The notes: a model not told the origin generated them from the letters alone. A stretch of DNA of 64,000 bases from Candidatus Poribacteria bacterium (GCA_964291315.2 OZ219753.1:1952001-2016000); one strand, 5' to 3'; shown: positions 1-64,000, counted from the stretch's first letter. A program made the numbers and translations.

Positions 1-42
1 CTAAACGCAAGCCAGTAATTAATAAATGCTCGATCAGATCCA

Positions 43-402
43 CTTTTAATCGAACCAGTATGGAATCAAAACCTGATCTTCACAGCCAAGTAGCAATCCT
101 ACTAATGCCAACTTTTAATCGAACCAGTATGGAATCAAAACGATACTCATTGAGTGTGATACCGCGGTTCTTCGCTTGCTTTTAATCGAACCAGTATGGA
201 ATCAAAACAAGTATGTGTTCGGTGGTCTCCCGTCTGTACCTCCTTTTAATCGAACCAGTATGGAATCAAAACATGCAACGAACGAGTCTAACACAACCTC
301 CATAATCTTTTAATCGAACCAATATGGAATCAAAACTTAAAACCCTGCACAGTAGTTCCGGGCCGTATCCCATTTTTAATCGAACCACTATGGAATCAAA
401 AC
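43..402 (+). CRISPR. CRISPR array (trailer end): 6 repeats of 30 bp with 5 complete spacers (39, 37, 34, 34, 36 nt); probably continues upstream of the window
   Basis: Repeat CTTTTAATCGAACCAGTATGGAATCAAAAC at 43-72, 112-141, 179-208 and 243-272 (exact), 307-336 (1 substitution) and 373-402 (2 substitutions). Degeneration towards the right and a 3' end resembling the ATTGAAAC handle imply + strand transcription. Bases 1-42 look like another spacer. Confidence 0.97.
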
Positions 403-489
403 AAGGTTCACTTAGTCAATCAAATTGGAGCAACCGCCGTTTCAGCAAAACTTTCTACTTAATCACGCTATTTTATAGCAAATAATGCA

Positions 490-520
490 CATCAAATCGG
501 AACCCGTGTAGGATCAAAAC
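490..520 (+). repeat. Degenerate solitary CRISPR repeat
   Basis: CATCAAATCGGAACCCGTGTAGGATCAAAAC aligns to the repeat at 23 of 30 positions with one insertion; the terminal ATCAAAAC is intact; it lies 87 nt after the last repeat. Confidence 0.55.
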
Positions 521-569
521 GCATCGCCTACTTCTATTCCTTAGCGGTCTGGAAATACCAACTTTTCAC

Positions 570-599
570 TTGACAGCGCTAACCCATAAATGCTATTAT
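570..599 (+). promoter_or_regulatory. Sigma70-like promoter for the cas operon
   Basis: TTGACA (570-575), 18-nt spacing, then TG-n-TATTAT extended -10 (TATTAT at 594-599) upstream of cas10. Confidence 0.6.
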
Positions 600-694
600 A
601 TTTAATAACGCCAGCAGCTATCTCAAACACGCAAACATTCAGCCGATTAAACCGTAAAAATTACAATTAATAACTGCAACAGACCGCCACACAA

Positions 695-3419
<2,725 letters not shown>

Positions 3420-3429
3420 GGAGACTTAG

Positions 3430-4257
3430 ATGCCAAGTATTCAACTGCAAGGTAAAATTTTTCTGAAAGGCACAATTAACGCACTCACCGGTTTACATAT
3501 CGGTGGAAATTCCGGAGAGCTGGACATCGGCGGCATAGATAACCCGATCATACGTAGTGCATTCAACCGTCAACCCTACATCCCCGGCTCGTCTTTACGA
3601 GGAAAGATGCGCGGCTTACTTGACCGACATTTCAACAACCCTCTCGAAAAACCAGTCGGCAGAGACGTTCGAGTACATGAATGCCAAACGCCAGCGGATT
3701 ACAACGCATGCCCGGTTTGTCAAGTCTTCGGGGTCGCTCCCATACGGCAGTTGCGTGGAAAGACGATGCCGACACGCCTCATCGTCCGAGATACCTTCTT
3801 AAGCTCAAACGCTCTGGAGTCCTTGGACAAAGCAGATACCGATACGGATTTCACCGAGATCAAAACCGAGGTCGCTATTGACCGAATTACCTCCGCTGCC
3901 ACACCTCGCCAACAAGAGCGCGTTCCAGCCGGCACAACCTTCGGCCCCTTTCAAATAGTCCACAGCCTCTATACACAAAATGAGACCGATTGGAAAAATC
4001 AACTTCAAGCCGAACTTCAGTACCTTGATACCGTTCTCATGGGCATGGAACTCTTAGAGGATGACTACCTCGGCGGCTCCGGCTCCCGTGGCTACGGGCA
4101 GATCGCCTTTGAAAACCTAAGCATGACCTTCAAATCTCGTGAATGTTACGAAAATATCCACGTAAAACCGATAACCCTCGCTGACACCGCAGATGTTCAA
4201 ACGCTCCGTCAATCCGACTACACAGATCAAATCCTCAAGACCATCTCTGCTGAATAG
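3430..4257 (+). CDS. csm3: Type III-A backbone RAMP Csm3 (Cas7 family)
   Basis: TGLHIGG, GGIDNP (catalytic Asp retained), PYIPGSSLRGKMR, EIKTEVAIDR and the G-rich loop YLGGSGSRGYG. Confidence 0.96.
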   Translation: MPSIQLQGKIFLKGTINALTGLHIGGNSGELDIGGIDNPIIRSAFNRQPYIPGSSLRGKMRGLLDRHFNNPLEKPVGRDVRVHECQTPADYNACPVCQVFGVAPIRQLRGKTMPTRLIVRDTFLSSNALESLDKADTDTDFTEIKTEVAIDRITSAATPRQQERVPAGTTFGPFQIVHSLYTQNETDWKNQLQAELQYLDTVLMGMELLEDDYLGGSGSRGYGQIAFENLSMTFKSRECYENIHVKPITLADTADVQTLRQSDYTDQILKTISAE

Positions 4258-4265
4258 GAACGCCC

Positions 4266-5390
4266 ATGGCGACTGATATCATCTACCGTTTAAACTTCAA
4301 AAATCAACTGCATCTCGGGCGTAGCTCTGGGCCTGCGCAGGAAGGTAAGCTCGGTTTGGAGAAAACCGAAACCTATATTCCGGCCGACACCCTCTTCTCA
4401 GCGATCTGCCAGATGTGGTCGACTTTTTACGACCAGGAAAGTCTCACCAGCTTTCTCAACGGTTACACGCAACACAATGACGCTTTACCGCTCACGCTGA
4501 CATCAGCGTTCCCTTTCGCCGGCGATGTCTATCTCTTTCCAAAGCCGTTGACACTCCGGCAAAGTGAAGATACAACTCAGAAAATAAAAGCGAAAGCGCA
4601 GAAAAAAATTAAGAACCTCCAATTCGTTTCCGGCAACCTCTTTCACGCTATCATTTCCGGCCACACGCCAACATTCACCAAAGACAACTGCTCCATCGCT
4701 ATTAACCTTAGCGGCGAGGAAATCTGTCCAGCGAATAGCGAAAGGGCATGGATCACTACCGAAGAGAAAGAAAAGTTGGCAGAGACGTTATGTCCTAGCA
4801 ACAAAAATAGAAAAGACGAGCTTAATATCTGGACCACTCACATCCGGCCGCGTGTTACCTTGGGCAGTCGAAATTCCGGATCTGAGATATGGCGTGTCCA
4901 AACCGTCCAATTCAACACCGAATGTGGACTCTGGTTCGCCGCACAATTCGATACTGACGACACACAACAGAAATTTGAGACCCTGCTTCGCATACTCGCA
5001 GATACAGGCATCGGCGGCGAACGCAACGCCGGATACGGCGCATTCCATTTTACGAAAACGACCCTTGAAATGCCCAAAGTGGAGACAGCAGACCATTTCG
5101 TTACGCTCTCACCCGTATCTCCGAAGTCTCCACAACAGCTAGCACAACTTCTCACTGGCAATATCGCTTACACGCTCAACCCACTAACCGGATGGATAAG
5201 TAACACCGGAACCGCCACACGCCGAAAACAGGTTAACATGTTCACCGAAGGCTCTGTCTTGCACACCAGCGACGCACAGGTAGGCCGATTGGTCAACACG
5301 TGCCCCGATAACTGGGAGCATCCTGTCTACCGTTATGGTTACGCGTGGCAGATCGGTATCAGAGGAACGTCCGATGAAACAGAAGTATGA
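4266..5390 (+). CDS. csm4: Type III-A RAMP Csm4 (Cas5 family)
   Basis: LHLG, ADTLFSA, LTSAFPF, GIGGERNAGYG and HPVYRYG motifs; operon position. Confidence 0.94.
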   Translation: MATDIIYRLNFKNQLHLGRSSGPAQEGKLGLEKTETYIPADTLFSAICQMWSTFYDQESLTSFLNGYTQHNDALPLTLTSAFPFAGDVYLFPKPLTLRQSEDTTQKIKAKAQKKIKNLQFVSGNLFHAIISGHTPTFTKDNCSIAINLSGEEICPANSERAWITTEEKEKLAETLCPSNKNRKDELNIWTTHIRPRVTLGSRNSGSEIWRVQTVQFNTECGLWFAAQFDTDDTQQKFETLLRILADTGIGGERNAGYGAFHFTKTTLEMPKVETADHFVTLSPVSPKSPQQLAQLLTGNIAYTLNPLTGWISNTGTATRRKQVNMFTEGSVLHTSDAQVGRLVNTCPDNWEHPVYRYGYAWQIGIRGTSDETEV

Positions 5391-6561
5391 ACTCCACGTA
5401 ATTACGCCCGTCCATGTCGGCTCCGGCGAAGTATTGAGTCACATAGACGGTTGCTATGCCAACGGCAGATGGTATCATATAGACCTAGACAAAGTATTAG
5501 CTGATCCCAGCACTGATCTCAACGCCTTAACATCCCAAATGGCGCAGCGCGACTTCCGATGGGAACGCTACCTTAAACAACATAACACCGATTTAGCAGA
5601 ACTCTCTGCCTACAGTCTTGCTTGTCCACAAAGTCCAGAGCAGGTAGAAATCCGGGAGGCGATCAAAACGCTCGGTTACCGACCCTATATTCCGGGTAGC
5701 ACCCTCAAAGGCGCAATCCGAACTGCACTGCTAGACGAGATTCTCCATGTAGACGATAATGTGTACTACAAAAGTCAGAACCACTTAAAGACCTTAATTG
5801 TTCGAGGACCACGGGGCAATCCCAGAAATGAAAAACCCGCCCAACGAATAGAGGAACTGGCTTTCGGTAAAGACCCGAACCACGATCTCCTACGTGCCTT
5901 GCACGTCAGCGATACCGCCCCGCTCAACAGCGACTCCCTCGAAATCGGCACCGCATGGACCCTTACGCTCGATCGCAATGATCAACTCGTGCAGAAAATA
6001 GAGCGCGGCCGGGAGTACAAGAATTTTATCCAACACATCTCCCCCGGACAGCAACTGACGTTCTCACTTAAGATTGACGACCTTCTTTTCCGTGAGCGCG
6101 AGAGAAAACCACTCCATTATAGCGATGCACAAGAAAAAATGCTGAAAAATATTGCAAAGGTTTGTCGTTCCGCAACGGCCCAACTGATAAACGACGAGTT
6201 GGAATTTTTTGAATACTATAAGCTCCCAGAAATTGCGAACTTTTATGATAAGCTGCGTAGTTTAAATGATATGATTCCAGGGGAGGCGTTCCTGTTGCAA
6301 ATCGGCTGGGGCACAGGCTACCATACCAACACCGTCACATCTCTATTTGCACACAACGCACCGACAGAGCCAGACAACGAAGAATCCCCTGAAACCCTAC
6401 CATGGATGGATTTGCGAGAACGCTTTAAATTAGGCGCAAGCCGTTCTCAACGAGGCCGGTATGATCCTAGAGAATTCCCGAAAACGCGACGCATCCTGTA
6501 TCGTGGACGAAATCCGATCGAGCCTCCCGGGTGGGTCAAAATCTCACCACTTGAAGATTAA
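5374..6561 (+). CDS. csm5: Type III-A RAMP Csm5
   Basis: TPVHVGSGE, PYIPGSTLKGAIRTA, LQIGWGTGY and FPKTRR..PGWV motifs; ATG at 5374 overlaps the csm4 end. Confidence 0.93.
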   Translation: MKQKYELHVITPVHVGSGEVLSHIDGCYANGRWYHIDLDKVLADPSTDLNALTSQMAQRDFRWERYLKQHNTDLAELSAYSLACPQSPEQVEIREAIKTLGYRPYIPGSTLKGAIRTALLDEILHVDDNVYYKSQNHLKTLIVRGPRGNPRNEKPAQRIEELAFGKDPNHDLLRALHVSDTAPLNSDSLEIGTAWTLTLDRNDQLVQKIERGREYKNFIQHISPGQQLTFSLKIDDLLFRERERKPLHYSDAQEKMLKNIAKVCRSATAQLINDELEFFEYYKLPEIANFYDKLRSLNDMIPGEAFLLQIGWGTGYHTNTVTSLFAHNAPTEPDNEESPETLPWMDLRERFKLGASRSQRGRYDPREFPKTRRILYRGRNPIEPPGWVKISPLED

Positions 6562-6599
6562 AACACAAAACTATCTTTGGCCAAAGGAGCAGTACCTGG

Positions 6600-7832
6600 A
6601 TGAAGAAAACATTTGTAACCTTCCTCGGCAGAGGACGAGAGAATACAGAAACCGGATATAGAGAAACAACCTACCAATTTCCAGATAACTCCCAGGAAAC
6701 GACAGCTTTTTTTGGCTTTGCATTGGCAGAATATATAGGTCCAAATCGCACCATCATTTTGGGCACCCGGAGCAGTCAATGGGGAATCCTAGTGGAGCAC
6801 CTTGCAGATGCAGGTGGAAAAGAAGATGCCCGCCTCGAACTCATGGACGCTGAAACACGAGGAGAAGTTGAACAGCGGCACCTGGACGCAGTCACAGACC
6901 TGATGTGCAGCGCTGTCAATTACGAAATTATTGCACGCCTGATCCCATTTGGAAAAAATGAGGATGAACAGTACAAGATACTAGACGTTATTGCAGACAA
7001 CGTCCTCGAAGGAAATATCGATTTCGATTTGACACACGGGTTTCGGCATTTTGGAATGATCGGTTTCCTATCCGCTTTCATGCTGGCGCGCGTTCGCGGA
7101 CTTAATGTGAACAATTTGTGGTACGGCGCGCTTGACATGACTCAAAATAACATCACCCCGGTGCTTAAGTTGGATGGTCTCAACAGGGTCCGCCAATGGC
7201 TGGACGCACTCAATCGATTCGACGCCACTGGAGATTATAGAATATTCGGATCGCTCCTCACAAAAGATGGGGTAGCACCACAGGAAACGAAGCATCTTGA
7301 AAACGCTGCCTTCCACGAACGGACGTTCAATCTGCCTGCCGCAGCCGCTGAGATCCGTAAATTCAAACCCGCGCTCAAAACCGATCTCACCGGAGCATCA
7401 AGACTCTTTCAACAGAAATTGGCAGACCGTCTCAGATGGGCTGACTGGGATAGTCTTTCCGAGCAGCAGGCAGAGCTGGCACGTCAATATCTCGGGCGTC
7501 GTGACTATGTCCGCGCCGCACTTTTCGCTTGGGAAACGCTTGTCACGCTGGCGTGTAAAAAGAACGGACTTGATCCTGAAGTCATAAGTGTTCGAATGCA
7601 ACAAAGTGTGCTAAGCGAACTAAGCAAACTAGCGGACGAAAAACGCCAAGCAGGTAAGATCCTCAATCAGATTCGCAACGCATTGGCGCACGGTAACCAA
7701 TCTCAGGAAATCCAAGAAATATTCGCAGACGAACAAAACCTGCGCGCAGCGCTACAAAACGCCTTTGAATGCCTTTTCCCAAAACCTACCAGAAGTGGAA
7801 AAACAGGTAGGAACCAAGAAACAAAAGATTAA
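6600..7832 (+). CDS. csx1: CARF-HEPN ancillary ribonuclease, Csx1/TIGR02221 (TM1812)-like
   Basis: N-terminal FLGRG..YRETTYQF, ILGTRSSQW, CARF motif DLTHGFRH, and C-terminal HEPN RxxxxH (RNALAH); AAGGAG RBS; directly follows csm5. Confidence 0.88.
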   Translation: MKKTFVTFLGRGRENTETGYRETTYQFPDNSQETTAFFGFALAEYIGPNRTIILGTRSSQWGILVEHLADAGGKEDARLELMDAETRGEVEQRHLDAVTDLMCSAVNYEIIARLIPFGKNEDEQYKILDVIADNVLEGNIDFDLTHGFRHFGMIGFLSAFMLARVRGLNVNNLWYGALDMTQNNITPVLKLDGLNRVRQWLDALNRFDATGDYRIFGSLLTKDGVAPQETKHLENAAFHERTFNLPAAAAEIRKFKPALKTDLTGASRLFQQKLADRLRWADWDSLSEQQAELARQYLGRRDYVRAALFAWETLVTLACKKNGLDPEVISVRMQQSVLSELSKLADEKRQAGKILNQIRNALAHGNQSQEIQEIFADEQNLRAALQNAFECLFPKPTRSGKTGRNQETKD

Positions 7833-8355
7833 GGATCACCACACACCAGCGCGCAAACCGCTTTTGCAGCCGCGGAAACAGATAGATAGACGCAGCAAGC
7901 ATCCCCACCCGTTCTGTTGCTCCAACAATCCCCGCATAGTGCCCTCTATCCCAATACGAAATCGGACTTTCAAACATAAAATCAGAAATCGGGAAAAAGT
8001 GACGATGCCCATCATCGTGGTGCGTCAAGAAGTCAAAAGCGCAGTGGATCAACATACTCCACGCAAGAACCGTCAACCCCTCAGACTGCAGTAGATAATA
8101 CCCGATTCCCAATAGAATCAGGATCAACGGGACAGCGTTGAAGGTATCAAAGAAATTGTGCCACGCCCTCATAAAATAGCGAGTGCCCCACAGCTCTCGT
8201 TGCGGTGTATTAAAGATAAATGTTTCTACTACAAAGAAGATGAATAGCGGCACATCTGGCAACACCGCACCCGCGAAGGCGTAAGAGTGGCGGCGCGGTT
8301 TGCCTTGCCTTGAGAGAAGCGCTATGTTGAGAATAGCGTGTGATTGCGTATGCAT
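7786..8355 (-). CDS. Membrane-bound metal-dependent hydrolase (YbcI/DUF457-like)
   Basis: MHTQSH, GAVLPD and HCAFDFLTHHDDGHRHFFP motifs with several TM segments; overlaps the csx1 3' end by 47 bp. Confidence 0.7.
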   Translation of the reverse strand: MHTQSHAILNIALLSRQGKPRRHSYAFAGAVLPDVPLFIFFVVETFIFNTPQRELWGTRYFMRAWHNFFDTFNAVPLILILLGIGYYLLQSEGLTVLAWSMLIHCAFDFLTHHDDGHRHFFPISDFMFESPISYWDRGHYAGIVGATERVGMLAASIYLFPRLQKRFARWCVVILNLLFLGSYLFFHFW

Positions 8356-8470
8356 CGTTACATCACAAATCAATCGGAACTTCGGAAACCTTCGCGGTTA
8401 TGTAGAACAGGCTCTAATCCGGCTTTTCATTCAGTTCGGTATCACAGAGAATGGGTTTGTAATCGCCACT

Positions 8471-9829
8471 TCACAGATGCCAAATCTCACTCTTAAATGG
8501 AGGGAATAAACAGTCTAACAGCACCGCGGGCGCCGTGCCTTTCGTCCAGCAATCGACGAAATGAGAGACCAACTCCTCCGTCCGGCACCGTCCACAGAGG
8601 AGATGCAGGAAGCTGAGATCAGGGAACGCCGCGTCCCCGTCTTCAATGTCTTCAGGGGTCCAGCGGGTGAGTCTGCTCACGCACCCCCGTTCAAATATGA
8701 AATGGATACCGCTTCGATAGAAACTGACCTTGAGTTCGCCTGTGTAGCCCTCTGCAACAGTTCCAATCAGGTGTTTTTCGAGGGCAGGTCGGATGTGCCG
8801 TAAAAATGTTATCAGATCGGGCACCCGGATATACCAAGAATACGGTAACGCTCTCCGGACAATAGCTTTAGGGAGGACACTATAAATTGTATGCTCGCGT
8901 CCGAGCATGAACTGGATCCCTGTCGCCTCCGAAGCCTTACTTTCGAAGACCACCGGTGTCGCCCTCGCCTTCTTCCACAGTGCCCGCAATAACGACGCCA
9001 CCAGGTTTAAATAGCCAACGCCCGGTTTCAGTTCGAGTCGCATAACAACAAAATGAGTGCCGCTGTCCTTGCCCTCGCCATAACCATCGTAGCACCACTG
9101 TAGATGCTGCACATAACCGAGCCGTGTCCCTTCCATATCCTCAATGAGCAGCCATTCCATCCGCGCACCACTGTCGGCAGACCGGCCGTTGAATTCATAT
9201 TCCCAGAGCCCGGGGCTCCGCGGACATGCAAACACTTGAGACTTAATTGCATGTGCATAGAGGTCTTGAATGAAAACGTTGTCCGCATCCATCCGCGGCC
9301 TGAGTCGACACGTCTCTGTCTCACCGCTTCTCAAAGCCGGAATGTGCATCCCATCGATGAGCAATTCCGCTTCCATATCCAGGGTCATCTCATATCCGAA
9401 CATTCGATAATACCACGGTATCCCAGTGATGCCTTGCATCAGTTGTCCGCGCGCCTCGCTCAAAGCATGAATTACCTCAAACTGCTTTCGAACCAAGCCG
9501 CGCCTGCGGTACCCCGGTTCAGTAGCAACAAATTCAGGCTGCCCCACCTCGAACGGAATGCCGCTATAGGTCCACGTCTGTGAGATGAGGCAAACGGAGG
9601 ACACAATTTGACCCGTTCGGATATCTTCAACAACGGTGAAATCGCTCGCTTTGCAGGTGGGATGATCTCCAGACATCAGGTCCCGGACGTTCGGACCGGT
9701 ATCCGCAGCTTCATGCTGCCGGACATTGAACTCAGCGAGCACATCCGCATCATCCCGTGTGGCAAATCGCAGTCTTAAGGCATCGCCGAGATCTATCGGC
9801 ATTTCTGAGAGAATACACTTTTTTGACAT
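8471..9829 (-). CDS. GNAT family acetyltransferase (Eis-like, multi-domain)
   Basis: VATEPGYRRRGLVR acetyl-CoA motif and GIPWYYRMFGYE; length fits tandem GNAT plus an SCP2-like tail. Confidence 0.8.
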   Translation of the reverse strand: MSKKCILSEMPIDLGDALRLRFATRDDADVLAEFNVRQHEAADTGPNVRDLMSGDHPTCKASDFTVVEDIRTGQIVSSVCLISQTWTYSGIPFEVGQPEFVATEPGYRRRGLVRKQFEVIHALSEARGQLMQGITGIPWYYRMFGYEMTLDMEAELLIDGMHIPALRSGETETCRLRPRMDADNVFIQDLYAHAIKSQVFACPRSPGLWEYEFNGRSADSGARMEWLLIEDMEGTRLGYVQHLQWCYDGYGEGKDSGTHFVVMRLELKPGVGYLNLVASLLRALWKKARATPVVFESKASEATGIQFMLGREHTIYSVLPKAIVRRALPYSWYIRVPDLITFLRHIRPALEKHLIGTVAEGYTGELKVSFYRSGIHFIFERGCVSRLTRWTPEDIEDGDAAFPDLSFLHLLCGRCRTEELVSHFVDCWTKGTAPAVLLDCLFPPFKSEIWHL

Positions 9830-9991
9830 TCACATTTTCCATAATATAGCTTCAAACAGATTGTATCATAGAAATTATATTGCATCAAATAGAAAAGGCG
9901 CACAGATAGTAAAGACGAGATACGGACACCCCGCCTAAACCCTCAAAAAACCAGTGAATACTTTGCAGAATATTGGTATAATAAGCAGAAG

Positions 9992-12673
9992 ATGAAGTTT
10001 ATACCGCAGCGGCCCGCACTCTATTTTCTGATTCCATACCTGCTTGGAATTGTTGCCGGTAGATGGTCGGCTATTCCGTTCCTCTGGCTCTGGCTCTCCA
10101 TCCTCTTCAGTTTTATCGGTAGCATTGCGACGAGAAACCGGAGACGTTGTCTCTCTTATGTACTGCTTCATCTCGCTGTTTTCGCAGGCGGTATGCTACG
10201 TTTCGAAACGGCCGCTGTCTCGCCAATCCCCAACCACTTTTACGATGAACCCATCAGTTTTTCAGGGACCACCACTTACCAACCCGAACGCGGCACAGAG
10301 TGGGCAGAATGTTATGCAGTTGGCAAACTTCAGCTCTTATCGGATCCGTCGCAGCAGGTGAAGGCGAAGGTTTTGATCAGGTTCCAAGAATTAGTGCCGC
10401 TCCGCTACGGTAAACAGATAACCCTCACCGGCGTTCTCCGAGAACCACACGGCAAACGGAACCCAGGCGGGTTCGATTACAAAGATTACCTCGCAAGACA
10501 GAAAGTCACCGGCATCCTCAACGTCATAGGACTTCTACGGATAGGCGAACAAGGCGGACTCCCGCCCTTGCGTTGGATAGAGACGCTCAGAATCCAAACG
10601 GAACACGTTATAGATCGCATCTATCAACGCTCTCAACTGCACGTCGAACTACTTAAAGGCATTTTACTCGGCAAACGGAGCGACATACCCTCAGAAACCT
10701 TGGAAGCCTTCCGCAATAGTGGAACAGTTCATGTGCTCGCTGTCTCCGGGCTACACGTCGGACTCGTCGCCCTGTTCTGTTACTTCGGTCTCTCAAGATT
10801 CCGATTACCACCCAAAATTCTCTACCTACTCACAATTGTGGCAGTCTTGATTTACGCCTGTCTCATCGGTTTCCGCCCCTCAGTTTTTCGCGCCGCGTTG
10901 CTCACAGTTCTGTTCTTCTTCGCGAAAATTATAGACCGGGACACCGATCTTTACAATCTGTTAGCGTTTTCTGCGTTGGCACTCCTTCTTTTCAACCCGC
11001 TGCACCTATTTGATGTCGGCTTTCAATTGTCCTTCACAGCAGTCCTCTCCATTGTGTACTTCGTCCCGAAAATGGAAAAACCGTTCCAGCACTTCTGGAA
11101 AGAGACAGAACTAGCATCCGAAGGGGTTCTCGCCCTTCTCGCAAAATTGCGAAACGCAACCGTTAAACGGCTAATACTCTCATATAACGCTGCTCTTTAC
11201 AATCTGTTAGCGTTTTCTGCGTTGGCACTCCTTCTTTTCAACCCGCTGCACCTATTTGATGTCGGGCTTCACTCGTCCTTCACAGCAGTCCTCTCTATTG
11301 TGTACTTCGCCCCGAAAATGGAGAAAATGTTGCAGCACCCATGGCAAGAGACAGAGCAAACGTCCAAAGTGGTTCTCGCCCTTCTCACAAAGTTGCGAAA
11401 CACAACCCTTAAATGGCTAATACTCTCTTATCTCGTGACGTTCGCAGCGCAAATTGGAACGGCACCCGTGATCGCCTATTTCTTTTTCCGCACGTACCCA
11501 TTGGGTATCGTCGTCGGCCCCTTTGCAGTTGGCCTCGTATCGATCATTGTTGCTATCGGGATCGGATCAGTGTGTATCGGTCTAGGATGGATTCCGCTCG
11601 CGAAGCTCCTCGCCCCCTTCAACCACGTTGTTATCTCTATTTTCTTGGCACTCATCGGGAGCTTTGCACAAGCATCCGGGGTCGTGAAAATAGCACCCCC
11701 GACATTTGGAGACTTTGTCCTCTACATCGCGGTCTGTTTAGGGTTAGCACATTGGCGACAGATCCGTCAGCACCGCCGAATCGCAAGCCTCATTGGACTC
11801 TCCGTTCTAGCAATTTGGGTTTGGGATGCTGCTCTTCACGAGAGGGGCAGGCTGCTTGAAGTCATAACGCTCGACGTCGGGCAAGGCGATGCCACTGTCG
11901 TCCGGTTCCCTGACAACCGGACAATGCTAATAGACGGCGGCATCCGGCGCATCTATTACGACGAGCGCAAACAGAAAACAGTCAACTATGACGTGGGCAA
12001 ACGAATTATTGAACCATATCTCGATTACCACGGCATCCGAAAACTCGACATGGTCGTACTCACACACCCCGACATCGACCACGGCGGCGGACTCGAATAT
12101 ATTTTAGAGCACTTTGAAGTCTCACGGCTCCTCGGCATATCCGATATGCCGATCGATTCTCAAACGCATCAGAACCTCCGCGCAATCGCCAAAGCCCGCA
12201 ACATCCCTTATGCGTTCCCTTATGCCGGAGAGATTCCGCTAACGCCGACAGCTACATTAAATTTGCTCCATCCTATAGACGCAGAATCTACCAACCTATC
12301 GGATAAAGACAAAAATGACGATTCCCTCGTCATCAAACTCTCCTACGGTGAGGTGGACGTTCTCTTTACAGGAGACATCGGCAAAAGCGCGGAAGCCCGA
12401 CTCATCGCCTCCGGACAGAATCTGCGATCAGAAATTCTCAAGGTCCCACACCACGGAAGTCGAACATCGAGCAGCGCCGCCTTCTTAGACGCTGTCCAGC
12501 CCCGCCACGCTATCATTTCGCTCGGCAAAGGAAATCGATATCAGCTCCCGCACCCTGAGGTAGTAGCCCGGTATCAGGAACGCAACTGCCAACTCTGGCG
12601 AACGGACGAAGCCGCATCGATTACCCTCCGCACCGATGGAGCTCGTTGTTGGATCGACGGCTTAAAGCAGTAG
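9992..12673 (+). CDS. comEC: DNA internalization competence protein ComEC/Rec2
   Basis: NPGGFDY, HVLAVSGLHVG, PSVFRA and GFQLSF motifs; metallo-beta-lactamase domain with DVGQGD, THPDIDH, FTGD and HHGS. Confidence 0.95.
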   Translation: MKFIPQRPALYFLIPYLLGIVAGRWSAIPFLWLWLSILFSFIGSIATRNRRRCLSYVLLHLAVFAGGMLRFETAAVSPIPNHFYDEPISFSGTTTYQPERGTEWAECYAVGKLQLLSDPSQQVKAKVLIRFQELVPLRYGKQITLTGVLREPHGKRNPGGFDYKDYLARQKVTGILNVIGLLRIGEQGGLPPLRWIETLRIQTEHVIDRIYQRSQLHVELLKGILLGKRSDIPSETLEAFRNSGTVHVLAVSGLHVGLVALFCYFGLSRFRLPPKILYLLTIVAVLIYACLIGFRPSVFRAALLTVLFFFAKIIDRDTDLYNLLAFSALALLLFNPLHLFDVGFQLSFTAVLSIVYFVPKMEKPFQHFWKETELASEGVLALLAKLRNATVKRLILSYNAALYNLLAFSALALLLFNPLHLFDVGLHSSFTAVLSIVYFAPKMEKMLQHPWQETEQTSKVVLALLTKLRNTTLKWLILSYLVTFAAQIGTAPVIAYFFFRTYPLGIVVGPFAVGLVSIIVAIGIGSVCIGLGWIPLAKLLAPFNHVVISIFLALIGSFAQASGVVKIAPPTFGDFVLYIAVCLGLAHWRQIRQHRRIASLIGLSVLAIWVWDAALHERGRLLEVITLDVGQGDATVVRFPDNRTMLIDGGIRRIYYDERKQKTVNYDVGKRIIEPYLDYHGIRKLDMVVLTHPDIDHGGGLEYILEHFEVSRLLGISDMPIDSQTHQNLRAIAKARNIPYAFPYAGEIPLTPTATLNLLHPIDAESTNLSDKDKNDDSLVIKLSYGEVDVLFTGDIGKSAEARLIASGQNLRSEILKVPHHGSRTSSSAAFLDAVQPRHAIISLGKGNRYQLPHPEVVARYQERNCQLWRTDEAASITLRTDGARCWIDGLKQ
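10948..11431 (+). repeat. In-frame tandem duplication (246-bp/82-aa period) inside comEC
   Basis: TCTTTACAATCTGTTAGCGTTTTCTGCGTTGGCACTCC... occurs at 10948 and 11194; the protein repeats LYNLLAFSALALLLFNPLHLFDVG...LILSY. Confidence 0.92.
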
Positions 12674-12701
12674 ACACATCAGACATATCACAAAAAGCCG
12701 T

Positions 12702-13793
12702 CTATAACGACGGGGCTATAGCAATACGCGGTGACTTCTGATTCATCGCATCCATAAAAGCAGTGTTGATCTCTCCTAACGGATACGTCTTTCCGATCAG
12801 CTCCCCGAACGGGTAGCGTGTACGGACCTCTTCCACAAAACCGAGCGCCTTCCCAAGGGCGGTATGATGATAGTTATGAACGCCTCGAAACGTTATGCAT
12901 TTTGTGACAATCTGGTGGGCATCAACAGAGATATGGGCGTTCGGATAGACATAGCCAAGTGTCAAACAGCGCCCACCGATCCCTAACCATGTTATCAGGC
13001 TCGGGATCCCAATTGTCGCACCGCTGACTTCTACGCCGAGATCCGCGCCCCGGCCGGCCGTAAGCTCTTTCAAAACCGCATCTATCTCGGCAACGGAGGT
13101 CTCGTCTGGATTGAAGGTGTGTGTCGCGCCGAACTGCTTAGCAATCTGTAAACGTTCGTCGTTGGTATCTACAACTGCCACACGCGTGTATCCATTTTCA
13201 CGGAGATAGCATGCCGCATAGATACCGAGCATACCAGCTCCATGAATCACTGCTGTCTCGCCTGATTGGACACCGATAGCCGTCAAACCGTTTACCACAG
13301 TTGCAAGCGCACAGTTGACAGGAACAGCCTCTCTGTCCGTCACTGCATCCGGGATACGATAGACGGCTGTCCCCGGGCGCAATAGGATATGCGTAGCAAA
13401 ACCGCCCGATAAGGCAGAAGCCCCCTCACTACGCCCATGGCCATATTTGAACATCGTCTCACACTTCTGTGGTAGGTTCCGATCAACACAGTAATAGCAC
13501 GCACCACAAGCAGTTGTGAGACTCCACGTAACCCGATCCCCTTCCTTTAGCTTGCCCCCGGTTGCAGAACTGAGATTCGTCGGGGCCGCAACCGTCCCAA
13601 CCACCTCATGTCCGAGCACACACGGTGTATCGGCACCGCGGCGACCCAGAAAAGTGTGAAGATCGGAACCACAGATAGTTGCAAGCGAAACCCGGACAAC
13701 AACATCGTTCGCGGTGGCAGCGACAGATACCTCACTCGCCTTAAAAGGCACGCCTGCCCCGTGAAAATGTAGAACCTTGGCAGATATTGGCAT
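12702..13793 (-). CDS. Zinc-binding alcohol dehydrogenase (MDR, HpnZ-like)
   Basis: TICGSDLH, GHEVVG, CGACYYC..LPQKC..FKYGH and GAGMLG motifs. Confidence 0.88.
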   Translation of the reverse strand: MPISAKVLHFHGAGVPFKASEVSVAATANDVVVRVSLATICGSDLHTFLGRRGADTPCVLGHEVVGTVAAPTNLSSATGGKLKEGDRVTWSLTTACGACYYCVDRNLPQKCETMFKYGHGRSEGASALSGGFATHILLRPGTAVYRIPDAVTDREAVPVNCALATVVNGLTAIGVQSGETAVIHGAGMLGIYAACYLRENGYTRVAVVDTNDERLQIAKQFGATHTFNPDETSVAEIDAVLKELTAGRGADLGVEVSGATIGIPSLITWLGIGGRCLTLGYVYPNAHISVDAHQIVTKCITFRGVHNYHHTALGKALGFVEEVRTRYPFGELIGKTYPLGEINTAFMDAMNQKSPRIAIAPSL

Positions 13794-13957
13794 TATGTTA
13801 ATATCCCTTTTATGACGATCAGTCATCGAAAACCATCAACAATTGATTGGTGTCTCTTAGAACGTTTATAATACCCACAACGCCTCCTGATCCCTAAAAA
13901 TAGAGCACAACGAAACGACCTGACAGCTGAAACTGATCGCTAATAATCACTTTTAAT

Positions 13958-13986
13958 TTGACAAACAGAGACGCTTCACGTATCAT
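13958..13986 (+). promoter_or_regulatory. Sigma70-like promoter of argB
   Basis: TTGACA-17 nt-TATCAT, about 50 nt upstream of ATG 14036. Confidence 0.65.
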
Positions 13987-14035
13987 ATATTACATTACAC
14001 ACTATTCGGAAAACATAGAGGACAAAACGAAAAAC

Positions 14036-14911
14036 ATGAACAGAACTGCCGAGGTGCTTATCGAAGCCTTGCCTTATATCCGCCGGTTCTACGATCGGCG
14101 GATCGTTATCAAATATGGCGGTGCCGCTATGGAGGACGAGGAACTGATCCACTCCGTCATGCAGGACATCGTTTTAATGAAATACGTCGGCATCCGGCCA
14201 ATTATCGTCCACGGCGGTGGACCCCGAATCACAGCATGGATGGATAAACTCGGGAAAGCACCTGAATTTGTGCAAGGATTACGGGTAACCGACGCCGAAA
14301 CCGTCGAAATCGCTGAGATGGTACTCGGATCCATTAATAAAGAAATTGTGTCACGCATCAATCAGCACGGCGGAAAATCCATCGGACTCTCCGGAAAAGA
14401 TGCCAACCTCATTTTAGCCGAGAAACAGCAGACGCAAATCACCAATGAAAATGGACAACTGGTACACGTCGACTTAGGATACGTGGGGAAAATTATTGGA
14501 GTCAACACCGAAGCAATCATCGCACTCGACAAGGCGGATTATATACCTGTCCTCACACCCATCGGCGGGGGAGCCGATGGACAAACCTATAATATTAACG
14601 CCGATACGATGGCAGGCGAGGTCGGAGCAGCCTTCCAAGCCGAGAAATTGATCGTACTGACAGATACCCGCGGCATCCTCCGGGATCTATCGGATACCAC
14701 CTCCTTGATTCCGACGATCCGTCTGCAAGAGATAGATCAATTCATCAAGGAAGGTTTCATCGCAGGCGGTATGATCCCTAAGATAGAGGCTTGCACAACA
14801 GCACTTAAGGGCGGTGTCTATAAAACACACATCATTGACGGAAGGATTCCGCACTCTCTGCTGCTCGAGATTTTCACCGAGGGCGGTATCGGAACAGAGA
14901 TCGTTCGCTAG
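14036..14911 (+). CDS. argB: Acetylglutamate kinase
   Basis: EALPYI, IVIKYGGAAM, VHGGGP, GLRVTD, YNINAD, GGMIPK and LLLEIFT..GIGT motifs. Confidence 0.97.
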   Translation: MNRTAEVLIEALPYIRRFYDRRIVIKYGGAAMEDEELIHSVMQDIVLMKYVGIRPIIVHGGGPRITAWMDKLGKAPEFVQGLRVTDAETVEIAEMVLGSINKEIVSRINQHGGKSIGLSGKDANLILAEKQQTQITNENGQLVHVDLGYVGKIIGVNTEAIIALDKADYIPVLTPIGGGADGQTYNINADTMAGEVGAAFQAEKLIVLTDTRGILRDLSDTTSLIPTIRLQEIDQFIKEGFIAGGMIPKIEACTTALKGGVYKTHIIDGRIPHSLLLEIFTEGGIGTEIVR

Positions 14912-14982
14912 ATGTGGCAGAGGCAGTGGACAAAGCGGAAAAAACTTGCAGCAAACCTTACAGCCTATTTTCAGACGTATAG

Positions 14983-15006
14983 AAGCGCGGCTAGAAAACC
15001 GCGCTT
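14983..15006. terminator. Palindrome between convergent genes (terminator or REP-like)
   Basis: AAGCGCGG-CTAGAAAA-CCGCGCTT perfect 8-bp stem. Confidence 0.45.
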
Positions 15007-15011
15007 AAACC

Positions 15012-16016
15012 CTAGCGCTCAGGACGCGCCGGGATCCCCGTTTCTGCAGATTCGTAGATCAGATCCATCAATTCAGATTGGATAATCCCATTTAGCGGAC
15101 TCGTACGAGACTCGGCTCTGCCTAAGATCGCGTCAATGAAATTATCATCCGGCGATCCAGCCGACATATCGTCCGTAATCGGCGGCGGATCTAACGCCTC
15201 ACCGCCTTTCCAGACCCGAATCCAGCCACCGCTCCAACCGTCAACTTCAATCCTGCCATTCTCAAAGACCAACGCCATGTGCGTCCCGCCCGGGCTTGGA
15301 CAATTGCCGCTCACCGCCATCGCAGCGAGAACACCATTTTCAAACTTGACATTAATCGAGGAGTTGATGTCCACTTCACGTCCCTGCTTATCTGTGTAAG
15401 CATAGACTTCAGCAACTTTCGACTCGACTGCCCAGCAGAGGCTATTCAGCAGGTGTGCCCCACTGTCATAAGCCTGGCCGCCGCCAGAAAGCTTCGGGTT
15501 CTGCCGCCACGTCCCTGTCGTGCCACCTTTCCAACCTTGCGTAATGTAGCCGATCACCAGCTCCAGCTTGCCAAACGCTCGGCTACGGATAACCTCGCGC
15601 GTATAATAGAAATTCGGCGTGCAGGGCGTGTTATAACCAATCGTGAGAGTCAACCCCGTCTCTTCCACTTTCTCTGCAAGAACGTACGCATCTTTAGAAG
15701 AGGTGACCATCGGTTTCTCCATTAAAACATGGCAACCCGCTTCAAGCGCCTGCATGCCCTGCTCAAAATGCAGGGTGTGCGGCGTAGAAATAACCACCGC
15801 GTCCGGAGAAGTCTCTTTAAGCAACCTACCGATGTCGTCATAAGCACCAGGACGCGGGCTCAGATCGGATAAGTTCCGATCAATATAGCCGTTGGCGATG
15901 TCTGTATTCACATCGCAGGTGCCGACAATTTGCACATCAGGGTTTGCATTCATTCTTCGGGCGTGCCCCGAGGAGTTTCCACCGCATCCAATCATGGCAA
16001 GTTGAATCTTCGCCAT
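15012..16016 (-). CDS. Gfo/Idh/MocA family oxidoreductase
   Basis: IGCGG, STPHTLH, HVLMEKPM and SGGGQAYDSGAH motifs; GGAGG RBS. Confidence 0.93.
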   Translation of the reverse strand: MAKIQLAMIGCGGNSSGHARRMNANPDVQIVGTCDVNTDIANGYIDRNLSDLSPRPGAYDDIGRLLKETSPDAVVISTPHTLHFEQGMQALEAGCHVLMEKPMVTSSKDAYVLAEKVEETGLTLTIGYNTPCTPNFYYTREVIRSRAFGKLELVIGYITQGWKGGTTGTWRQNPKLSGGGQAYDSGAHLLNSLCWAVESKVAEVYAYTDKQGREVDINSSINVKFENGVLAAMAVSGNCPSPGGTHMALVFENGRIEVDGWSGGWIRVWKGGEALDPPPITDDMSAGSPDDNFIDAILGRAESRTSPLNGIIQSELMDLIYESAETGIPARPER

Positions 16017-16057
16017 ATGTTCCTCCTTCTTGTCTCTTACTGTGTGTGCCCCGAATC

Positions 16058-16876
16058 CTAAACAACGGGGCTTTCATACCTAACATTTGATAGATCGGCA
16101 ACGCTGATCGCACCATCACCGAACACCCTCGTAAAAGTGTGTCCATGGTGCGACTTCGTTTCACCATGCATATAGCAGACGCTGAACGCCCGCCGTGGTA
16201 TGTCTGTATCGTTCGTCCCAGAACTATGGAGCATCCAATTGTGGAGCAAAACCACTTCCCCAGCCTGCAACTCCATCGGCTCCGGTGTCGCCTTCGCAAC
16301 GATGTCGTCAATCTGTTCCTGTGTCAGGAAACCCGAACCGTTTGAAGGATTAATAAGCCTTTTGTGTGATCTCGGAATGATGCGTACACAACCGTTCTCA
16401 ATCGTTGCGGGATCCAGAGCGGTGTAGACGGTAATCCGGGGGTCGCGATCGAGATCCCGCCATCTATCTTGATGCCATGTCAGCTGTGTTCCTTCATGTG
16501 CCGGTTTATTCATAAACATCGCTCGGAAACAAGCGACAGGCGTCACGGGGCCGTAGATCTCTGCACAGACCTCTTGAAAAATCGGTTTCTGCAAATACCC
16601 TAAAAAAATCGGATCCAGTTCCAGGTTCTGAATTTTCCGATACAGCAACGTCGGCCCCTTGTGTCCTTTGGACTGCGGCCCCGGTGAATTTTTCCCAGGC
16701 TCTCGGTCGAGCTGCATCATGATCTGCTCATAATCGAGCGGCGCCTTGCCGAGCATGATGTCGTCCATCCGCTGCTGAAGCTGGGCAAGTTCATCCTCGG
16801 TCGCAACCTGCCCGATACGGACATATCCATTTTCCCAAAAATGTTCCCACTGTTCGTCTGATATATTCTGCTCCAT
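16058..16876 (-). CDS. Phytanoyl-CoA dioxygenase (PhyH) family Fe(II)/2OG dioxygenase
   Basis: FWENGY, WHQD, ALDPATIENGC..IPRSH, LHSS..N..R motifs; start set at ATG 16876 after GGGAGG. Confidence 0.92.
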   Translation of the reverse strand: MEQNISDEQWEHFWENGYVRIGQVATEDELAQLQQRMDDIMLGKAPLDYEQIMMQLDREPGKNSPGPQSKGHKGPTLLYRKIQNLELDPIFLGYLQKPIFQEVCAEIYGPVTPVACFRAMFMNKPAHEGTQLTWHQDRWRDLDRDPRITVYTALDPATIENGCVRIIPRSHKRLINPSNGSGFLTQEQIDDIVAKATPEPMELQAGEVVLLHNWMLHSSGTNDTDIPRRAFSVCYMHGETKSHHGHTFTRVFGDGAISVADLSNVRYESPVV

Positions 16877-17000
16877 GCTGAGCCTCCCCATCATCTCATG
16901 GTTGTGACCTTGAATTATAACACACATTTCAATAAGAAAAAAAGCAAATTCTGATCGCGCCACGCGCTCGGTTCGGACTCCCCTTACGAGCAGCTCGCCT

Positions 17001-17108
17001 AGACTGTGCGATAGCGCTTGCAGCATAACCTGTCAGTCTGTGCCATAGCACTTGTAGCATAGACTGTTAGTCTGTGCATATGCGATAGCGCTTGCAGCAT
17101 AAACTCTC
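17001..17108. repeat. Three tandem ~34-bp intergenic repeats
   Basis: AGACTGTGCGATAGCGCTTGCAGCATAACCTGTC / AGTCTGTGCCATAGCACTTGTAGCATAGACTGTT / third copy with a 6-bp insertion. Confidence 0.8.
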
Positions 17109-17264
17109 AAGATATGCAAGTTTCCTCTTACCCAAAGCCGAACCAAACAATCACCAAACCCACGCTATTGTAGATCGCCCCGAAACATAGACACAATAAC
17201 AGAAGCCAGAAGTCATTCGGAAGGCGCACGTAGCTCCTGAGGATACCGCATCAACTTTCCATTT

Positions 17265-18638
17265 TTATCTAAGGATGTTAAGAGCCTTGTCAACGGTGGC
17301 TTTCACATCCGCATCGCCAGCTTTCTCAGCCAGCCTTCGCGCCGTGTAGAGGTCCTGTTTCGCCTCTGCCTCTCTATTTAGTCTCACCTTGCTTACTGCG
17401 CGGTTGTAGTATGCTATTGCGTAATCGGGTTTTATGCGTATAGCCGCATCGTAGTCAGCAATCGCAGAAAAGTGCTGACCAAGTTTAGCCTTCGCTATTC
17501 CACGGCTGACGTATGCGTATGCGTCATCAGGTTCTATGCGTATAGCCGCATCGTAGTCAGCAATCGCAGAAAAATGCCGACCCAGGGCAGCCTTCGCATC
17601 TCCACGCCAGAGGTATGCGTATGCGTCATCAGGTTCTATGCGTATAGCCGCATCGTAGTCAGCAATCGCAGAAAAGTGCTGACCGAGGAGATGCTTCACG
17701 AATCCACGTTGGACGTATATGAATGCGTAATCGGGTTTCATGTGTATAGCGGTATCGTAATCAGCAATGGCGGCAGAATATCGGCCAATATTGTACTTTG
17801 CCATTCCACGTCTGATATATGCGTATTCGTTCTCGGGCTCTATGATTATAGACAAGTTGTAAAGGGCAATTGCCGCGGCATAGTCTCCTAGCTCGACCTG
17901 TTGATTGCCTCTTATCAAGTAGGTCTCCGCGGATATCCCGGAACTGGCACTCGACAAAGGTTTCACTGGGCCTGTCTTCGCAAGGAGCCGCCTGAGGTAC
18001 TTGGAGGGAATCGCAAAGTTGAGATTCTGGCCACCTTCTAGGGTCATGAATGAAACCCCGATCACCTCACCGCGCGCATTCACAACCGGGCCGCCGCTAC
18101 TCCCCGGGGAGATAGGGGCGGTCATCTGAAAACGCGTTTTGGCAGCACCCCCGCGTCTGCTGCTGATAAGCCCATCCGAGAACGTGCCTTCTAAACCCTT
18201 CGGGTTGCCACACACATAAACCGCATCCCCTATTCTCACGTTCTCGCTGTAACCGAGCGCGAGCGGTCTCATACCGGACGCTGTGATCTTTAACAGTGCA
18301 AGGTCGTTCGCCTCGTCCGTTGCCACGACCCCTTCGATGGTGTATTCCGTATATTTTCCGACCCGCGTTGCGGTGCCGCGCCTCGTGCCTTCGATGACGT
18401 GGTAGTTGGTCGCGATCAGGTTCCAGCGCACACAGAACCCGCTGCCGTAGCTGACAGTGGCACCGGTCGCGTCCTGCATCTCCAAGGAGACAGTGGAAGC
18501 GAGGACCTTGTCAGCAATCTCTGGTGTGGTTTGGGCAAGAGCAGGCGTTAAGGCTGTAGAGCAGATGAGCAATAGCACCGGTAGCCACGCTCGTAGGTAG
18601 ATGTTCGGACACCGTTTAGCTTGAGATCTGGTATTCAT
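17265..18638 (-). CDS. Secreted trypsin-like serine protease with C-terminal TPR repeats
   Basis: Signal peptide; GSGF, TNYHV, DLALL and GSSGGP catalytic triad; about 6 TPRs (AIADYDAAIRI.PD.A.AY). Start set at ATG 18638 after GGAG. Confidence 0.92.
   Translation of the reverse strand: MNTRSQAKRCPNIYLRAWLPVLLLICSTALTPALAQTTPEIADKVLASTVSLEMQDATGATVSYGSGFCVRWNLIATNYHVIEGTRRGTATRVGKYTEYTIEGVVATDEANDLALLKITASGMRPLALGYSENVRIGDAVYVCGNPKGLEGTFSDGLISSRRGGAAKTRFQMTAPISPGSSGGPVVNARGEVIGVSFMTLEGGQNLNFAIPSKYLRRLLAKTGPVKPLSSASSGISAETYLIRGNQQVELGDYAAAIALYNLSIIIEPENEYAYIRRGMAKYNIGRYSAAIADYDTAIHMKPDYAFIYVQRGFVKHLLGQHFSAIADYDAAIRIEPDDAYAYLWRGDAKAALGRHFSAIADYDAAIRIEPDDAYAYVSRGIAKAKLGQHFSAIADYDAAIRIKPDYAIAYYNRAVSKVRLNREAEAKQDLYTARRLAEKAGDADVKATVDKALNILR
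17400..17800 (-). repeat. 102-bp TPR-encoding tandem DNA repeats
   Basis: CGTATAGCCGCATCGTAGTCAGCAATCGCAGAAAA recurs at 17437, 17539 and 17641. Confidence 0.9.
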
Positions 18639-18925
18639 ACAATTTTCTCCGTTTGGGTCTCCTTGTATTAATGTGAGTGTGATAGATGGCACACTTTTTT
18701 CTTTCTCTAAAGAGAACAACTTTGGTATAATAACGCTGTTATATTTTCTCAAAAGAGGTTATCTCATGTGTATTATATCACTTTTCCGCAAAATAGACAA
18801 CTTTTTTCTTGCATCTGATGGTATAATAACCTATAAACGTGGACATACGAAAGCAGACCGATTCACCTCAAAACGCTTGCGATTTTAATAACCAATTGCA
18901 GGAGAAACCGAAACCCTTTAGAAAT

Positions 18926-19654
18926 ATGCGTACCCTTCAGTTATTAGTAATCTCCGTTCTGGTATTCACACAGGCGCTGTTGTTGAATTCAGAAGGGAGC
19001 AGCGATCAATTTACCTTCGTCCGATTGAAATACGGCGGAAAACTGACACGGCGGAGCAGCTGGAAAGTGGACTGGCCCGCCTCCGACCGGAATTTCATCT
19101 GGCAACTGCGCAAACAGACAAATATCGACGCTGCACCGCGCGAGAAGATTATCGACGTGGGTGCAGCCGAGCTGTTCGCCTATCCGTTCGCCTATATGCT
19201 AGAGGTCGGAAGTCTTAGACTCAATCAACATGAGGCAGCGAACCTCCGAGAATATCTGCTACGCGGCGGGTTTATCCTTATCGACGATTTTCACGGCGAG
19301 CGCGAGTGGAAACGGTTTTACACTGAATTTAAGAAAATTTTCCCAAAACGCGAACCCATAGATATCCCCATATCTCATCCCATCTTTCAATGCTTTTTCA
19401 AAGTTAACAAACTCATTCAGGTACCAGGCCTCCGTTCGCTCTTCAACGGACGCACCTATGAGCGATTCGACGGCCATCCCGCATACTGTCGTGGAGTCTA
19501 TGACGACAACGGGCGCCTCATGATGATGATTAACTTCAATACAGACCTAGGAGACGCGTGGGAACACGCCGCTGAACCCGCCTACCCGCGGGAATACTCC
19601 GATATGGCACTCAAAATGGGAATCAACGCAGTCATCTACGCCCTAACTCACTAA
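18926..19654 (+). CDS. DUF4159-like exported protein
   Basis: Signal peptide; FTFVRLKY, LREYLLRGGFILIDDF, NTDLGDAWE and GINAVIYALTH motifs. Confidence 0.8.
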   Translation: MRTLQLLVISVLVFTQALLLNSEGSSDQFTFVRLKYGGKLTRRSSWKVDWPASDRNFIWQLRKQTNIDAAPREKIIDVGAAELFAYPFAYMLEVGSLRLNQHEAANLREYLLRGGFILIDDFHGEREWKRFYTEFKKIFPKREPIDIPISHPIFQCFFKVNKLIQVPGLRSLFNGRTYERFDGHPAYCRGVYDDNGRLMMMINFNTDLGDAWEHAAEPAYPREYSDMALKMGINAVIYALTH

Positions 19655-19764
19655 GCCACATTCAGTTAAACTTTTCACGTCCGTCGATGTCTAAAACATA
19701 ACATTTTGGGGGACAGATTCCCGTATAAAACTCACCTACCCAAAATCACGGAGGGAATAAAAAT

Positions 19765-20538
19765 ATGCTGACGCGCAAGCAGAAGATACACTTTTATGAA
19801 AACGGCTATATCTCTATACCAGGGGTCGTGCCACGCTTGATGGTAGATGCAGCACGACAGTCAATCAATCATTCCATCGGGGCAGTAGGAATGCACCAAG
19901 GCGACTTAGAACGGTTCCGCGCACAATCCTACTGCAATGAAATTCGTGAGGCACCCGAGATCGTCGGTCTCTTCAACAGAACACCGGTCCACCAAATCGC
20001 TGAATCGTTGATGGGGGCAGGAAACGTCCAATCCCCCAAATCCGCTCAGATAGCACTCCGATTCCCCGCTCCATTACAAACAGACCCAAAAGAACCAGGC
20101 GGACATCTCGACGGACTCGGAAGCGGCACAAACGGCATGGCAAAAGGAATCTACCGACGCGGGTTTACCGCACTCGCCGTCGTGTATCTCGCAGACGTCC
20201 CAGAACCGTATAGCGGGAACTTCACCGTCTGGCCAAGATCGCACAGATTTTTCGCCGAATACTTCAAAAAGGAAGGACATGAGATATTAGAAAACGGGAT
20301 GCCGAGAACCAAGCTGCCCGAGGGACCGAAGCAAATCACCGGTAAAGCCGGAGATGTCGTCCTGACGCATCACCAGATCGTCCACTCAGCGGCACCAAAT
20401 GCAGCAGCAGATATCCGCTACGCTGTGATTTTCCGCCTGCGCCACATCGACTGTGAACAAAACGGCTATGACGCTTACACCGATATATGGCGAGAGTGGC
20501 CAGGAATCCAAGAAGTAATTGCCGGAAGCAACGCTTAA
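19765..20538 (+). CDS. PhyH family Fe(II)/2OG dioxygenase
   Basis: FYENGY, GHLDG, VYLAD..GNFTVWPRSH and GDVVL..VHSA motifs; GGAGG RBS. Confidence 0.88.
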   Translation: MLTRKQKIHFYENGYISIPGVVPRLMVDAARQSINHSIGAVGMHQGDLERFRAQSYCNEIREAPEIVGLFNRTPVHQIAESLMGAGNVQSPKSAQIALRFPAPLQTDPKEPGGHLDGLGSGTNGMAKGIYRRGFTALAVVYLADVPEPYSGNFTVWPRSHRFFAEYFKKEGHEILENGMPRTKLPEGPKQITGKAGDVVLTHHQIVHSAAPNAAADIRYAVIFRLRHIDCEQNGYDAYTDIWREWPGIQEVIAGSNA

Positions 20539-20544
20539 CCCGAG

Positions 20545-20575
20545 AAAATAAAAAGGGCGGTGCTGTGCACCGCCC
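20545..20575 (-). terminator. Rho-independent terminator (possibly bidirectional)
   Basis: GGGCGGTGC-TGT-GCACCGCCC stem followed by a T-tract on the - strand. Confidence 0.7.
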
Positions 20576-20717
20576 ACTACTTCCGCCTAATCTCCATAAG
20601 TACGTTTAACTTTTCCATCCAACCGAGCGACAAGAGGGGATCCCTTGTCATCCACAACATCGGTTTTTCCGAACCAGTCTTAATACAGATCAGCACCTCA
20701 CAAGAGCCACACCACGT

Positions 20718-21230
20718 TTAAGAACCATCCGTTAGAAATTTTTCCAAATAGAACACATCACAGTACCTATCCGCAAATCTTACATGTTTTTGGGCCACAC
20801 CAATTTTCTCAAAACCGAGATTACCATAAAATCGGAGCGCCCGCGTATTCTCTGCCAAAACCTGAATAGCAATCTTCTCGAAGCCCCTCGCTTTTGCGAA
20901 CCTAAAAGAGGCTTCAGCCAGTGCCCGCCCAATCTTATACCCACGAAAATTTGCAGCTATCCATGTCCCCATTGTTGCAACATGCCGCATTGAATCGGTA
21001 TAACACCCCAAACCGTCCGGTTCGATAACTTGGATACCGACAATCTCATTATCTACCTCAGCAACAAACATCGCACTCCGTCGACACAACCCTTTAATAA
21101 AGGCATACTCTTCCTCATCTGTGAAGGTGTTCGTTAGTGCAGTATATCTGGCTTCAAGAATAACCGAGTTCAGTACAGCTGCCACCGGCTTCGCATCGTC
21201 CGGGACCGCCTTTCTAATCGTAACTTCCAT
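20718..21230 (-). CDS. GNAT family N-acetyltransferase
   Basis: IRKAVPDD, FRGYKIGRAL and N.RALRFY..LGF motifs. Confidence 0.9.
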   Translation of the reverse strand: MEVTIRKAVPDDAKPVAAVLNSVILEARYTALTNTFTDEEEYAFIKGLCRRSAMFVAEVDNEIVGIQVIEPDGLGCYTDSMRHVATMGTWIAANFRGYKIGRALAEASFRFAKARGFEKIAIQVLAENTRALRFYGNLGFEKIGVAQKHVRFADRYCDVFYLEKFLTDGS

Positions 21231-21272
21231 ATCCGCACATCTACCTCAGGAAATAGTATATCGGAAAAACGC

Positions 21273-22031
21273 TTAAATCGTAGGCATCACATTTCCACCG
21301 CAAACCGGGATATAAGCACCCGTGATGTAACTAGCCAGGTCTGAGGCGAGGAAAAGCACAACATTAGCGATTTCTTGGGCAGTACCCCGCCGTTGCATAG
21401 GAACCTCGCTCCAATAATGTTCGTCGGACACGCCGGCCTCACTTTTTTCACTGAGTGTCCAGCCAGGGGCAACCTGATTAACAGTGATACCATGTGCACC
21501 TACCTCTTTAGCAAGCACCCTCAGAACACCGTCCATGCCTCGCTTACCTGATGTATACGCGCCCTGCCCCTTGAAATTCTGCATCGAGCATTCCGTATTA
21601 ATGCCGATCACGCGCCCCCAACCCGCTTCAATCATTGCAGGTACAAACGCTTGAGACATGTAGACATTGTGCAAGACACATGATTGGAACTGACTTTCGT
21701 AGTCCGCTGGAGATTGCTCCAAAACGGAGGTCCAGGTATACTGGATAACAGCGTTATTAACAATGATGTCGACTCTACCTAATTGATCCAAGACCACATC
21801 ACGCATCCCATTTATCGAGCGCTGACTGGTGACATCTGCTTGTACAGGAATTGCGCGCCTACCTCCACCAGAAATTTCATTTTGCAGGTGGAGTGCGGTC
21901 TCTTCATCTCGATAGTAGCAGATTGCGATATTCGCTCCCGCTCTCGCCAAGGTCCTCGCCATCACGCGCCCTAACGCCCCCGAGCCGCCTGTAATTACTG
22001 CAACTCTATTATTAAGATCAATCGGAATCAT
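21273..22031 (-). CDS. SDR family oxidoreductase (FabG-like)
   Basis: TGGSGALG, IIVNNA, YTSGK (YxxxK), VNQVAPG and YITG motifs. Confidence 0.93.
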   Translation of the reverse strand: MIPIDLNNRVAVITGGSGALGRVMARTLARAGANIAICYYRDEETALHLQNEISGGGRRAIPVQADVTSQRSINGMRDVVLDQLGRVDIIVNNAVIQYTWTSVLEQSPADYESQFQSCVLHNVYMSQAFVPAMIEAGWGRVIGINTECSMQNFKGQGAYTSGKRGMDGVLRVLAKEVGAHGITVNQVAPGWTLSEKSEAGVSDEHYWSEVPMQRRGTAQEIANVVLFLASDLASYITGAYIPVCGGNVMPTI

Positions 22032-22043
22032 TTTCCCTCCATG

Positions 22044-22841
22044 CTACTTCTGATCTCTTCGTAAAAAGTCAGTCGGTATACGAGACATCGGGTAATTCGC
22101 AGCCTCGTCCCTAGTCGCAACAGCTTCCGGTATCCCCTGATCCCAATAGTCCGGGACAGTGTTAGGCCGACTATGCCATGCCAAGATTAAGGTGCGCCGA
22201 ACATCCGTCCGATTTTGATGAGCAGCGTGTAAAATCCGAGCATCCGCCATTACCAACGAACCCGCTTTCGCCAAAACATCTACCTGATCCGGATGATCAC
22301 TGAACATAACTGGATGGTCAGCATCAATGAACCGCGCACCCTGTTCATGTGCAGGTACTAATATGTCGTGCAAATCGATGCGCTTGCGATGCGTCCCCGG
22401 AATAACTTTTAAACAACCATTTTCCGGCGATGTATCAGTGAGATAATAATTAAGAAAAATCGTCTGAGGCCACGGCGCACAACTGAGCGGATCATTCCAG
22501 CGCATCCAATCTTGATGCCAATAGAGAGGAGGGCCCCCAGGCTCCTTCGTGAGAATAATGATCCCGCCAGAGGACACAAAATCTCCGAAACCGAGCTGTT
22601 CAAGAGCATCACGAGACGGACGCCATTCCAGCAACCTTTGAATATACCGATTGTCTTCACCGCGAACGTTGACATGCTGCCCTTGATAGATAACGTCCTC
22701 CGGCGCCACATGTCCAGCGATGAGCCGTTCTGACTCGTCCCGTAGCTCTTGTAAAAACGCTTCTGTCAAAATACCGTCAACAACGCAGAACCCCTCTTCA
22801 ATCATCTGTTCTCGTTTTTGTAATGCGACTCCTGGGATCAT
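22044..22841 (-). CDS. PhyH family Fe(II)/2OG dioxygenase
   Basis: WHQD, YLTDTSPENGCLKVIPGTH and ILHAAH.N....R motifs. Confidence 0.9.
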   Translation of the reverse strand: MIPGVALQKREQMIEEGFCVVDGILTEAFLQELRDESERLIAGHVAPEDVIYQGQHVNVRGEDNRYIQRLLEWRPSRDALEQLGFGDFVSSGGIIILTKEPGGPPLYWHQDWMRWNDPLSCAPWPQTIFLNYYLTDTSPENGCLKVIPGTHRKRIDLHDILVPAHEQGARFIDADHPVMFSDHPDQVDVLAKAGSLVMADARILHAAHQNRTDVRRTLILAWHSRPNTVPDYWDQGIPEAVATRDEAANYPMSRIPTDFLRRDQK

Positions 22842-23002
22842 CGCTTGCTCCTTTAGGTATCAAAAAAACAGTTCTGAAGTTAATTGCTGTTCAATGTAAG
22901 TCTATGTTATTCTATACGAAGGTGCAGGAGAAAACAAGATTTTTTTAGTGTGTTCAATCGGTTTCCGCTTTATGAAGTAGGGCTTTGGGAAATCAATGAG
23001 TC

Positions 23003-23032
23003 TTGACTTACGTTAATGTCTTTTGTTATACT
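23003..23032 (+). promoter_or_regulatory. Sigma70-like promoter upstream of the propeller gene and the MTase-HNH array
   Basis: TTGACT-18 nt-TATACT with a TG extension. Confidence 0.55.
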
Positions 23033-23057
23033 TCCACAAATAGCTGAAAGGAGAAAT

Positions 23058-23951
23058 ATGGAACGCACACTGTTAATTCACTCCGAAATGCCTGAACTTG
23101 ATAAGGAACACGGCTTCTCAAATATCAACGGACCCTCCTTGGTCCGGGTGCCCGAATGGGTAGAAAACCCGCTGGGGCGATACTATCTCTATTTCGCACA
23201 CCACCGGGGTGCTTATATCCGGCTGGCTTACGCCGACGCAATCGAAGGCCCTTACACCGTCTATCGCCCCGGGGCACTACACAGAGACGCTACTGTTTTC
23301 CGCGGATGTGACCACATCGCCTCGCCAGACGTACACATAGACGCACAGAATCAACGCTTTTTCATGTACTTTCACGGAAACCCACGGAGCGGACAAGTAA
23401 CCAGTTGGGCAATCTCTACCGACGGCGTGAATTACACCGCCTCAAACACAATGGATAGGCGAAACAGCTCTTACTTCCGGGTCTTTTGGTGGAAAGGACA
23501 CCCGTACGCAACCTATCACGGGTGGATAGGTCGCGCAGAAACACCTGAATGGACAGCACCTTTTATACAGCGAGATACCCCCCTCTTTCCGCGCAAATCT
23601 CCAGAAGATAATACCGGTTTCCCACGCCATACAGCGAATCTTTTAAAAGGCAATATTTTAACTGTCTATTACTCGCTCTACGGAGACAGCCCTGAACGGA
23701 TCAAGAAAAGCACCGTGCAGTTGACAACTGATTGGAAAGACTGGCACCCGTCTAAGCCGATAGAGGTTATCGCCCCAAAATACGATTTCGAAGGAAGCAA
23801 CCTGCCGATTAAGCCCTCAACAGGAGGGTTAGATCGAGAACCGGTGCATGAACTCCGGGATCCAGCCATCTATTGTGAGAATGGAAAAACGTGGATGCTC
23901 TATTCTGTTGCCGGGGAACAAGGGATTGCGGTCACGCAGCTGACTGATTAG
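23058..23951 (+). CDS. Glycoside hydrolase-like beta-propeller protein (GH43/GH32-like fold)
   Basis: NINGPSL, YYLYFAHH.G.YIRLAYAD, HIASPDV, ELRDPAIY and YSVAGEQGI motifs; AAGGAG RBS before ATG 23058. Confidence 0.65.
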   Translation: MERTLLIHSEMPELDKEHGFSNINGPSLVRVPEWVENPLGRYYLYFAHHRGAYIRLAYADAIEGPYTVYRPGALHRDATVFRGCDHIASPDVHIDAQNQRFFMYFHGNPRSGQVTSWAISTDGVNYTASNTMDRRNSSYFRVFWWKGHPYATYHGWIGRAETPEWTAPFIQRDTPLFPRKSPEDNTGFPRHTANLLKGNILTVYYSLYGDSPERIKKSTVQLTTDWKDWHPSKPIEVIAPKYDFEGSNLPIKPSTGGLDREPVHELRDPAIYCENGKTWMLYSVAGEQGIAVTQLTD

Positions 23952-23994
23952 CCAAACTGAACCCAAATCCCCCGTACATAAAAAGGAGAACACC

Positions 23995-25206
23995 ATGAAC
24001 GTCAAACCGAAAACCATCTTCACCGGCGATAACCTACAGATCATGCGCGGCATAAATAGTGAATCCGTTGACCTTATCTATCTTGACCCGCCTTTCAACA
24101 GCAATGCCAACTACGCTGCCCCCATCGGCTCACAAGCCGCAGGGGCGGAGTTCAAGGACACCTGGACGCTCAAAGATGTAGACATCACTTGGCTCGACCT
24201 CATTGAGACAAAGCATCCCGCTCTCAACCGTGTTATCCACGCTGCAATGGTAGACAGCGATAAGGCATACCTCATCTACATGGCAGTCCGGTTACTGGAA
24301 ATGGAACGCGTCCTCCGCAAAACAGGCTCTATCTATCTACACTGTGACCCTACAATGTCGCATTATCTGAAACTGGTGATGGACGCTATTTTCGGAAGAA
24401 AGAACTTCCGTAATGAGTGTGTCTGGTGCTATAAAGAAAACGAAACAGCAACCAAATGGTTTCCCCCAAAACATGATGCTATACTATTTTATACGAAAAA
24501 CAGAGATAGTGAATACACCTTCAACATTGTCCGTTCAGGTATAACTGAATCACAAAAAAAGAGATACAATATTATAGACGAGAACGGTGACAGATGGGCA
24601 AATATGAAGGGTAAGATGAGAAAACTAAATCCGAAAGGTGCAAAAGTTCGGGACTGGTGGGAAATACCGATAGCACAATCGCCTGAAAAGACAGGATACC
24701 CGACCCAGAAACCGCTCAAGTTGTTAGAACGCATCATCAAAGCATCTTCAAATGAAGCTGATGTTGTCTTCGACCCCTTCTGTGGCTGTGCGACAACCTG
24801 TGTAGCAGCAGATAGGCTGCAGCGCAACTGGATAGGTATTGACATCAGCCCGAAAGCCGCAGAGCTAGTCGTCAGGCGCATAAAGAACGAGCAAGGCCTG
24901 TTCCAAAAGATTATTCAACGAACAGATATTCCTAAACGCACAGATTTAGGTAACATACCGCGATACAATAGCCCTCAAAACAAAACAGAGCTATATGGCA
25001 AACAAGAAGGATACTGCAGCGCATGCGAAGAACACTTCAAAATGCGACATCTTGAAGTTGACCACATCATCGCTAAATCCGTGGGAGGCACCGATCACAT
25101 CTCTAACCTCCAACTCCTTTGCAGCAACTGCAATCGCATAAAAGGCAACCGAAGCCACGAAGACCTTCTCATCAAACTCAAAAGCGAAAGGGCTAAGAGA
25201 AAGTAG
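23995..25206 (+). CDS. Beta-class amino-DNA methyltransferase fused to C-terminal HNH endonuclease, copy 1
   Basis: IYLDPPFNS (motif IV), TRD, YPTQKP, DPFCGCATT (motif I), GIDIS; then CxxC..EVDHII..GG...NLQLLCxxCN..KG (zinc-HNH). Confidence 0.92.
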   Translation: MNVKPKTIFTGDNLQIMRGINSESVDLIYLDPPFNSNANYAAPIGSQAAGAEFKDTWTLKDVDITWLDLIETKHPALNRVIHAAMVDSDKAYLIYMAVRLLEMERVLRKTGSIYLHCDPTMSHYLKLVMDAIFGRKNFRNECVWCYKENETATKWFPPKHDAILFYTKNRDSEYTFNIVRSGITESQKKRYNIIDENGDRWANMKGKMRKLNPKGAKVRDWWEIPIAQSPEKTGYPTQKPLKLLERIIKASSNEADVVFDPFCGCATTCVAADRLQRNWIGIDISPKAAELVVRRIKNEQGLFQKIIQRTDIPKRTDLGNIPRYNSPQNKTELYGKQEGYCSACEEHFKMRHLEVDHIIAKSVGGTDHISNLQLLCSNCNRIKGNRSHEDLLIKLKSERAKRK

Positions 25207-25214
25207 AGAACACT

Positions 25215-26417
25215 ATGAACGTCAAACCGAAAACCATCTTCACCGGCGATAACCTACAGATCATGCGCGGCATAAATAGTGAATCCGTTGACCTTATCTA
25301 TCTTGACCCGCCTTTCAACAGCAATGCCAACTACGCTGCCCCCATCGGCTCACAAGCCGCAGGGGCAGAGTTCAAGGACACTTGGACGCTCAACGATGTA
25401 GACATCACTTGGCTCGACCTCATTGAGACAAAGCATCCCGCTCTCAACCGTGTTATCCACGCTGCAATGGTAGACAGCGATAAGGCATACCTCATCTACA
25501 TGGCAGTCCGGTTACTGGAAATGGAACGCGTCCTCCGCAAAACAGGCTCTATCTATCTACACTGCGACCCTACAATGTCGCATTATCTGAAACTAGTGAT
25601 GGACGCTATTTTCGGAAGAAAGAACTTCCGTAATGAGATTGTGTGGTGCTATAAGTCAGGCGGTGCAACATCAAAATACTTCGCTAAAAAACATGAAATT
25701 ATTTTGTTTTATAGTAAAAATAATGCTTACAAGTTCAACCCGATCAAAGAAAAAAGTTATCAAGGTATTGGATACAATACAGGAAATAAGAACGTGACTC
25801 TGTATGAAGATGAACATGTAAATACTCTGGGACCACATACATTGGTAAATCTCAAAGACTGGTGGGAAATAAGAATGTTAGCCACATCATCTAAGGAACG
25901 AACAGGTTACCCGACTCAAAAACCACTAAAATTACTTGATCGGATCATCAAAGCATCTTCAAATGAAGGGGATGTTGTCTTCGACCCCTTCTGTGGCTGT
26001 GCGACAACCTGCGTCGCAGCAGATAGGCTGCAGCGCAACTGGGTAGGCATTGACATCAGCCCGAAAGCCGCAGAGCTAGTCGTCAGACGCATAAAGAACG
26101 AGCAAGGCCTGTTCCAGAAGATTATTCAACGAACAGATATTCCCAAACGCACAGATTTAGGTAAGATCCCACGATACAACAGCCCCCAAAACAAGACAGA
26201 GCTATACGGTAAACAAGAAGGATACTGCGGGGGATGTAGAGAGCACTTCCAGATGCGACATCTTGAAGTTGACCACATCATCGCTAAATCCGTGGGAGGC
26301 ACCGATCACATCTCTAACCTCCAACTCCTTTGCAGCAACTGCAATCGCATAAAAGGCAACCGAAGCCACGAAGACCTTCTCATCAAACTCAAAAGCGAAA
26401 GGGCTAAGAAAAAGTAG
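25215..26417 (+). CDS. Beta-class DNA methyltransferase-HNH fusion, copy 2 (different TRD)
   Basis: Same motifs as copy 1 with near-identical flanks and a highly divergent central segment from codon 142. Confidence 0.92.
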   Translation: MNVKPKTIFTGDNLQIMRGINSESVDLIYLDPPFNSNANYAAPIGSQAAGAEFKDTWTLNDVDITWLDLIETKHPALNRVIHAAMVDSDKAYLIYMAVRLLEMERVLRKTGSIYLHCDPTMSHYLKLVMDAIFGRKNFRNEIVWCYKSGGATSKYFAKKHEIILFYSKNNAYKFNPIKEKSYQGIGYNTGNKNVTLYEDEHVNTLGPHTLVNLKDWWEIRMLATSSKERTGYPTQKPLKLLDRIIKASSNEGDVVFDPFCGCATTCVAADRLQRNWVGIDISPKAAELVVRRIKNEQGLFQKIIQRTDIPKRTDLGKIPRYNSPQNKTELYGKQEGYCGGCREHFQMRHLEVDHIIAKSVGGTDHISNLQLLCSNCNRIKGNRSHEDLLIKLKSERAKKK

Positions 26418-26425
26418 AGAACACC

Positions 26426-27619
26426 ATGAACGTCAAACCGAAAACCATCTTCACCGGCGATAACCTACAGATCATGCGCGGCATGAACAGTGAATCCGTT
26501 GACCTTATCTATCTTGACCCGCCTTTCAACAGCAATGCCAACTACGCTGCCCCCATCGGCTCACAAGCCGCAGGGGCAGAGTTCAAGGATACCTGGACGC
26601 TCAACGATGTAGACATCACTTGGCTCGACCTCATTGAGACAAAGCATCCCGCTCTCAACCGTGTTATCCACGCTGCAATGGTAGACAGCGATAAGGCATA
26701 CCTCATCTACATGGCAGTCCGGTTACTAGAAATGGAACGCGTCCTCAGCAAGACAGGCTCTATCTATCTACACTGTGATCCCACAATGTCGCATTACCTC
26801 AAGCTTACAATGGACGCTATCTTTGGTAGGAAGAACTTTCGCAATGAGATTGTGTGGTCATATAAAACAGGTGGCGCGAGCAAAAAAAAGTTCTCAGAAA
26901 AACACGATATAATCCTATCCTACAATAAATCTAAAAGATTTACATTCAACCCGCAAAAAGAAAAATCATATACAAAGAGTAAATCAAGACAACCAGGTAT
27001 TGTCAACTACGGTGGAGGCACATCCGAATTCTTTAAGGATAAACAAGGTGTTTTCAACTATGTAAATATGCGTGATGTCTGGGAAATAAGTTATGTAGGA
27101 TCAACATCACCTGAGAGAACAGGCTATCCGACACAGAAACCCCTTGCACTCTTAGAACGCATCATCAAAGCATCTTCAAATGAAGGGGATGTTGTCTTCG
27201 ACCCCTTCTGTGGCTGTGCGACAACCTGTGTAGCAGCAGATAGGCTGCAGCGCAACTGGGTAGGCATTGACATCAGCCCGAAAGCCGCAGAGCTAGTCGT
27301 CAGACGCATAAAGAACGAGCAAGGCTTATTCCAGAAGATCATCCATCGGGCAGATATTCTCAAACGCACAGATTTAGGTAATATTCCCCGATACAACCAC
27401 CCTAGAAACAAAACAGAGCTATATGGCAAACAAGAAGGATACTGCAGAGGATGTAAAGAACATTTCAAAATGCGACATCTTGAAGTTGACCACATCATCG
27501 CTAAATCCGTGGGAGGCACCGACCATATCTCTAACCTCCAGCTCCTTTGCAGCAACTGCAATCGCATAAAAGGCAACCGAAGCCATGAAGACCTCCTCAC
27601 CAAACTCAAATCAGAATAA
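26426..27619 (+). CDS. Beta-class DNA methyltransferase-HNH fusion, copy 3 (different TRD)
   Basis: Same motifs; a third distinct central segment; lacks the RAK(R/K)K tail. Confidence 0.92.
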   Translation: MNVKPKTIFTGDNLQIMRGMNSESVDLIYLDPPFNSNANYAAPIGSQAAGAEFKDTWTLNDVDITWLDLIETKHPALNRVIHAAMVDSDKAYLIYMAVRLLEMERVLSKTGSIYLHCDPTMSHYLKLTMDAIFGRKNFRNEIVWSYKTGGASKKKFSEKHDIILSYNKSKRFTFNPQKEKSYTKSKSRQPGIVNYGGGTSEFFKDKQGVFNYVNMRDVWEISYVGSTSPERTGYPTQKPLALLERIIKASSNEGDVVFDPFCGCATTCVAADRLQRNWVGIDISPKAAELVVRRIKNEQGLFQKIIHRADILKRTDLGNIPRYNHPRNKTELYGKQEGYCRGCKEHFKMRHLEVDHIIAKSVGGTDHISNLQLLCSNCNRIKGNRSHEDLLTKLKSE

Positions 27620-27703
27620 CCGCTTTTTCGGTGATCCCAGGATCGATACTGTTTTTCGACTCGGCAAGCCGGTAGCTATCTTCCAAAATTGAGCGAACCG
27701 CGT

Positions 27704-28756
27704 TCATCGTTTATCCTCAAATAGATGCAACGGCGCACTCGGGGATTCCGTGAGACGCCGCCGGGCCTCTTTACAATATTCAGCATTAATATCATAACCG
27801 ATATAATGCCTACCCAACCTCTTACAAGCAACTGCGGTTGACCCGGAACCCATGAATGGATCTAGCACTAATGCACCAGAAGGCGTGAGGAGGTGTAGGA
27901 ACTCTTCCACAACTTCAACCGGATAGATTGCCGGATGTTTATTCCCTTTAACGGTGGCCACTGATGTTTCAATTACATCTCGCTTGAGTCTATTACCGTG
28001 CATCCGAATAATTGTAAATCCTTTGTTTCTTAATTGCAGGGTGCGTCCGCCTAACTGTCCACCGAAGGGCTCTGAATGAATACCCCGAATTTTCATCCGA
28101 AAACTATGTGTCTGCCCTTGCATTACTTCTTGGATGACTTCCGTGAGCTCACGCCGCGCAAGCGTTTTTTCTGCTTCAGACAAATCAGATTCTGCGATGA
28201 GTTCAAAATAGCGCTGCCCGACCTTAGTACGCGCTTTTTTACGTGATTGCTTTGGGGCCCGCTCTTTTGCTAAGAAAGCGTTCGGATCATAGAAATAACC
28301 GCCTGATTTGACAAAGTGAAAAAACGGTTCTGTGCTACTAACAAGACGGCGACGAAATTGGCGCGGAGTCGGATTCCGTTTAACCCATGTGACCTCGTTT
28401 ACCAGTTTAACCAGACCTGTCTCCGTCGCAGCAATCGCAAACCGGTACGGGGCAAGCAGTAGGTTACTATCTTCATATTTGTCCCCTATATTGAAAACAA
28501 TACTACCGTCTTTTTTCACAACCCGCACACACTCGTGGAAGAGACGGAGCAATGTATCAATATATGCCTCAACATCACTTTCGTTGCCGATACCGCCACC
28601 ATAATCGCGCTGTTGAAAATACGGCGGAGAAGTAATTACCAATTGAATACTACAACCAGGTAGCTTCTGGATGAGTTCAAGGTTGTCACCGCACAGAATT
28701 TCGTCTATGGGAACGGATTTGTTAACATTTCGGGTATTTTCAGATATGTCCGACAT
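27704..28756 (-). CDS. Orphan beta-class DNA methyltransferase (SPPY type, probably N4-cytosine)
   Basis: ITSPPYF, HPAIYP and LDPFMGSGST motifs; start placed at ATG 28756 (ORF track gives 28810). Confidence 0.9.
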   Translation of the reverse strand: MSDISENTRNVNKSVPIDEILCGDNLELIQKLPGCSIQLVITSPPYFQQRDYGGGIGNESDVEAYIDTLLRLFHECVRVVKKDGSIVFNIGDKYEDSNLLLAPYRFAIAATETGLVKLVNEVTWVKRNPTPRQFRRRLVSSTEPFFHFVKSGGYFYDPNAFLAKERAPKQSRKKARTKVGQRYFELIAESDLSEAEKTLARRELTEVIQEVMQGQTHSFRMKIRGIHSEPFGGQLGGRTLQLRNKGFTIIRMHGNRLKRDVIETSVATVKGNKHPAIYPVEVVEEFLHLLTPSGALVLDPFMGSGSTAVACKRLGRHYIGYDINAEYCKEARRRLTESPSAPLHLFEDKR

Positions 28757-28778
28757 AACATTTAAGATTGTTAATGTT

Positions 28779-28961
28779 TTAAGAACGTTTCTCAATGAGT
28801 CTTCCGACAAAAAAGATGAGAACGCCGAGCGTCAGGAACCCCATTTCAACGCCCATTGCTTTGGCTTCACTATAATCAAACGGATTGACACATCCCAAAT
28901 AGAGAGCTGCCCCTAAGCACACTATCCCCATCAGTTCCAGAGTCTTACCGATATAATACAC
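28779..28961 (-). CDS. Small two-TM membrane protein
   Basis: GTG start after GGAG; YYIGKTLELMGIVCLG...FLTLGVLIFFVGRLIEKRS, 60 aa. Confidence 0.6.
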   Translation of the reverse strand: MYYIGKTLELMGIVCLGAALYLGCVNPFDYSEAKAMGVEMGFLTLGVLIFFVGRLIEKRS

Positions 28962-29049
28962 GACTTCTCCAATGCTATTGGCTACTATTCGATAAGACTG
29001 TAGGGCAAATTTCCGCAACACCCTACAGCCACAAGCCCACAATAACGAA

Positions 29050-29760
29050 CTAGTACAGGCGCTTGATGTGTCCCCACTGCACCAATTTTTGTTGTTTGTT
29101 CGGTTCAAGCCTTGCTGTAAAAATCAAATCGGGAAGAAAATCGTTTTCCTCTGTATAACCCTCTGGACCCCAACCGATCTTATTTTGCAAGTTCCCACCA
29201 TCAACATCGTAGTACGCAATATCAAAGCCGATACTATTCCCTTTTCTTGAAATACTGTCAAGCCGGAAACTCAACTCACAAGTTGTTCCATCATTGCCCC
29301 ATGCCACTCGAGTCAACGGATACTTTAGCGCGTCCATCTCCTTTTGAATCGGAATTTCAAAACGGTAGAGAGCATCCTTTCGCCCAGAGTGGTGTGGATC
29401 TATGTGAAGAATAATGTGATCTTCACGAAGCAGTTTTATTTTACGCGTCTCAAATCGGTCATCCATTACTTTGATAGCAATATAAAGGAAACCGTTCCTC
29501 CAAACCGCTGCAAAGGAACCAATGAAATCAGAGGATTCAGGCAAATACTCTCCCGTCACCAGATCTTTGTCTAATTTTCCAGGTGTCACTTGCTCCCAGA
29601 CCGGATCATCGAGATACCCATCTACGATAGGCGCAACCGAAACAAGATCCGCGTTATATTGAAAATTTTGAAGATTCGCATCCGTGACATGCCCTAATAC
29701 ATAAGGCGCTGTCAGCAGCAGAAAACCGATTAGCGCTAATATATGTCTATTAAGTTTCAT
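29050..29760 (-). CDS. Secreted CBM9-like (sugar-binding/DOMON-like) protein with C-terminal KLxxWGxIK motif
   Basis: Signal peptide; APIVDGYLDDPVW, W...LYIAIKV.DD and IGFDIAYYDVD motifs; GGAGG RBS. Confidence 0.7.
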   Translation of the reverse strand: MKLNRHILALIGFLLLTAPYVLGHVTDANLQNFQYNADLVSVAPIVDGYLDDPVWEQVTPGKLDKDLVTGEYLPESSDFIGSFAAVWRNGFLYIAIKVMDDRFETRKIKLLREDHIILHIDPHHSGRKDALYRFEIPIQKEMDALKYPLTRVAWGNDGTTCELSFRLDSISRKGNSIGFDIAYYDVDGGNLQNKIGWGPEGYTEENDFLPDLIFTARLEPNKQQKLVQWGHIKRLY

Positions 29761-30062
29761 GAATTCCTCCTTTTTAGGATAATTCGCGAGACAGGACTTG
29801 CTAAGACGAAGTCCGCATCTCTCATTTTCTTCAACCTCTCTCGCCAGAGGATTCAATAGTTTTTATGTTGTAATTCTTACCACTGTCTATTGTCAACATG
29901 TGTTGGAAATATCTATTCTAGGGATCATTAACAGTTTTGTTATAACCGCGGCATTACATTAAAAGTATATCTTAAACAAGACGCTTTATGCAATTAAAAC
30001 GCAATTAAAATTACACTCGGCAAATACAAAATGCTTGAATTCATGCATTTTTACAAATTCGG

Positions 30063-30091
30063 TTGAAATCTCGGGCAAAATCTGTTATACT
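30063..30091 (+). promoter_or_regulatory. Sigma70-like promoter of the ftsH operon
   Basis: TTGAAA-17 nt-TATACT with a TG extension. Confidence 0.55.
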
Positions 30092-30149
30092 TTATAATAG
30101 TTTTTGAAATCGCGTTTTCGTCCGAGACCAGATTATAATAGAGAGGCAA

Positions 30150-32072
30150 TTGGTTGTGAATAAAAATACAAGAAGCATGGTGATTTGGTGGCTCGTTATT
30201 GCCGGAATCGTCGTTTTCGGCATCTATCAGCTATTCAACCGCAGAGACCCTGTCTATCAACTGGCAACCTCTGATTTTCACCAGTACATAAAACGAGGAC
30301 CAGACCTATTTGATGGGTACCTGGTTTTAGATCAAGAATGGATTAAGGGACGTTTTCATACAGACAGTCTAACGCAAATTCGAGGCGATATCCTCAGAGA
30401 CGTGCCACCTCAGGAACAAGAAACCCATTTCCCTTCAAATTGGGAAGGCGAATTTAGATCGAGTCGTGACGCAATCGATGACTACGCCCTTCAAGCAAAA
30501 CTTGATGAATACGGGATTGCCTATGATGTCAAACCCCCATCCAAGTTCCCACAGGGATTGATTATCTTCGGGACTACCATCATACCACTTCTCATCTTCT
30601 TAGGGTTGATGATCTTCCTGTCACGCCAAATGCAAGGAAGCGGAAACCGCGCACTCTCCTTCGGCAAAAGCCGCGCAAGACTCCATTCCGAAAATCATAA
30701 AAAAATAACCTTTGAAGATGTTGCCGGCGTTGATGAGGCAAAAGACGCTCTCGAGGAAGTCATCGAGTTTCTTAAAGCACCCAAAAAATTTGAACGCCTC
30801 GGCGGTAGAATCCCAAAAGGAGTGCTATTAATGGGACCCCCAGGCACAGGGAAAACGATGCTAGCACAAGCCGTCGCAGGAGAAGCGGACGTTCCATTCT
30901 ATAGCATCAGCGGCTCTGACTTCGTCGAAATGTTCGTCGGCGTAGGTGCCTCCAGAGTCCGGGACCTCTTTGAAACAGGAAAGAAAAACGCACCCTGTAT
31001 TATTTTTATAGATGAACTAGACGCTGTCGGCAGACACCGCGGCGCCGGAATAGGCGGCGGACACGATGAACGTGAACAAACTTTAAATCAACTCCTCGTT
31101 GAAATGCAAGGATTCGACGCATCCGAAGGCGTGATTCTTATAGCCGCAACAAACCGACCAGACGTGTTAGACCCCGCCCTCCTGCGACCCGGCAGGTTCG
31201 ACCGGCAAATCGTCGTTGATCTCCCCGACGTCCGCGGCAGAGAGGCCATTCTTAAAGTACACACAAAAGAACCTTACAAACTCGCAGAAAATGTCAACCT
31301 GGAAATCCTAGCAAAGGCAACACCAGGATTCTCCGGGGCCGATCTTGAAAATATGGCAAACGAAGCCGCACTCCTCGCCGCAAGGTGCAATAAAGAACAT
31401 ATTGATATGATCTGCTTCGATGAAGCCAAAGACCGCGTACTTATGGGACCCGAACGCCGAAGCCTCGTAATTAGCGCCGAAGAACGACGCGTTACCGCCT
31501 ATCACGAAGCAGGACACGCCCTTATGTTACATTTTGTACCAGAAAGCGACCCTAACTACAAGTGTACAATCGTCCCGCGCGGCAGAGCACTCGGCGTCAC
31601 AGCAAAACTTCCACTCGAAGAACGGCATAATATGAGCAAAAAGCGACTCCTAGCTCACATCATTTTCGCCCTCGGAGGACGCGTCGCCGAAGAAATTATC
31701 TTCGGCGAACAAACAACAGGGGCACAAAACGATTTTGAGCAGGCCACAAGCCTCGCACGACGGATGGTCACCCAATGGGGGATGAGCCACATGGGACCCC
31801 TAACCTTCGGAAGACGCGACGAACAAGTCTTCCTCGGCAAAGAATTAGCCGTCCATCAGGATTACAGCGAAAAAACCGCTATTGAAATTGACAATGCCGT
31901 TCACGATATCGTCATGGAGTGCTACAAAAAAGCATGGGAAATCTTGGAAACCAACCTAGACGGATTGAAGCTGCTAGCGGACGCACTACTAGAACGCGAA
32001 ACACTTGTTACTGAAGAAATTGACGAAATCCTCGGACCCCGACCCCAACTGCCAGCGAAACCGGTCATATGA
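30150..32072 (+). CDS. ftsH: ATP-dependent zinc metalloprotease FtsH
   Basis: Two TM segments, [32 protein letters not shown] and HEAGH. Confidence 0.98.
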
Positions 32073-32893
32073 TTTGTCGCGGGAAAACACTTACTTTAGG
32101 TACAAATACACACGTGATGGGCATCTTGAACGTCACACCCGACTCCTTTTCTGATGGCGGGAATTACCTTGATGTCCAAAAAGCAATCGCACATGCTGAA
32201 ACCATGGTCACCCAAGGCGCTACCCTCATCGATATAGGCGGCGAATCTTCGCGCCCCGGGGCACCATCCATATCGGTCGACGAAGAATTGGCACGAGTAA
32301 TCCCCGTGATTCGTGCGCTCGCTGACGCTCTTGATGTTCCACTCTCTGTTGATACCCGGAAAGCAAAAGTGGCACAGCGCGCTCTTGAAGTTGGAGCCCA
32401 TATTGTTAATGACATCACCGCACTATCTGGCGATCCAGACATGCCAACAATCATCGCTAAAATGGAAGCAGGGGTTGTTCTCATGCACATGAAGGGAACA
32501 CCGCGCACAATGCAGCAGGCCCCAGAATACAACGATGTCGCTAGCGAGATTTTTGCATGGCTTGAAGAAAAGATACGAAACGCTGAAGCACAAGGAATCG
32601 ATCCCGAACGCATTATGATTGATCCCGGTATCGGTTTTGGCAAAACCACGGAACACAACCTTGAAATTCTCAAGCGCCTCTCCGAATTTAGAGCATTGAA
32701 CAAACCACTGCTCATCGGAACTTCACGGAAGTCTTTTATTGGAAACGTTTTAGGATCTCCGGTGACCGAACGCCTCGACGGCACAATTGCAACAGTATGC
32801 TGGGCAATTGCACACGGAGCAGACATCGTGCGCGTCCACGACGTCAAAGCAAACGTTCGAGCTGCACAAATGACAGATGCTCTCTATAGATAA
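32069..32893 (+). CDS. folP: Dihydropteroate synthase
   Basis: MGILNVTPDSFSDGG, DIGGESSRPG, DPGIGFGK, SRKSF and RVHDV motifs; classic ftsH-folP order. Confidence 0.97.
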   Translation: MICRGKTLTLGTNTHVMGILNVTPDSFSDGGNYLDVQKAIAHAETMVTQGATLIDIGGESSRPGAPSISVDEELARVIPVIRALADALDVPLSVDTRKAKVAQRALEVGAHIVNDITALSGDPDMPTIIAKMEAGVVLMHMKGTPRTMQQAPEYNDVASEIFAWLEEKIRNAEAQGIDPERIMIDPGIGFGKTTEHNLEILKRLSEFRALNKPLLIGTSRKSFIGNVLGSPVTERLDGTIATVCWAIAHGADIVRVHDVKANVRAAQMTDALYR

Positions 32894-32897
32894 AACG

Positions 32898-33290
32898 ATG
32901 CACCACCAAAAAATTCAGGGAATCGGTATTGATATTGTTGAGGTCCAACGAATCCGAGAAGCCTCCCAACGGTGGGGGAAACGTTTTGAACAAAGAGTCT
33001 ACACGAAGCAGGAATTGGCCTATTGTGGTAACACAACAACCCGATATTGGCGCCTCGCCGCACGATTCGCTGCCAAAGAAGCAGCACTTAAAGCACTCGG
33101 CACCGGTTTGATAACCGGCATGCGTTGGCACGACGTAGAAGTCCAAGCAAATGCCCTCGGCAAACCGGAACTCATCTTACATGGTGAAGTCCAACGGTAC
33201 GCCAAACAACATCATATCAGCTCGATATTTGTCTCTATGTCCCATACAAATGCTTACGCTGTAGCACAGGTAACCCTTTGTTCTGATTAA
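32898..33290 (+). CDS. acpS: Holo-ACP synthase
   Basis: GIGIDIVE, ARFAAKEA.LKALGTG, GKPEL and SMSH motifs. Confidence 0.96.
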   Translation: MHHQKIQGIGIDIVEVQRIREASQRWGKRFEQRVYTKQELAYCGNTTTRYWRLAARFAAKEAALKALGTGLITGMRWHDVEVQANALGKPELILHGEVQRYAKQHHISSIFVSMSHTNAYAVAQVTLCSD

Positions 33291-33356
33291 ATTGGTATAC
33301 AGCCCTGGCCCAACCTCCACATTTTCACAATGTTAAGGTCTGATGTGAGGTAAAAT

Positions 33357-34454
33357 GTGAAATACATTCACAGTTTGATCGCTTTTCTGCTCTATTTTTC
33401 GGTTTGCAGTAACAGTATTGCGTCGGTGGACACAAGAGCAACAGCCGATGGATTCCTCAAACACCTCGTTGGCGCTGAATATCACGGAATGGGCGGCAGT
33501 TTCGCGGCGGCAGCCCGCTCAGCAGATGCCCTCGGCAGCAATCCTGCAGGTATCAACGCATCACAAGGAAACAGATTTGTTCTTCATACAATCCGTTTTC
33601 CGCGAACAATTGCATACATCTCTAAACCGAACCTTGACTCTAATTATGAAGACTACAGCCAGTTTGAACAGCGCGCCTCTGGCATTGAAATGCTCAATTG
33701 GGTGGCACCAATCGGTAAATTCGGCACGATTGGGTTAGCAATCGCTTTCGGGCAAGAGGGCGGCTTCCGGCGCGTCAACTATCTCGGAAAAGCAATCAAC
33801 AGTTTCCCGCAAAACAATCTCGCTGTTGGCTTCGGCTACGCTCTAAACATCCTTCAGAACACAGCTATCGGAGGTGACGCGAAATGGCTCCGTTCAAAAG
33901 TAACAGATGTTGACGCTAAAGAACACCTTGGACACGGTTACGCTTATAACGTCGGTATTATTCAGCGATTTAGCAGCGGAATTCAGATCGGCATCGCAGT
34001 GCGGAATTTAAGCAATGGACTCTCTTTTTCTAACGTTGATATTCCCGATAGAATAGAACGGACAATTGTTGCAGGTGTCGCCTATCACCGCGAGATGTCA
34101 GATGTATCGCTGCGTCTCGGCTTAGATGCCCGCCCGCCCTTCCGTAATGGCGTTCAAGCAAGCGCAGGCGCTGAAATATGGTATAAAAACCGGATCGGTG
34201 GTAGAATCGGATATCTCATGCACACTGAAAAACGCTACGCCTCTGTACTTCTACTCCAAGGCGCTTCGTTTCAAACACAAGAACGACTCTGGGAAGCAGA
34301 AGGAATATGCTACGGTTTGGGGATCCGATTCGGTAGTATCACACTAAATGCCGCATATACGCCACAATTCGAACCTACGGTAGTCGGGGCAGAACGACTT
34401 CATACCGTCCAAGGCGATGCCATTTACACCCTTTCAATCGGACAAGCCTTTTAG
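33357..34454 (+). CDS. PorV/PorQ (UPF0164)-like outer-membrane beta-barrel
   Basis: Signal peptide; GMGGSFAA...DA..NPAG plug motif; alternating beta strands; terminal Phe. Confidence 0.65.
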   Translation: MKYIHSLIAFLLYFSVCSNSIASVDTRATADGFLKHLVGAEYHGMGGSFAAAARSADALGSNPAGINASQGNRFVLHTIRFPRTIAYISKPNLDSNYEDYSQFEQRASGIEMLNWVAPIGKFGTIGLAIAFGQEGGFRRVNYLGKAINSFPQNNLAVGFGYALNILQNTAIGGDAKWLRSKVTDVDAKEHLGHGYAYNVGIIQRFSSGIQIGIAVRNLSNGLSFSNVDIPDRIERTIVAGVAYHREMSDVSLRLGLDARPPFRNGVQASAGAEIWYKNRIGGRIGYLMHTEKRYASVLLLQGASFQTQERLWEAEGICYGLGIRFGSITLNAAYTPQFEPTVVGAERLHTVQGDAIYTLSIGQAF

Positions 34455-34470
34455 AAGCGCGGGGATGCGA

Positions 34471-35064
34471 ATGTCTGACGAATACAGAACAGTGACAGGA
34501 ATTGCTTACGCACATCATGTTGAGAAAAAATCGAGGTTTTTTGCTGAGGCAACCACTGCAAAAACGAAGGTAGCAGTGAAGTCCTTCCTCACTGAAGTCC
34601 AGAAACGTAACCCACGAGCCTCACACTACTGTTACGCTTACAGTATCAGTAAGCAAAACGCCCGACAAGAATACGCCACGGATGCAGGAGAACCGACATA
34701 CTCGGCGGGCCCCCCTATACTGGCCGCTATTCTTGCTTTTGATTTGTGTAATACCGTCTGCGTTGTCGCCCGGTATTATGGCTGCATTAACCTCGGTGTA
34801 GGCGGATTAATCCGAGCTTATGGACGATGCGCAAGAGAATGCCTCGAAAATGCCACCATCAAAACCGAGGTCTTTTATCAAAATTTATGCTTGGAAGTTA
34901 ATTACTCAACAATTGGTACCGTTATTACGCTGTGCAAACGATCAGGCGGAAAAGTAGTAAACATCAAATACAACCCGGATCCAATTATTGAGGTTCAGAT
35001 CCGGCAAAGCGCTCTTGAAAATTTCCAGTCACGACTTCACAGGATTGGAGTCATAACACAATAG
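34471..35064 (+). CDS. YigZ/IMPACT family protein
   Basis: KKSRFFA, ASHYCYAY, DAGEP..AG and VVARYYG.INLGVGGLIRAY motifs. Confidence 0.92.
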   Translation: MSDEYRTVTGIAYAHHVEKKSRFFAEATTAKTKVAVKSFLTEVQKRNPRASHYCYAYSISKQNARQEYATDAGEPTYSAGPPILAAILAFDLCNTVCVVARYYGCINLGVGGLIRAYGRCARECLENATIKTEVFYQNLCLEVNYSTIGTVITLCKRSGGKVVNIKYNPDPIIEVQIRQSALENFQSRLHRIGVITQ

Positions 35065-35112
35065 GTACCTATTTGCTCAGATGTAAGACTAGGTACGTCG
35101 GAGGAATTCGTA

Positions 35113-35553
35113 ATGAGCAATATACAAATAAAGTATACAACAACACATGAGTGGGCTGAGATTCTCGATTCACAAGAGTGCAGCATCGGAATTACCGAAC
35201 GTGGTCAAGAACTCTATAGCAACGCCGTTTTTATCGAATTGCCGGATCTACGTGAATTCGAACAAAATGAAATTATGGGATGTATCGAAACTTCTGACGG
35301 CAGGAATTTCTATATCCATGCCCCAATAAGCGGCGAGGTATATGAGGTCAACACCGCTCTCGAAGATGATATTGACCTTCTCAACCGATTCCCGGAAGGC
35401 GACGGTTGGATTTGTAAACTCCACATTGAGAATCAGAGCGAGATAGAGGGACTCCTCACGCTGCAAGAATACATGCTGTATGAAGAAGATGAACTCAATG
35501 AAGAGGAGTACCTGCCAGAAACTGATTTCTATGAACACATTGAAGACTATTAA
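35113..35553 (+). CDS. Glycine cleavage H-like protein (lipoyl-lysine absent)
   Basis: KYTTTHEW, IGIT, FIELP, APISGEV.EVN and N..PEGDGWI motifs; the ESVK site is replaced by ETSD. Confidence 0.8.
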   Translation: MSNIQIKYTTTHEWAEILDSQECSIGITERGQELYSNAVFIELPDLREFEQNEIMGCIETSDGRNFYIHAPISGEVYEVNTALEDDIDLLNRFPEGDGWICKLHIENQSEIEGLLTLQEYMLYEEDELNEEEYLPETDFYEHIEDY

Positions 35554-35697
35554 ACATAGGATTATCGCATTAGCAATTTATGAGCCCTATCCTAGCAGAC
35601 TGCCCTACGGAGGAAGTGGAGACCGCATTCGCTAATCGCAATATTGATCCACTGTCCGAACGAAGAAACCTATGATTAAGTCCCAAAAAGGAAAACT

Positions 35698-36537
35698 ATG
35701 GCACAGATAGAAAAAATTAGAATCGGGCACAGCCCCGATTCTGACGATGCATTTATGTTTTACGCCCTTGCAAAAGGCCTAATCTCAACAGAACCTTATG
35801 AAATCGTCCATGTTATCGAAGATATTGAGACTTTGAATCAACGAGCACTTGCTGCCGAGCTAGAAGTTACAGCAATTTCTGTTCACGCTTACGCTTACGT
35901 CGCTAAAGACTATACACTTATGCCATGTGGAGCAAGCATCGGAGATCGCTATGGGCCAATTGTCGTTGCTAAAACACCAATGGACACCCTTAAAGGGAAA
36001 CGCATCGCTATCCCAGGCAAAATGACAACTGCCTACCTTACTTTAAGCCTCTTTGAATCCAATTTTGAGGCAGAGACCCGCCCCTTCGATAAAATATTAG
36101 ATGCCGTACAACAGAATGAAGTCGAAGCAGGTCTTATTATTCATGAAGGGCAGCTGACTTATGCCCGCGAGGGACTCCATAAAATTATCGATTTAGGAGA
36201 GTGGTGGTATGAGGAAACTGGACTTCCTTTACCCCTCGGGGCCAACGTGATACGCCGCGACCTCGGCACGGAAAAAATTCGCCAGATAACAACACTGCTC
36301 AAACACAGCATTCAGTATTCATTAGAGCATCGAGCACATGGATTGGAATACGCGATGACCTATGCTCGAGATATGGAGACAGCACTCGCAGACAAATTCG
36401 TCGGGATGTACGTAAATGATTACACGCTCGATTATGGTGAGAAGGGGCGCGCTGGAGTCCGAGAGTTGCTCCACCGCGGCAATAGCGCAGGTATCATTCC
36501 ATATCCTGTAGATGTTGACTTTGTCACACTAGACTAG
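35698..36537 (+). CDS. mqnD: MqnD-family 1,4-dihydroxy-6-naphthoate synthase (futalosine menaquinone pathway)
   Basis: HSPDSDDAFMFYAL, DIETLN, IPGKMTTA, IIHEGQ, DLGEWW..TGLPLPLG and MYVN motifs. Confidence 0.85.
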   Translation: MAQIEKIRIGHSPDSDDAFMFYALAKGLISTEPYEIVHVIEDIETLNQRALAAELEVTAISVHAYAYVAKDYTLMPCGASIGDRYGPIVVAKTPMDTLKGKRIAIPGKMTTAYLTLSLFESNFEAETRPFDKILDAVQQNEVEAGLIIHEGQLTYAREGLHKIIDLGEWWYEETGLPLPLGANVIRRDLGTEKIRQITTLLKHSIQYSLEHRAHGLEYAMTYARDMETALADKFVGMYVNDYTLDYGEKGRAGVRELLHRGNSAGIIPYPVDVDFVTLD

Positions 36538-36605
36538 CCATCTATTCTGTCTCCAACAAGCGAGGCACATACATCGCGCCCTGTTTCTTCGCAAAGGGAA
36601 CCACT

Positions 36606-36833
36606 ATGGATGCAAAACGCCGCAGATACTTCCATTTAGAAAATGTTAACGCCGAGAGACTAGCCTACGGTGTCCTCTATGACGAGGGAAATGTACAAAT
36701 CCTATGGCGAACCGACCAAGGGTACACAGCAGAACAATATTCATCTCTTACATTGGCCCTGGGCATGATGAAGGACATTGCTGTCCTTCGTTTTGAAGAT
36801 AACCGTAGAAAAAATAAAAACACAAGCACATAG
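36606..36833 (+). CDS. Small hypothetical protein
   Basis: 75-aa ORF with an AAGGG RBS, co-oriented after mqnD. Confidence 0.55.
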   Translation: MDAKRRRYFHLENVNAERLAYGVLYDEGNVQILWRTDQGYTAEQYSSLTLALGMMKDIAVLRFEDNRRKNKNTST

Positions 36834-36852
36834 TAAAAGTACCAGCGGGGTT

Positions 36853-37725
36853 CTAACGTAGTCTTCGATCCGCTAATTTGATAATCTCGCCATTTTCCTG
36901 TGCAATATACATATACCCCAAACCATCTAACACAACGCCCTCTTGCTCATCGCCCGGTAGGAGGTATTGCGCTAAAATCGTGCCATCCCGTTTAAGTTCA
37001 ACTAGCAAATTGCTCGTATCACTGACTAACACGAGACAGTCGCCCTGCGCATCATAAGCCAACCCTGAAATATCAATGAAGTTCATTCGATAGACGTTGA
37101 TAATCATGCCTTCTGCCTCGCGCGACTTTCCAGAACGGAGCGGAACCACCACCTCACATACAACTGAAGGTTCATCCTCTGGTTTGAGACTAAAAGATTG
37201 GTTACCAACCCAAAAAGTCCCACCTTCAGGATGCAAAGTATCACGCACAAAGGCGATCGCTTCGATACCCATACCACCTTTTTTTAAGATATGTTCGCCC
37301 TCAAAAGTCCTGTTAATTTTGAACTCTCTCTGAATCGTTAATGTTCCTACATCTAGCTCTAAGATTATCTCGTCGCCTTCCACCGCGGCATAAAGCATAC
37401 CCGTATCCGGATCCACAGTAATCCCTTCAATGTCGCGCTCGCTCAGCTCTTTTGATTGAACAAGCATACCATCTAACCCAACTTCATGAACACTCCCTGA
37501 GTCATCAGCGATAAATAGAGTCCGGCGCGCCGAGTGATAGGTAATACCAGAGGGTTCAGCAATTTGCGACCTTGTAATATTACCTACCCAACTATACGGA
37601 AGCGCAACCGGACGCGAAACCGCTACACCTTTCGTTACGGAGTCCTCCATTTGGATAAGAAAATAAACGAGACCGACCCCGATACCAATAATAAAAATGA
37701 TTAAGAGCACACGTTTATAGGACAT
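36853..37725 (-). CDS. SdiA-regulated/YjiK-like beta-propeller protein with N-terminal anchor
   Basis: EPSGITY, DIEGIT, GIEAIAF, DISGL and QEGVVLD repeats; start placed at ATG 37725. Confidence 0.75.
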   Translation of the reverse strand: MSYKRVLLIIFIIGIGVGLVYFLIQMEDSVTKGVAVSRPVALPYSWVGNITRSQIAEPSGITYHSARRTLFIADDSGSVHEVGLDGMLVQSKELSERDIEGITVDPDTGMLYAAVEGDEIILELDVGTLTIQREFKINRTFEGEHILKKGGMGIEAIAFVRDTLHPEGGTFWVGNQSFSLKPEDEPSVVCEVVVPLRSGKSREAEGMIINVYRMNFIDISGLAYDAQGDCLVLVSDTSNLLVELKRDGTILAQYLLPGDEQEGVVLDGLGYMYIAQENGEIIKLADRRLR

Positions 37726-38166
37726 TCGCCAATCCCGTTTCTCCGTTGTAAGACTTCTAACCTCGGTTAAATGCATCAAGGCACTCTCTGCAAAATTATG
37801 CTTGTAATATATCATGTTCCGCACCATTAAGCAACAAAAACGGGACAATTGCAGCACCATTGATTTTCTTTAACAGGACTTCCGGTTATGAAGATCTCTT
37901 TTCTGGATGGCCGAATTGGAAAACTAGATAACCTTATGATACGCAAGAGGCATAGGTTTCCAAAAACTATTTTCCCTTGACAAACTGCCTGTGATAATTG
38001 TATTTTAATTTAACTCACAATTTGATCGGCCAGCAATACAATAATGTTTTGCTGGCAAATCAACGTTTTCACACCTAGGAGAGGTCAGTGCTTTCTGATA
38101 GCACGCCTGAAACCGAAAACCGTATGTCCGAACTCGTATAGGGGATACGATAAGCAAGGATCGGTT

Positions 38167-39582
38167 ATGACTAACATGCCGAGGCTCGTCGTTGAAGTCT
38201 TTGAACATGTGAATTTTCAAGGACGCAAAGTAACGCTCATTAAATCGGTGCCAAATACTGGAGAGATTGGTGCACAAGACATTATCTCCTCAGTTAAGAT
38301 TTATAAAGGCCCTGGATTTAACGCGTCTCCGAACTATAAAGCGATCTTTCACGAGCATGAAGACTATAGAGGCCGCAGACTTGTACTCCCCCCAGGGTTC
38401 TATCCGAATATTCATGATATCCCTTACAATTTTGGAGACGCTATTACGTCTATCAGCTTTAGTCCATCCGCACATCCAACCCCGCCAGAGTACGGGGCTG
38501 TGCCGGTTATTATCGAAGTGTTTCGTGATGTCGACTATAGTGGGCAACGCAGCGTTATCATGCGCGACGTCAGTTCGATGTTTGACATCGGTATGAACGA
38601 TACGGTTTCGTCCATCCGTATCCAGCGGGGACCCAGTTTCCCCTTCAGCGGATGTCATGTTATCTTTTATGAACACGTCAATTTTGAAGGGCGACGCCTG
38701 AACCTAAATTTAAGCTCGCGGGAATTCCAATTAGCACTTCCCAAGCTTAGAGATCTCCCGCATCAGCAATCATTTTCGGATATCATTTCGTCTATAAAAA
38801 TTGTTCCGTTAGGAGTATTCCGAGTCCTAGTTGTCGTTGGGGATAAACGGACAGGAGAGCCCGCCGTATTAGAATCGCTTACCACAATTGAAGGACTAGA
38901 ATTCCAATTCACGACCGTTCATGTCAACGACAACCCCGACAATTATGGCGACCCTAACAATGCTATCAAACTTTCAAGCATCACGCTTTCAGATTATGAT
39001 ATTCTCTGGTTTACTTGGAACGCACCAGGACATGACGGGGCATATTTCATCGAAGACGCGGATCAGGCAATCCGTGACTTTGTACGTAAAGGCGGAATCG
39101 TCTGGGCCTCAGCAATGGATAACAATATCATACCACCCGATGGCGTCCATACTACCGAACCCCAATGGCGCGGGGACTGGCTGCCAGTCAACCGGCACCC
39201 GTTGCGTGTTGTTAACTCCAACGATAGCAACGTTCAAGTTACCGGGGATGGGCAAAAAACCGGACTGTTTACCTGGCCCCATAAAGTTAATGTAGATACA
39301 CTTGTAACCGACGATCATTGGATAACAGAAGACAAAAGCTATCGAAAATTAGCAGTCAGAGAAGATAACGGCGATGCAGCAAGCCTCCAATTACAATGGG
39401 GCGAAGGCCATTATGTCACTTTTGCTGTAGATACTCGCGACGCCTATCGCACAACGATAGCCAAACCACTCATTGAGAATGCGCTGTGTTATTTAGCGAA
39501 CCTCGCATGGCAGACTTCTCCTCGTCAACCGCTCAAGGGGCGATACCGGACGCACCTCAGCAGCGATACAATCTTCCGGTGA
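38167..39582 (+). CDS. Beta/gamma-crystallin (Protein S-like) repeat protein with a C-terminal alpha/beta domain
   Basis: Four Greek-key motifs (FEHVNFQGR..DIISSVKI, HEHEDYRG..DAITSI, FRDVDYSG..NDTVSSIRI, YEHVNFEG..DIISSIKI); C-terminal DFVRKGG segment resembling a GATase fold. Confidence 0.8.
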   Translation: MTNMPRLVVEVFEHVNFQGRKVTLIKSVPNTGEIGAQDIISSVKIYKGPGFNASPNYKAIFHEHEDYRGRRLVLPPGFYPNIHDIPYNFGDAITSISFSPSAHPTPPEYGAVPVIIEVFRDVDYSGQRSVIMRDVSSMFDIGMNDTVSSIRIQRGPSFPFSGCHVIFYEHVNFEGRRLNLNLSSREFQLALPKLRDLPHQQSFSDIISSIKIVPLGVFRVLVVVGDKRTGEPAVLESLTTIEGLEFQFTTVHVNDNPDNYGDPNNAIKLSSITLSDYDILWFTWNAPGHDGAYFIEDADQAIRDFVRKGGIVWASAMDNNIIPPDGVHTTEPQWRGDWLPVNRHPLRVVNSNDSNVQVTGDGQKTGLFTWPHKVNVDTLVTDDHWITEDKSYRKLAVREDNGDAASLQLQWGEGHYVTFAVDTRDAYRTTIAKPLIENALCYLANLAWQTSPRQPLKGRYRTHLSSDTIFR

Positions 39583-39651
39583 TTTTTTTGTAGGCACCCT
39601 CGCATAAGGCGTACCAGTGCCCTCGTTCCACCCCATTATTAGGAGAATTGA

Positions 39652-41952
39652 ATGCGTTTCATTGCTGTGATCGTCTTTTTAATCGCTGTCGCTATTACTG
39701 TTGGATGGTTTGCTGTCCAAAACCTTGATAATTTTGGACAGAGCGGCGTGATGCGGATATTAGGCTCTGTGATGCTCGTGTTGATTGCTATCCTCGCAGC
39801 GTTCATTGCTATGGTGGTCCGCTACCGGATACCTAAAGCCGATGTCGCACTCGTGCGAACAGGAGGCTCTAAAGAAAAAATCAGTATCACCGGAGGACTC
39901 TGGGTTAACACTATTATCCATGAGATTAAGGAAATCTCTCTCAACACCATACGCATTGAAGTCATCCGTGAGGGACCAGAAGCCTTAATTACCTATGACT
40001 TCAACCGCGGCGACGTAGAAGTTGTATTTTATCTTAAAGTTGAACCCAATCAGACCGATATCTTGCGGGCAGCGCAAGCACTAGGTGATAAATCCATGAC
40101 ACCAGAAACCGTGCGTGAGCTGATCGAACCTAAGCTCGAAGGAGCTTTGCGGAGTGTCGCCGCAGAAAGCGAAATCCAAGAGCTCCTCCAAAAACGCCAA
40201 GAATTCGCTGACAAAGTTCAAAGCGCTTGTGGTGAAGACTTAGAGATCCAAAACGGACTGACCCTTGAAACTGTCTCCGTTATCCGCGTAGACCAAACAC
40301 CTGTTGAGACACTAGACGCTGAAAACCGTTTCGATGCAGTCGGTATTCGGGAAATCACTGAAATTACAGCCGATCAAGAACGAGAAAAAGAACGTATAGT
40401 CTTGGAAAAAGAGGTCGCTATCGTCCAAATCGAGGTCGACGCACGTATTCAGAAACTCGAGGCAGAACAACAACAGGCCTGGGCCGAATCTGACCAGCAG
40501 AAAAATATCGCTATTTACGCCGCTGAACGAGAAGCCGAAACTCTCAAGTTCCAATTTGAAATGGAACAAGGGGTACAAGAGCGCGAATACGAAATGAAGC
40601 AAGAAGTCGAACGAGCCCGTATTACCCAAGAACAGATCGTCGAAGAACGTGAAATTGAAATGAATCGCGACATCCAAGTCGCCCGCGTCCAACAAGAGCA
40701 AATTGTCGCTGAACGAGAGATTGAGAAGAACCTTATCGTAGAAACACAACAGATTGAACAGTCCAGAGTTGTACAACTCGCCGAAATCCAGCAGCATCTT
40801 ACTGTCCAGATCCAGAAGATACAACAAGAACAAACAATTGCTGTCCGCGACATAGAGAAGGAATTGGAAGTTGAAAAAGCCCGTATTTCCCAAGAAGAAG
40901 GAGTCTCTTTACGAGATATCGAACGAGACTTGATAGTGCAGACAACGCGCTTTGGTCAAGAACAACAAGTGCAACAACGCGAGATTGAAAAAAATCTCGT
41001 CGTCGAAACCGCACAGATCGACCAAATGCGACAGGTCGAACTTGCAGAAATCGCTAAAACTTTGACAGTCGAACAATCACGGATTGCCCAAGAACAACTC
41101 GTAGCTGTCCGAGATATAGAGAAGGAATTGGAAGTTGAAAAAGCCCGTATTTCCCAAGAAGAAGGAGTCTCTTTACGAGATATCGAACGAGACCTGATAG
41201 TGCAGACAACGCGCTTTGGTCAAGAACAACAAGTGCAACAACGCGAGATTGAAAAAAATCTCGTCGTCGAAACCGCACAGATCGACCAAATGCGACAGGT
41301 CGAACTCGCAGAAATCGCTAAAACTTTGACAGTCGAACAATCACGGATCAATCAGGAATTACAAGTTGCCTTAGTCGATGAGGATCGAAAAATTGATGTT
41401 GCCAATAAACAACAAATGACCGCTTTCGCCGAGAAAGAGCAGCTGGTAGCTGAATCTGAACGTATGGGAGCAGAAGTGAACGTGACCGCCACAGAACAAG
41501 TAAAAGAGGCGGAGTGGCAGCGTGAAGTCGCTATTATCGGCGCCGAGGCGCAAGCACAACCAATTGAACGCCTCGCTGATGCTGTGCTCGCCGAAGCGCG
41601 AGCAAAAGCACAAGGTGAAATGGCGGAATACGAAGCCCGAAATGTTGCTGAACAGCGTGTCCTCGTGCAAGAAGCCATTATGGAACTCATCAATGAGTTC
41701 CCTGATATTGCCGAACAATTGATGCGACCTGTAGAAAAAATTGATAGCATCAAAATCTTGGATATGGGAAACAATGACGGCTCGCGCGGCATTAACCGAA
41801 GCAATATGGGGAAACTCGCAAACGCCTTACTTGATACCGGCGCCATCTCTCCAATGCTTAAAGAACTCTTTAATTTCGCTGATGTTGATGCCCAGCAAAT
41901 TACTGATAAAATTGCTGAGTATCTGGCAGATCTTGTTAATCGCCCAAGTTGA
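39652..41952 (+). CDS. Flotillin/SPFH family protein with expanded coiled coil
   Basis: Two N-terminal TMs; ALVRTG, AAQALG, ALRSVAA, NGLTLETVS and NRFDAVG motifs; C-terminal PVEKIDSIKIL; AGGAG RBS. Confidence 0.92.
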   Translation: MRFIAVIVFLIAVAITVGWFAVQNLDNFGQSGVMRILGSVMLVLIAILAAFIAMVVRYRIPKADVALVRTGGSKEKISITGGLWVNTIIHEIKEISLNTIRIEVIREGPEALITYDFNRGDVEVVFYLKVEPNQTDILRAAQALGDKSMTPETVRELIEPKLEGALRSVAAESEIQELLQKRQEFADKVQSACGEDLEIQNGLTLETVSVIRVDQTPVETLDAENRFDAVGIREITEITADQEREKERIVLEKEVAIVQIEVDARIQKLEAEQQQAWAESDQQKNIAIYAAEREAETLKFQFEMEQGVQEREYEMKQEVERARITQEQIVEEREIEMNRDIQVARVQQEQIVAEREIEKNLIVETQQIEQSRVVQLAEIQQHLTVQIQKIQQEQTIAVRDIEKELEVEKARISQEEGVSLRDIERDLIVQTTRFGQEQQVQQREIEKNLVVETAQIDQMRQVELAEIAKTLTVEQSRIAQEQLVAVRDIEKELEVEKARISQEEGVSLRDIERDLIVQTTRFGQEQQVQQREIEKNLVVETAQIDQMRQVELAEIAKTLTVEQSRINQELQVALVDEDRKIDVANKQQMTAFAEKEQLVAESERMGAEVNVTATEQVKEAEWQREVAIIGAEAQAQPIERLADAVLAEARAKAQGEMAEYEARNVAEQRVLVQEAIMELINEFPDIAEQLMRPVEKIDSIKILDMGNNDGSRGINRSNMGKLANALLDTGAISPMLKELFNFADVDAQQITDKIAEYLADLVNRPS
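40840..41348 (+). repeat. Near-identical 264-bp (88-aa) period duplication in the flotillin coiled coil
   Basis: 40840-41084 matches 41104-41348 with only a few substitutions. Confidence 0.93.
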
Positions 41953-42024
41953 TTTTCATTCACAGCTCCGAATAAACGCTCCGTGGCGTGATTTCCAGTT
42001 TGGTATTTCTCACGGAAAGAAAAT

Positions 42025-43329
42025 ATGCACTACCAGAAACCGCAGACTTCAAAAAGGCGACTCAGACGCCAGCGATGTCGCACCTGCAGATCTGATAACG
42101 GAAAGCGCATCTGTCCCGCACTTAACGGTATTCTGATTTGTCCGGAGTGTTGTAGAGCCAAAAGAGCAAAGATTCCCGGATGCGACGAAAAATGTCGCTA
42201 TTACTCGCCTCTTATAGTATCAGGCGAGACCCACCGACCTCCCGACTTCCCAATACACCGCTGTCTTGTAAGCCGTTCTAAAGACACCGGCATGGTGATT
42301 GTGGTCGGCACCCGCAAACGCCCAGATGGAAATTTGAAGGCGATGTTTGTTCTCCTTGATTTGTGGAAAAAGGGGATACGAGACTGTTTTTTTGACGCCA
42401 ATCTTTCTGAAAAACAATTTGAACGCGTTTCACAAAAGATCGCAAAGCGCTATAATCTCATAGAACCGATGGACCCCGCAGACGCAGATGAACCCGAAGA
42501 ACTAGTCCGTCTGCCGAAAGATACACTTGTTATTGAAGCAGACGACGCCATTCACTTAGATAAGGGGGTAAGAATTGTGGAGCATGAAGACGCTTCTGAA
42601 GGGCGCGCCATCAACAGTATGCATGGTGCACGGGCAATCCATGAAATTTACATCCCAAAAACAGGCAATTGGTACGTCTGGCTTCGTGTCCTCTTCGGAA
42701 AAGGAGACGACTCTTATTGGATTGGTATAGACGACACAATCGCCTATCCTTGGGACCGAGGCGGCGGTACAGGAGCAATAAGAATTTGTCCAGAACCAGA
42801 CGATACGACGAAGTGGGGACGTTGGCTCTGGCACACCGGACTCGAAAGTGTAGTCAATAACAATCACAAATTGAGAACACGCCCAGCATTTTTCAAAGTT
42901 AAACACACAGGCTATCATCAGCTCTGGTCAAAGGGCAGAGAAGAAGGTTCACGCCTAGACCAAATTTTGCTCACCCGCTCCCGTAACTTCAACCCCGAGG
43001 TCGAGACCGATGGAAAATCAATCGGTGTTAGGCATTCACAGCAATTCTATGAGTCGGTTCCCCTTCAGGAATGTCAGAAACTCATCCGGCACGCGGCCGA
43101 AATCGCGACGATTGCCGGTACCGAATTACCGTGGGAATTTAAATACGCCCTTCACGATGTCTGGGGCAACATCACCCAGTTTCCACAGACCGAAGGCTCC
43201 CTCTACAAATGCCCTAAATGTGAAGCAGATCTGCCGCAACAAGCGGTGGACCTTATGATACAACATGCCCAATCGGATGATATCCAATTCTATATCTTAT
43301 GCCGGAAGTGCGGAGGCGAGTTTGATTAA
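42025..43329 (+). CDS. Hypothetical protein with terminal Cys clusters and a central jelly-roll/CBM-like domain
   Basis: N-terminal CRTC..CP...CPECC..C...C, C-terminal CPKC..CRKC, central EAD..ASEG..YVWLRV..DDS..W.W..RE.G..LDQILLT. Confidence 0.65.
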   Translation: MHYQKPQTSKRRLRRQRCRTCRSDNGKRICPALNGILICPECCRAKRAKIPGCDEKCRYYSPLIVSGETHRPPDFPIHRCLVSRSKDTGMVIVVGTRKRPDGNLKAMFVLLDLWKKGIRDCFFDANLSEKQFERVSQKIAKRYNLIEPMDPADADEPEELVRLPKDTLVIEADDAIHLDKGVRIVEHEDASEGRAINSMHGARAIHEIYIPKTGNWYVWLRVLFGKGDDSYWIGIDDTIAYPWDRGGGTGAIRICPEPDDTTKWGRWLWHTGLESVVNNNHKLRTRPAFFKVKHTGYHQLWSKGREEGSRLDQILLTRSRNFNPEVETDGKSIGVRHSQQFYESVPLQECQKLIRHAAEIATIAGTELPWEFKYALHDVWGNITQFPQTEGSLYKCPKCEADLPQQAVDLMIQHAQSDDIQFYILCRKCGGEFD

Positions 43330-43372
43330 GCCTCCAAGGTCACCCTTCTGCATCTTCTTCCAATTCGCATCA

Positions 43373-45475
43373 ATGAGGATCTTCCAAACTCTGATTGCCT
43401 ACGCTACCTTCATTGTTCTATTCTCCTCGTCAAGTATAGCGGCACCTCCAAACCCCTATCTCTATTTCGAGGAAGATTCAGCAAGTGGAGAGTTGATCCC
43501 TAAAACACCTCAAAGTAGAGCAGAGTTTTTTGAGGCACTTGACGGATGCTGCCTTGCCAACGAGCAAGCAGTTTTACAACCTGACGGCATAGAATATGTC
43601 CTTGCACTAAAAGTGGATTTTCCTGATATGCCCGGACGTAGAGAAGGAGCAGCATTCGATAGATACCTCTTCGCTACAAAAGGCGTATCTATGAAAACCT
43701 ACTATCTCGAAAATTCTTACGGACAAATGGATATACAGCCGGGTCCAATGGAAGGCGTTGTTCCAGCTCACAATAGGTGGGTTCGCGCAAAAAAACCGAT
43801 CGCATATTACGGGGAAGGACTCAGAATCCAAGAGCGGTACCGTGAGTTAGTCAGAGAAACATGTGAAGCAGTGGATTCGATCGTCGATTTCTCGCAATAT
43901 GATCGAGATAACGACGGGGTTGTCGACCATGTTTTCCTAATTCATGCTGGCAATAATCAGGCCGTCTCTGGCGTTACTGACGATATCTGGTCGATTCTAA
44001 CAAAGGGAGTCAACGGCTTTTACGACGGAGTCCGCGTGGATACTGCCGCAGTCGTTGCAGAGGAACCTGATCTTGAGCATCCACATTTGGGAATCTACTT
44101 TCACGAATTTTTCCACGACTTCGGGGCACCCGACGTTTACGGACTTAGTTTCACAGACGCTCGAGACCACAAATGGGGGTTGATGAGCCAATTCGGCCCC
44201 TATCAAGGCCCAGGAGGTTTGGGGATTAGACCAAGTCACATTATAGGATACCTCAAATGGGATTTCGATGCCAGACCCCAAAATGGACGCCTCGGCTGGA
44301 TTCAACCTGTCGAGATAACACAGAACCAGAAAATTGACGTGCCAAGCTTTGAAATTGCCCCTGGAACCAATAAACTTTTCAAAATTGATATTCGTTCATC
44401 ATCACCGCCTCTTCGAGGCGAAGCCACAGAATTCTTTCTCATAGAAAATCGGAACAAAACCTCAGGAGCAACCTTTGATACCCACCTACCTGAATCAGGT
44501 ATACTTATCTGGCACATCGACGAAACAAACCCTTACCCGCTCGGGAGTATCGATGCTTCTCAACAAATATGGCTCGAAGATCCAACAGACCCAGACCATC
44601 TCGGTATTAATCAACAAGGGGATGATGCCTTTATAGACTTGCACGCGATTACCGAAGGGGCCGCTTATTCTGCAGATGATGAACAGACAGCCTTCACACC
44701 GGGGACGCTTCCAAATAGCAATGCTAACGACGGCTCCATTACAGGTATCTCTATCACTAACATCGGGGCAGAAGGATTGACAATTCCAATTTGGGTCTTT
44801 TTCGGTGATACGTACGAGCCAAACGATATGCTTTCAACCGCGTTCCCGATCACATACGGGGCAACCTACGAATCTTTCCTGTTTAGTTCGACGGATACAC
44901 GCGACGTATACAAACTCGAAGCCATCAGGGGCATTACTATTTTGGTGACGCTCGCTGACATCCCTCCGAACAAAAATTATCGATTATCCCTCCATACCAC
45001 AACAGGCAAGACAAATGCCATAGCGGAAAACGCTACCAACATCGCTGGATTGAGATTGCTCTATCAACCTGATACTACAGGAACATTCTATCTCGTTGTA
45101 GAATCAGATGGAAGTTTCAGTAGTGTTGATTCTTACCGACTCCGTGTAGAACAACTCCAAGCTGAAGCTCTCACCATTAAAGATATACGGGTCTATCCAA
45201 ATCCAATCCGTTCAGGCGAGGATGTAGTAACTTTTGACTATCGTTTGTCTGCTTCCCAAGTAGCAGATAACGTCAACCTTGAAATTTTTATCCCCACAGG
45301 CAACCTCGTTTACAGCGAGACGCAAGCAAATGTAGCCGCACAAGGGAAGTTTGAATGGCGCGCCACAACCCACACCGGTACACCTCTTGCTTCAGGCATC
45401 TATATATACCGTATTTCGGCCAAACAAGTGGGGCGCATGGTTCAAGAAATTGGAAAGTTAAGTGTTCTGAAATGA
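43373..45475 (+). CDS. Secreted M6 (immune inhibitor A-like) metalloprotease with PPC-like and FlgD/T9SS-like C-terminal domains
   Basis: Signal peptide; YYLENSYG, DFSQYD.D.DG.VD, HEFFH.FG.PD.Y, EFFLIENR and GILIWHID; C-terminal YPNP...ASGIYIYRI. Confidence 0.9.
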   Translation: MRIFQTLIAYATFIVLFSSSSIAAPPNPYLYFEEDSASGELIPKTPQSRAEFFEALDGCCLANEQAVLQPDGIEYVLALKVDFPDMPGRREGAAFDRYLFATKGVSMKTYYLENSYGQMDIQPGPMEGVVPAHNRWVRAKKPIAYYGEGLRIQERYRELVRETCEAVDSIVDFSQYDRDNDGVVDHVFLIHAGNNQAVSGVTDDIWSILTKGVNGFYDGVRVDTAAVVAEEPDLEHPHLGIYFHEFFHDFGAPDVYGLSFTDARDHKWGLMSQFGPYQGPGGLGIRPSHIIGYLKWDFDARPQNGRLGWIQPVEITQNQKIDVPSFEIAPGTNKLFKIDIRSSSPPLRGEATEFFLIENRNKTSGATFDTHLPESGILIWHIDETNPYPLGSIDASQQIWLEDPTDPDHLGINQQGDDAFIDLHAITEGAAYSADDEQTAFTPGTLPNSNANDGSITGISITNIGAEGLTIPIWVFFGDTYEPNDMLSTAFPITYGATYESFLFSSTDTRDVYKLEAIRGITILVTLADIPPNKNYRLSLHTTTGKTNAIAENATNIAGLRLLYQPDTTGTFYLVVESDGSFSSVDSYRLRVEQLQAEALTIKDIRVYPNPIRSGEDVVTFDYRLSASQVADNVNLEIFIPTGNLVYSETQANVAAQGKFEWRATTHTGTPLASGIYIYRISAKQVGRMVQEIGKLSVLK

Positions 45476-45693
45476 ACGTCACAAATTCTTCACATATATT
45501 TCTTGACTAAAAATTGCAGTTATGCTATTTTAAAAAATAGAACCTGCTTTAGGCATATCCTTTGTATCTTACTTTGACGTGCCTGCAATTGCCGTAGGGG
45601 ATTCGCATGATCATAATTGGAAAGACTACACGGTAGAAAACGAAATATAAACCTGTCATTTATAAAATGGCAACCAAGGAGGCAATATTATCA

Positions 45694-46746
45694 ATGAAAT
45701 GGATGAATAAATTCACAACACTCAATCTCCTCTTGCTATTCGCGCTAGCGTTTAGCGTTGCTGGATGCGGAACAGCACTTAGCAACTTGGCACCGATCCG
45801 CCCCCTCCATAACATAGCGGATGCCATAGCCGAACAAAACGCAAACCCGAATGAAGAGGTGGTCGTCCCTGCTGTTCCCTCACAGGCTGTCGCTAAGCCG
45901 GTACTAGACAAGTATGGCCTGGAAACAGTCGGGTTCTGGGTTGGGAAAGCACGTAATACCAACCTGGAGGCGGTAACCTACGTTTTGGCATTTGACGAAT
46001 ACGCACACGCTAGTGACCAATGGGATAGTTTCCTTAACGAATGGACAGAAACCCAAGCCCAAATCGAAGCAGGAACCGGTGAAGATAGGAAGATTGTTGA
46101 CGTCGTTATGATGTCTGATCAACCAAAACTGTTTGACGTGCAGGCCAGACAACCGATCTTGACAAAAACAGTGGACGGCATTACTGTTTCTATCGCATAT
46201 TGGAGGCGAGCAGATCTCGACCGGAAGTACAATCGCGGAAATGCTTTCTCGCCCTTTTACGAAACTGAAGCACTCCACCAAGGCGACAAAACCGATGTGT
46301 TTTATGTCAAAATTACTAACAATAGGGAGCACCACATCGTTTTTGATGTCAAAAAATGCCGCGTCATCGACCAAGGTGAAAATCTCTATAACGGAATGAG
46401 CTATGATGACTTAGAGGAACGTTTCACGTACATGGCACGCGCCACAGGACTCTATGTGAAAAATGGGCTCGAAACCGCGCGACGAATCTTAATGGAGAAA
46501 CGAATGCCTATCGTGGAAAAACAGGTGGGCGCACGCCGAACAGGTATCCAACCCGGTGAAAGCGCTGAAGGCTTCGTACCATTCACCCAAACAAAGCCGG
46601 CCGCTCTTGAATTGAAAGTTATCCTACCGATTGAGAAGGCACCGCCCCCAGGAGGCGCACAGCGCTATCAAACAGTAGAATTTGAATTTCCTTTTACGCA
46701 TGATAGAGGGATCCGAGTCGCACAACCATCCCCGAAGCGGTATTAA
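45694..46746 (+). CDS. Hypothetical lipoprotein
   Basis: Lipobox SVAG-C after a hydrophobic stretch; AGGAGG RBS; TTGACT-17-TATTTT promoter-like site at 45504-45532. Confidence 0.75.
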   Translation: MKWMNKFTTLNLLLLFALAFSVAGCGTALSNLAPIRPLHNIADAIAEQNANPNEEVVVPAVPSQAVAKPVLDKYGLETVGFWVGKARNTNLEAVTYVLAFDEYAHASDQWDSFLNEWTETQAQIEAGTGEDRKIVDVVMMSDQPKLFDVQARQPILTKTVDGITVSIAYWRRADLDRKYNRGNAFSPFYETEALHQGDKTDVFYVKITNNREHHIVFDVKKCRVIDQGENLYNGMSYDDLEERFTYMARATGLYVKNGLETARRILMEKRMPIVEKQVGARRTGIQPGESAEGFVPFTQTKPAALELKVILPIEKAPPPGGAQRYQTVEFEFPFTHDRGIRVAQPSPKRY

Positions 46747-46787
46747 ATCCCTGAGATAAATCGTGCTACATGTCATATCCACATCTT

Positions 46788-46822
46788 AGGCTGTCTACGG
46801 CACACTATGCCGCAGACAGCCT
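46788..46822. terminator. Inverted repeat between convergent genes
   Basis: AGGCTGTCT-A-CGGCA-CACTA-TGCCG-C-AGACAGCCT, 15-bp stem with one mismatch. Confidence 0.6.
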
Positions 46823-48787
46823 TTAGTCTTCCACAATCTCACAGTCTGGGAGCGAATCCAAAAACTGCTTTCCATAATTTCGCGTTCTAATTCGCGGATC
46901 AAGAATAACGACAATACCCTTGTCCGTTTGTGTTCGGATGAGCCGACCAAACCCTTGTTTTAAGCGGAGTATCGCCTCCGGCAAATTAAATTCAAAAAAT
47001 TCGTTACCGCCTCTCTCCTTAACCTGTTTCACACGCGCCTCCATTACCGGATGTGTCGGTACCTCGAACGGAAGTCTTGTGATAATAACGTTGCTGAGTG
47101 CTTCACCCCGGACATCAACTCCCTCCCAAAAACTAGAGGTCCCAAACAGAACCGAATCAGTATTCTCACGAAACGCTTGAAGCATATCTGTCCGTGAAAG
47201 CTCCCCTCCTTGTTTGAAAGTATCTATACCGAGTGTCTCAAGATAAGGAGAAATAGCATCGTACACCTCATCCATCATTTTGTAACTCGTGAACAAGACA
47301 AACGCCTTACCGTGAGTCAATTTCAAGTAGTGTCTGATTTTTCGAATCGCTGCAGGGACAAATTCACGACTATTTGGATCCGGCATGTGCCGCGGGATGT
47401 GAATCTGTACCTGCCTCTTGAAATCGAAAGGTGAGTGCACAAGCAATTCACGACATATGTTTATTCCTATCCGTTTTTTAAAGTAAGCAAAGTTGCAATT
47501 TGTGGAGAGCGTAGCACTCGTCATCACAACACTGTCTTTTAATTCGAAAAGATGATCCTCCAGCACCTGATTTACGTTCACCGGGGTCGCATTTAATAGA
47601 ACCCGCGCAGTTCGTCCCCGTGCAGATATTTCAACCCAATAGACGTAGTCTGGGACATCCTGGCGGATTATCATATCTAACTCGTCGCTCAGACGTGCAC
47701 AATAGCTGCTATGTGCAGCAATTTCTTGCTCATCGTCCTCCGTTGAAGCATCGTCATGCAGACGTTTCAACGTCTGTTGAATATCCGCAAGCGGCGCGTC
47801 CAGCACATTTTCAACAAAATTGCTTTGATGAATACGCTGTGTGAGGGTAAAACCACCCCCTTCCCTATCAGAACCTTGCACAACATCCGTAATCATCCGA
47901 AAAAGAATATTAGACTGCGCGCGAGCTTCTTCAACCTCACTTTTCAATTGTTGCGAATCGAAGAGTTTCGCTACATTGAAAAGCGAATTGAGAAGCCAAT
48001 TGACGCGCGTACTACTGAAGTTAATAGTCGCATGGGTAGTTGCTATCGCTTCCAAATGGTGTGCTTCATCGATAATAAGGTGATCATAATCGGGTAAGAG
48101 CCCTGCCGCATTTCCGTTCTCTTTGCGAATAGCCAGATCACTAAAGAGAAGATGGTGATTTACAATTAGAAGGTCGGCAGCCTGCATCTCCCGTCGAACG
48201 TTGAAGTAGAAACAGGTATTATAAGTTTCACACTGCCGCCCAAGACAATTATCTCTGTCGGATGCCACCTTATCCCAAACCTGGGAGTTTGGCTGCCACG
48301 GCAGATCCGCTGTGCTGCCATCTACTGTCCAATTGACCCACTCCTCAATTTCAGCAACTTCTTCAACTTCTTCTAACGTATCAAACAAACCTTGTTCATA
48401 ATTAAGCAGATTCTTCAGACGTCTCCGCGATAAATAATTACGGCGTCCCTTGGCAAGTACCATACTGAAATCGCGTGGAAGTATACGTCGCAGAAATGGA
48501 ATATCTTTTCTGACGAGCTGTTCTTGCAAGCTGATAGTATTCGTCGAAATAACGACTCTCTGATCCGCTTTAAGCGCAAAAGAAATCGCCGGTATGAGAT
48601 ATGCAAAGCTCTTACCCACACCCGTTCCAGCTTCAACGATCAGGTGTTCGGAATCTATGAACGCCCGAGCCACCTCATGTGCCATTTGCAACTGCTCATA
48701 GCGAAACTCATACCCATCAAGGTGTTCCGAGATGAGTCCGCCTGGACTAAAAATCTCTCTGAGGGTAAGAGGAGTTGATGATGTCAT
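46823..48787 (-). CDS. dinG: DinG/YoaA family ATP-dependent helicase
   Basis: R.EQ Q-motif, EAGTGVGKS, LQEQL, IDEAHH, TSATL, SFWEGVDV and KQGFGRLIR motifs. Confidence 0.93.
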   Translation of the reverse strand: MTSSTPLTLREIFSPGGLISEHLDGYEFRYEQLQMAHEVARAFIDSEHLIVEAGTGVGKSFAYLIPAISFALKADQRVVISTNTISLQEQLVRKDIPFLRRILPRDFSMVLAKGRRNYLSRRRLKNLLNYEQGLFDTLEEVEEVAEIEEWVNWTVDGSTADLPWQPNSQVWDKVASDRDNCLGRQCETYNTCFYFNVRREMQAADLLIVNHHLLFSDLAIRKENGNAAGLLPDYDHLIIDEAHHLEAIATTHATINFSSTRVNWLLNSLFNVAKLFDSQQLKSEVEEARAQSNILFRMITDVVQGSDREGGGFTLTQRIHQSNFVENVLDAPLADIQQTLKRLHDDASTEDDEQEIAAHSSYCARLSDELDMIIRQDVPDYVYWVEISARGRTARVLLNATPVNVNQVLEDHLFELKDSVVMTSATLSTNCNFAYFKKRIGINICRELLVHSPFDFKRQVQIHIPRHMPDPNSREFVPAAIRKIRHYLKLTHGKAFVLFTSYKMMDEVYDAISPYLETLGIDTFKQGGELSRTDMLQAFRENTDSVLFGTSSFWEGVDVRGEALSNVIITRLPFEVPTHPVMEARVKQVKERGGNEFFEFNLPEAILRLKQGFGRLIRTQTDKGIVVILDPRIRTRNYGKQFLDSLPDCEIVED

Positions 48788-48868
48788 ATCTTATCTTTCG
48801 CAGGGCATCGATTGCGCGCGAATCAGCTTCTGGTGAGAGCAATCGAAAATCAAACCGTGTCCAAGGCA

Positions 48869-50218
48869 TCACTCCGTTTGATCCTTTAGTTTCACTGCTA
48901 TCTTCTGTGTCCCGTGGCTACTTTTAAACTCAAGGGTGAATTCCTCAAGACCCTGTTGCATCTGTAGCAATGCTTCAAAATCCCGAGCACTCCTAACATT
49001 ATGTCCATTCGCCGCAATGATAAGCGCACCCCGTGGAATAGGACTATTTTCTCTGACCCTGTCGACGATAACGCCTCGATCCTCGCCAGTTAAATACGTA
49101 TATCTTTCAAAATCACCCTTCTCCAATTTCCTCACTGTTAGGCCAAGGCGCCTCCACGTCACTGAGTCAGTTTCAATCGGTCTGCCCGCTTGTAGAGCAG
49201 GCATTTCAGCTATTGTTACAGTAAATACCCGTTCTTGACCACCTCGGAGCACCGTAATTTTTGAATTCTTACCCACTTGTGATTCGGCAATCCACATTTT
49301 GAATTGGTTGACGCTGTCTGTTTTTCTACCATTATATCCAACGATGATGTCGTCTCTCTTGAGACCACCAAGGTGCGCAGGCATATTTTTTAAAACACTC
49401 CGAATCCGAATTCCGTGTGCTACTTCTTGCATACGAATACCAAGGAAACCACGAATGACTCTTCCATTCGCAATCAGTTGTGCCCCAATCTTTCTAACCA
49501 GATTACTGGGAATTGCAAAACCGGCACCGGCTCTGACCGCCCCTGTGGCAGGCGTGTCATCAGATCGCCGTATTAGCGCATTGATTCCAATAACTTCACC
49601 GCTAATATTGAGCAACGGGCCTCCACTGTTTCCAGTATTAATCCAAGCATCTGTCTGAATAAAATCTTGATACCGAATCATACCATATTCTGGAAGAATT
49701 ACACGTTCTTTCCCGCTTACAATGCCGGTCGTCACTGTGTGATTCAGTTGAAACGGATTGCCAATAGCAATTGCGAACTGCCCAACCTGCACCCGCTCTG
49801 AATCTGCTAATCGGAGAACCGGATATTCTCTCTTCGCCTCAATTTTTAAAACAGCAATATCGGTGTTCGGATCCGTTCCAACTAACTTTGCCTCAGATGT
49901 ACTGCCACCCAACAACCGGATTCTAATTGCTGTTGCATCCTTCACGACGTGATCGTTTGTGAGAACATAACCATCTCTCTGAAAGATGAATCCGGAACCT
50001 TCCTGTTGAAACCGCTTTCCATCGACCCAACGTTCAGCGCTTACACCAACAATCGCAGGTTTGCTCCGTTTCGCAATTCCAACAAACGCACTTTCGATTG
50101 AAGCCAATACCTCAATATCTGTTAGCTGGGTGGTCGCACGACTACAAGCAGAAATGATGAGACTCATGCCAATCAAAAAAACTATCAAATAAAAACTAGG
50201 ACGGATATTTCTTTTCAT
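48869..50218 (-). CDS. HtrA/DegP-family serine protease with two PDZ domains (possible lipoprotein)
   Basis: GSGF, TNDHVV, DIAVLK and QTDAWINTGNSGGPL motifs; GFLGI PDZ entry; IISAC lipobox-like signal. Confidence 0.93.
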   Translation of the reverse strand: MKRNIRPSFYLIVFLIGMSLIISACSRATTQLTDIEVLASIESAFVGIAKRSKPAIVGVSAERWVDGKRFQQEGSGFIFQRDGYVLTNDHVVKDATAIRIRLLGGSTSEAKLVGTDPNTDIAVLKIEAKREYPVLRLADSERVQVGQFAIAIGNPFQLNHTVTTGIVSGKERVILPEYGMIRYQDFIQTDAWINTGNSGGPLLNISGEVIGINALIRRSDDTPATGAVRAGAGFAIPSNLVRKIGAQLIANGRVIRGFLGIRMQEVAHGIRIRSVLKNMPAHLGGLKRDDIIVGYNGRKTDSVNQFKMWIAESQVGKNSKITVLRGGQERVFTVTIAEMPALQAGRPIETDSVTWRRLGLTVRKLEKGDFERYTYLTGEDRGVIVDRVRENSPIPRGALIIAANGHNVRSARDFEALLQMQQGLEEFTLEFKSSHGTQKIAVKLKDQTE

Positions 50219-50438
50219 CGGTTCCCCCTTTTAGGAGCAGGTAATGCATGGCACAATATTAATTTGCATGCCCCTATACTACATTGACATTGCGCGGTCG
50301 AAACCTCGCCTACGATTATTGCACTCTATTTGGCGTTAACTGGCTCAATTTGATACTCAGACTAGTGCTTCATAGATTATCTTTATCTCTGTATAGTCTA
50401 TTTTAGCACATTTCTCAGAACTTGTCAAACATTTTTCG

Positions 50439-52052
50439 CTATCGCCAAATAGCCAACTTTTCCAGATAGGTGTGCGTTTCTCCTCCCGCTATTACTGTGA
50501 TGTGGCACACATAAATTCCCGGAGACACGGCTAAACCGTAAGAAGTCTGCTGATTCCACCACGTTCGCCAAACACCCGGATTTAACCGATCGGAGACACC
50601 CTCAATCCGCTTTATCAGATTACCCTCTGAATCATAAATTAACACCTTTAGGTCGGTTATATCTACGTTTGCTTCGACACGGAATTCGGTTAAACGGTCT
50701 GAACGCGCAGGATTGGGGAATACCATCACTGCTTTCCACGCAAATGCTTGGCTTAACATAACGGATTCTGCAACCGAAACTGCACCCAATGGATAGCGTG
50801 CTATTGCCTGAAGTGTGTTCACTCCAGGCTGAAGAGGGACCGTTGCAGTGTAGGTCCGCGTTTCTCGGTTGAGTGATGCTTCTGCTCGACTCGGATGAAT
50901 AACGATGTCAATTGGAAAAACGGAATAAAACGTTCCGGTAATCTCCAACTCACTTTCCTGAGTTGTTAGCGGAAGCTGTAACGTTATCTGTGGTGGCTGC
51001 CGCGCCGGATGAAACATATCCGTGAGAAGAGTATCCACCGTAACAAGCACAAGCTGCGTTACCTTTCTCACCAGACTGAAATTTACCTTATCAGCAGTAT
51101 CGGCAGACGTGTGATAAAACGGGTTAGCCTCGTAATTTTGCGAAGCCCGCCACGGAGTGGAACTCTCAGTTAACGTAACCGCATTGTAACCGTTATCCCA
51201 AAACGGTTTATGGGAGGAAAAATCAACGAATTCATCCTGGGTCCGACGGACTTTCAAAGCAAGGTCATACCATGCATTCGCGATTATCAGCGCGCGGCCC
51301 ATCCACGCAGAATCATTATTGGTAACAATTTCAACCAAATCGCTTTTCCAATTGAAACCGAGCATGTCTAAGTTAAAAACGCCCACAATATTTTCACGTT
51401 GACGCTTGATATCTGCCCCACTCCTTCGCCCTATAGCAGATATCTCTTGAACATAGTAACGACTGCCGAGAAAGCCGAGCTCCTCACCACCCAACGCCAC
51501 AAATCTTAACTCATGTTCGTATTCATATTGACTTAAGATATTTGCAATCTCCAGCATCGCAGCGACACCTGTGCCGTTGTTATTCGCTCCCGGTGCCGCA
51601 GAAGCTAAAGGGTTCCAATTCGGTTCCCTTCCCGCTTGTGTATCGTAATGCGCACAGATAACAAAGACGCGGTTACTAGATGAAGTCTGGCGTGGCGGTA
51701 GAACAGCTACTATATTTTTAATACCACCAAAAGTCTGTTCCCTAACCTCCATACGTGGGGAACGCAAAAACTCGTTCGTAATATACCGTACCACATTCTC
51801 TGTCGCTTCGCGATGGTGTGTGCTGCGCGTTCGAAGGGCCTGTAAATTACGGACTGACGCAAAATTTTCTTGCAACGCTGTTACCCGCGCTTCAAGAGCT
51901 TCAGATTGCACTAACGTGAGTAGTTCATCACCTCTGAGCAAAAAAGTATCATCCGCTGCTTTTGTAGTAGAAATGAGGATACATAACGAAATAAGAAAAA
52001 GGGCGCACCTACTTATTTGAATTCGCCAGCAACCTCTTAATTGGCTTGACAT
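50439..52052 (-). CDS. M28-family peptidase homologue with FlgD/T9SS-like C-terminal domain
   Basis: CAHYDT, PGANNNGTG, GEELG, NLDM and YHT..D motifs; C-terminal FPNP...W...SPGIY. Confidence 0.85.
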   Translation of the reverse strand: MSSQLRGCWRIQISRCALFLISLCILISTTKAADDTFLLRGDELLTLVQSEALEARVTALQENFASVRNLQALRTRSTHHREATENVVRYITNEFLRSPRMEVREQTFGGIKNIVAVLPPRQTSSSNRVFVICAHYDTQAGREPNWNPLASAAPGANNNGTGVAAMLEIANILSQYEYEHELRFVALGGEELGFLGSRYYVQEISAIGRRSGADIKRQRENIVGVFNLDMLGFNWKSDLVEIVTNNDSAWMGRALIIANAWYDLALKVRRTQDEFVDFSSHKPFWDNGYNAVTLTESSTPWRASQNYEANPFYHTSADTADKVNFSLVRKVTQLVLVTVDTLLTDMFHPARQPPQITLQLPLTTQESELEITGTFYSVFPIDIVIHPSRAEASLNRETRTYTATVPLQPGVNTLQAIARYPLGAVSVAESVMLSQAFAWKAVMVFPNPARSDRLTEFRVEANVDITDLKVLIYDSEGNLIKRIEGVSDRLNPGVWRTWWNQQTSYGLAVSPGIYVCHITVIAGGETHTYLEKLAIWR

Positions 52053-52231
52053 AAAAATAAAAATCTTGTACCCTATTTAACAGTTTCTTTTATTTTACTA
52101 GAATTTACTGCGATTGTAAACAGAGATAACGTTGTCTTTCCGGTATTTAGTTCTATGCAGTTTTCGTTTAAATATTGTGAAATAGGGCGGGGTTTGGAAA
52201 TCCTCCCCACAAAATACGGAGATAGACGAAA

Positions 52232-53185
52232 ATGCCAGCGAATTTACCGCCAACCTACTATAAGCTCAAACACCAACATGAAGCCGCTAAAACAGATGAA
52301 GAACGCCTCGATTTGTTAGAGGAAATGCTACGCATCATTCCTAAACACAAAGGTTCAGAAAAAGTGGTTTCCGACATCCGGCACCGTATCGCTAAAATCA
52401 AACGGGGCACAGCAACCACAAGTGGCAAAAGTGCAGGCAAGAGAAGCTATAGTGATCATATTCCAAAGCAAGGGGCCGGACAGGTAGTCCTTCTTGGGCC
52501 TCCAAATGCTGGCAAATCACAGTTACTTGCGAATTGGACAAACGCCAAGCCAGAGGTTTCACCAACACCTTATACAACAACAGCACCAACAGTCGGAATG
52601 CTGCCCTATGAAAATATACAATTCCAGATCATTGATACGCCCTCAATTACGTCGGACTTCGTTTTGCCGACAGTACTGACACTCACCCGCAACGCAGATC
52701 TACCTCTACCCGTTATAAGTCTCGCTAGTGATAATCTATTGGACGACCTTGATGTAATCGTAGCACTTCTTGATAACGCAGACCGTGAGACACATGAGAA
52801 CCAAACCCTTATTGTTGCAAATCAACTTGACGCTGCAGGAGCGACGGAAAGGTTAGATATTCTCAAAGAATTTTATGGAGACGTATTTCGGTTTTGCCCA
52901 GTTTCTGCCGAGACCGACGATGGCAAGGATGCTCTATTGCAAGAAATCTATACGGAATTGGACATCTTGCGCGTCTACCCTAAGGCACCAGGAAAACCGA
53001 CAGACCATGATGAACCGATCGTGCTCTCAACCGGAGCAACTGTGCTTGAGGCAGCACGGAGTTTACACAAAGACTTTGCTGAATTTAAGTTCGCACGAAT
53101 ATGGGGCCCCAAATGGCACAACGGACAATCCGTCAGTCGCAACGATGTGCTTTACGATGGAGACGTGGTTGAATTCCATCTGTAA
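52232..53185 (+). CDS. DRG/OBG-like GTPase with C-terminal TGS domain
   Basis: MPANLPP, PKHKGSEK, GPPNAGKS, PYTT, IDTP; C-terminal HKDF..FARIWG...L.DGDVVEFH. Confidence 0.88.
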   Translation: MPANLPPTYYKLKHQHEAAKTDEERLDLLEEMLRIIPKHKGSEKVVSDIRHRIAKIKRGTATTSGKSAGKRSYSDHIPKQGAGQVVLLGPPNAGKSQLLANWTNAKPEVSPTPYTTTAPTVGMLPYENIQFQIIDTPSITSDFVLPTVLTLTRNADLPLPVISLASDNLLDDLDVIVALLDNADRETHENQTLIVANQLDAAGATERLDILKEFYGDVFRFCPVSAETDDGKDALLQEIYTELDILRVYPKAPGKPTDHDEPIVLSTGATVLEAARSLHKDFAEFKFARIWGPKWHNGQSVSRNDVLYDGDVVEFHL

Positions 53186-53214
53186 TTCTTCTGAAAAAGA
53201 GGACTTGTAAATAA

Positions 53215-54768
53215 ATGTTGAGACCAAAAACGATGTCTCCATATTTCATATTCTCCGTCCTTATACACCTAGCACTGTTATTGGTCATATGGCAGACAAC
53301 CGCTAAGCCAGGCCGACTTCCACCCTTTTACCCCAAAATAGAAGCTTTGATCACACACATCAAGCAACCCTTACCGCCTCCCAAGCCGCTTGTTATTGAA
53401 CCAGCCGTCCCTATTGTGGTAGAAGAAACCGAGCCGCCGCTGCCCAAACCCAAACCCGCTTTAAACACAACTTGGCAAATAGGGAAACGAGAGACAGCGG
53501 AGGTTCCAAAAATTGAAACACACAAACGGAAAGGACTAAATCGCCCGCGAGAATCTACCGGGACTGCTCTGTTTCAGTCTAATCCGGGCGTCCGGAGACG
53601 GACTGAAAACACCATAGCAGTGAATATCCCTAATCAAGCGATAGCTCGACCATCGCCCCCAGAACCAGACTATATGGCTCCACAGGGCGAAACGAAACCT
53701 ATTGCTTTAGACGCGAACGATGTCCTAAGTGATAGCTCCCCCACGGTCAATGCCCCAAAGATTCACTACGGCAGCCAGCGCGGGGACGCTCTCCAAGCCA
53801 CAGGAATCGGAAACTCTTGGGGCGGCAGCAGCACTACTAGTACTGTGAATGTTGGAGGCGTTTTTGTCGAAATGATGAAGGACCTTTCTCGGACATTGGT
53901 TGACGCAAGCACAACAGCCAAAGTTGATGTCGTTTTCGTTATCGATGAAACCGAAAGCATGCTAGACAATATCCGAGGTATCCGCGCCTATGTGGATTTC
54001 CTATTTGAAGCGTTCGAACGTGAAGGACATGACGCTAATTTTGGACTAGTAACATTCACGGATAAGACAAGGAAATTTGGACAAACTGACAACCTCGGAA
54101 CGTTCAAAAACTGGCTTTTTGACATCAAGGTTGACGGCGGCGGCGACATCGCCGAAGCTGGGCTAGATGCAATTATGACTGCCGTGAAAGAAATGAAATT
54201 CCGAAAAGGCGCGCAACGATTCATTGTGTTGGCGAGTGACGCTGCCTTCCACGACGCCGACTACGATGGGAAATCTGTCTATAGTTTGGATCACGTTATT
54301 GAAACACTACAAAATAGGCAAACCCGAGTCGATGTTATCGGGCTTGATTATCTGCCGATTCGACAGATCGCATTAGCAACCGGGGGAACCTGGCGCGCTA
54401 TCCCCGGCCGGGGCTACCTTGAATATATCCCGCCGTTAACGCTAACCGTTAAGTTGTTTTCTAAATTAGGAACGCTTAACCTTCAAACAGGACGGATTGA
54501 TGACAAGATAACCGTTTTTATTACTAATCCGCCACGCCCGAAACGACTCACCTTGACATGGAAAGTGCTGAATCCCCTGGGCGAAAGGGTGTACGGCCCC
54601 TTTAACGAAGAGAAAATTATTCAAGATGACGGCTCAACTCAAATAGTATTAACACCGAAAATTAATACTGAACTGTTTCATACGCTGCCAGGCGTTTACA
54701 CCATCATTTATCGACTCGAAAACGAGCACGGGCATCAAAGCATCTTGCGGCGTACATTGACTTTCTAA
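53215..54768 (+). CDS. Membrane-anchored vWA-domain protein with Pro-rich linker
   Basis: TonB-like SVLIH anchor; DVVFVIDETESM MIDAS, GGGD.AE and SDAAFH motifs. Confidence 0.8.
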   Translation: MLRPKTMSPYFIFSVLIHLALLLVIWQTTAKPGRLPPFYPKIEALITHIKQPLPPPKPLVIEPAVPIVVEETEPPLPKPKPALNTTWQIGKRETAEVPKIETHKRKGLNRPRESTGTALFQSNPGVRRRTENTIAVNIPNQAIARPSPPEPDYMAPQGETKPIALDANDVLSDSSPTVNAPKIHYGSQRGDALQATGIGNSWGGSSTTSTVNVGGVFVEMMKDLSRTLVDASTTAKVDVVFVIDETESMLDNIRGIRAYVDFLFEAFEREGHDANFGLVTFTDKTRKFGQTDNLGTFKNWLFDIKVDGGGDIAEAGLDAIMTAVKEMKFRKGAQRFIVLASDAAFHDADYDGKSVYSLDHVIETLQNRQTRVDVIGLDYLPIRQIALATGGTWRAIPGRGYLEYIPPLTLTVKLFSKLGTLNLQTGRIDDKITVFITNPPRPKRLTLTWKVLNPLGERVYGPFNEEKIIQDDGSTQIVLTPKINTELFHTLPGVYTIIYRLENEHGHQSILRRTLTF

Positions 54769-54944
54769 TTTTTTAATTAGTATCTCAAAGACAATATGAA
54801 CCGTAATAATATCGACCGCTTTTGACTAAGAAATAGACTTTATGTTTCAGATACTCTTGTAACTGAAGAAAAAAGTCTGCAATCTCAAAAAAAATGATAT
54901 AATAGACATCTGAAGGTATGTTCAGTTGGAGTGCGGAATTGAAA

Positions 54945-56141
54945 ATGAAAGACGTGATCTTTGAACAGTGTCGGCGTAATTTTGACGACATCGTTGCTAT
55001 CCGACGGGATATTCACCAATATCCTGAACTGGGTTTTGATGTGCATCGCACCGCCAGTATTGCTGCGGACGCGTTGCGTGCGCTTGACATTCCTACTAGA
55101 ACCGGTATTGGTAAAACAGGGATCATCGGGGACTTGGAAATAGCAGGTGCCTCAAAACGTATTGCACTCCGGGCGGACATGGACGCGCTTCCTATTCAAG
55201 AACTAACGGATGCTCCTTATAAATCGAAGATTGACGGCAAAGCACACCTATGTGGACACGACGCACACACTGCAATGCTCATCGGTGCAGCTCGAATCCT
55301 TTCACACCTCCGAGAGGACCTCAAAACGCACGTTAGATTTATCTTCCAACCAAGTGAAGAAGCCTTACCCGGCGGCGCCTCCGCGATGATAGCCGACGGG
55401 GCACTGGAGAATGTAGACGAAATTTATGGGATACATGTCTTCCCGCTTTATGCTGTTGGCGAATATGCAACATGTGTCGGTCCAATGCTCGCGCAATCGG
55501 ACACCTTCCAAATTACAATCACCGGCAGAGGTGGACACGCTGCATTCCCACATCTTACTATTGACCCGATCGTTATTGGTGCCCAGTTTGTGACGGCGGC
55601 ACAAGCGATTGTCGCTAGAAATGTCAATCCGCTAGACTCGGCTGTTATTAGCGTTACGCAATTGCACGGTGGAGATGCCAACCTGAAAAATGGGCTTGCA
55701 GGCGCTGCTCTTAATGCCATTCCAACTGAAATGCTCATAGGTGGAACGGTACGCACGCTTCAAGCATCAGTACAGAAAAGCTTACGTGGACAATTAGAAC
55801 AGCTCCTCACCGGCTTGGTAAATGCTCACGAGGCAACTTACGCTTACACATATCAAGAGGGATATCCTGTAACATACAACCACGAACCTTGTGTCAACAC
55901 CGCCTTATCGGTAGCAAGAGAACTGGTTGGTGAACACAATCTCATATTCCCAATGTCCCCGATATTAGGGGGAGAAGATTTCGGCTACTATTCACAGAAA
56001 ATTCCGGCATGTTTCGTCATGGTAGGTGCAGGAAATCACAGAAAAGGCATCGTGAATATGTGCCATCATCCACAATTTGATATTGACGAAAATTGCATGA
56101 TTTACGGTATGGCACTGCTTGTAAGTCTCGTTACACATTAA
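54945..56141 (+). CDS. M20D family amidohydrolase
   Basis: RRDIHQYPELGF, LRADMDALP, HLCGHDAH, FQPSEE, GGHAA.PH, GEDF and HHPQFD motifs. Confidence 0.94.
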   Translation: MKDVIFEQCRRNFDDIVAIRRDIHQYPELGFDVHRTASIAADALRALDIPTRTGIGKTGIIGDLEIAGASKRIALRADMDALPIQELTDAPYKSKIDGKAHLCGHDAHTAMLIGAARILSHLREDLKTHVRFIFQPSEEALPGGASAMIADGALENVDEIYGIHVFPLYAVGEYATCVGPMLAQSDTFQITITGRGGHAAFPHLTIDPIVIGAQFVTAAQAIVARNVNPLDSAVISVTQLHGGDANLKNGLAGAALNAIPTEMLIGGTVRTLQASVQKSLRGQLEQLLTGLVNAHEATYAYTYQEGYPVTYNHEPCVNTALSVARELVGEHNLIFPMSPILGGEDFGYYSQKIPACFVMVGAGNHRKGIVNMCHHPQFDIDENCMIYGMALLVSLVTH

Positions 56142-56194
56142 ACATTCGCCAAAAAAACGCCTGTCTATACGACACAGGCTCCAGAACACAATAC

Positions 56195-58516
56195 ATGGAT
56201 CTCATGATGCAAAGATTGTTCAGTTATCTTTTTCTCTTAACGTTATCGTTTCCTATTCTAATCGTAGCCTCTCGGTATACCTCCGCACAGGTCGAGCTCA
56301 TACCAAACAATCCCATGGCAATTCGTACATTGGATCCTATTGAAACCGCACACGACTATTTTCATGAAAGACAATACGCGGAAGCGATTAAGGCATACGA
56401 AGAATTGCTTGAGAACGGTATTCCAAAAGCAAACAATACTTATAAACCGCTTCGGCAGAACCAGAAGAGTTCTATCCGATTAATGCTTGCGAAAAGTTAC
56501 GCTGAAGTTGGCGAGGATCCCGCTGCAAAGCGTATCTTTAGAGAAATTGTTGCCGAGAATCCGGATGGATCTTATGCCACACAGGCGGTTCATTGTTTAG
56601 GCAATCTCTACTGGCAACGTTATCAGTTCAGGCAAGCGATTTTAGAATGCCGGCAGATTTTAAAACAGTACCCTAATACGACCGCTGCTGCTACAGCCGC
56701 CTATCTTGTAGCACAATACCAAGACACAGAAGGCAAAACCGAAGAAGCAATAGAAAGTTATAAGTACTTCCTCGACAATTTTTCCGGTTCTCCGTATCGC
56801 ACAAGCGCGGTGAATAACCTAATTCGACTTTATATCGCCGATGCACGTTATGCAGAAGGCGAAAAACTCATTCAAAAGCGATTACAAAGTTCACCAAGAG
56901 ATCTCACGCTATTAGAACAGCTAGCAGAACTTTACCAACAGCAAGGCGAGTCTCCAAGGGCAATTGAACTCTATCGTCAGGCGATTGGAGAAGATCCAGG
57001 TAATACCAAACTTCACAGAAAATTAGGTGATCTCTACGCGAAGATCGGCGAAACTACGCAAGCCATGACCGAATGGAAAAAAATAGTGGCAAATGAGACA
57101 AACCAATCAGACCGCCATCAACAACTCGGGGCAATCTATCTCTCTCATAAAATGTATAGAGAAGCAATTGCAGCCTATCAACAAGCTATCCGCTTGACTC
57201 CTCAAAATGTCTACCTTTATACCCAGTTGGCAGCAGCATACAAAATTCAAGGGCAAAATGAACACGCTGCGGATGTTTATGTTAACGGCTTGCAACACGT
57301 TGGACTAGCAGAGAACCAACGTGAACCAATCTGGGAAGCAATGCTCGATATTTATGAAGGCACACACCATAAAGCACTGCAAGATAAACTTATCCTACAA
57401 CTACAAAAACAGCATTTACAGAAACCACAAAATCCAAACGTTACCATGACGTTAGGAGAACTCCTTTTCCATGCGGGCAAAACATCAGAAGCACTCGAAA
57501 TGTTTGGGCAACTCCACCAAAGTCATCCGACCTACACTGACATCGCCTTGGAGAAGTACGCCCAGGTATTAGAGCGTAATGCCAGCTCACAAGCCGAAAA
57601 TTTCTACAAGGCACTCATAAACGGCTCCGAAAATAGAACACGCGTCAGAAATGCCCATGTGAAACTCGCACTATTCTACAAAAAAACAGAACAGTGGGGT
57701 AATGCGATCGCACTTCTGAAGGAACTTGTCAAAAATCGTGAGGCTTCTACCCAAAACAGGCTGCTACTCGGGCAACTGCAATTACACGGCACGCGAGAGC
57801 CCAAAGCCGCACAAATGACGTTTCAACCATTGATAACGCAACGCTTAGGCACTCAACAATTGATAGAAGCACAGTTGGGTTTAGGTGAGTGTCATATCCT
57901 ACTGAAACGCTACATGCTTGCCCGAAAAACACTGGAACCCATTGCCAACAAAGCCAATCGTTACCAAGCAACAGCTCGAAAACTAGTGGGTGATTCTTAC
58001 TTCTTCTCCGCAGACTTCGATCAGGCCCTCAAGGAATATAATCGGGTCGTTCAAATATCAAAATCTGACCAACTCACAAACGATGCACTTGAAAAAATAG
58101 TCCTTATTCAGAACCATCAGGACTATCTCAAAATCCCCCTCACAGATTATGCCACTTCCCTGCAACTCTATCTCAGCGGGAAAACAGAAGCAGCACTAGA
58201 GCAGTGCGATCGGATACTAGAACTCTATCCGCAAGCCACTATTATTGATGATATATGGCTTCTCATAGGTAATATCTACCGTGAAACGACAAAAAATACC
58301 GAAGCAGTCAATGCCTACCAGCACGTCATTGACCTCGAAAGTCCGCTTGCCCCAAAAGCACTCGTAAACATTGCTGAAATTTATCGACAGCAACGCGATC
58401 TAACTAATGCCGCCGCAACCTACACAATGCTCATCACAGACTATCCCGAAAATGTTATTGTTGTCCACGCGCGACAGCAACTTGACGAGATCACCAAGCT
58501 GCAAACCAAAAGATAG
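56195..58516 (+). CDS. Exported TPR-repeat protein
   Basis: Signal peptide followed by many TPRs (A..Y..L...YP). Confidence 0.85.
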   Translation: MDLMMQRLFSYLFLLTLSFPILIVASRYTSAQVELIPNNPMAIRTLDPIETAHDYFHERQYAEAIKAYEELLENGIPKANNTYKPLRQNQKSSIRLMLAKSYAEVGEDPAAKRIFREIVAENPDGSYATQAVHCLGNLYWQRYQFRQAILECRQILKQYPNTTAAATAAYLVAQYQDTEGKTEEAIESYKYFLDNFSGSPYRTSAVNNLIRLYIADARYAEGEKLIQKRLQSSPRDLTLLEQLAELYQQQGESPRAIELYRQAIGEDPGNTKLHRKLGDLYAKIGETTQAMTEWKKIVANETNQSDRHQQLGAIYLSHKMYREAIAAYQQAIRLTPQNVYLYTQLAAAYKIQGQNEHAADVYVNGLQHVGLAENQREPIWEAMLDIYEGTHHKALQDKLILQLQKQHLQKPQNPNVTMTLGELLFHAGKTSEALEMFGQLHQSHPTYTDIALEKYAQVLERNASSQAENFYKALINGSENRTRVRNAHVKLALFYKKTEQWGNAIALLKELVKNREASTQNRLLLGQLQLHGTREPKAAQMTFQPLITQRLGTQQLIEAQLGLGECHILLKRYMLARKTLEPIANKANRYQATARKLVGDSYFFSADFDQALKEYNRVVQISKSDQLTNDALEKIVLIQNHQDYLKIPLTDYATSLQLYLSGKTEAALEQCDRILELYPQATIIDDIWLLIGNIYRETTKNTEAVNAYQHVIDLESPLAPKALVNIAEIYRQQRDLTNAAATYTMLITDYPENVIVVHARQQLDEITKLQTKR

Positions 58517-58635
58517 GCACAATCCAGTTTTTTCTTGCCGATTTGCCCGAAGTGCGCTATACTTAACACAAGGTCGATACTATACTATCAAATCGGATAA
58601 TTTCTACCCGTTTCGCACTGTGAAAGGACAATTAG

Positions 58636-59925
58636 ATGGTTCAACCCAACACACCACGCGCTTTTCATGTGATGACAAAGCCGATCGGTCCGATATGCAA
58701 CCTAGATTGCGAATACTGCTTCTATCTTGAAAAAGAAGAACTCTACCCCGAAACGCGCTCTTTCCGCATGACCGACGCAATTTTGGAAAACTACGTCAAA
58801 CAATACATTGAAGCACAGCAGATCAACGAAGTTACGTTCGCATGGCAGGGCGGCGAACCTACGCTCATGGGTGTGGATTTCTTCCGAAAAGCGGTTCGGT
58901 ATCAGCAGAAATATAAACGCCCCGGCATGCACATTCAGAACTCTTTTCAGACCAACGCGACACTCCTCGACGACGAATGGGCGGAATTTTTCAAGCGAAA
59001 CAAATTCTTGATCGGGGTCAGTATCGACGGGCCTCCAGAAATACACGACAAATATCGCTACGACAAACGCGGCAGACCATCCTCCGAACAGGTAATTCGC
59101 GGATTGCGCATCTTGCAGAAGCACAAAGTAAATTACAATGTGCTGTGTGTCGTCAATAAACACAACGCCGAATACCCGAAAGAGATCTACAACTACTTCA
59201 AAGGTCTAGGCGTAGAGTTCATTCAGTTTATCCCTGCTGTCGAACACTTCGGTGGAAAAAATGTGTCCCCGCGCTCTGTTACAGCACAGCAATATGGCAA
59301 ATTCCTATGCACAATTTTCGATGAATGGGTCGTGAGTGACATCGGAAAAATTTTTATCCAGATTTTCGACGTCGCCTTAGAAGCCTGGTTGGGTTACAAC
59401 CCCAGTCTTTGCGTTTTCAATGAAACGTGTGGTGATGCCCTTGCAATTGAGCATAACGGGGATCTCTACTCCTGTGACCACTTCGTTACATCTGACTATC
59501 ACATTGGTAACATATCGGACAACACCATCGCGGAGATGGTAGATTCACCACTCCAGCGCAAATTCGGCACAGATAAACGGGACACGCTTCCAGAATACTG
59601 CCGGCGCTGTGAGGTCAAGTTCGCCTGTAATGGAGGCTGCCCTAAGAACCGTTTTATCAAAACCCCCACCGGTGAAGACGGATTAAACTATCTCTGTGCC
59701 GGTTATAAACAATTTTTCAACCACATTGACGCACCTATGAAGATGATGGCTTCTGCACTGCAAATGGAACAACCGGCAAATAGTATTATGCCGATCATGC
59801 GGCAACGTCAGGAAGAAAAAAGAGGACTGGTCCGCTCAACAACCTCACGAAAAATTGGGCGCAATTCGCCCTGCTCATGCGGCAGTGGGCGTAAATACAA
59901 GCAATGCTGCCTGAACAAAAAGTAA
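58636..59925 (+). CDS. Anaerobic sulfatase maturase (radical SAM/SPASM) with C-terminal SEC-C motif
   Basis: KPIGPICNLDCEYCFY, WQGGEP, YSCDHFV, C..C.....C.GGCPK and GRNSPCSCGSGRKYKQCC motifs. Confidence 0.95.
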   Translation: MVQPNTPRAFHVMTKPIGPICNLDCEYCFYLEKEELYPETRSFRMTDAILENYVKQYIEAQQINEVTFAWQGGEPTLMGVDFFRKAVRYQQKYKRPGMHIQNSFQTNATLLDDEWAEFFKRNKFLIGVSIDGPPEIHDKYRYDKRGRPSSEQVIRGLRILQKHKVNYNVLCVVNKHNAEYPKEIYNYFKGLGVEFIQFIPAVEHFGGKNVSPRSVTAQQYGKFLCTIFDEWVVSDIGKIFIQIFDVALEAWLGYNPSLCVFNETCGDALAIEHNGDLYSCDHFVTSDYHIGNISDNTIAEMVDSPLQRKFGTDKRDTLPEYCRRCEVKFACNGGCPKNRFIKTPTGEDGLNYLCAGYKQFFNHIDAPMKMMASALQMEQPANSIMPIMRQRQEEKRGLVRSTTSRKIGRNSPCSCGSGRKYKQCCLNKK

Positions 59926-59980
59926 CTCTGCCCGCGGTAGAAGCACTTTCCTAAAACAGGAACAATTGACCTGAAAGCAA

Positions 59981-61306
59981 ATGAAAATGAAGCATCCGGA
60001 ACAATATTATTTATGGCCGCCCCCGAATGATAATATATCATGTGAGACTGATGTTCTGCCTGCAAATGATGAAGCGTCGTCCTCTACAGATGTGCTACAT
60101 CCGTACCTACATAAAATATTTGAGGTAAGTGATAAGTATCTGAAGAACATCTTCAACGAACGACTCCTGAATGAATTTAGAACGGACTGCTTTCGCTATA
60201 TTCGGGGGGACCGGGATCTCACTATAGAACAGTTTGTCGAAGCCTACTACGGTTTCGTAAAGAGGGAATATCAAAAGCAATACACCGGAGCTCATCCGGA
60301 GCTAAATCAATCCATTTTTTCCGAACCTCACATACCGAAAGCGTTGTGGGGTAACTGCCTTGATTTTTTGCAGCGTATGGACAGTGAAAGTGTTCAGTTG
60401 ATGGTCACTTCTCCTCCATATTACAACGCAAGGGATTATTCCCAATGGGAAACTTTGGATGACTACTTGGATGAAATGTCTTGTATTATCAAGGAATGCT
60501 ATCGAGTTTTGGATAATCATCGCCCCTTCGTTTTTAATGTAGGTGATATATTCGACAACGACAATAGAAATACTAAATCGTCTTGGGGGAAGCGACGAAT
60601 ACCTTTAGGGGCATATTTCACGACAATATTTGAAGAACACGGTTTTCAATTTGTGGACGACTTCATCTGGGACAAGGGAGAAGTTCAGACCCAAAGGCAT
60701 AAAAATGGAAACAAGCCTTACCCGTTATACCAATATCCAATTAATTGTTATGAACATATTTTTGTTTTCTATAAACATCGATTGGATGAAATGCCTTATC
60801 CGTGTCCTATATGCGGTTGTTTGAAAGTCAATGGAAATGCGTATTCTAAAGTGGGCGTCAAATCTTGGGAGTGCAAGAATTTAGAGTGCTTCGAGCGATC
60901 GGCAGGCAATCGTGGTAAACGCTTTTCAGCCCGGACCCAGTTAATGACAGGGTTGCAACAAGCCACAAATCTTGTGAGTGAGGACTTACTACATAGATGG
61001 CGCCGCGACATTGTCAAACTTGCACCAGTGATAAAAATAAACAGTAAGGGAGAGAACACCCTGGGACATACTGCCCCCTTCCCTAGGGAAATTCCTGAAT
61101 ACGCAGTACAAGTATTCACTGGGATGAATGAATCCGTTCTTGATCCCTTTGCAGGTTCATTTACGACAACGATAGAATCATTCCATCAAGGACGAAACAG
61201 CATCGGAATAGAACTAAATCGAACGATGTTTAGAGATGCCGTATTGACGCGATTTTCTAGAACTCTCGGCATAAAACCGAAAGAGGTGGAACGTGCATGG
61301 ATCTGA
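59981..61306 (+). CDS. Beta-class DNA methyltransferase (SPPY, probably N4-cytosine) with Cys-rich insert
   Basis: VTSPPYYN, HTAPFP and LDPFAGS motifs; CPICGC...WECKNLEC insert. Confidence 0.92.
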   Translation: MKMKHPEQYYLWPPPNDNISCETDVLPANDEASSSTDVLHPYLHKIFEVSDKYLKNIFNERLLNEFRTDCFRYIRGDRDLTIEQFVEAYYGFVKREYQKQYTGAHPELNQSIFSEPHIPKALWGNCLDFLQRMDSESVQLMVTSPPYYNARDYSQWETLDDYLDEMSCIIKECYRVLDNHRPFVFNVGDIFDNDNRNTKSSWGKRRIPLGAYFTTIFEEHGFQFVDDFIWDKGEVQTQRHKNGNKPYPLYQYPINCYEHIFVFYKHRLDEMPYPCPICGCLKVNGNAYSKVGVKSWECKNLECFERSAGNRGKRFSARTQLMTGLQQATNLVSEDLLHRWRRDIVKLAPVIKINSKGENTLGHTAPFPREIPEYAVQVFTGMNESVLDPFAGSFTTTIESFHQGRNSIGIELNRTMFRDAVLTRFSRTLGIKPKEVERAWI

Positions 61307-61940
61307 CAGCGACAAACTCGTAACTGGACTTTATGGAGAAATGCGTTTGGCAATGGAACTGCATAAGCGTGGCTGGCAAGTCTATAGGGCCTATATAGAC
61401 GAGAAGTTCGATTTTGTCATTCTGAAAAGTTACTGTGAATGCTGCAAGTCATTCAAAAACGCCTTAACGCGCGAAGAATGTTATAAAGGCCACAAACGTA
61501 AAGCGGTAACGCAGCTTTGTGAGACATGTGAACAAGACAGCTTGAAAATGCTCGTTAGATTTATTCAGGTTAAAACTTCAGAGGGAGTTCCTCCAAAACA
61601 GGCAAATTTGGGAAAAGAACATTCCAAAAAATTTAGTTTCCATCCTAAAATCCGTTATCATTTAGCAGACTCGAGAGTGTTTTACGTGTGGATACAAATC
61701 TGGGACCAAGATACACATGACATCAACTACTACATTTTTAAAACTTCGGATGTCGAGCGTTTTGATGATTTGGACCTAGATACCTATCAAATAACCGACA
61801 ACCAAAAAACTACACTGACGATAAACAAAGCAGGGAAAGTGTTAAATAAGGGTAGGAAATATAATTTTGAGGCGTTTGAAGATTTTCACAACAATTTTGA
61901 TTGTTTGGAAGACGTAATAGATGGTGATTCTTGGAAATGA
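61293..61940 (+). CDS. Putative PD-(D/E)XK restriction endonuclease with zinc-ribbon insert
   Basis: GE..A.EL..RGW.V....D..FD and IQVKTS motifs; CECC...CETC; overlaps the MTase stop by 14 bp. Confidence 0.65.
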   Translation: MHGSDSDKLVTGLYGEMRLAMELHKRGWQVYRAYIDEKFDFVILKSYCECCKSFKNALTREECYKGHKRKAVTQLCETCEQDSLKMLVRFIQVKTSEGVPPKQANLGKEHSKKFSFHPKIRYHLADSRVFYVWIQIWDQDTHDINYYIFKTSDVERFDDLDLDTYQITDNQKTTLTINKAGKVLNKGRKYNFEAFEDFHNNFDCLEDVIDGDSWK

Positions 61941-62115
61941 CTACAACTGCTAAAATTTAGCAAACGCTAAGTCCTTTCGTAACATTTTTCTGAAAAATCA
62001 ACTGGAGGGATGACATCAAACAGCATTAGTTAGGTTATAATCTCCAATTTTAGGGATACAAATATCCATTGCTTTAGAAGAGGCGTTTCAATACGACCTT
62101 GTTCTGCAATAGGCG

Positions 62116-62763
62116 GTGTCAGAAATGTCAAATACGTTTAATCTAAAAACTTTTCAAGAAGTATTCGACTCTTATTTTTGGAAATGGTGGTGCATTTGTT
62201 CTATCCTCTATATTTCCTTGTTCGGCATCTATGCCGTAGCGGCAATCGGGCTACTAACAACCGAAACAGAATTACCTTCGTTCCTCTACCGGTTCATAGC
62301 ACCGTTTGAATATGCTGGCGGAATGGCTGACATTCCAATTGGGGGAAGAGAATTTGGTTTTCTCACGTTTGGTGCTGTTTCTGTCGGTATCTTTGCTATC
62401 GGTGCTGTTTCTGTCGGTATCTTTGCTATCGGTGCTTTTTCTGTTGGTGTCTTTGCTATTGGTGCTTTTTCCATGGGCATCTTTGCGTTTGGTGGCAACG
62501 CTGTCGGTATCATCGCCATCGGATCGGGGACAAGTCTTACCGGCTATTTTGATCGGAAGGCATCAAAAGCGCGAGGAAGATTTGACATCGGTAAGGCTGT
62601 TGGTGTTGTCGCCATAAGTCCTGAAGCTTACGGTGTCTATACATTATCTTATAGTGGTTCGGGTGCCTTCAGTTTCTCGCCATCGTGTCAAGACGTGGTA
62701 GCGGTTTCATTTTTTTCCAGATGGTTGCCAAAATTCAAGAGGGCCTTTCACAGTCCGGGTTAA
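62116..62763 (+). CDS. Membrane protein with Gly/Ala/Ser-rich pentapeptide repeats (GAVSV/GIFAI)
   Basis: N-terminal TM; 30-bp tandem units at 62371-62520, the first two identical. Confidence 0.7.
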   Translation: MSEMSNTFNLKTFQEVFDSYFWKWWCICSILYISLFGIYAVAAIGLLTTETELPSFLYRFIAPFEYAGGMADIPIGGREFGFLTFGAVSVGIFAIGAVSVGIFAIGAFSVGVFAIGAFSMGIFAFGGNAVGIIAIGSGTSLTGYFDRKASKARGRFDIGKAVGVVAISPEAYGVYTLSYSGSGAFSFSPSCQDVVAVSFFSRWLPKFKRAFHSPG

Positions 62764-62884
62764 TGTTTTATGTGGGTGTATAATTTTAGGTCGCGCACAG
62801 CTTTCTGCTTTACGACACTTGACACAAATTAACACTTTCTGTCCGTCTCTATGTGTATGATGTATCTGTTTTTTGATGTTAAAA

Positions 62885-64000
62885 TTATCTGTTTTCACTG
62901 GACAAAGGAGTCAAACTATTCTCACGCGGGACATAAAGGAATGCGTTTCTACCAACAAAATATTGGGCGTAGACCTTTTCCCAATCGCTGTTTGTCAGCT
63001 TCCAGCCTGGCGCAGGGCCGAGTTTGAAATAGACAATATCTGCTTCCTCAAGACTCTGAAATGGATAGTCTCCAATTGGAGCACCGCGATGCTGAGATAT
63101 AAAAATCACGGCATTGTGAATATCGCGAGCTTCCACCATAGGCGGTAACCTTTGGTAAACAGGGCTCCAATTCTGGTATACCTTCCCGATACGGATGTAA
63201 CTCCATACAAGGTTAACACTGAGTAACAAAAAGCAGATTCCAACACCAGTTGCAAGCCCCGGCCCGTCATGTAATTTGAACCGCTCATAGAGGATAAACA
63301 TGCCGCGTGCTACCAACGGGATGAAGGCAAGGAATATCGATTCAGTATAGTAACGAGCGTTTACAGGTGTAAATCCCCAGGTTGAACCTTCAAAATAAAA
63401 GAAAGCATAGAGCAGCAGATTCCCGAGAATCAAAGCAAAGCATACTACATCGTACCTGTTACGCGAACGGTGGAAGAGGGGGATCAACATGAGGCACCAA
63501 GGCAAAACCAACGGTACGAAAGCAACTAACCATGTTACTGACAATTCAATATCTTTAAACAGATCATGGTGATAGATTCCCCAACCGAGAGCGTTGAAAC
63601 TAATACACGGGAGAATGTGTCTCCACGTTCTCTCGATTGCCCATGCAGGTGTAAAAATGAACGCCTGTTCGATATCAGGTTCATAGCCCTCCATCCGAGC
63701 ACCGAATCCGATTTTGTCGTAGGGCTGCGCAACCGTGTGTGTGAAAGTGAACGGGTCTCCTGTGAAATGTCCGTTCCATGCCATACACATCCCCAGCATT
63801 ATGAAAAACGGGATGAAAAAGAAGCCTGAACGTTTCACTGTGGCGAAAAACGCTCGTCGATCCTGCCATTGAGTAAAAAGATGATAGATCGTTAATCCGC
63901 CTCCGACAACCCCAAAGACAACCGCAGAAAGCGGACGCGTATTAAACACATACCCCAACGCAAATCCTGAGAGCAGTGGATAGCTTATCCGAACCAGGCG
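62885..64000 (-). CDS. Polytopic membrane glycosyltransferase (GT-C/ArnT-like), 5' end outside the window
   Basis: Many TM segments; G..F.TRP, N...TGDP and ARYY motifs; frame stays open to base 64000. Confidence 0.65.
   Translation of the reverse strand, partial: RLVRISYPLLSGFALGYVFNTRPLSAVVFGVVGGGLTIYHLFTQWQDRRAFFATVKRSGFFFIPFFIMLGMCMAWNGHFTGDPFTFTHTVAQPYDKIGFGARMEGYEPDIEQAFIFTPAWAIERTWRHILPCISFNALGWGIYHHDLFKDIELSVTWLVAFVPLVLPWCLMLIPLFHRSRNRYDVVCFALILGNLLLYAFFYFEGSTWGFTPVNARYYTESIFLAFIPLVARGMFILYERFKLHDGPGLATGVGICFLLLSVNLVWSYIRIGKVYQNWSPVYQRLPPMVEARDIHNAVIFISQHRGAPIGDYPFQSLEEADIVYFKLGPAPGWKLTNSDWEKVYAQYFVGRNAFLYVPRENSLTPLSSENR

Follow-up and report, generated by a model that had tools for sequence, protein, structure and literature searches.

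In characterised restriction-modification (R-M) enzymes of Type IIC/IIG, a PD-(D/E)XK nuclease at the N terminus is combined with a gamma-class DNA methyltransferase (MTase) and a C-terminal target recognition domain (TRD) in a protein of ~900-1000 aa. Among characterised single-chain R-M enzymes, we know of no precedent for a beta-class MTase combined with an HNH domain. The predicted enzymes described here resemble Type IIC/IIG (MmeI-like, Eco57I-like) in carrying nuclease and MTase in one chain, in having a shared recognition module and in a specificity that changes with the TRD; with both domains and one TRD in a single polypeptide, they fall within this type in the broad sense. However, they are ~400 aa long and depart from its classic architecture in that the MTase is of the beta class, the TRD is central and the HNH domain is C-terminal. 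The review PMC12707154 describes Type IIC enzymes as single chains that have both activities and whose nuclease may be controlled through dimer assembly.

A second point of comparison is the Type III Mod protein. According to one study, homologous recombination at conserved motif-coding sequences carries the Mod TRD from gene to gene, and the trees of TRD and non-TRD parts are incongruent as a result (Furuta and Kobayashi 2012, PMC3467074). Our proteins share with Mod a beta-class MTase with conserved N- and C-terminal parts around a central TRD; EcoP15I Mod is one of their structural matches, and in PADLOC they match generic MTase models only, Type III MTase models included. They differ from Mod in the fused nuclease and in a TRD exchange that extends across many phyla rather than within one species. 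A Type III R-M system (Mod + Res) does not describe the locus, as res is absent beside the array and no helicase cluster occurs among related loci. Nor does a recombinase-driven specificity shufflon (Type I hsdS-like): the array copies are direct repeats and their neighbours have no recombinase domain. The DnmA-YeeB-YeeC cluster of Bacillus subtilis, as presented in PMC9973331, links an m6A MTase genetically to a protein of the T5orf172/GIY-YIG type. The same MTase/T5orf172 pairing is found in some variants of our family, but the B. subtilis components are separate genes that include a helicase, whereas in the family the domains are fused and there is no helicase.

Organization of the three-gene array

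The window that we analysed is a stretch of 64,000 nucleotides from Candidatus Poribacteria bacterium (GCA_964291315.2 OZ219753.1:1952001-2016000). It contains three co-oriented, intact ORFs, with starts spaced by 1220 and 1211 bp, and a convergent MTase gene downstream:

23995..25206, + strand: copy 1, MTase-HNH fusion gene, 403 aa (PF01555 156.6 bits, PF01844 51.8 bits)
25207..25214, + strand: 8-nt spacer between copies 1 and 2, junction ...TAGAGAACACTATG
25215..26417, + strand: copy 2, MTase-HNH fusion gene, 400 aa (PF01555 162.3 bits, PF01844 52.1 bits)
26418..26425, + strand: 8-nt spacer between copies 2 and 3
26426..27619, + strand: copy 3, MTase-HNH fusion gene, 397 aa (PF01555 166.7 bits, PF01844 53.4 bits)
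27704..28810, - strand: convergent fourth beta-class MTase, 368 aa, with an SPPY motif (PF01555 162.3 bits, no nuclease domain)

The ORF listing thus confirms the three head-to-tail genes of ~400 aa with 8-nt gaps that an earlier note on this DNA had reported. The sequence GAGAACAC(C/T)ATG is also found upstream of copy 1, so that every unit of the array has the same short leader. The immediate neighbours are an unassigned 311-aa ORF, the fourth MTase and a CBM9 protein (ORFs and Pfam). With the family HMM, the fourth MTase reaches no more than 50 bits; we treat it as a neighbour, and its membership of the array unit is uncertain. The wider surroundings are of a housekeeping kind (PhyH, GNAT, SDR, CBM9, FtsH, FolP) rather than a defence island, which counts against an R-M reading of the array.

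Domain architecture and predicted fold

In all three copies, Pfam places N6_N4_Mtase (PF01555) at residues ~25-292 and HNH (PF01844) at ~340-386. The scores are far above the gathering cut-offs (26.7 and 21.4 bits, respectively), with 156.6-166.7 bits assigning the copies to the beta-class MTases and 51.8-53.4 bits to HNH. The motifs follow the beta-class order, with DPPF at 31-34, a variable block at 142-232 and DPFCGCATT at 260-268. The HNH assignment is further supported by the D-H and Asn residues and two CxxC zinc pairs: C341, C344, D356, H357, N371, C376, C379 and N380 (CxxC...DH...N...CxxCN) are intact in all three copies, in the following cores:

25015..25152, + strand: HNH core of copy 1, aa 341-386 (CxxC, DH, N, CxxCN)
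26226..26363, + strand: HNH core of copy 2, aa 338-383
27443..27580, + strand: HNH core of copy 3, aa 340-385

The alignment of the three proteins thus agrees with the earlier description of every MTase and HNH motif as intact in each copy. Conservation extends well beyond the array: among 117 relatives, down to 42% identity, each of DPPF, DPF-G, the four Cys, D356, H357, N371 and N380 is either invariant or conserved to at least 90%.

The AF2 model of copy 1 is confident (pLDDT 94.6, pTM 0.91) and forms one compact unit. Foldseek searches with this model place it in the beta-class MTase fold, with CcrM (6pbd, E 5.8e-18), M.MboIIA (1g60, TMt 0.83-0.85), M.BceJIV (9c3u, TMt 0.80), M.RsrI and EcoP15I Mod among the matches. 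M.MboIIA (1g60), M.RsrI (1eg2), CcrM (6pbd) and M.BceJIV (9c3u, 8urk) have the same fold and motif order, and sequence matches to solved beta-class MTases reach E-values of 3.5e-15 to 2e-12. These solved proteins, however, are without an HNH domain, and the two-domain MTase-HNH architecture was found in neither solved structures nor viral models (best TMq 0.51 in PDB, 0.52 in BFVD). The HNH part is nearest to IscB/Cas9-type HNH models. The DPPF motif and the N6-adenine MTases among the structural neighbours suggest that the target is adenine N6.

Several of the solved beta-class entries hold at least two chains of the same sequence, and a homodimer is also predicted for the window protein, with a score of 0.77 against 0.00 for the best of three controls. 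The runs share at least 94% of contacts, with a partner pLDDT of at least 78. Among proteins solved as pairs of one chain, 20 of 30 pass the mark applied; among those solved as single chains, 1 of 23 does. The pass may, however, only mirror the resemblance to beta-class MTase dimers that have already been solved. The predicted interface, which lies partly in the shared scaffold, also takes in two stretches of the variable block (residues 139-179 and 216-221).

Recognition segments and constant flanks

The earlier note had also drawn attention to a divergent, A/T-rich block running from FRNE to TGYPTQKP between near-identical N- and C-terminal parts. The protein alignment bears this out for residues 1-141 and 233 to the end, and the block itself corresponds to the following segments:

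24418..24690, + strand: variable (TRD) segment of copy 1, 273 nt, GC 0.385; closest TRD found, P0010, 63% aa
25638..25901, + strand: variable (TRD) segment of copy 2, 264 nt, GC 0.341; closest TRD found, P0017, 84% aa
26849..27118, + strand: variable (TRD) segment of copy 3, 270 nt, GC 0.352; closest TRD found, copy 2, 43%

Between copies, these segments are 63-68% identical in nucleotides and 34-44% in amino acids. DNA identity of the N-constant part (423 nt) is 98.8% for copies 1-2 and 94.6% for both 1-3 and 2-3, and that of the C-constant part (498 nt) is 92.6% (1-2), 90.6% (1-3) and 89.8% (2-3). The GC content of the TRD segments is 0.34-0.385 versus 0.47-0.50 in the flanks, and the corresponding GC3 values are 0.31-0.36 versus 0.50-0.63. 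Codon differences between copies comprise 4-18 synonymous versus 1-4 nonsynonymous in the N part and 24-29 versus 8-12 in the C part. Since flank differences are mostly synonymous, all three copies look as if they were kept by selection.

The relationships of the segments are mosaic. Copy 2 and P0017, a protein from outside the window, have TRDs that are 84% identical but flanks that are just 84/76% identical, whereas copies 2 and 3 have flanks that are 98/93% identical and TRDs that are 43% identical. The flanks of the array copies are nearest to each other (95-97% aa), then to P0004 (87-88%), with all others at or below 85%; the closest TRDs of copies 1 and 2 lie outside the array. This mosaic, together with the comparison of TRDs and flanks, upholds the proposal that TRD cassettes have been exchanged. 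The design of constant flanks and exchanged TRDs holds family-wide: 152 family proteins fall into 62 TRD types, and of 3468 protein pairs whose flanks are at least 85% identical, 2869 have TRDs less than 50% identical.

A large family with interchangeable nuclease domains

The MTase-HNH fusion is not special to this locus. It belongs to a very large, unannotated family, usually single-copy, with at least 608 confirmed stretches in species-representative genomes. All of the 80 best loci come from MAGs, which represent more than 10 phyla and in many cases bear sponge-symbiont names, and the flanks of the relatives are 80-90% identical across phyla. Existing annotation labels them 'DNA methyltransferase' or 'hypothetical protein'. 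Some genomes have several copies (four loci in one Rhodobacter MAG, three in one Dehalococcoidia MAG), and in 18 of the 80 loci the gene is broken into pieces.

HNH is present in 125 of the best 150 representatives of 50%-identity clusters. In some relatives it is replaced by T5orf172, a GIY-YIG-like domain: T5orf172/MUG113 occupies the HNH position in P0226, P0234, P0246, P0258, L045 copies 1-2 and L075. In PMC9973331, T5orf172-domain and GIY-YIG nuclease protein families are placed together.

Tight tandem arrays are rare. Besides the window, only one of the 80 loci has one, namely L045, a separate three-gene array of the T5orf172 variant; in three further loci a second family member lies within 8 kb, and P0121 is a single 1598-aa ORF with three MTase units. 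The idea of a dedicated multiplex system therefore finds only partial support. The array appears to be a side effect of the duplication and recombination that go on within a mobile family, rather than a designed multiplex system.

Association with IS1595 elements

We clustered ORFs of at least 100 aa from the 80 loci, with up to 8 kb of flank per side where the contig allowed. No restriction-type or separate nuclease gene recurs near the family gene in these clusters, and ORF and Pfam searches found no nuclease-type gene beside the window array, which is in itself no proof of autonomy. The sole recurrent real neighbour is an IS1595 transposase, whose distance from the family gene is at most 500 bp in 23 of the 80 loci and at most 8 kb in 26. 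Its domains PF12762 and PF12760 were verified on four ORFs, and PF12762 only on a fifth (L038). In nine loci, the transposase stop lies ~4 nt or less from the start codon of the family gene or overlaps it.

IS1595 subgroups with passenger genes are catalogued, and several relatives share the layout of inverted repeat, DDE_Tnp_IS1595 transposase, MTase-HNH gene and inverted repeat. A 2511-bp unit of transposase plus gene, bounded by 36-nt inverted repeats, is found 100% identical in three places of one genome (L074, L077, L079), each time surrounded by a different 8-bp direct repeat (CTTAATTT, AATGATTT and AAATGGAA). In L022, transposase and inverted repeats are arranged likewise and the gene, of 407 aa, is intact; L027 has an 8-bp repeat (CAACTTTG), and the T5orf172 variant L075 adjoins a transposase fragment. 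Four insertions with terminal inverted repeats and 8-bp target duplications therefore show that the family gene travels as an IS passenger. The window array itself is not such an element: it has no transposase cluster member within 8 kb, no inverted repeat pair around it and no GGGGATTATATAC-like end within 9 kb.

These observations bring up the possibility that the MTase-nuclease gene mainly serves the mobile element rather than host defence, either through addiction or retention or by acting as a homing-type nuclease, the window array being a stranded, IS-less duplicated remnant. In the first case, the nuclease would cause post-segregational killing after methylation lapses; in the second, it would help its own locus to spread or to undergo gene conversion. 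The frequent proximity of the transposase fits such a service equally well and so counts against an R-M reading, and the thrice-repeated unit, the related arrangements in L022, L027 and L075 and the spread of similar flanks across phyla point the same way. Nevertheless, we consider this explanation rather unlikely, given that 54 of the 80 loci and the window lack a transposase within 8 kb and that hypervariable TRDs would be unexpected for a factor working on fixed IS ends. Furthermore, the passenger gene of the L074/L077/L079 unit is split in the TRD region, and hence that element moved without an intact passenger. Addiction and defence are in any case compatible in R-M systems, so the mechanism would overlap with the one that we favour.

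A single-chain enzyme as the best reading

On balance, each array gene probably encodes a small self-contained single-polypeptide R-M-type enzyme, and the array a product of duplication and TRD exchange. The beta-class N6-adenine MTase (DPPF motif IV, TRD, motif I) would read a short sequence via its central TRD and methylate the site, while the C-terminal zinc-stabilised HNH (DH...N...N) would cut or nick DNA near unmethylated sites. As a probable symmetric dimer, the enzyme would juxtapose two nuclease sites. As the three copies have different TRDs on one scaffold, the array should mark and police three sequences. Combinatorial specificity through heterodimers is a matter of speculation: paralogues might pair and read composite sites because the predicted interface is partly in the shared scaffold, but another part of that interface is in the variable block.

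Tandem duplication inside the host genome would have given rise to the array, homologous recombination across the conserved flanks would have replaced TRD segments, and gene conversion would have kept the flanks alike. The pool of TRDs may be common to the whole large, horizontally mobile family, elsewhere often an IS1595 passenger.

As proposed earlier, a self-contained methylate-and-cut enzyme appears to be the best available reading, judging from the catalytic residues of both domains kept in the 117 relatives, the use of T5orf172 for HNH in some of them and the lack of a recurring nuclease neighbour in the 80 loci. The TRD variety, the presence in more than 10 phyla, the multi-copy genomes and the frequency of split genes are also how conflict systems behave. 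The sequences show the domain architecture, the intact motifs, the mosaic of TRDs and flanks, the size and spread of the family, IS carriage in relatives and the exchange of the nuclease domain; from these we infer m6A chemistry, sequence-specific cleavage, methylation control and any role in defence or addiction. Against this reading, methylation and cutting of the same sites by one protein call for some form of control, of which the sequence gives no sign; our search found no published activity for any family member. The lack of a precedent, the two-domain architecture not found in solved structures or viral models, the rarity of tight arrays and the generic PADLOC matches count against it too.

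The proteins might instead be orphan MTases that serve epigenetic marking only, in which the HNH fold is a non-cleaving appendage that binds or clamps DNA and the array provides three methylation specificities. The C-terminal segment of CcrM binds DNA, and CcrM, the best structural match, is just such a beta-class MTase with an additional C-terminal segment; the annotators' labels and the lack of a known restriction phenotype for the family also agree with this view. It appears improbable, however, because the D-H pair, both Asn and four zinc cysteines are so well kept in the 117 relatives, and because it is another nuclease-type fold, not another DNA binder, that takes the place of HNH in some relatives. 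Gene disruption and TRD turnover are, moreover, typical of costly conflict genes.

We find it very unlikely that the three fusions and the convergent fourth MTase form one multi-component system in which the nuclease-less MTase protects and the fusions cut, as in Type IIS systems with several MTases. A convergent beta-class MTase does lie downstream of both the window and L045 arrays, but the two show generic similarity only (31% over 65 aa), no such neighbour recurs among the other loci and every fusion has its own intact MTase motifs. Finally, near-identical flanks are the type of repeat that misleads assemblers, yet a concatenation of strain alleles of one gene is hardly credible given exact, in-register junctions that have a spacer of 8 nt, a common leader ahead of every ATG, flanks that differ between copies at 1-10% of positions, mostly synonymously, three proteins recorded on one contig of 3,261,609 bases, and the independent cases of the L045 array, from a related subfamily, and P0121.

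Implications

It is tempting to go further and to propose an undescribed miniature (~400 aa) class of single-chain R-M enzymes, made up of a beta-class m6A MTase with an exchangeable central TRD and an exchangeable C-terminal nuclease (HNH or T5orf172), distributed over more than 10 bacterial phyla of one habitat, travelling in part as IS1595 cargo and drawing on a community-wide TRD pool, with arrays as working specificity libraries. We put this forward only tentatively. Should the proteins prove to cut DNA in addition to methylating it, we would know of no smaller modular R-M enzymes, and their naturally swapping TRDs (62 types in 152 proteins) would be a kit for engineering sequence-specific methylases, nickases and cutters. 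The IS1595-borne relatives would clearly illustrate how an insertion sequence moves an R-M-type passenger between phyla. PMC12284385 reports enrichment of DNA-methylase (PF01555) and HNH (PF01844) domains in sponge bacterial metagenomes, and the family would explain at least part of it. The window array would be a snapshot of one genome multiplying its specificities by duplication and cassette exchange.

The tandem array and its proteins

The array consists of three co-oriented genes with 8 nt between neighbouring copies. The earlier note was accurate in every checkable detail of this anatomy (three ORFs, 8-nt gaps, coordinates), and both alignments and GC values bear out the near-identical flanks and the divergent, A/T-richer middle starting at 24418, 25638 and 26849.

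Genes of the array and their variable (TRD) segments
23995-25206, + strand, copy 1, ORF of 403 aa, MTase-HNH
24418-24690, variable segment of copy 1, 273 nt
25215-26417, + strand, copy 2, ORF of 400 aa, MTase-HNH
25638-25901, variable segment of copy 2, 264 nt
26426-27619, + strand, copy 3, ORF of 397 aa, MTase-HNH
26849-27118, variable segment of copy 3, 270 nt

Protein and DNA alignments divide each copy into constant codons 1-141, a variable block and a constant part running from TGYPTQKP to the end. Among the copies, the N-terminal constant part (423 nt) is 94.6-98.8% identical and the C-terminal one (498 nt) 89.8-92.6%, whereas the variable segments share 63-68% identity in DNA and 34-44% in protein. 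The variable segments are also lower in GC (0.34-0.385 versus 0.47-0.50 in the flanks) and in GC3 (0.31-0.36 versus 0.50-0.63). Since synonymous changes predominate among the flank differences, all three copies look selected. The sequence GAGAACAC(C/T)ATG occurs at each of the three start codons, with GAGAACAC(C/T) lying just upstream, so its own leader forms part of the repeated unit. A promoter and terminator scan of 22800-29100 returned sites no more numerous than in shuffled sequence and is therefore uninformative on operon structure.

Pfam N6_N4_Mtase (PF01555) and HNH (PF01844) score far over their cut-offs in all three copies. The motif order, DPPF (31-34), variable block (142-232) and DPFCGCATT (260-268), is that of the beta class, and thus the TRD is expected to sit in the variable block. 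By sequence, the nearest solved relatives are M.MboIIA, M.BceJIV, CcrM, M.RsrI and Type III Mod subunits. The HNH part (CxxC, DH, N, CxxCN) resembles IscB/Cas9-type HNH models, and in 117 diverged relatives DPPF, DPF-G, the four cysteines, D356, H357, N371 and N380 are all invariant or conserved to at least 90%. PADLOC and NCBIfam yielded generic MTase and HNH-bearing (IscB/Cas9) models only, and no named defence system.

An AF2 model from a 32-sequence alignment was discarded (pLDDT 40.9); the one from the 117 diverged relatives, used instead, was confident across the whole chain (pLDDT 94.6, pTM 0.91). The latter model matches N6-adenine MTases (1g60, TMt 0.83-0.85; 6pbd, E 5.8e-18). Entries in PDB and BFVD cover about half of it at most (best TMq 0.51 and 0.52), so the MTase-HNH combination is without a solved or viral-model analogue in these collections. 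Copy 1 is predicted to form a homodimer with a score of 0.77 (best of three controls, 0.00), at least 94% contact agreement between runs and a partner pLDDT of at least 78. Of the proteins solved as same-chain pairs, 20 of 30 passed the same mark, against 1 of 23 among those solved as single chains; these counts are only a rough guide here because the alignment was one built for this analysis. The predicted interface is symmetric; the constant part contributes residues 76-89 and 119-135 to it, and the variable block residues 139-179 and 216-221. This prediction supports self-binding of copy 1, and, as beta-class MTase dimers are already in the PDB, it may reflect likeness to those structures.

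TRD exchange across the family

In an alignment of 32 family members, the N and C parts are near-invariant and the middle falls into discrete unrelated types, each found in a subset of the proteins. We pooled 184 proteins (120 from the protein search and 64 locus ORFs above 400 bits), 152 of which have both anchor motifs, and defined a TRD type by at least 60% identity over at least 80% of the length. These 152 proteins contain 62 TRD types, 42 of them singletons. TRDs were less than 50% identical in 2869 of the 3468 protein pairs having flanks at least 85% identical, and a TRD was still shared in 33 of the 3711 pairs with flanks below 70%. To judge from these alignments, constant flanks combined with exchanged TRDs are a property of the family and not of the array alone.

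Copies 2 and 3 are 98/93% identical in their flanks and 43% in their TRDs. The TRD of copy 2 is 84% identical to that of the related protein P0017 (flanks 84/76%), and the TRD of copy 1 is 63% identical to that of another, P0010 (flanks 78/66%). By their flanks the three copies are closest to one another (95-97%), followed by P0004 (87-88%) and then by all others (at most 85%). P0004 (425 aa, 70% identity to copy 1) is probably a fourth paralogue elsewhere in the same genome. This pattern of identities fits local duplication and the exchange of TRDs through recombination within the conserved flanks, a process inferred for Type III mod genes by Furuta and Kobayashi (PMC3467074). Gene conversion, alternatively or additionally homogenising the flanks of the array, would fit as well. 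Low TRD GC is found family-wide, as GC is below that of the flanks in 37 of 40 related loci and GC3 in 39 of 40, with the GC3 deficit seen regardless of host GC (0.40-0.69). The cassettes may be of foreign origin, or the recombining flanks may have undergone GC-biased conversion.

Exchange of the nuclease domain and other arrays

A second tight array was found among the 80 best related loci.

Related tandem array
L045:3-4753, three-gene tandem array, Spirochaetia MAG, at contig end

The L045 array repeats the design of constant flanks and variable TRDs, with 86% and 78% identity to its first copy. Two of its three genes have T5orf172/MUG113 (GIY-YIG-like) in the HNH position and the third is a truncated gene. 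The array is followed by a convergent MTase, and further copies may lie beyond the contig end. Additional MTase-T5orf172 fusions are present at locus L075 and in proteins P0226, P0234, P0246 and P0258. T5orf172 is grouped with GIY-YIG nuclease families in the pertinent section of PMC9973331. Going by these domain assignments, the C-terminal nuclease-type domain is interchangeable within the family. Tight arrays are rare: besides the window, one of the 80 related loci has one, and in three more of these loci (L004, L076 and L079) a second family member lies no more than 8 kb away. The tandem design put forward in the earlier note does recur in L045, but it is a rare feature of a much larger family.

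Single proteins depart from the common architecture in other ways: P0140 has ankyrin repeats after the HNH, P0121 is a 1598-aa single ORF with three MTase units after about 650 unassigned residues, and P0230 is a fusion of the MTase with a phage terminase gpA ATPase domain.

Size and spread of the family

A word-indexed protein search with copy 1 matched at least 8000 proteins. The best 120 of these all have PF01555 and PF01844, with lengths of 389-471 aa and 60-100% identity to copy 1; where a name is given, which is seldom, it reads 'hypothetical protein' or 'DNA methyltransferase' and the organism is Candidatus Poribacteria. An exhaustive search of 50%-identity cluster representatives gave 3369 clusters at E up to 1e-30, with HNH present in 125 of the best 150 representatives. 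In species-representative genomes at least 608 stretches were confirmed out of 613 candidates. The best 80 of these loci are without exception in MAGs, titled as Poribacteria, Chloroflexota/Dehalococcoidia, Acidobacteriota, Alpha- and Gammaproteobacteria, Rhodothermales, Longimicrobiales, Nitrospirales, Dadabacteria, Binatia, Latescibacterota, Spirochaetia, Opitutales and Acidimicrobiia. The locus titles include Poribacteria, Poriferihabitaceae and Porisulfidus, which we take to be sponge-associated lineages, and from names only we infer a sponge habitat of the family. Restriction endonucleases and adenine-specific methylases (PMC5735121) as well as PF01555 and PF01844 domains (PMC12284385) are enriched in sponge bacterial metagenomes, and the passages reporting this leave the fusion unmentioned.

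The MTase part is common in cultured-phage and plasmid collections (666 phage records, 602 plasmid records). The full fusion is rare: two plasmid records match the query over at least 80% of its length, and in a single phage record at least 80% of the C-terminal half is matched, across two annotated features. A typical phage origin was set aside. Counted by coverage alone, seven phage records reach at least 80% of the whole protein. A cultured organism, Microbacterium amylolyticum, carries a distant MTase-HNH-type gene (33% identity) on a plasmid (NZ_CP049254.1, L081:4986-6617), located between zeta-toxin and Fic/VbhA toxin-antitoxin genes and annotated solely as 'DNA methyltransferase'.

Carriage by IS1595 elements and locus surroundings

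When all ORFs of at least 100 aa from the 80 loci were clustered by BLAST, the only strongly recurrent neighbour, besides antisense shadows of the family gene, was a protein of about 300-330 aa present in 26 loci. By Pfam, four tested members are IS1595-type transposases with both PF12762 and PF12760, and a fifth tested member, from L038, shows PF12762 alone; the remaining ones were assigned via BLAST clustering only. In 23 of the 80 loci the transposase is no more than 500 bp from the family gene, placed either upstream in the same orientation or downstream in the convergent one. In nine loci its stop overlaps the start codon of the family gene or is about 4 nt or less away from it.

IS1595 elements with an MTase-HNH passenger
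L074:6918-9428 (L077 and L079 at the same coordinates), ends GGGGATTATATAC...
L022:6936-9416, terminal inverted repeats GGGGATTATATAC..., intact 407-aa gene
L027:6908-9677, terminal inverted repeats GGGGATTATATAC..., 8-bp duplication

L074, L077 and L079, all from one Dehalococcoidia MAG, contain a 100% identical unit of 2511-2515 bp with 36-nt inverted repeats exactly at its borders and three different flanking 8-bp direct repeats. This is direct sequence evidence that transposase and MTase-HNH transposed together as one unit. The passenger gene is split within the TRD in all three copies. More generally, the family gene is broken into two or more ORFs in 18 of the 80 loci, for which assembly indels may be responsible.

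Around the array in the window there is no transposase and no inverted repeat pair, and its neighbours are ordinary metabolic genes. Three weak GGGGATTATATAC-like matches were rejected as IS remnants, being far off and compared with 1.04 expected by chance.

Other features of the window
16058-17026, 19765-20538 and 22044-22841, three paralogues of the PhyH (phytanoyl-CoA dioxygenase) family, in the 7 kb upstream of the array
23016-23951, 311-aa ORF directly upstream of the array, no Pfam, NCBIfam or PADLOC match
59981-61940, second, unrelated beta-class MTase (441 aa, PF01555) with a 215-aa ORF at its end
62116-62763, further 215-aa ORF

The end of the 441-aa MTase is overlapped by 11 nt by a 215-aa ORF with no Pfam match, and the two may be a separate Type II R-M pair. 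Elsewhere, L038:9932-11815 (- strand) is a 627-aa ORF with a Type I specificity-subunit domain (Methylase_S, PF01420) and an IS1595 DDE transposase domain, 585 bp from the MTase-HNH gene, which could be a true fusion or a two-gene read-through. At locus L020, in a Phototrophicaceae MAG, the MTase-HNH gene is preceded at 3 kb by a GmrSD_N-HNH (Type IV-like) gene (L020:3933-5021) and followed directly by a small HTH-HNH gene (L020:9237-9785), defence-island-like surroundings in contrast to those of the window.

Discussion

The most economical reading is that copies 1-3 would be single-chain methylate-and-cut (or nick) enzymes of the Type IIC kind. In such an enzyme the TRD would choose the target sequence, the MTase would protect it and the HNH would attack unprotected DNA, with dimerisation as a plausible nuclease switch; dimer assembly has been proposed as nuclease control in Type IIC enzymes (PMC12707154, in the part concerned). 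The case is comparative: the active sites are conserved, another nuclease-type domain can take the place of HNH, no partner gene recurs, TRDs turn over, and the family spreads across phyla, occurs in multiple copies and often decays. The same putative activity could primarily benefit the insertion sequence, via addiction or retention, rather than serve host defence, and this explanation partly overlaps the methylate-and-cut reading.

In their predicted mode of working, the methylate-and-cut fusions would resemble Type IIC/IIG enzymes, and in their mode of evolution, TRD exchange, they resemble Type III Mod alleles. However, characterised IIG enzymes combine a PD-(D/E)XK nuclease with a gamma-class MTase, features absent from the family, and the Res gene that defines Type III is missing beside the array. 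The family itself belongs to PF01555 and PF01844. Since full-text searches, with REBASE and subscription journals outside their scope, gave no description of an MTase-HNH or MTase-T5orf172 fusion family, we regard it provisionally as undescribed. The array is a minor though instructive feature, and the larger family is the more interesting one.
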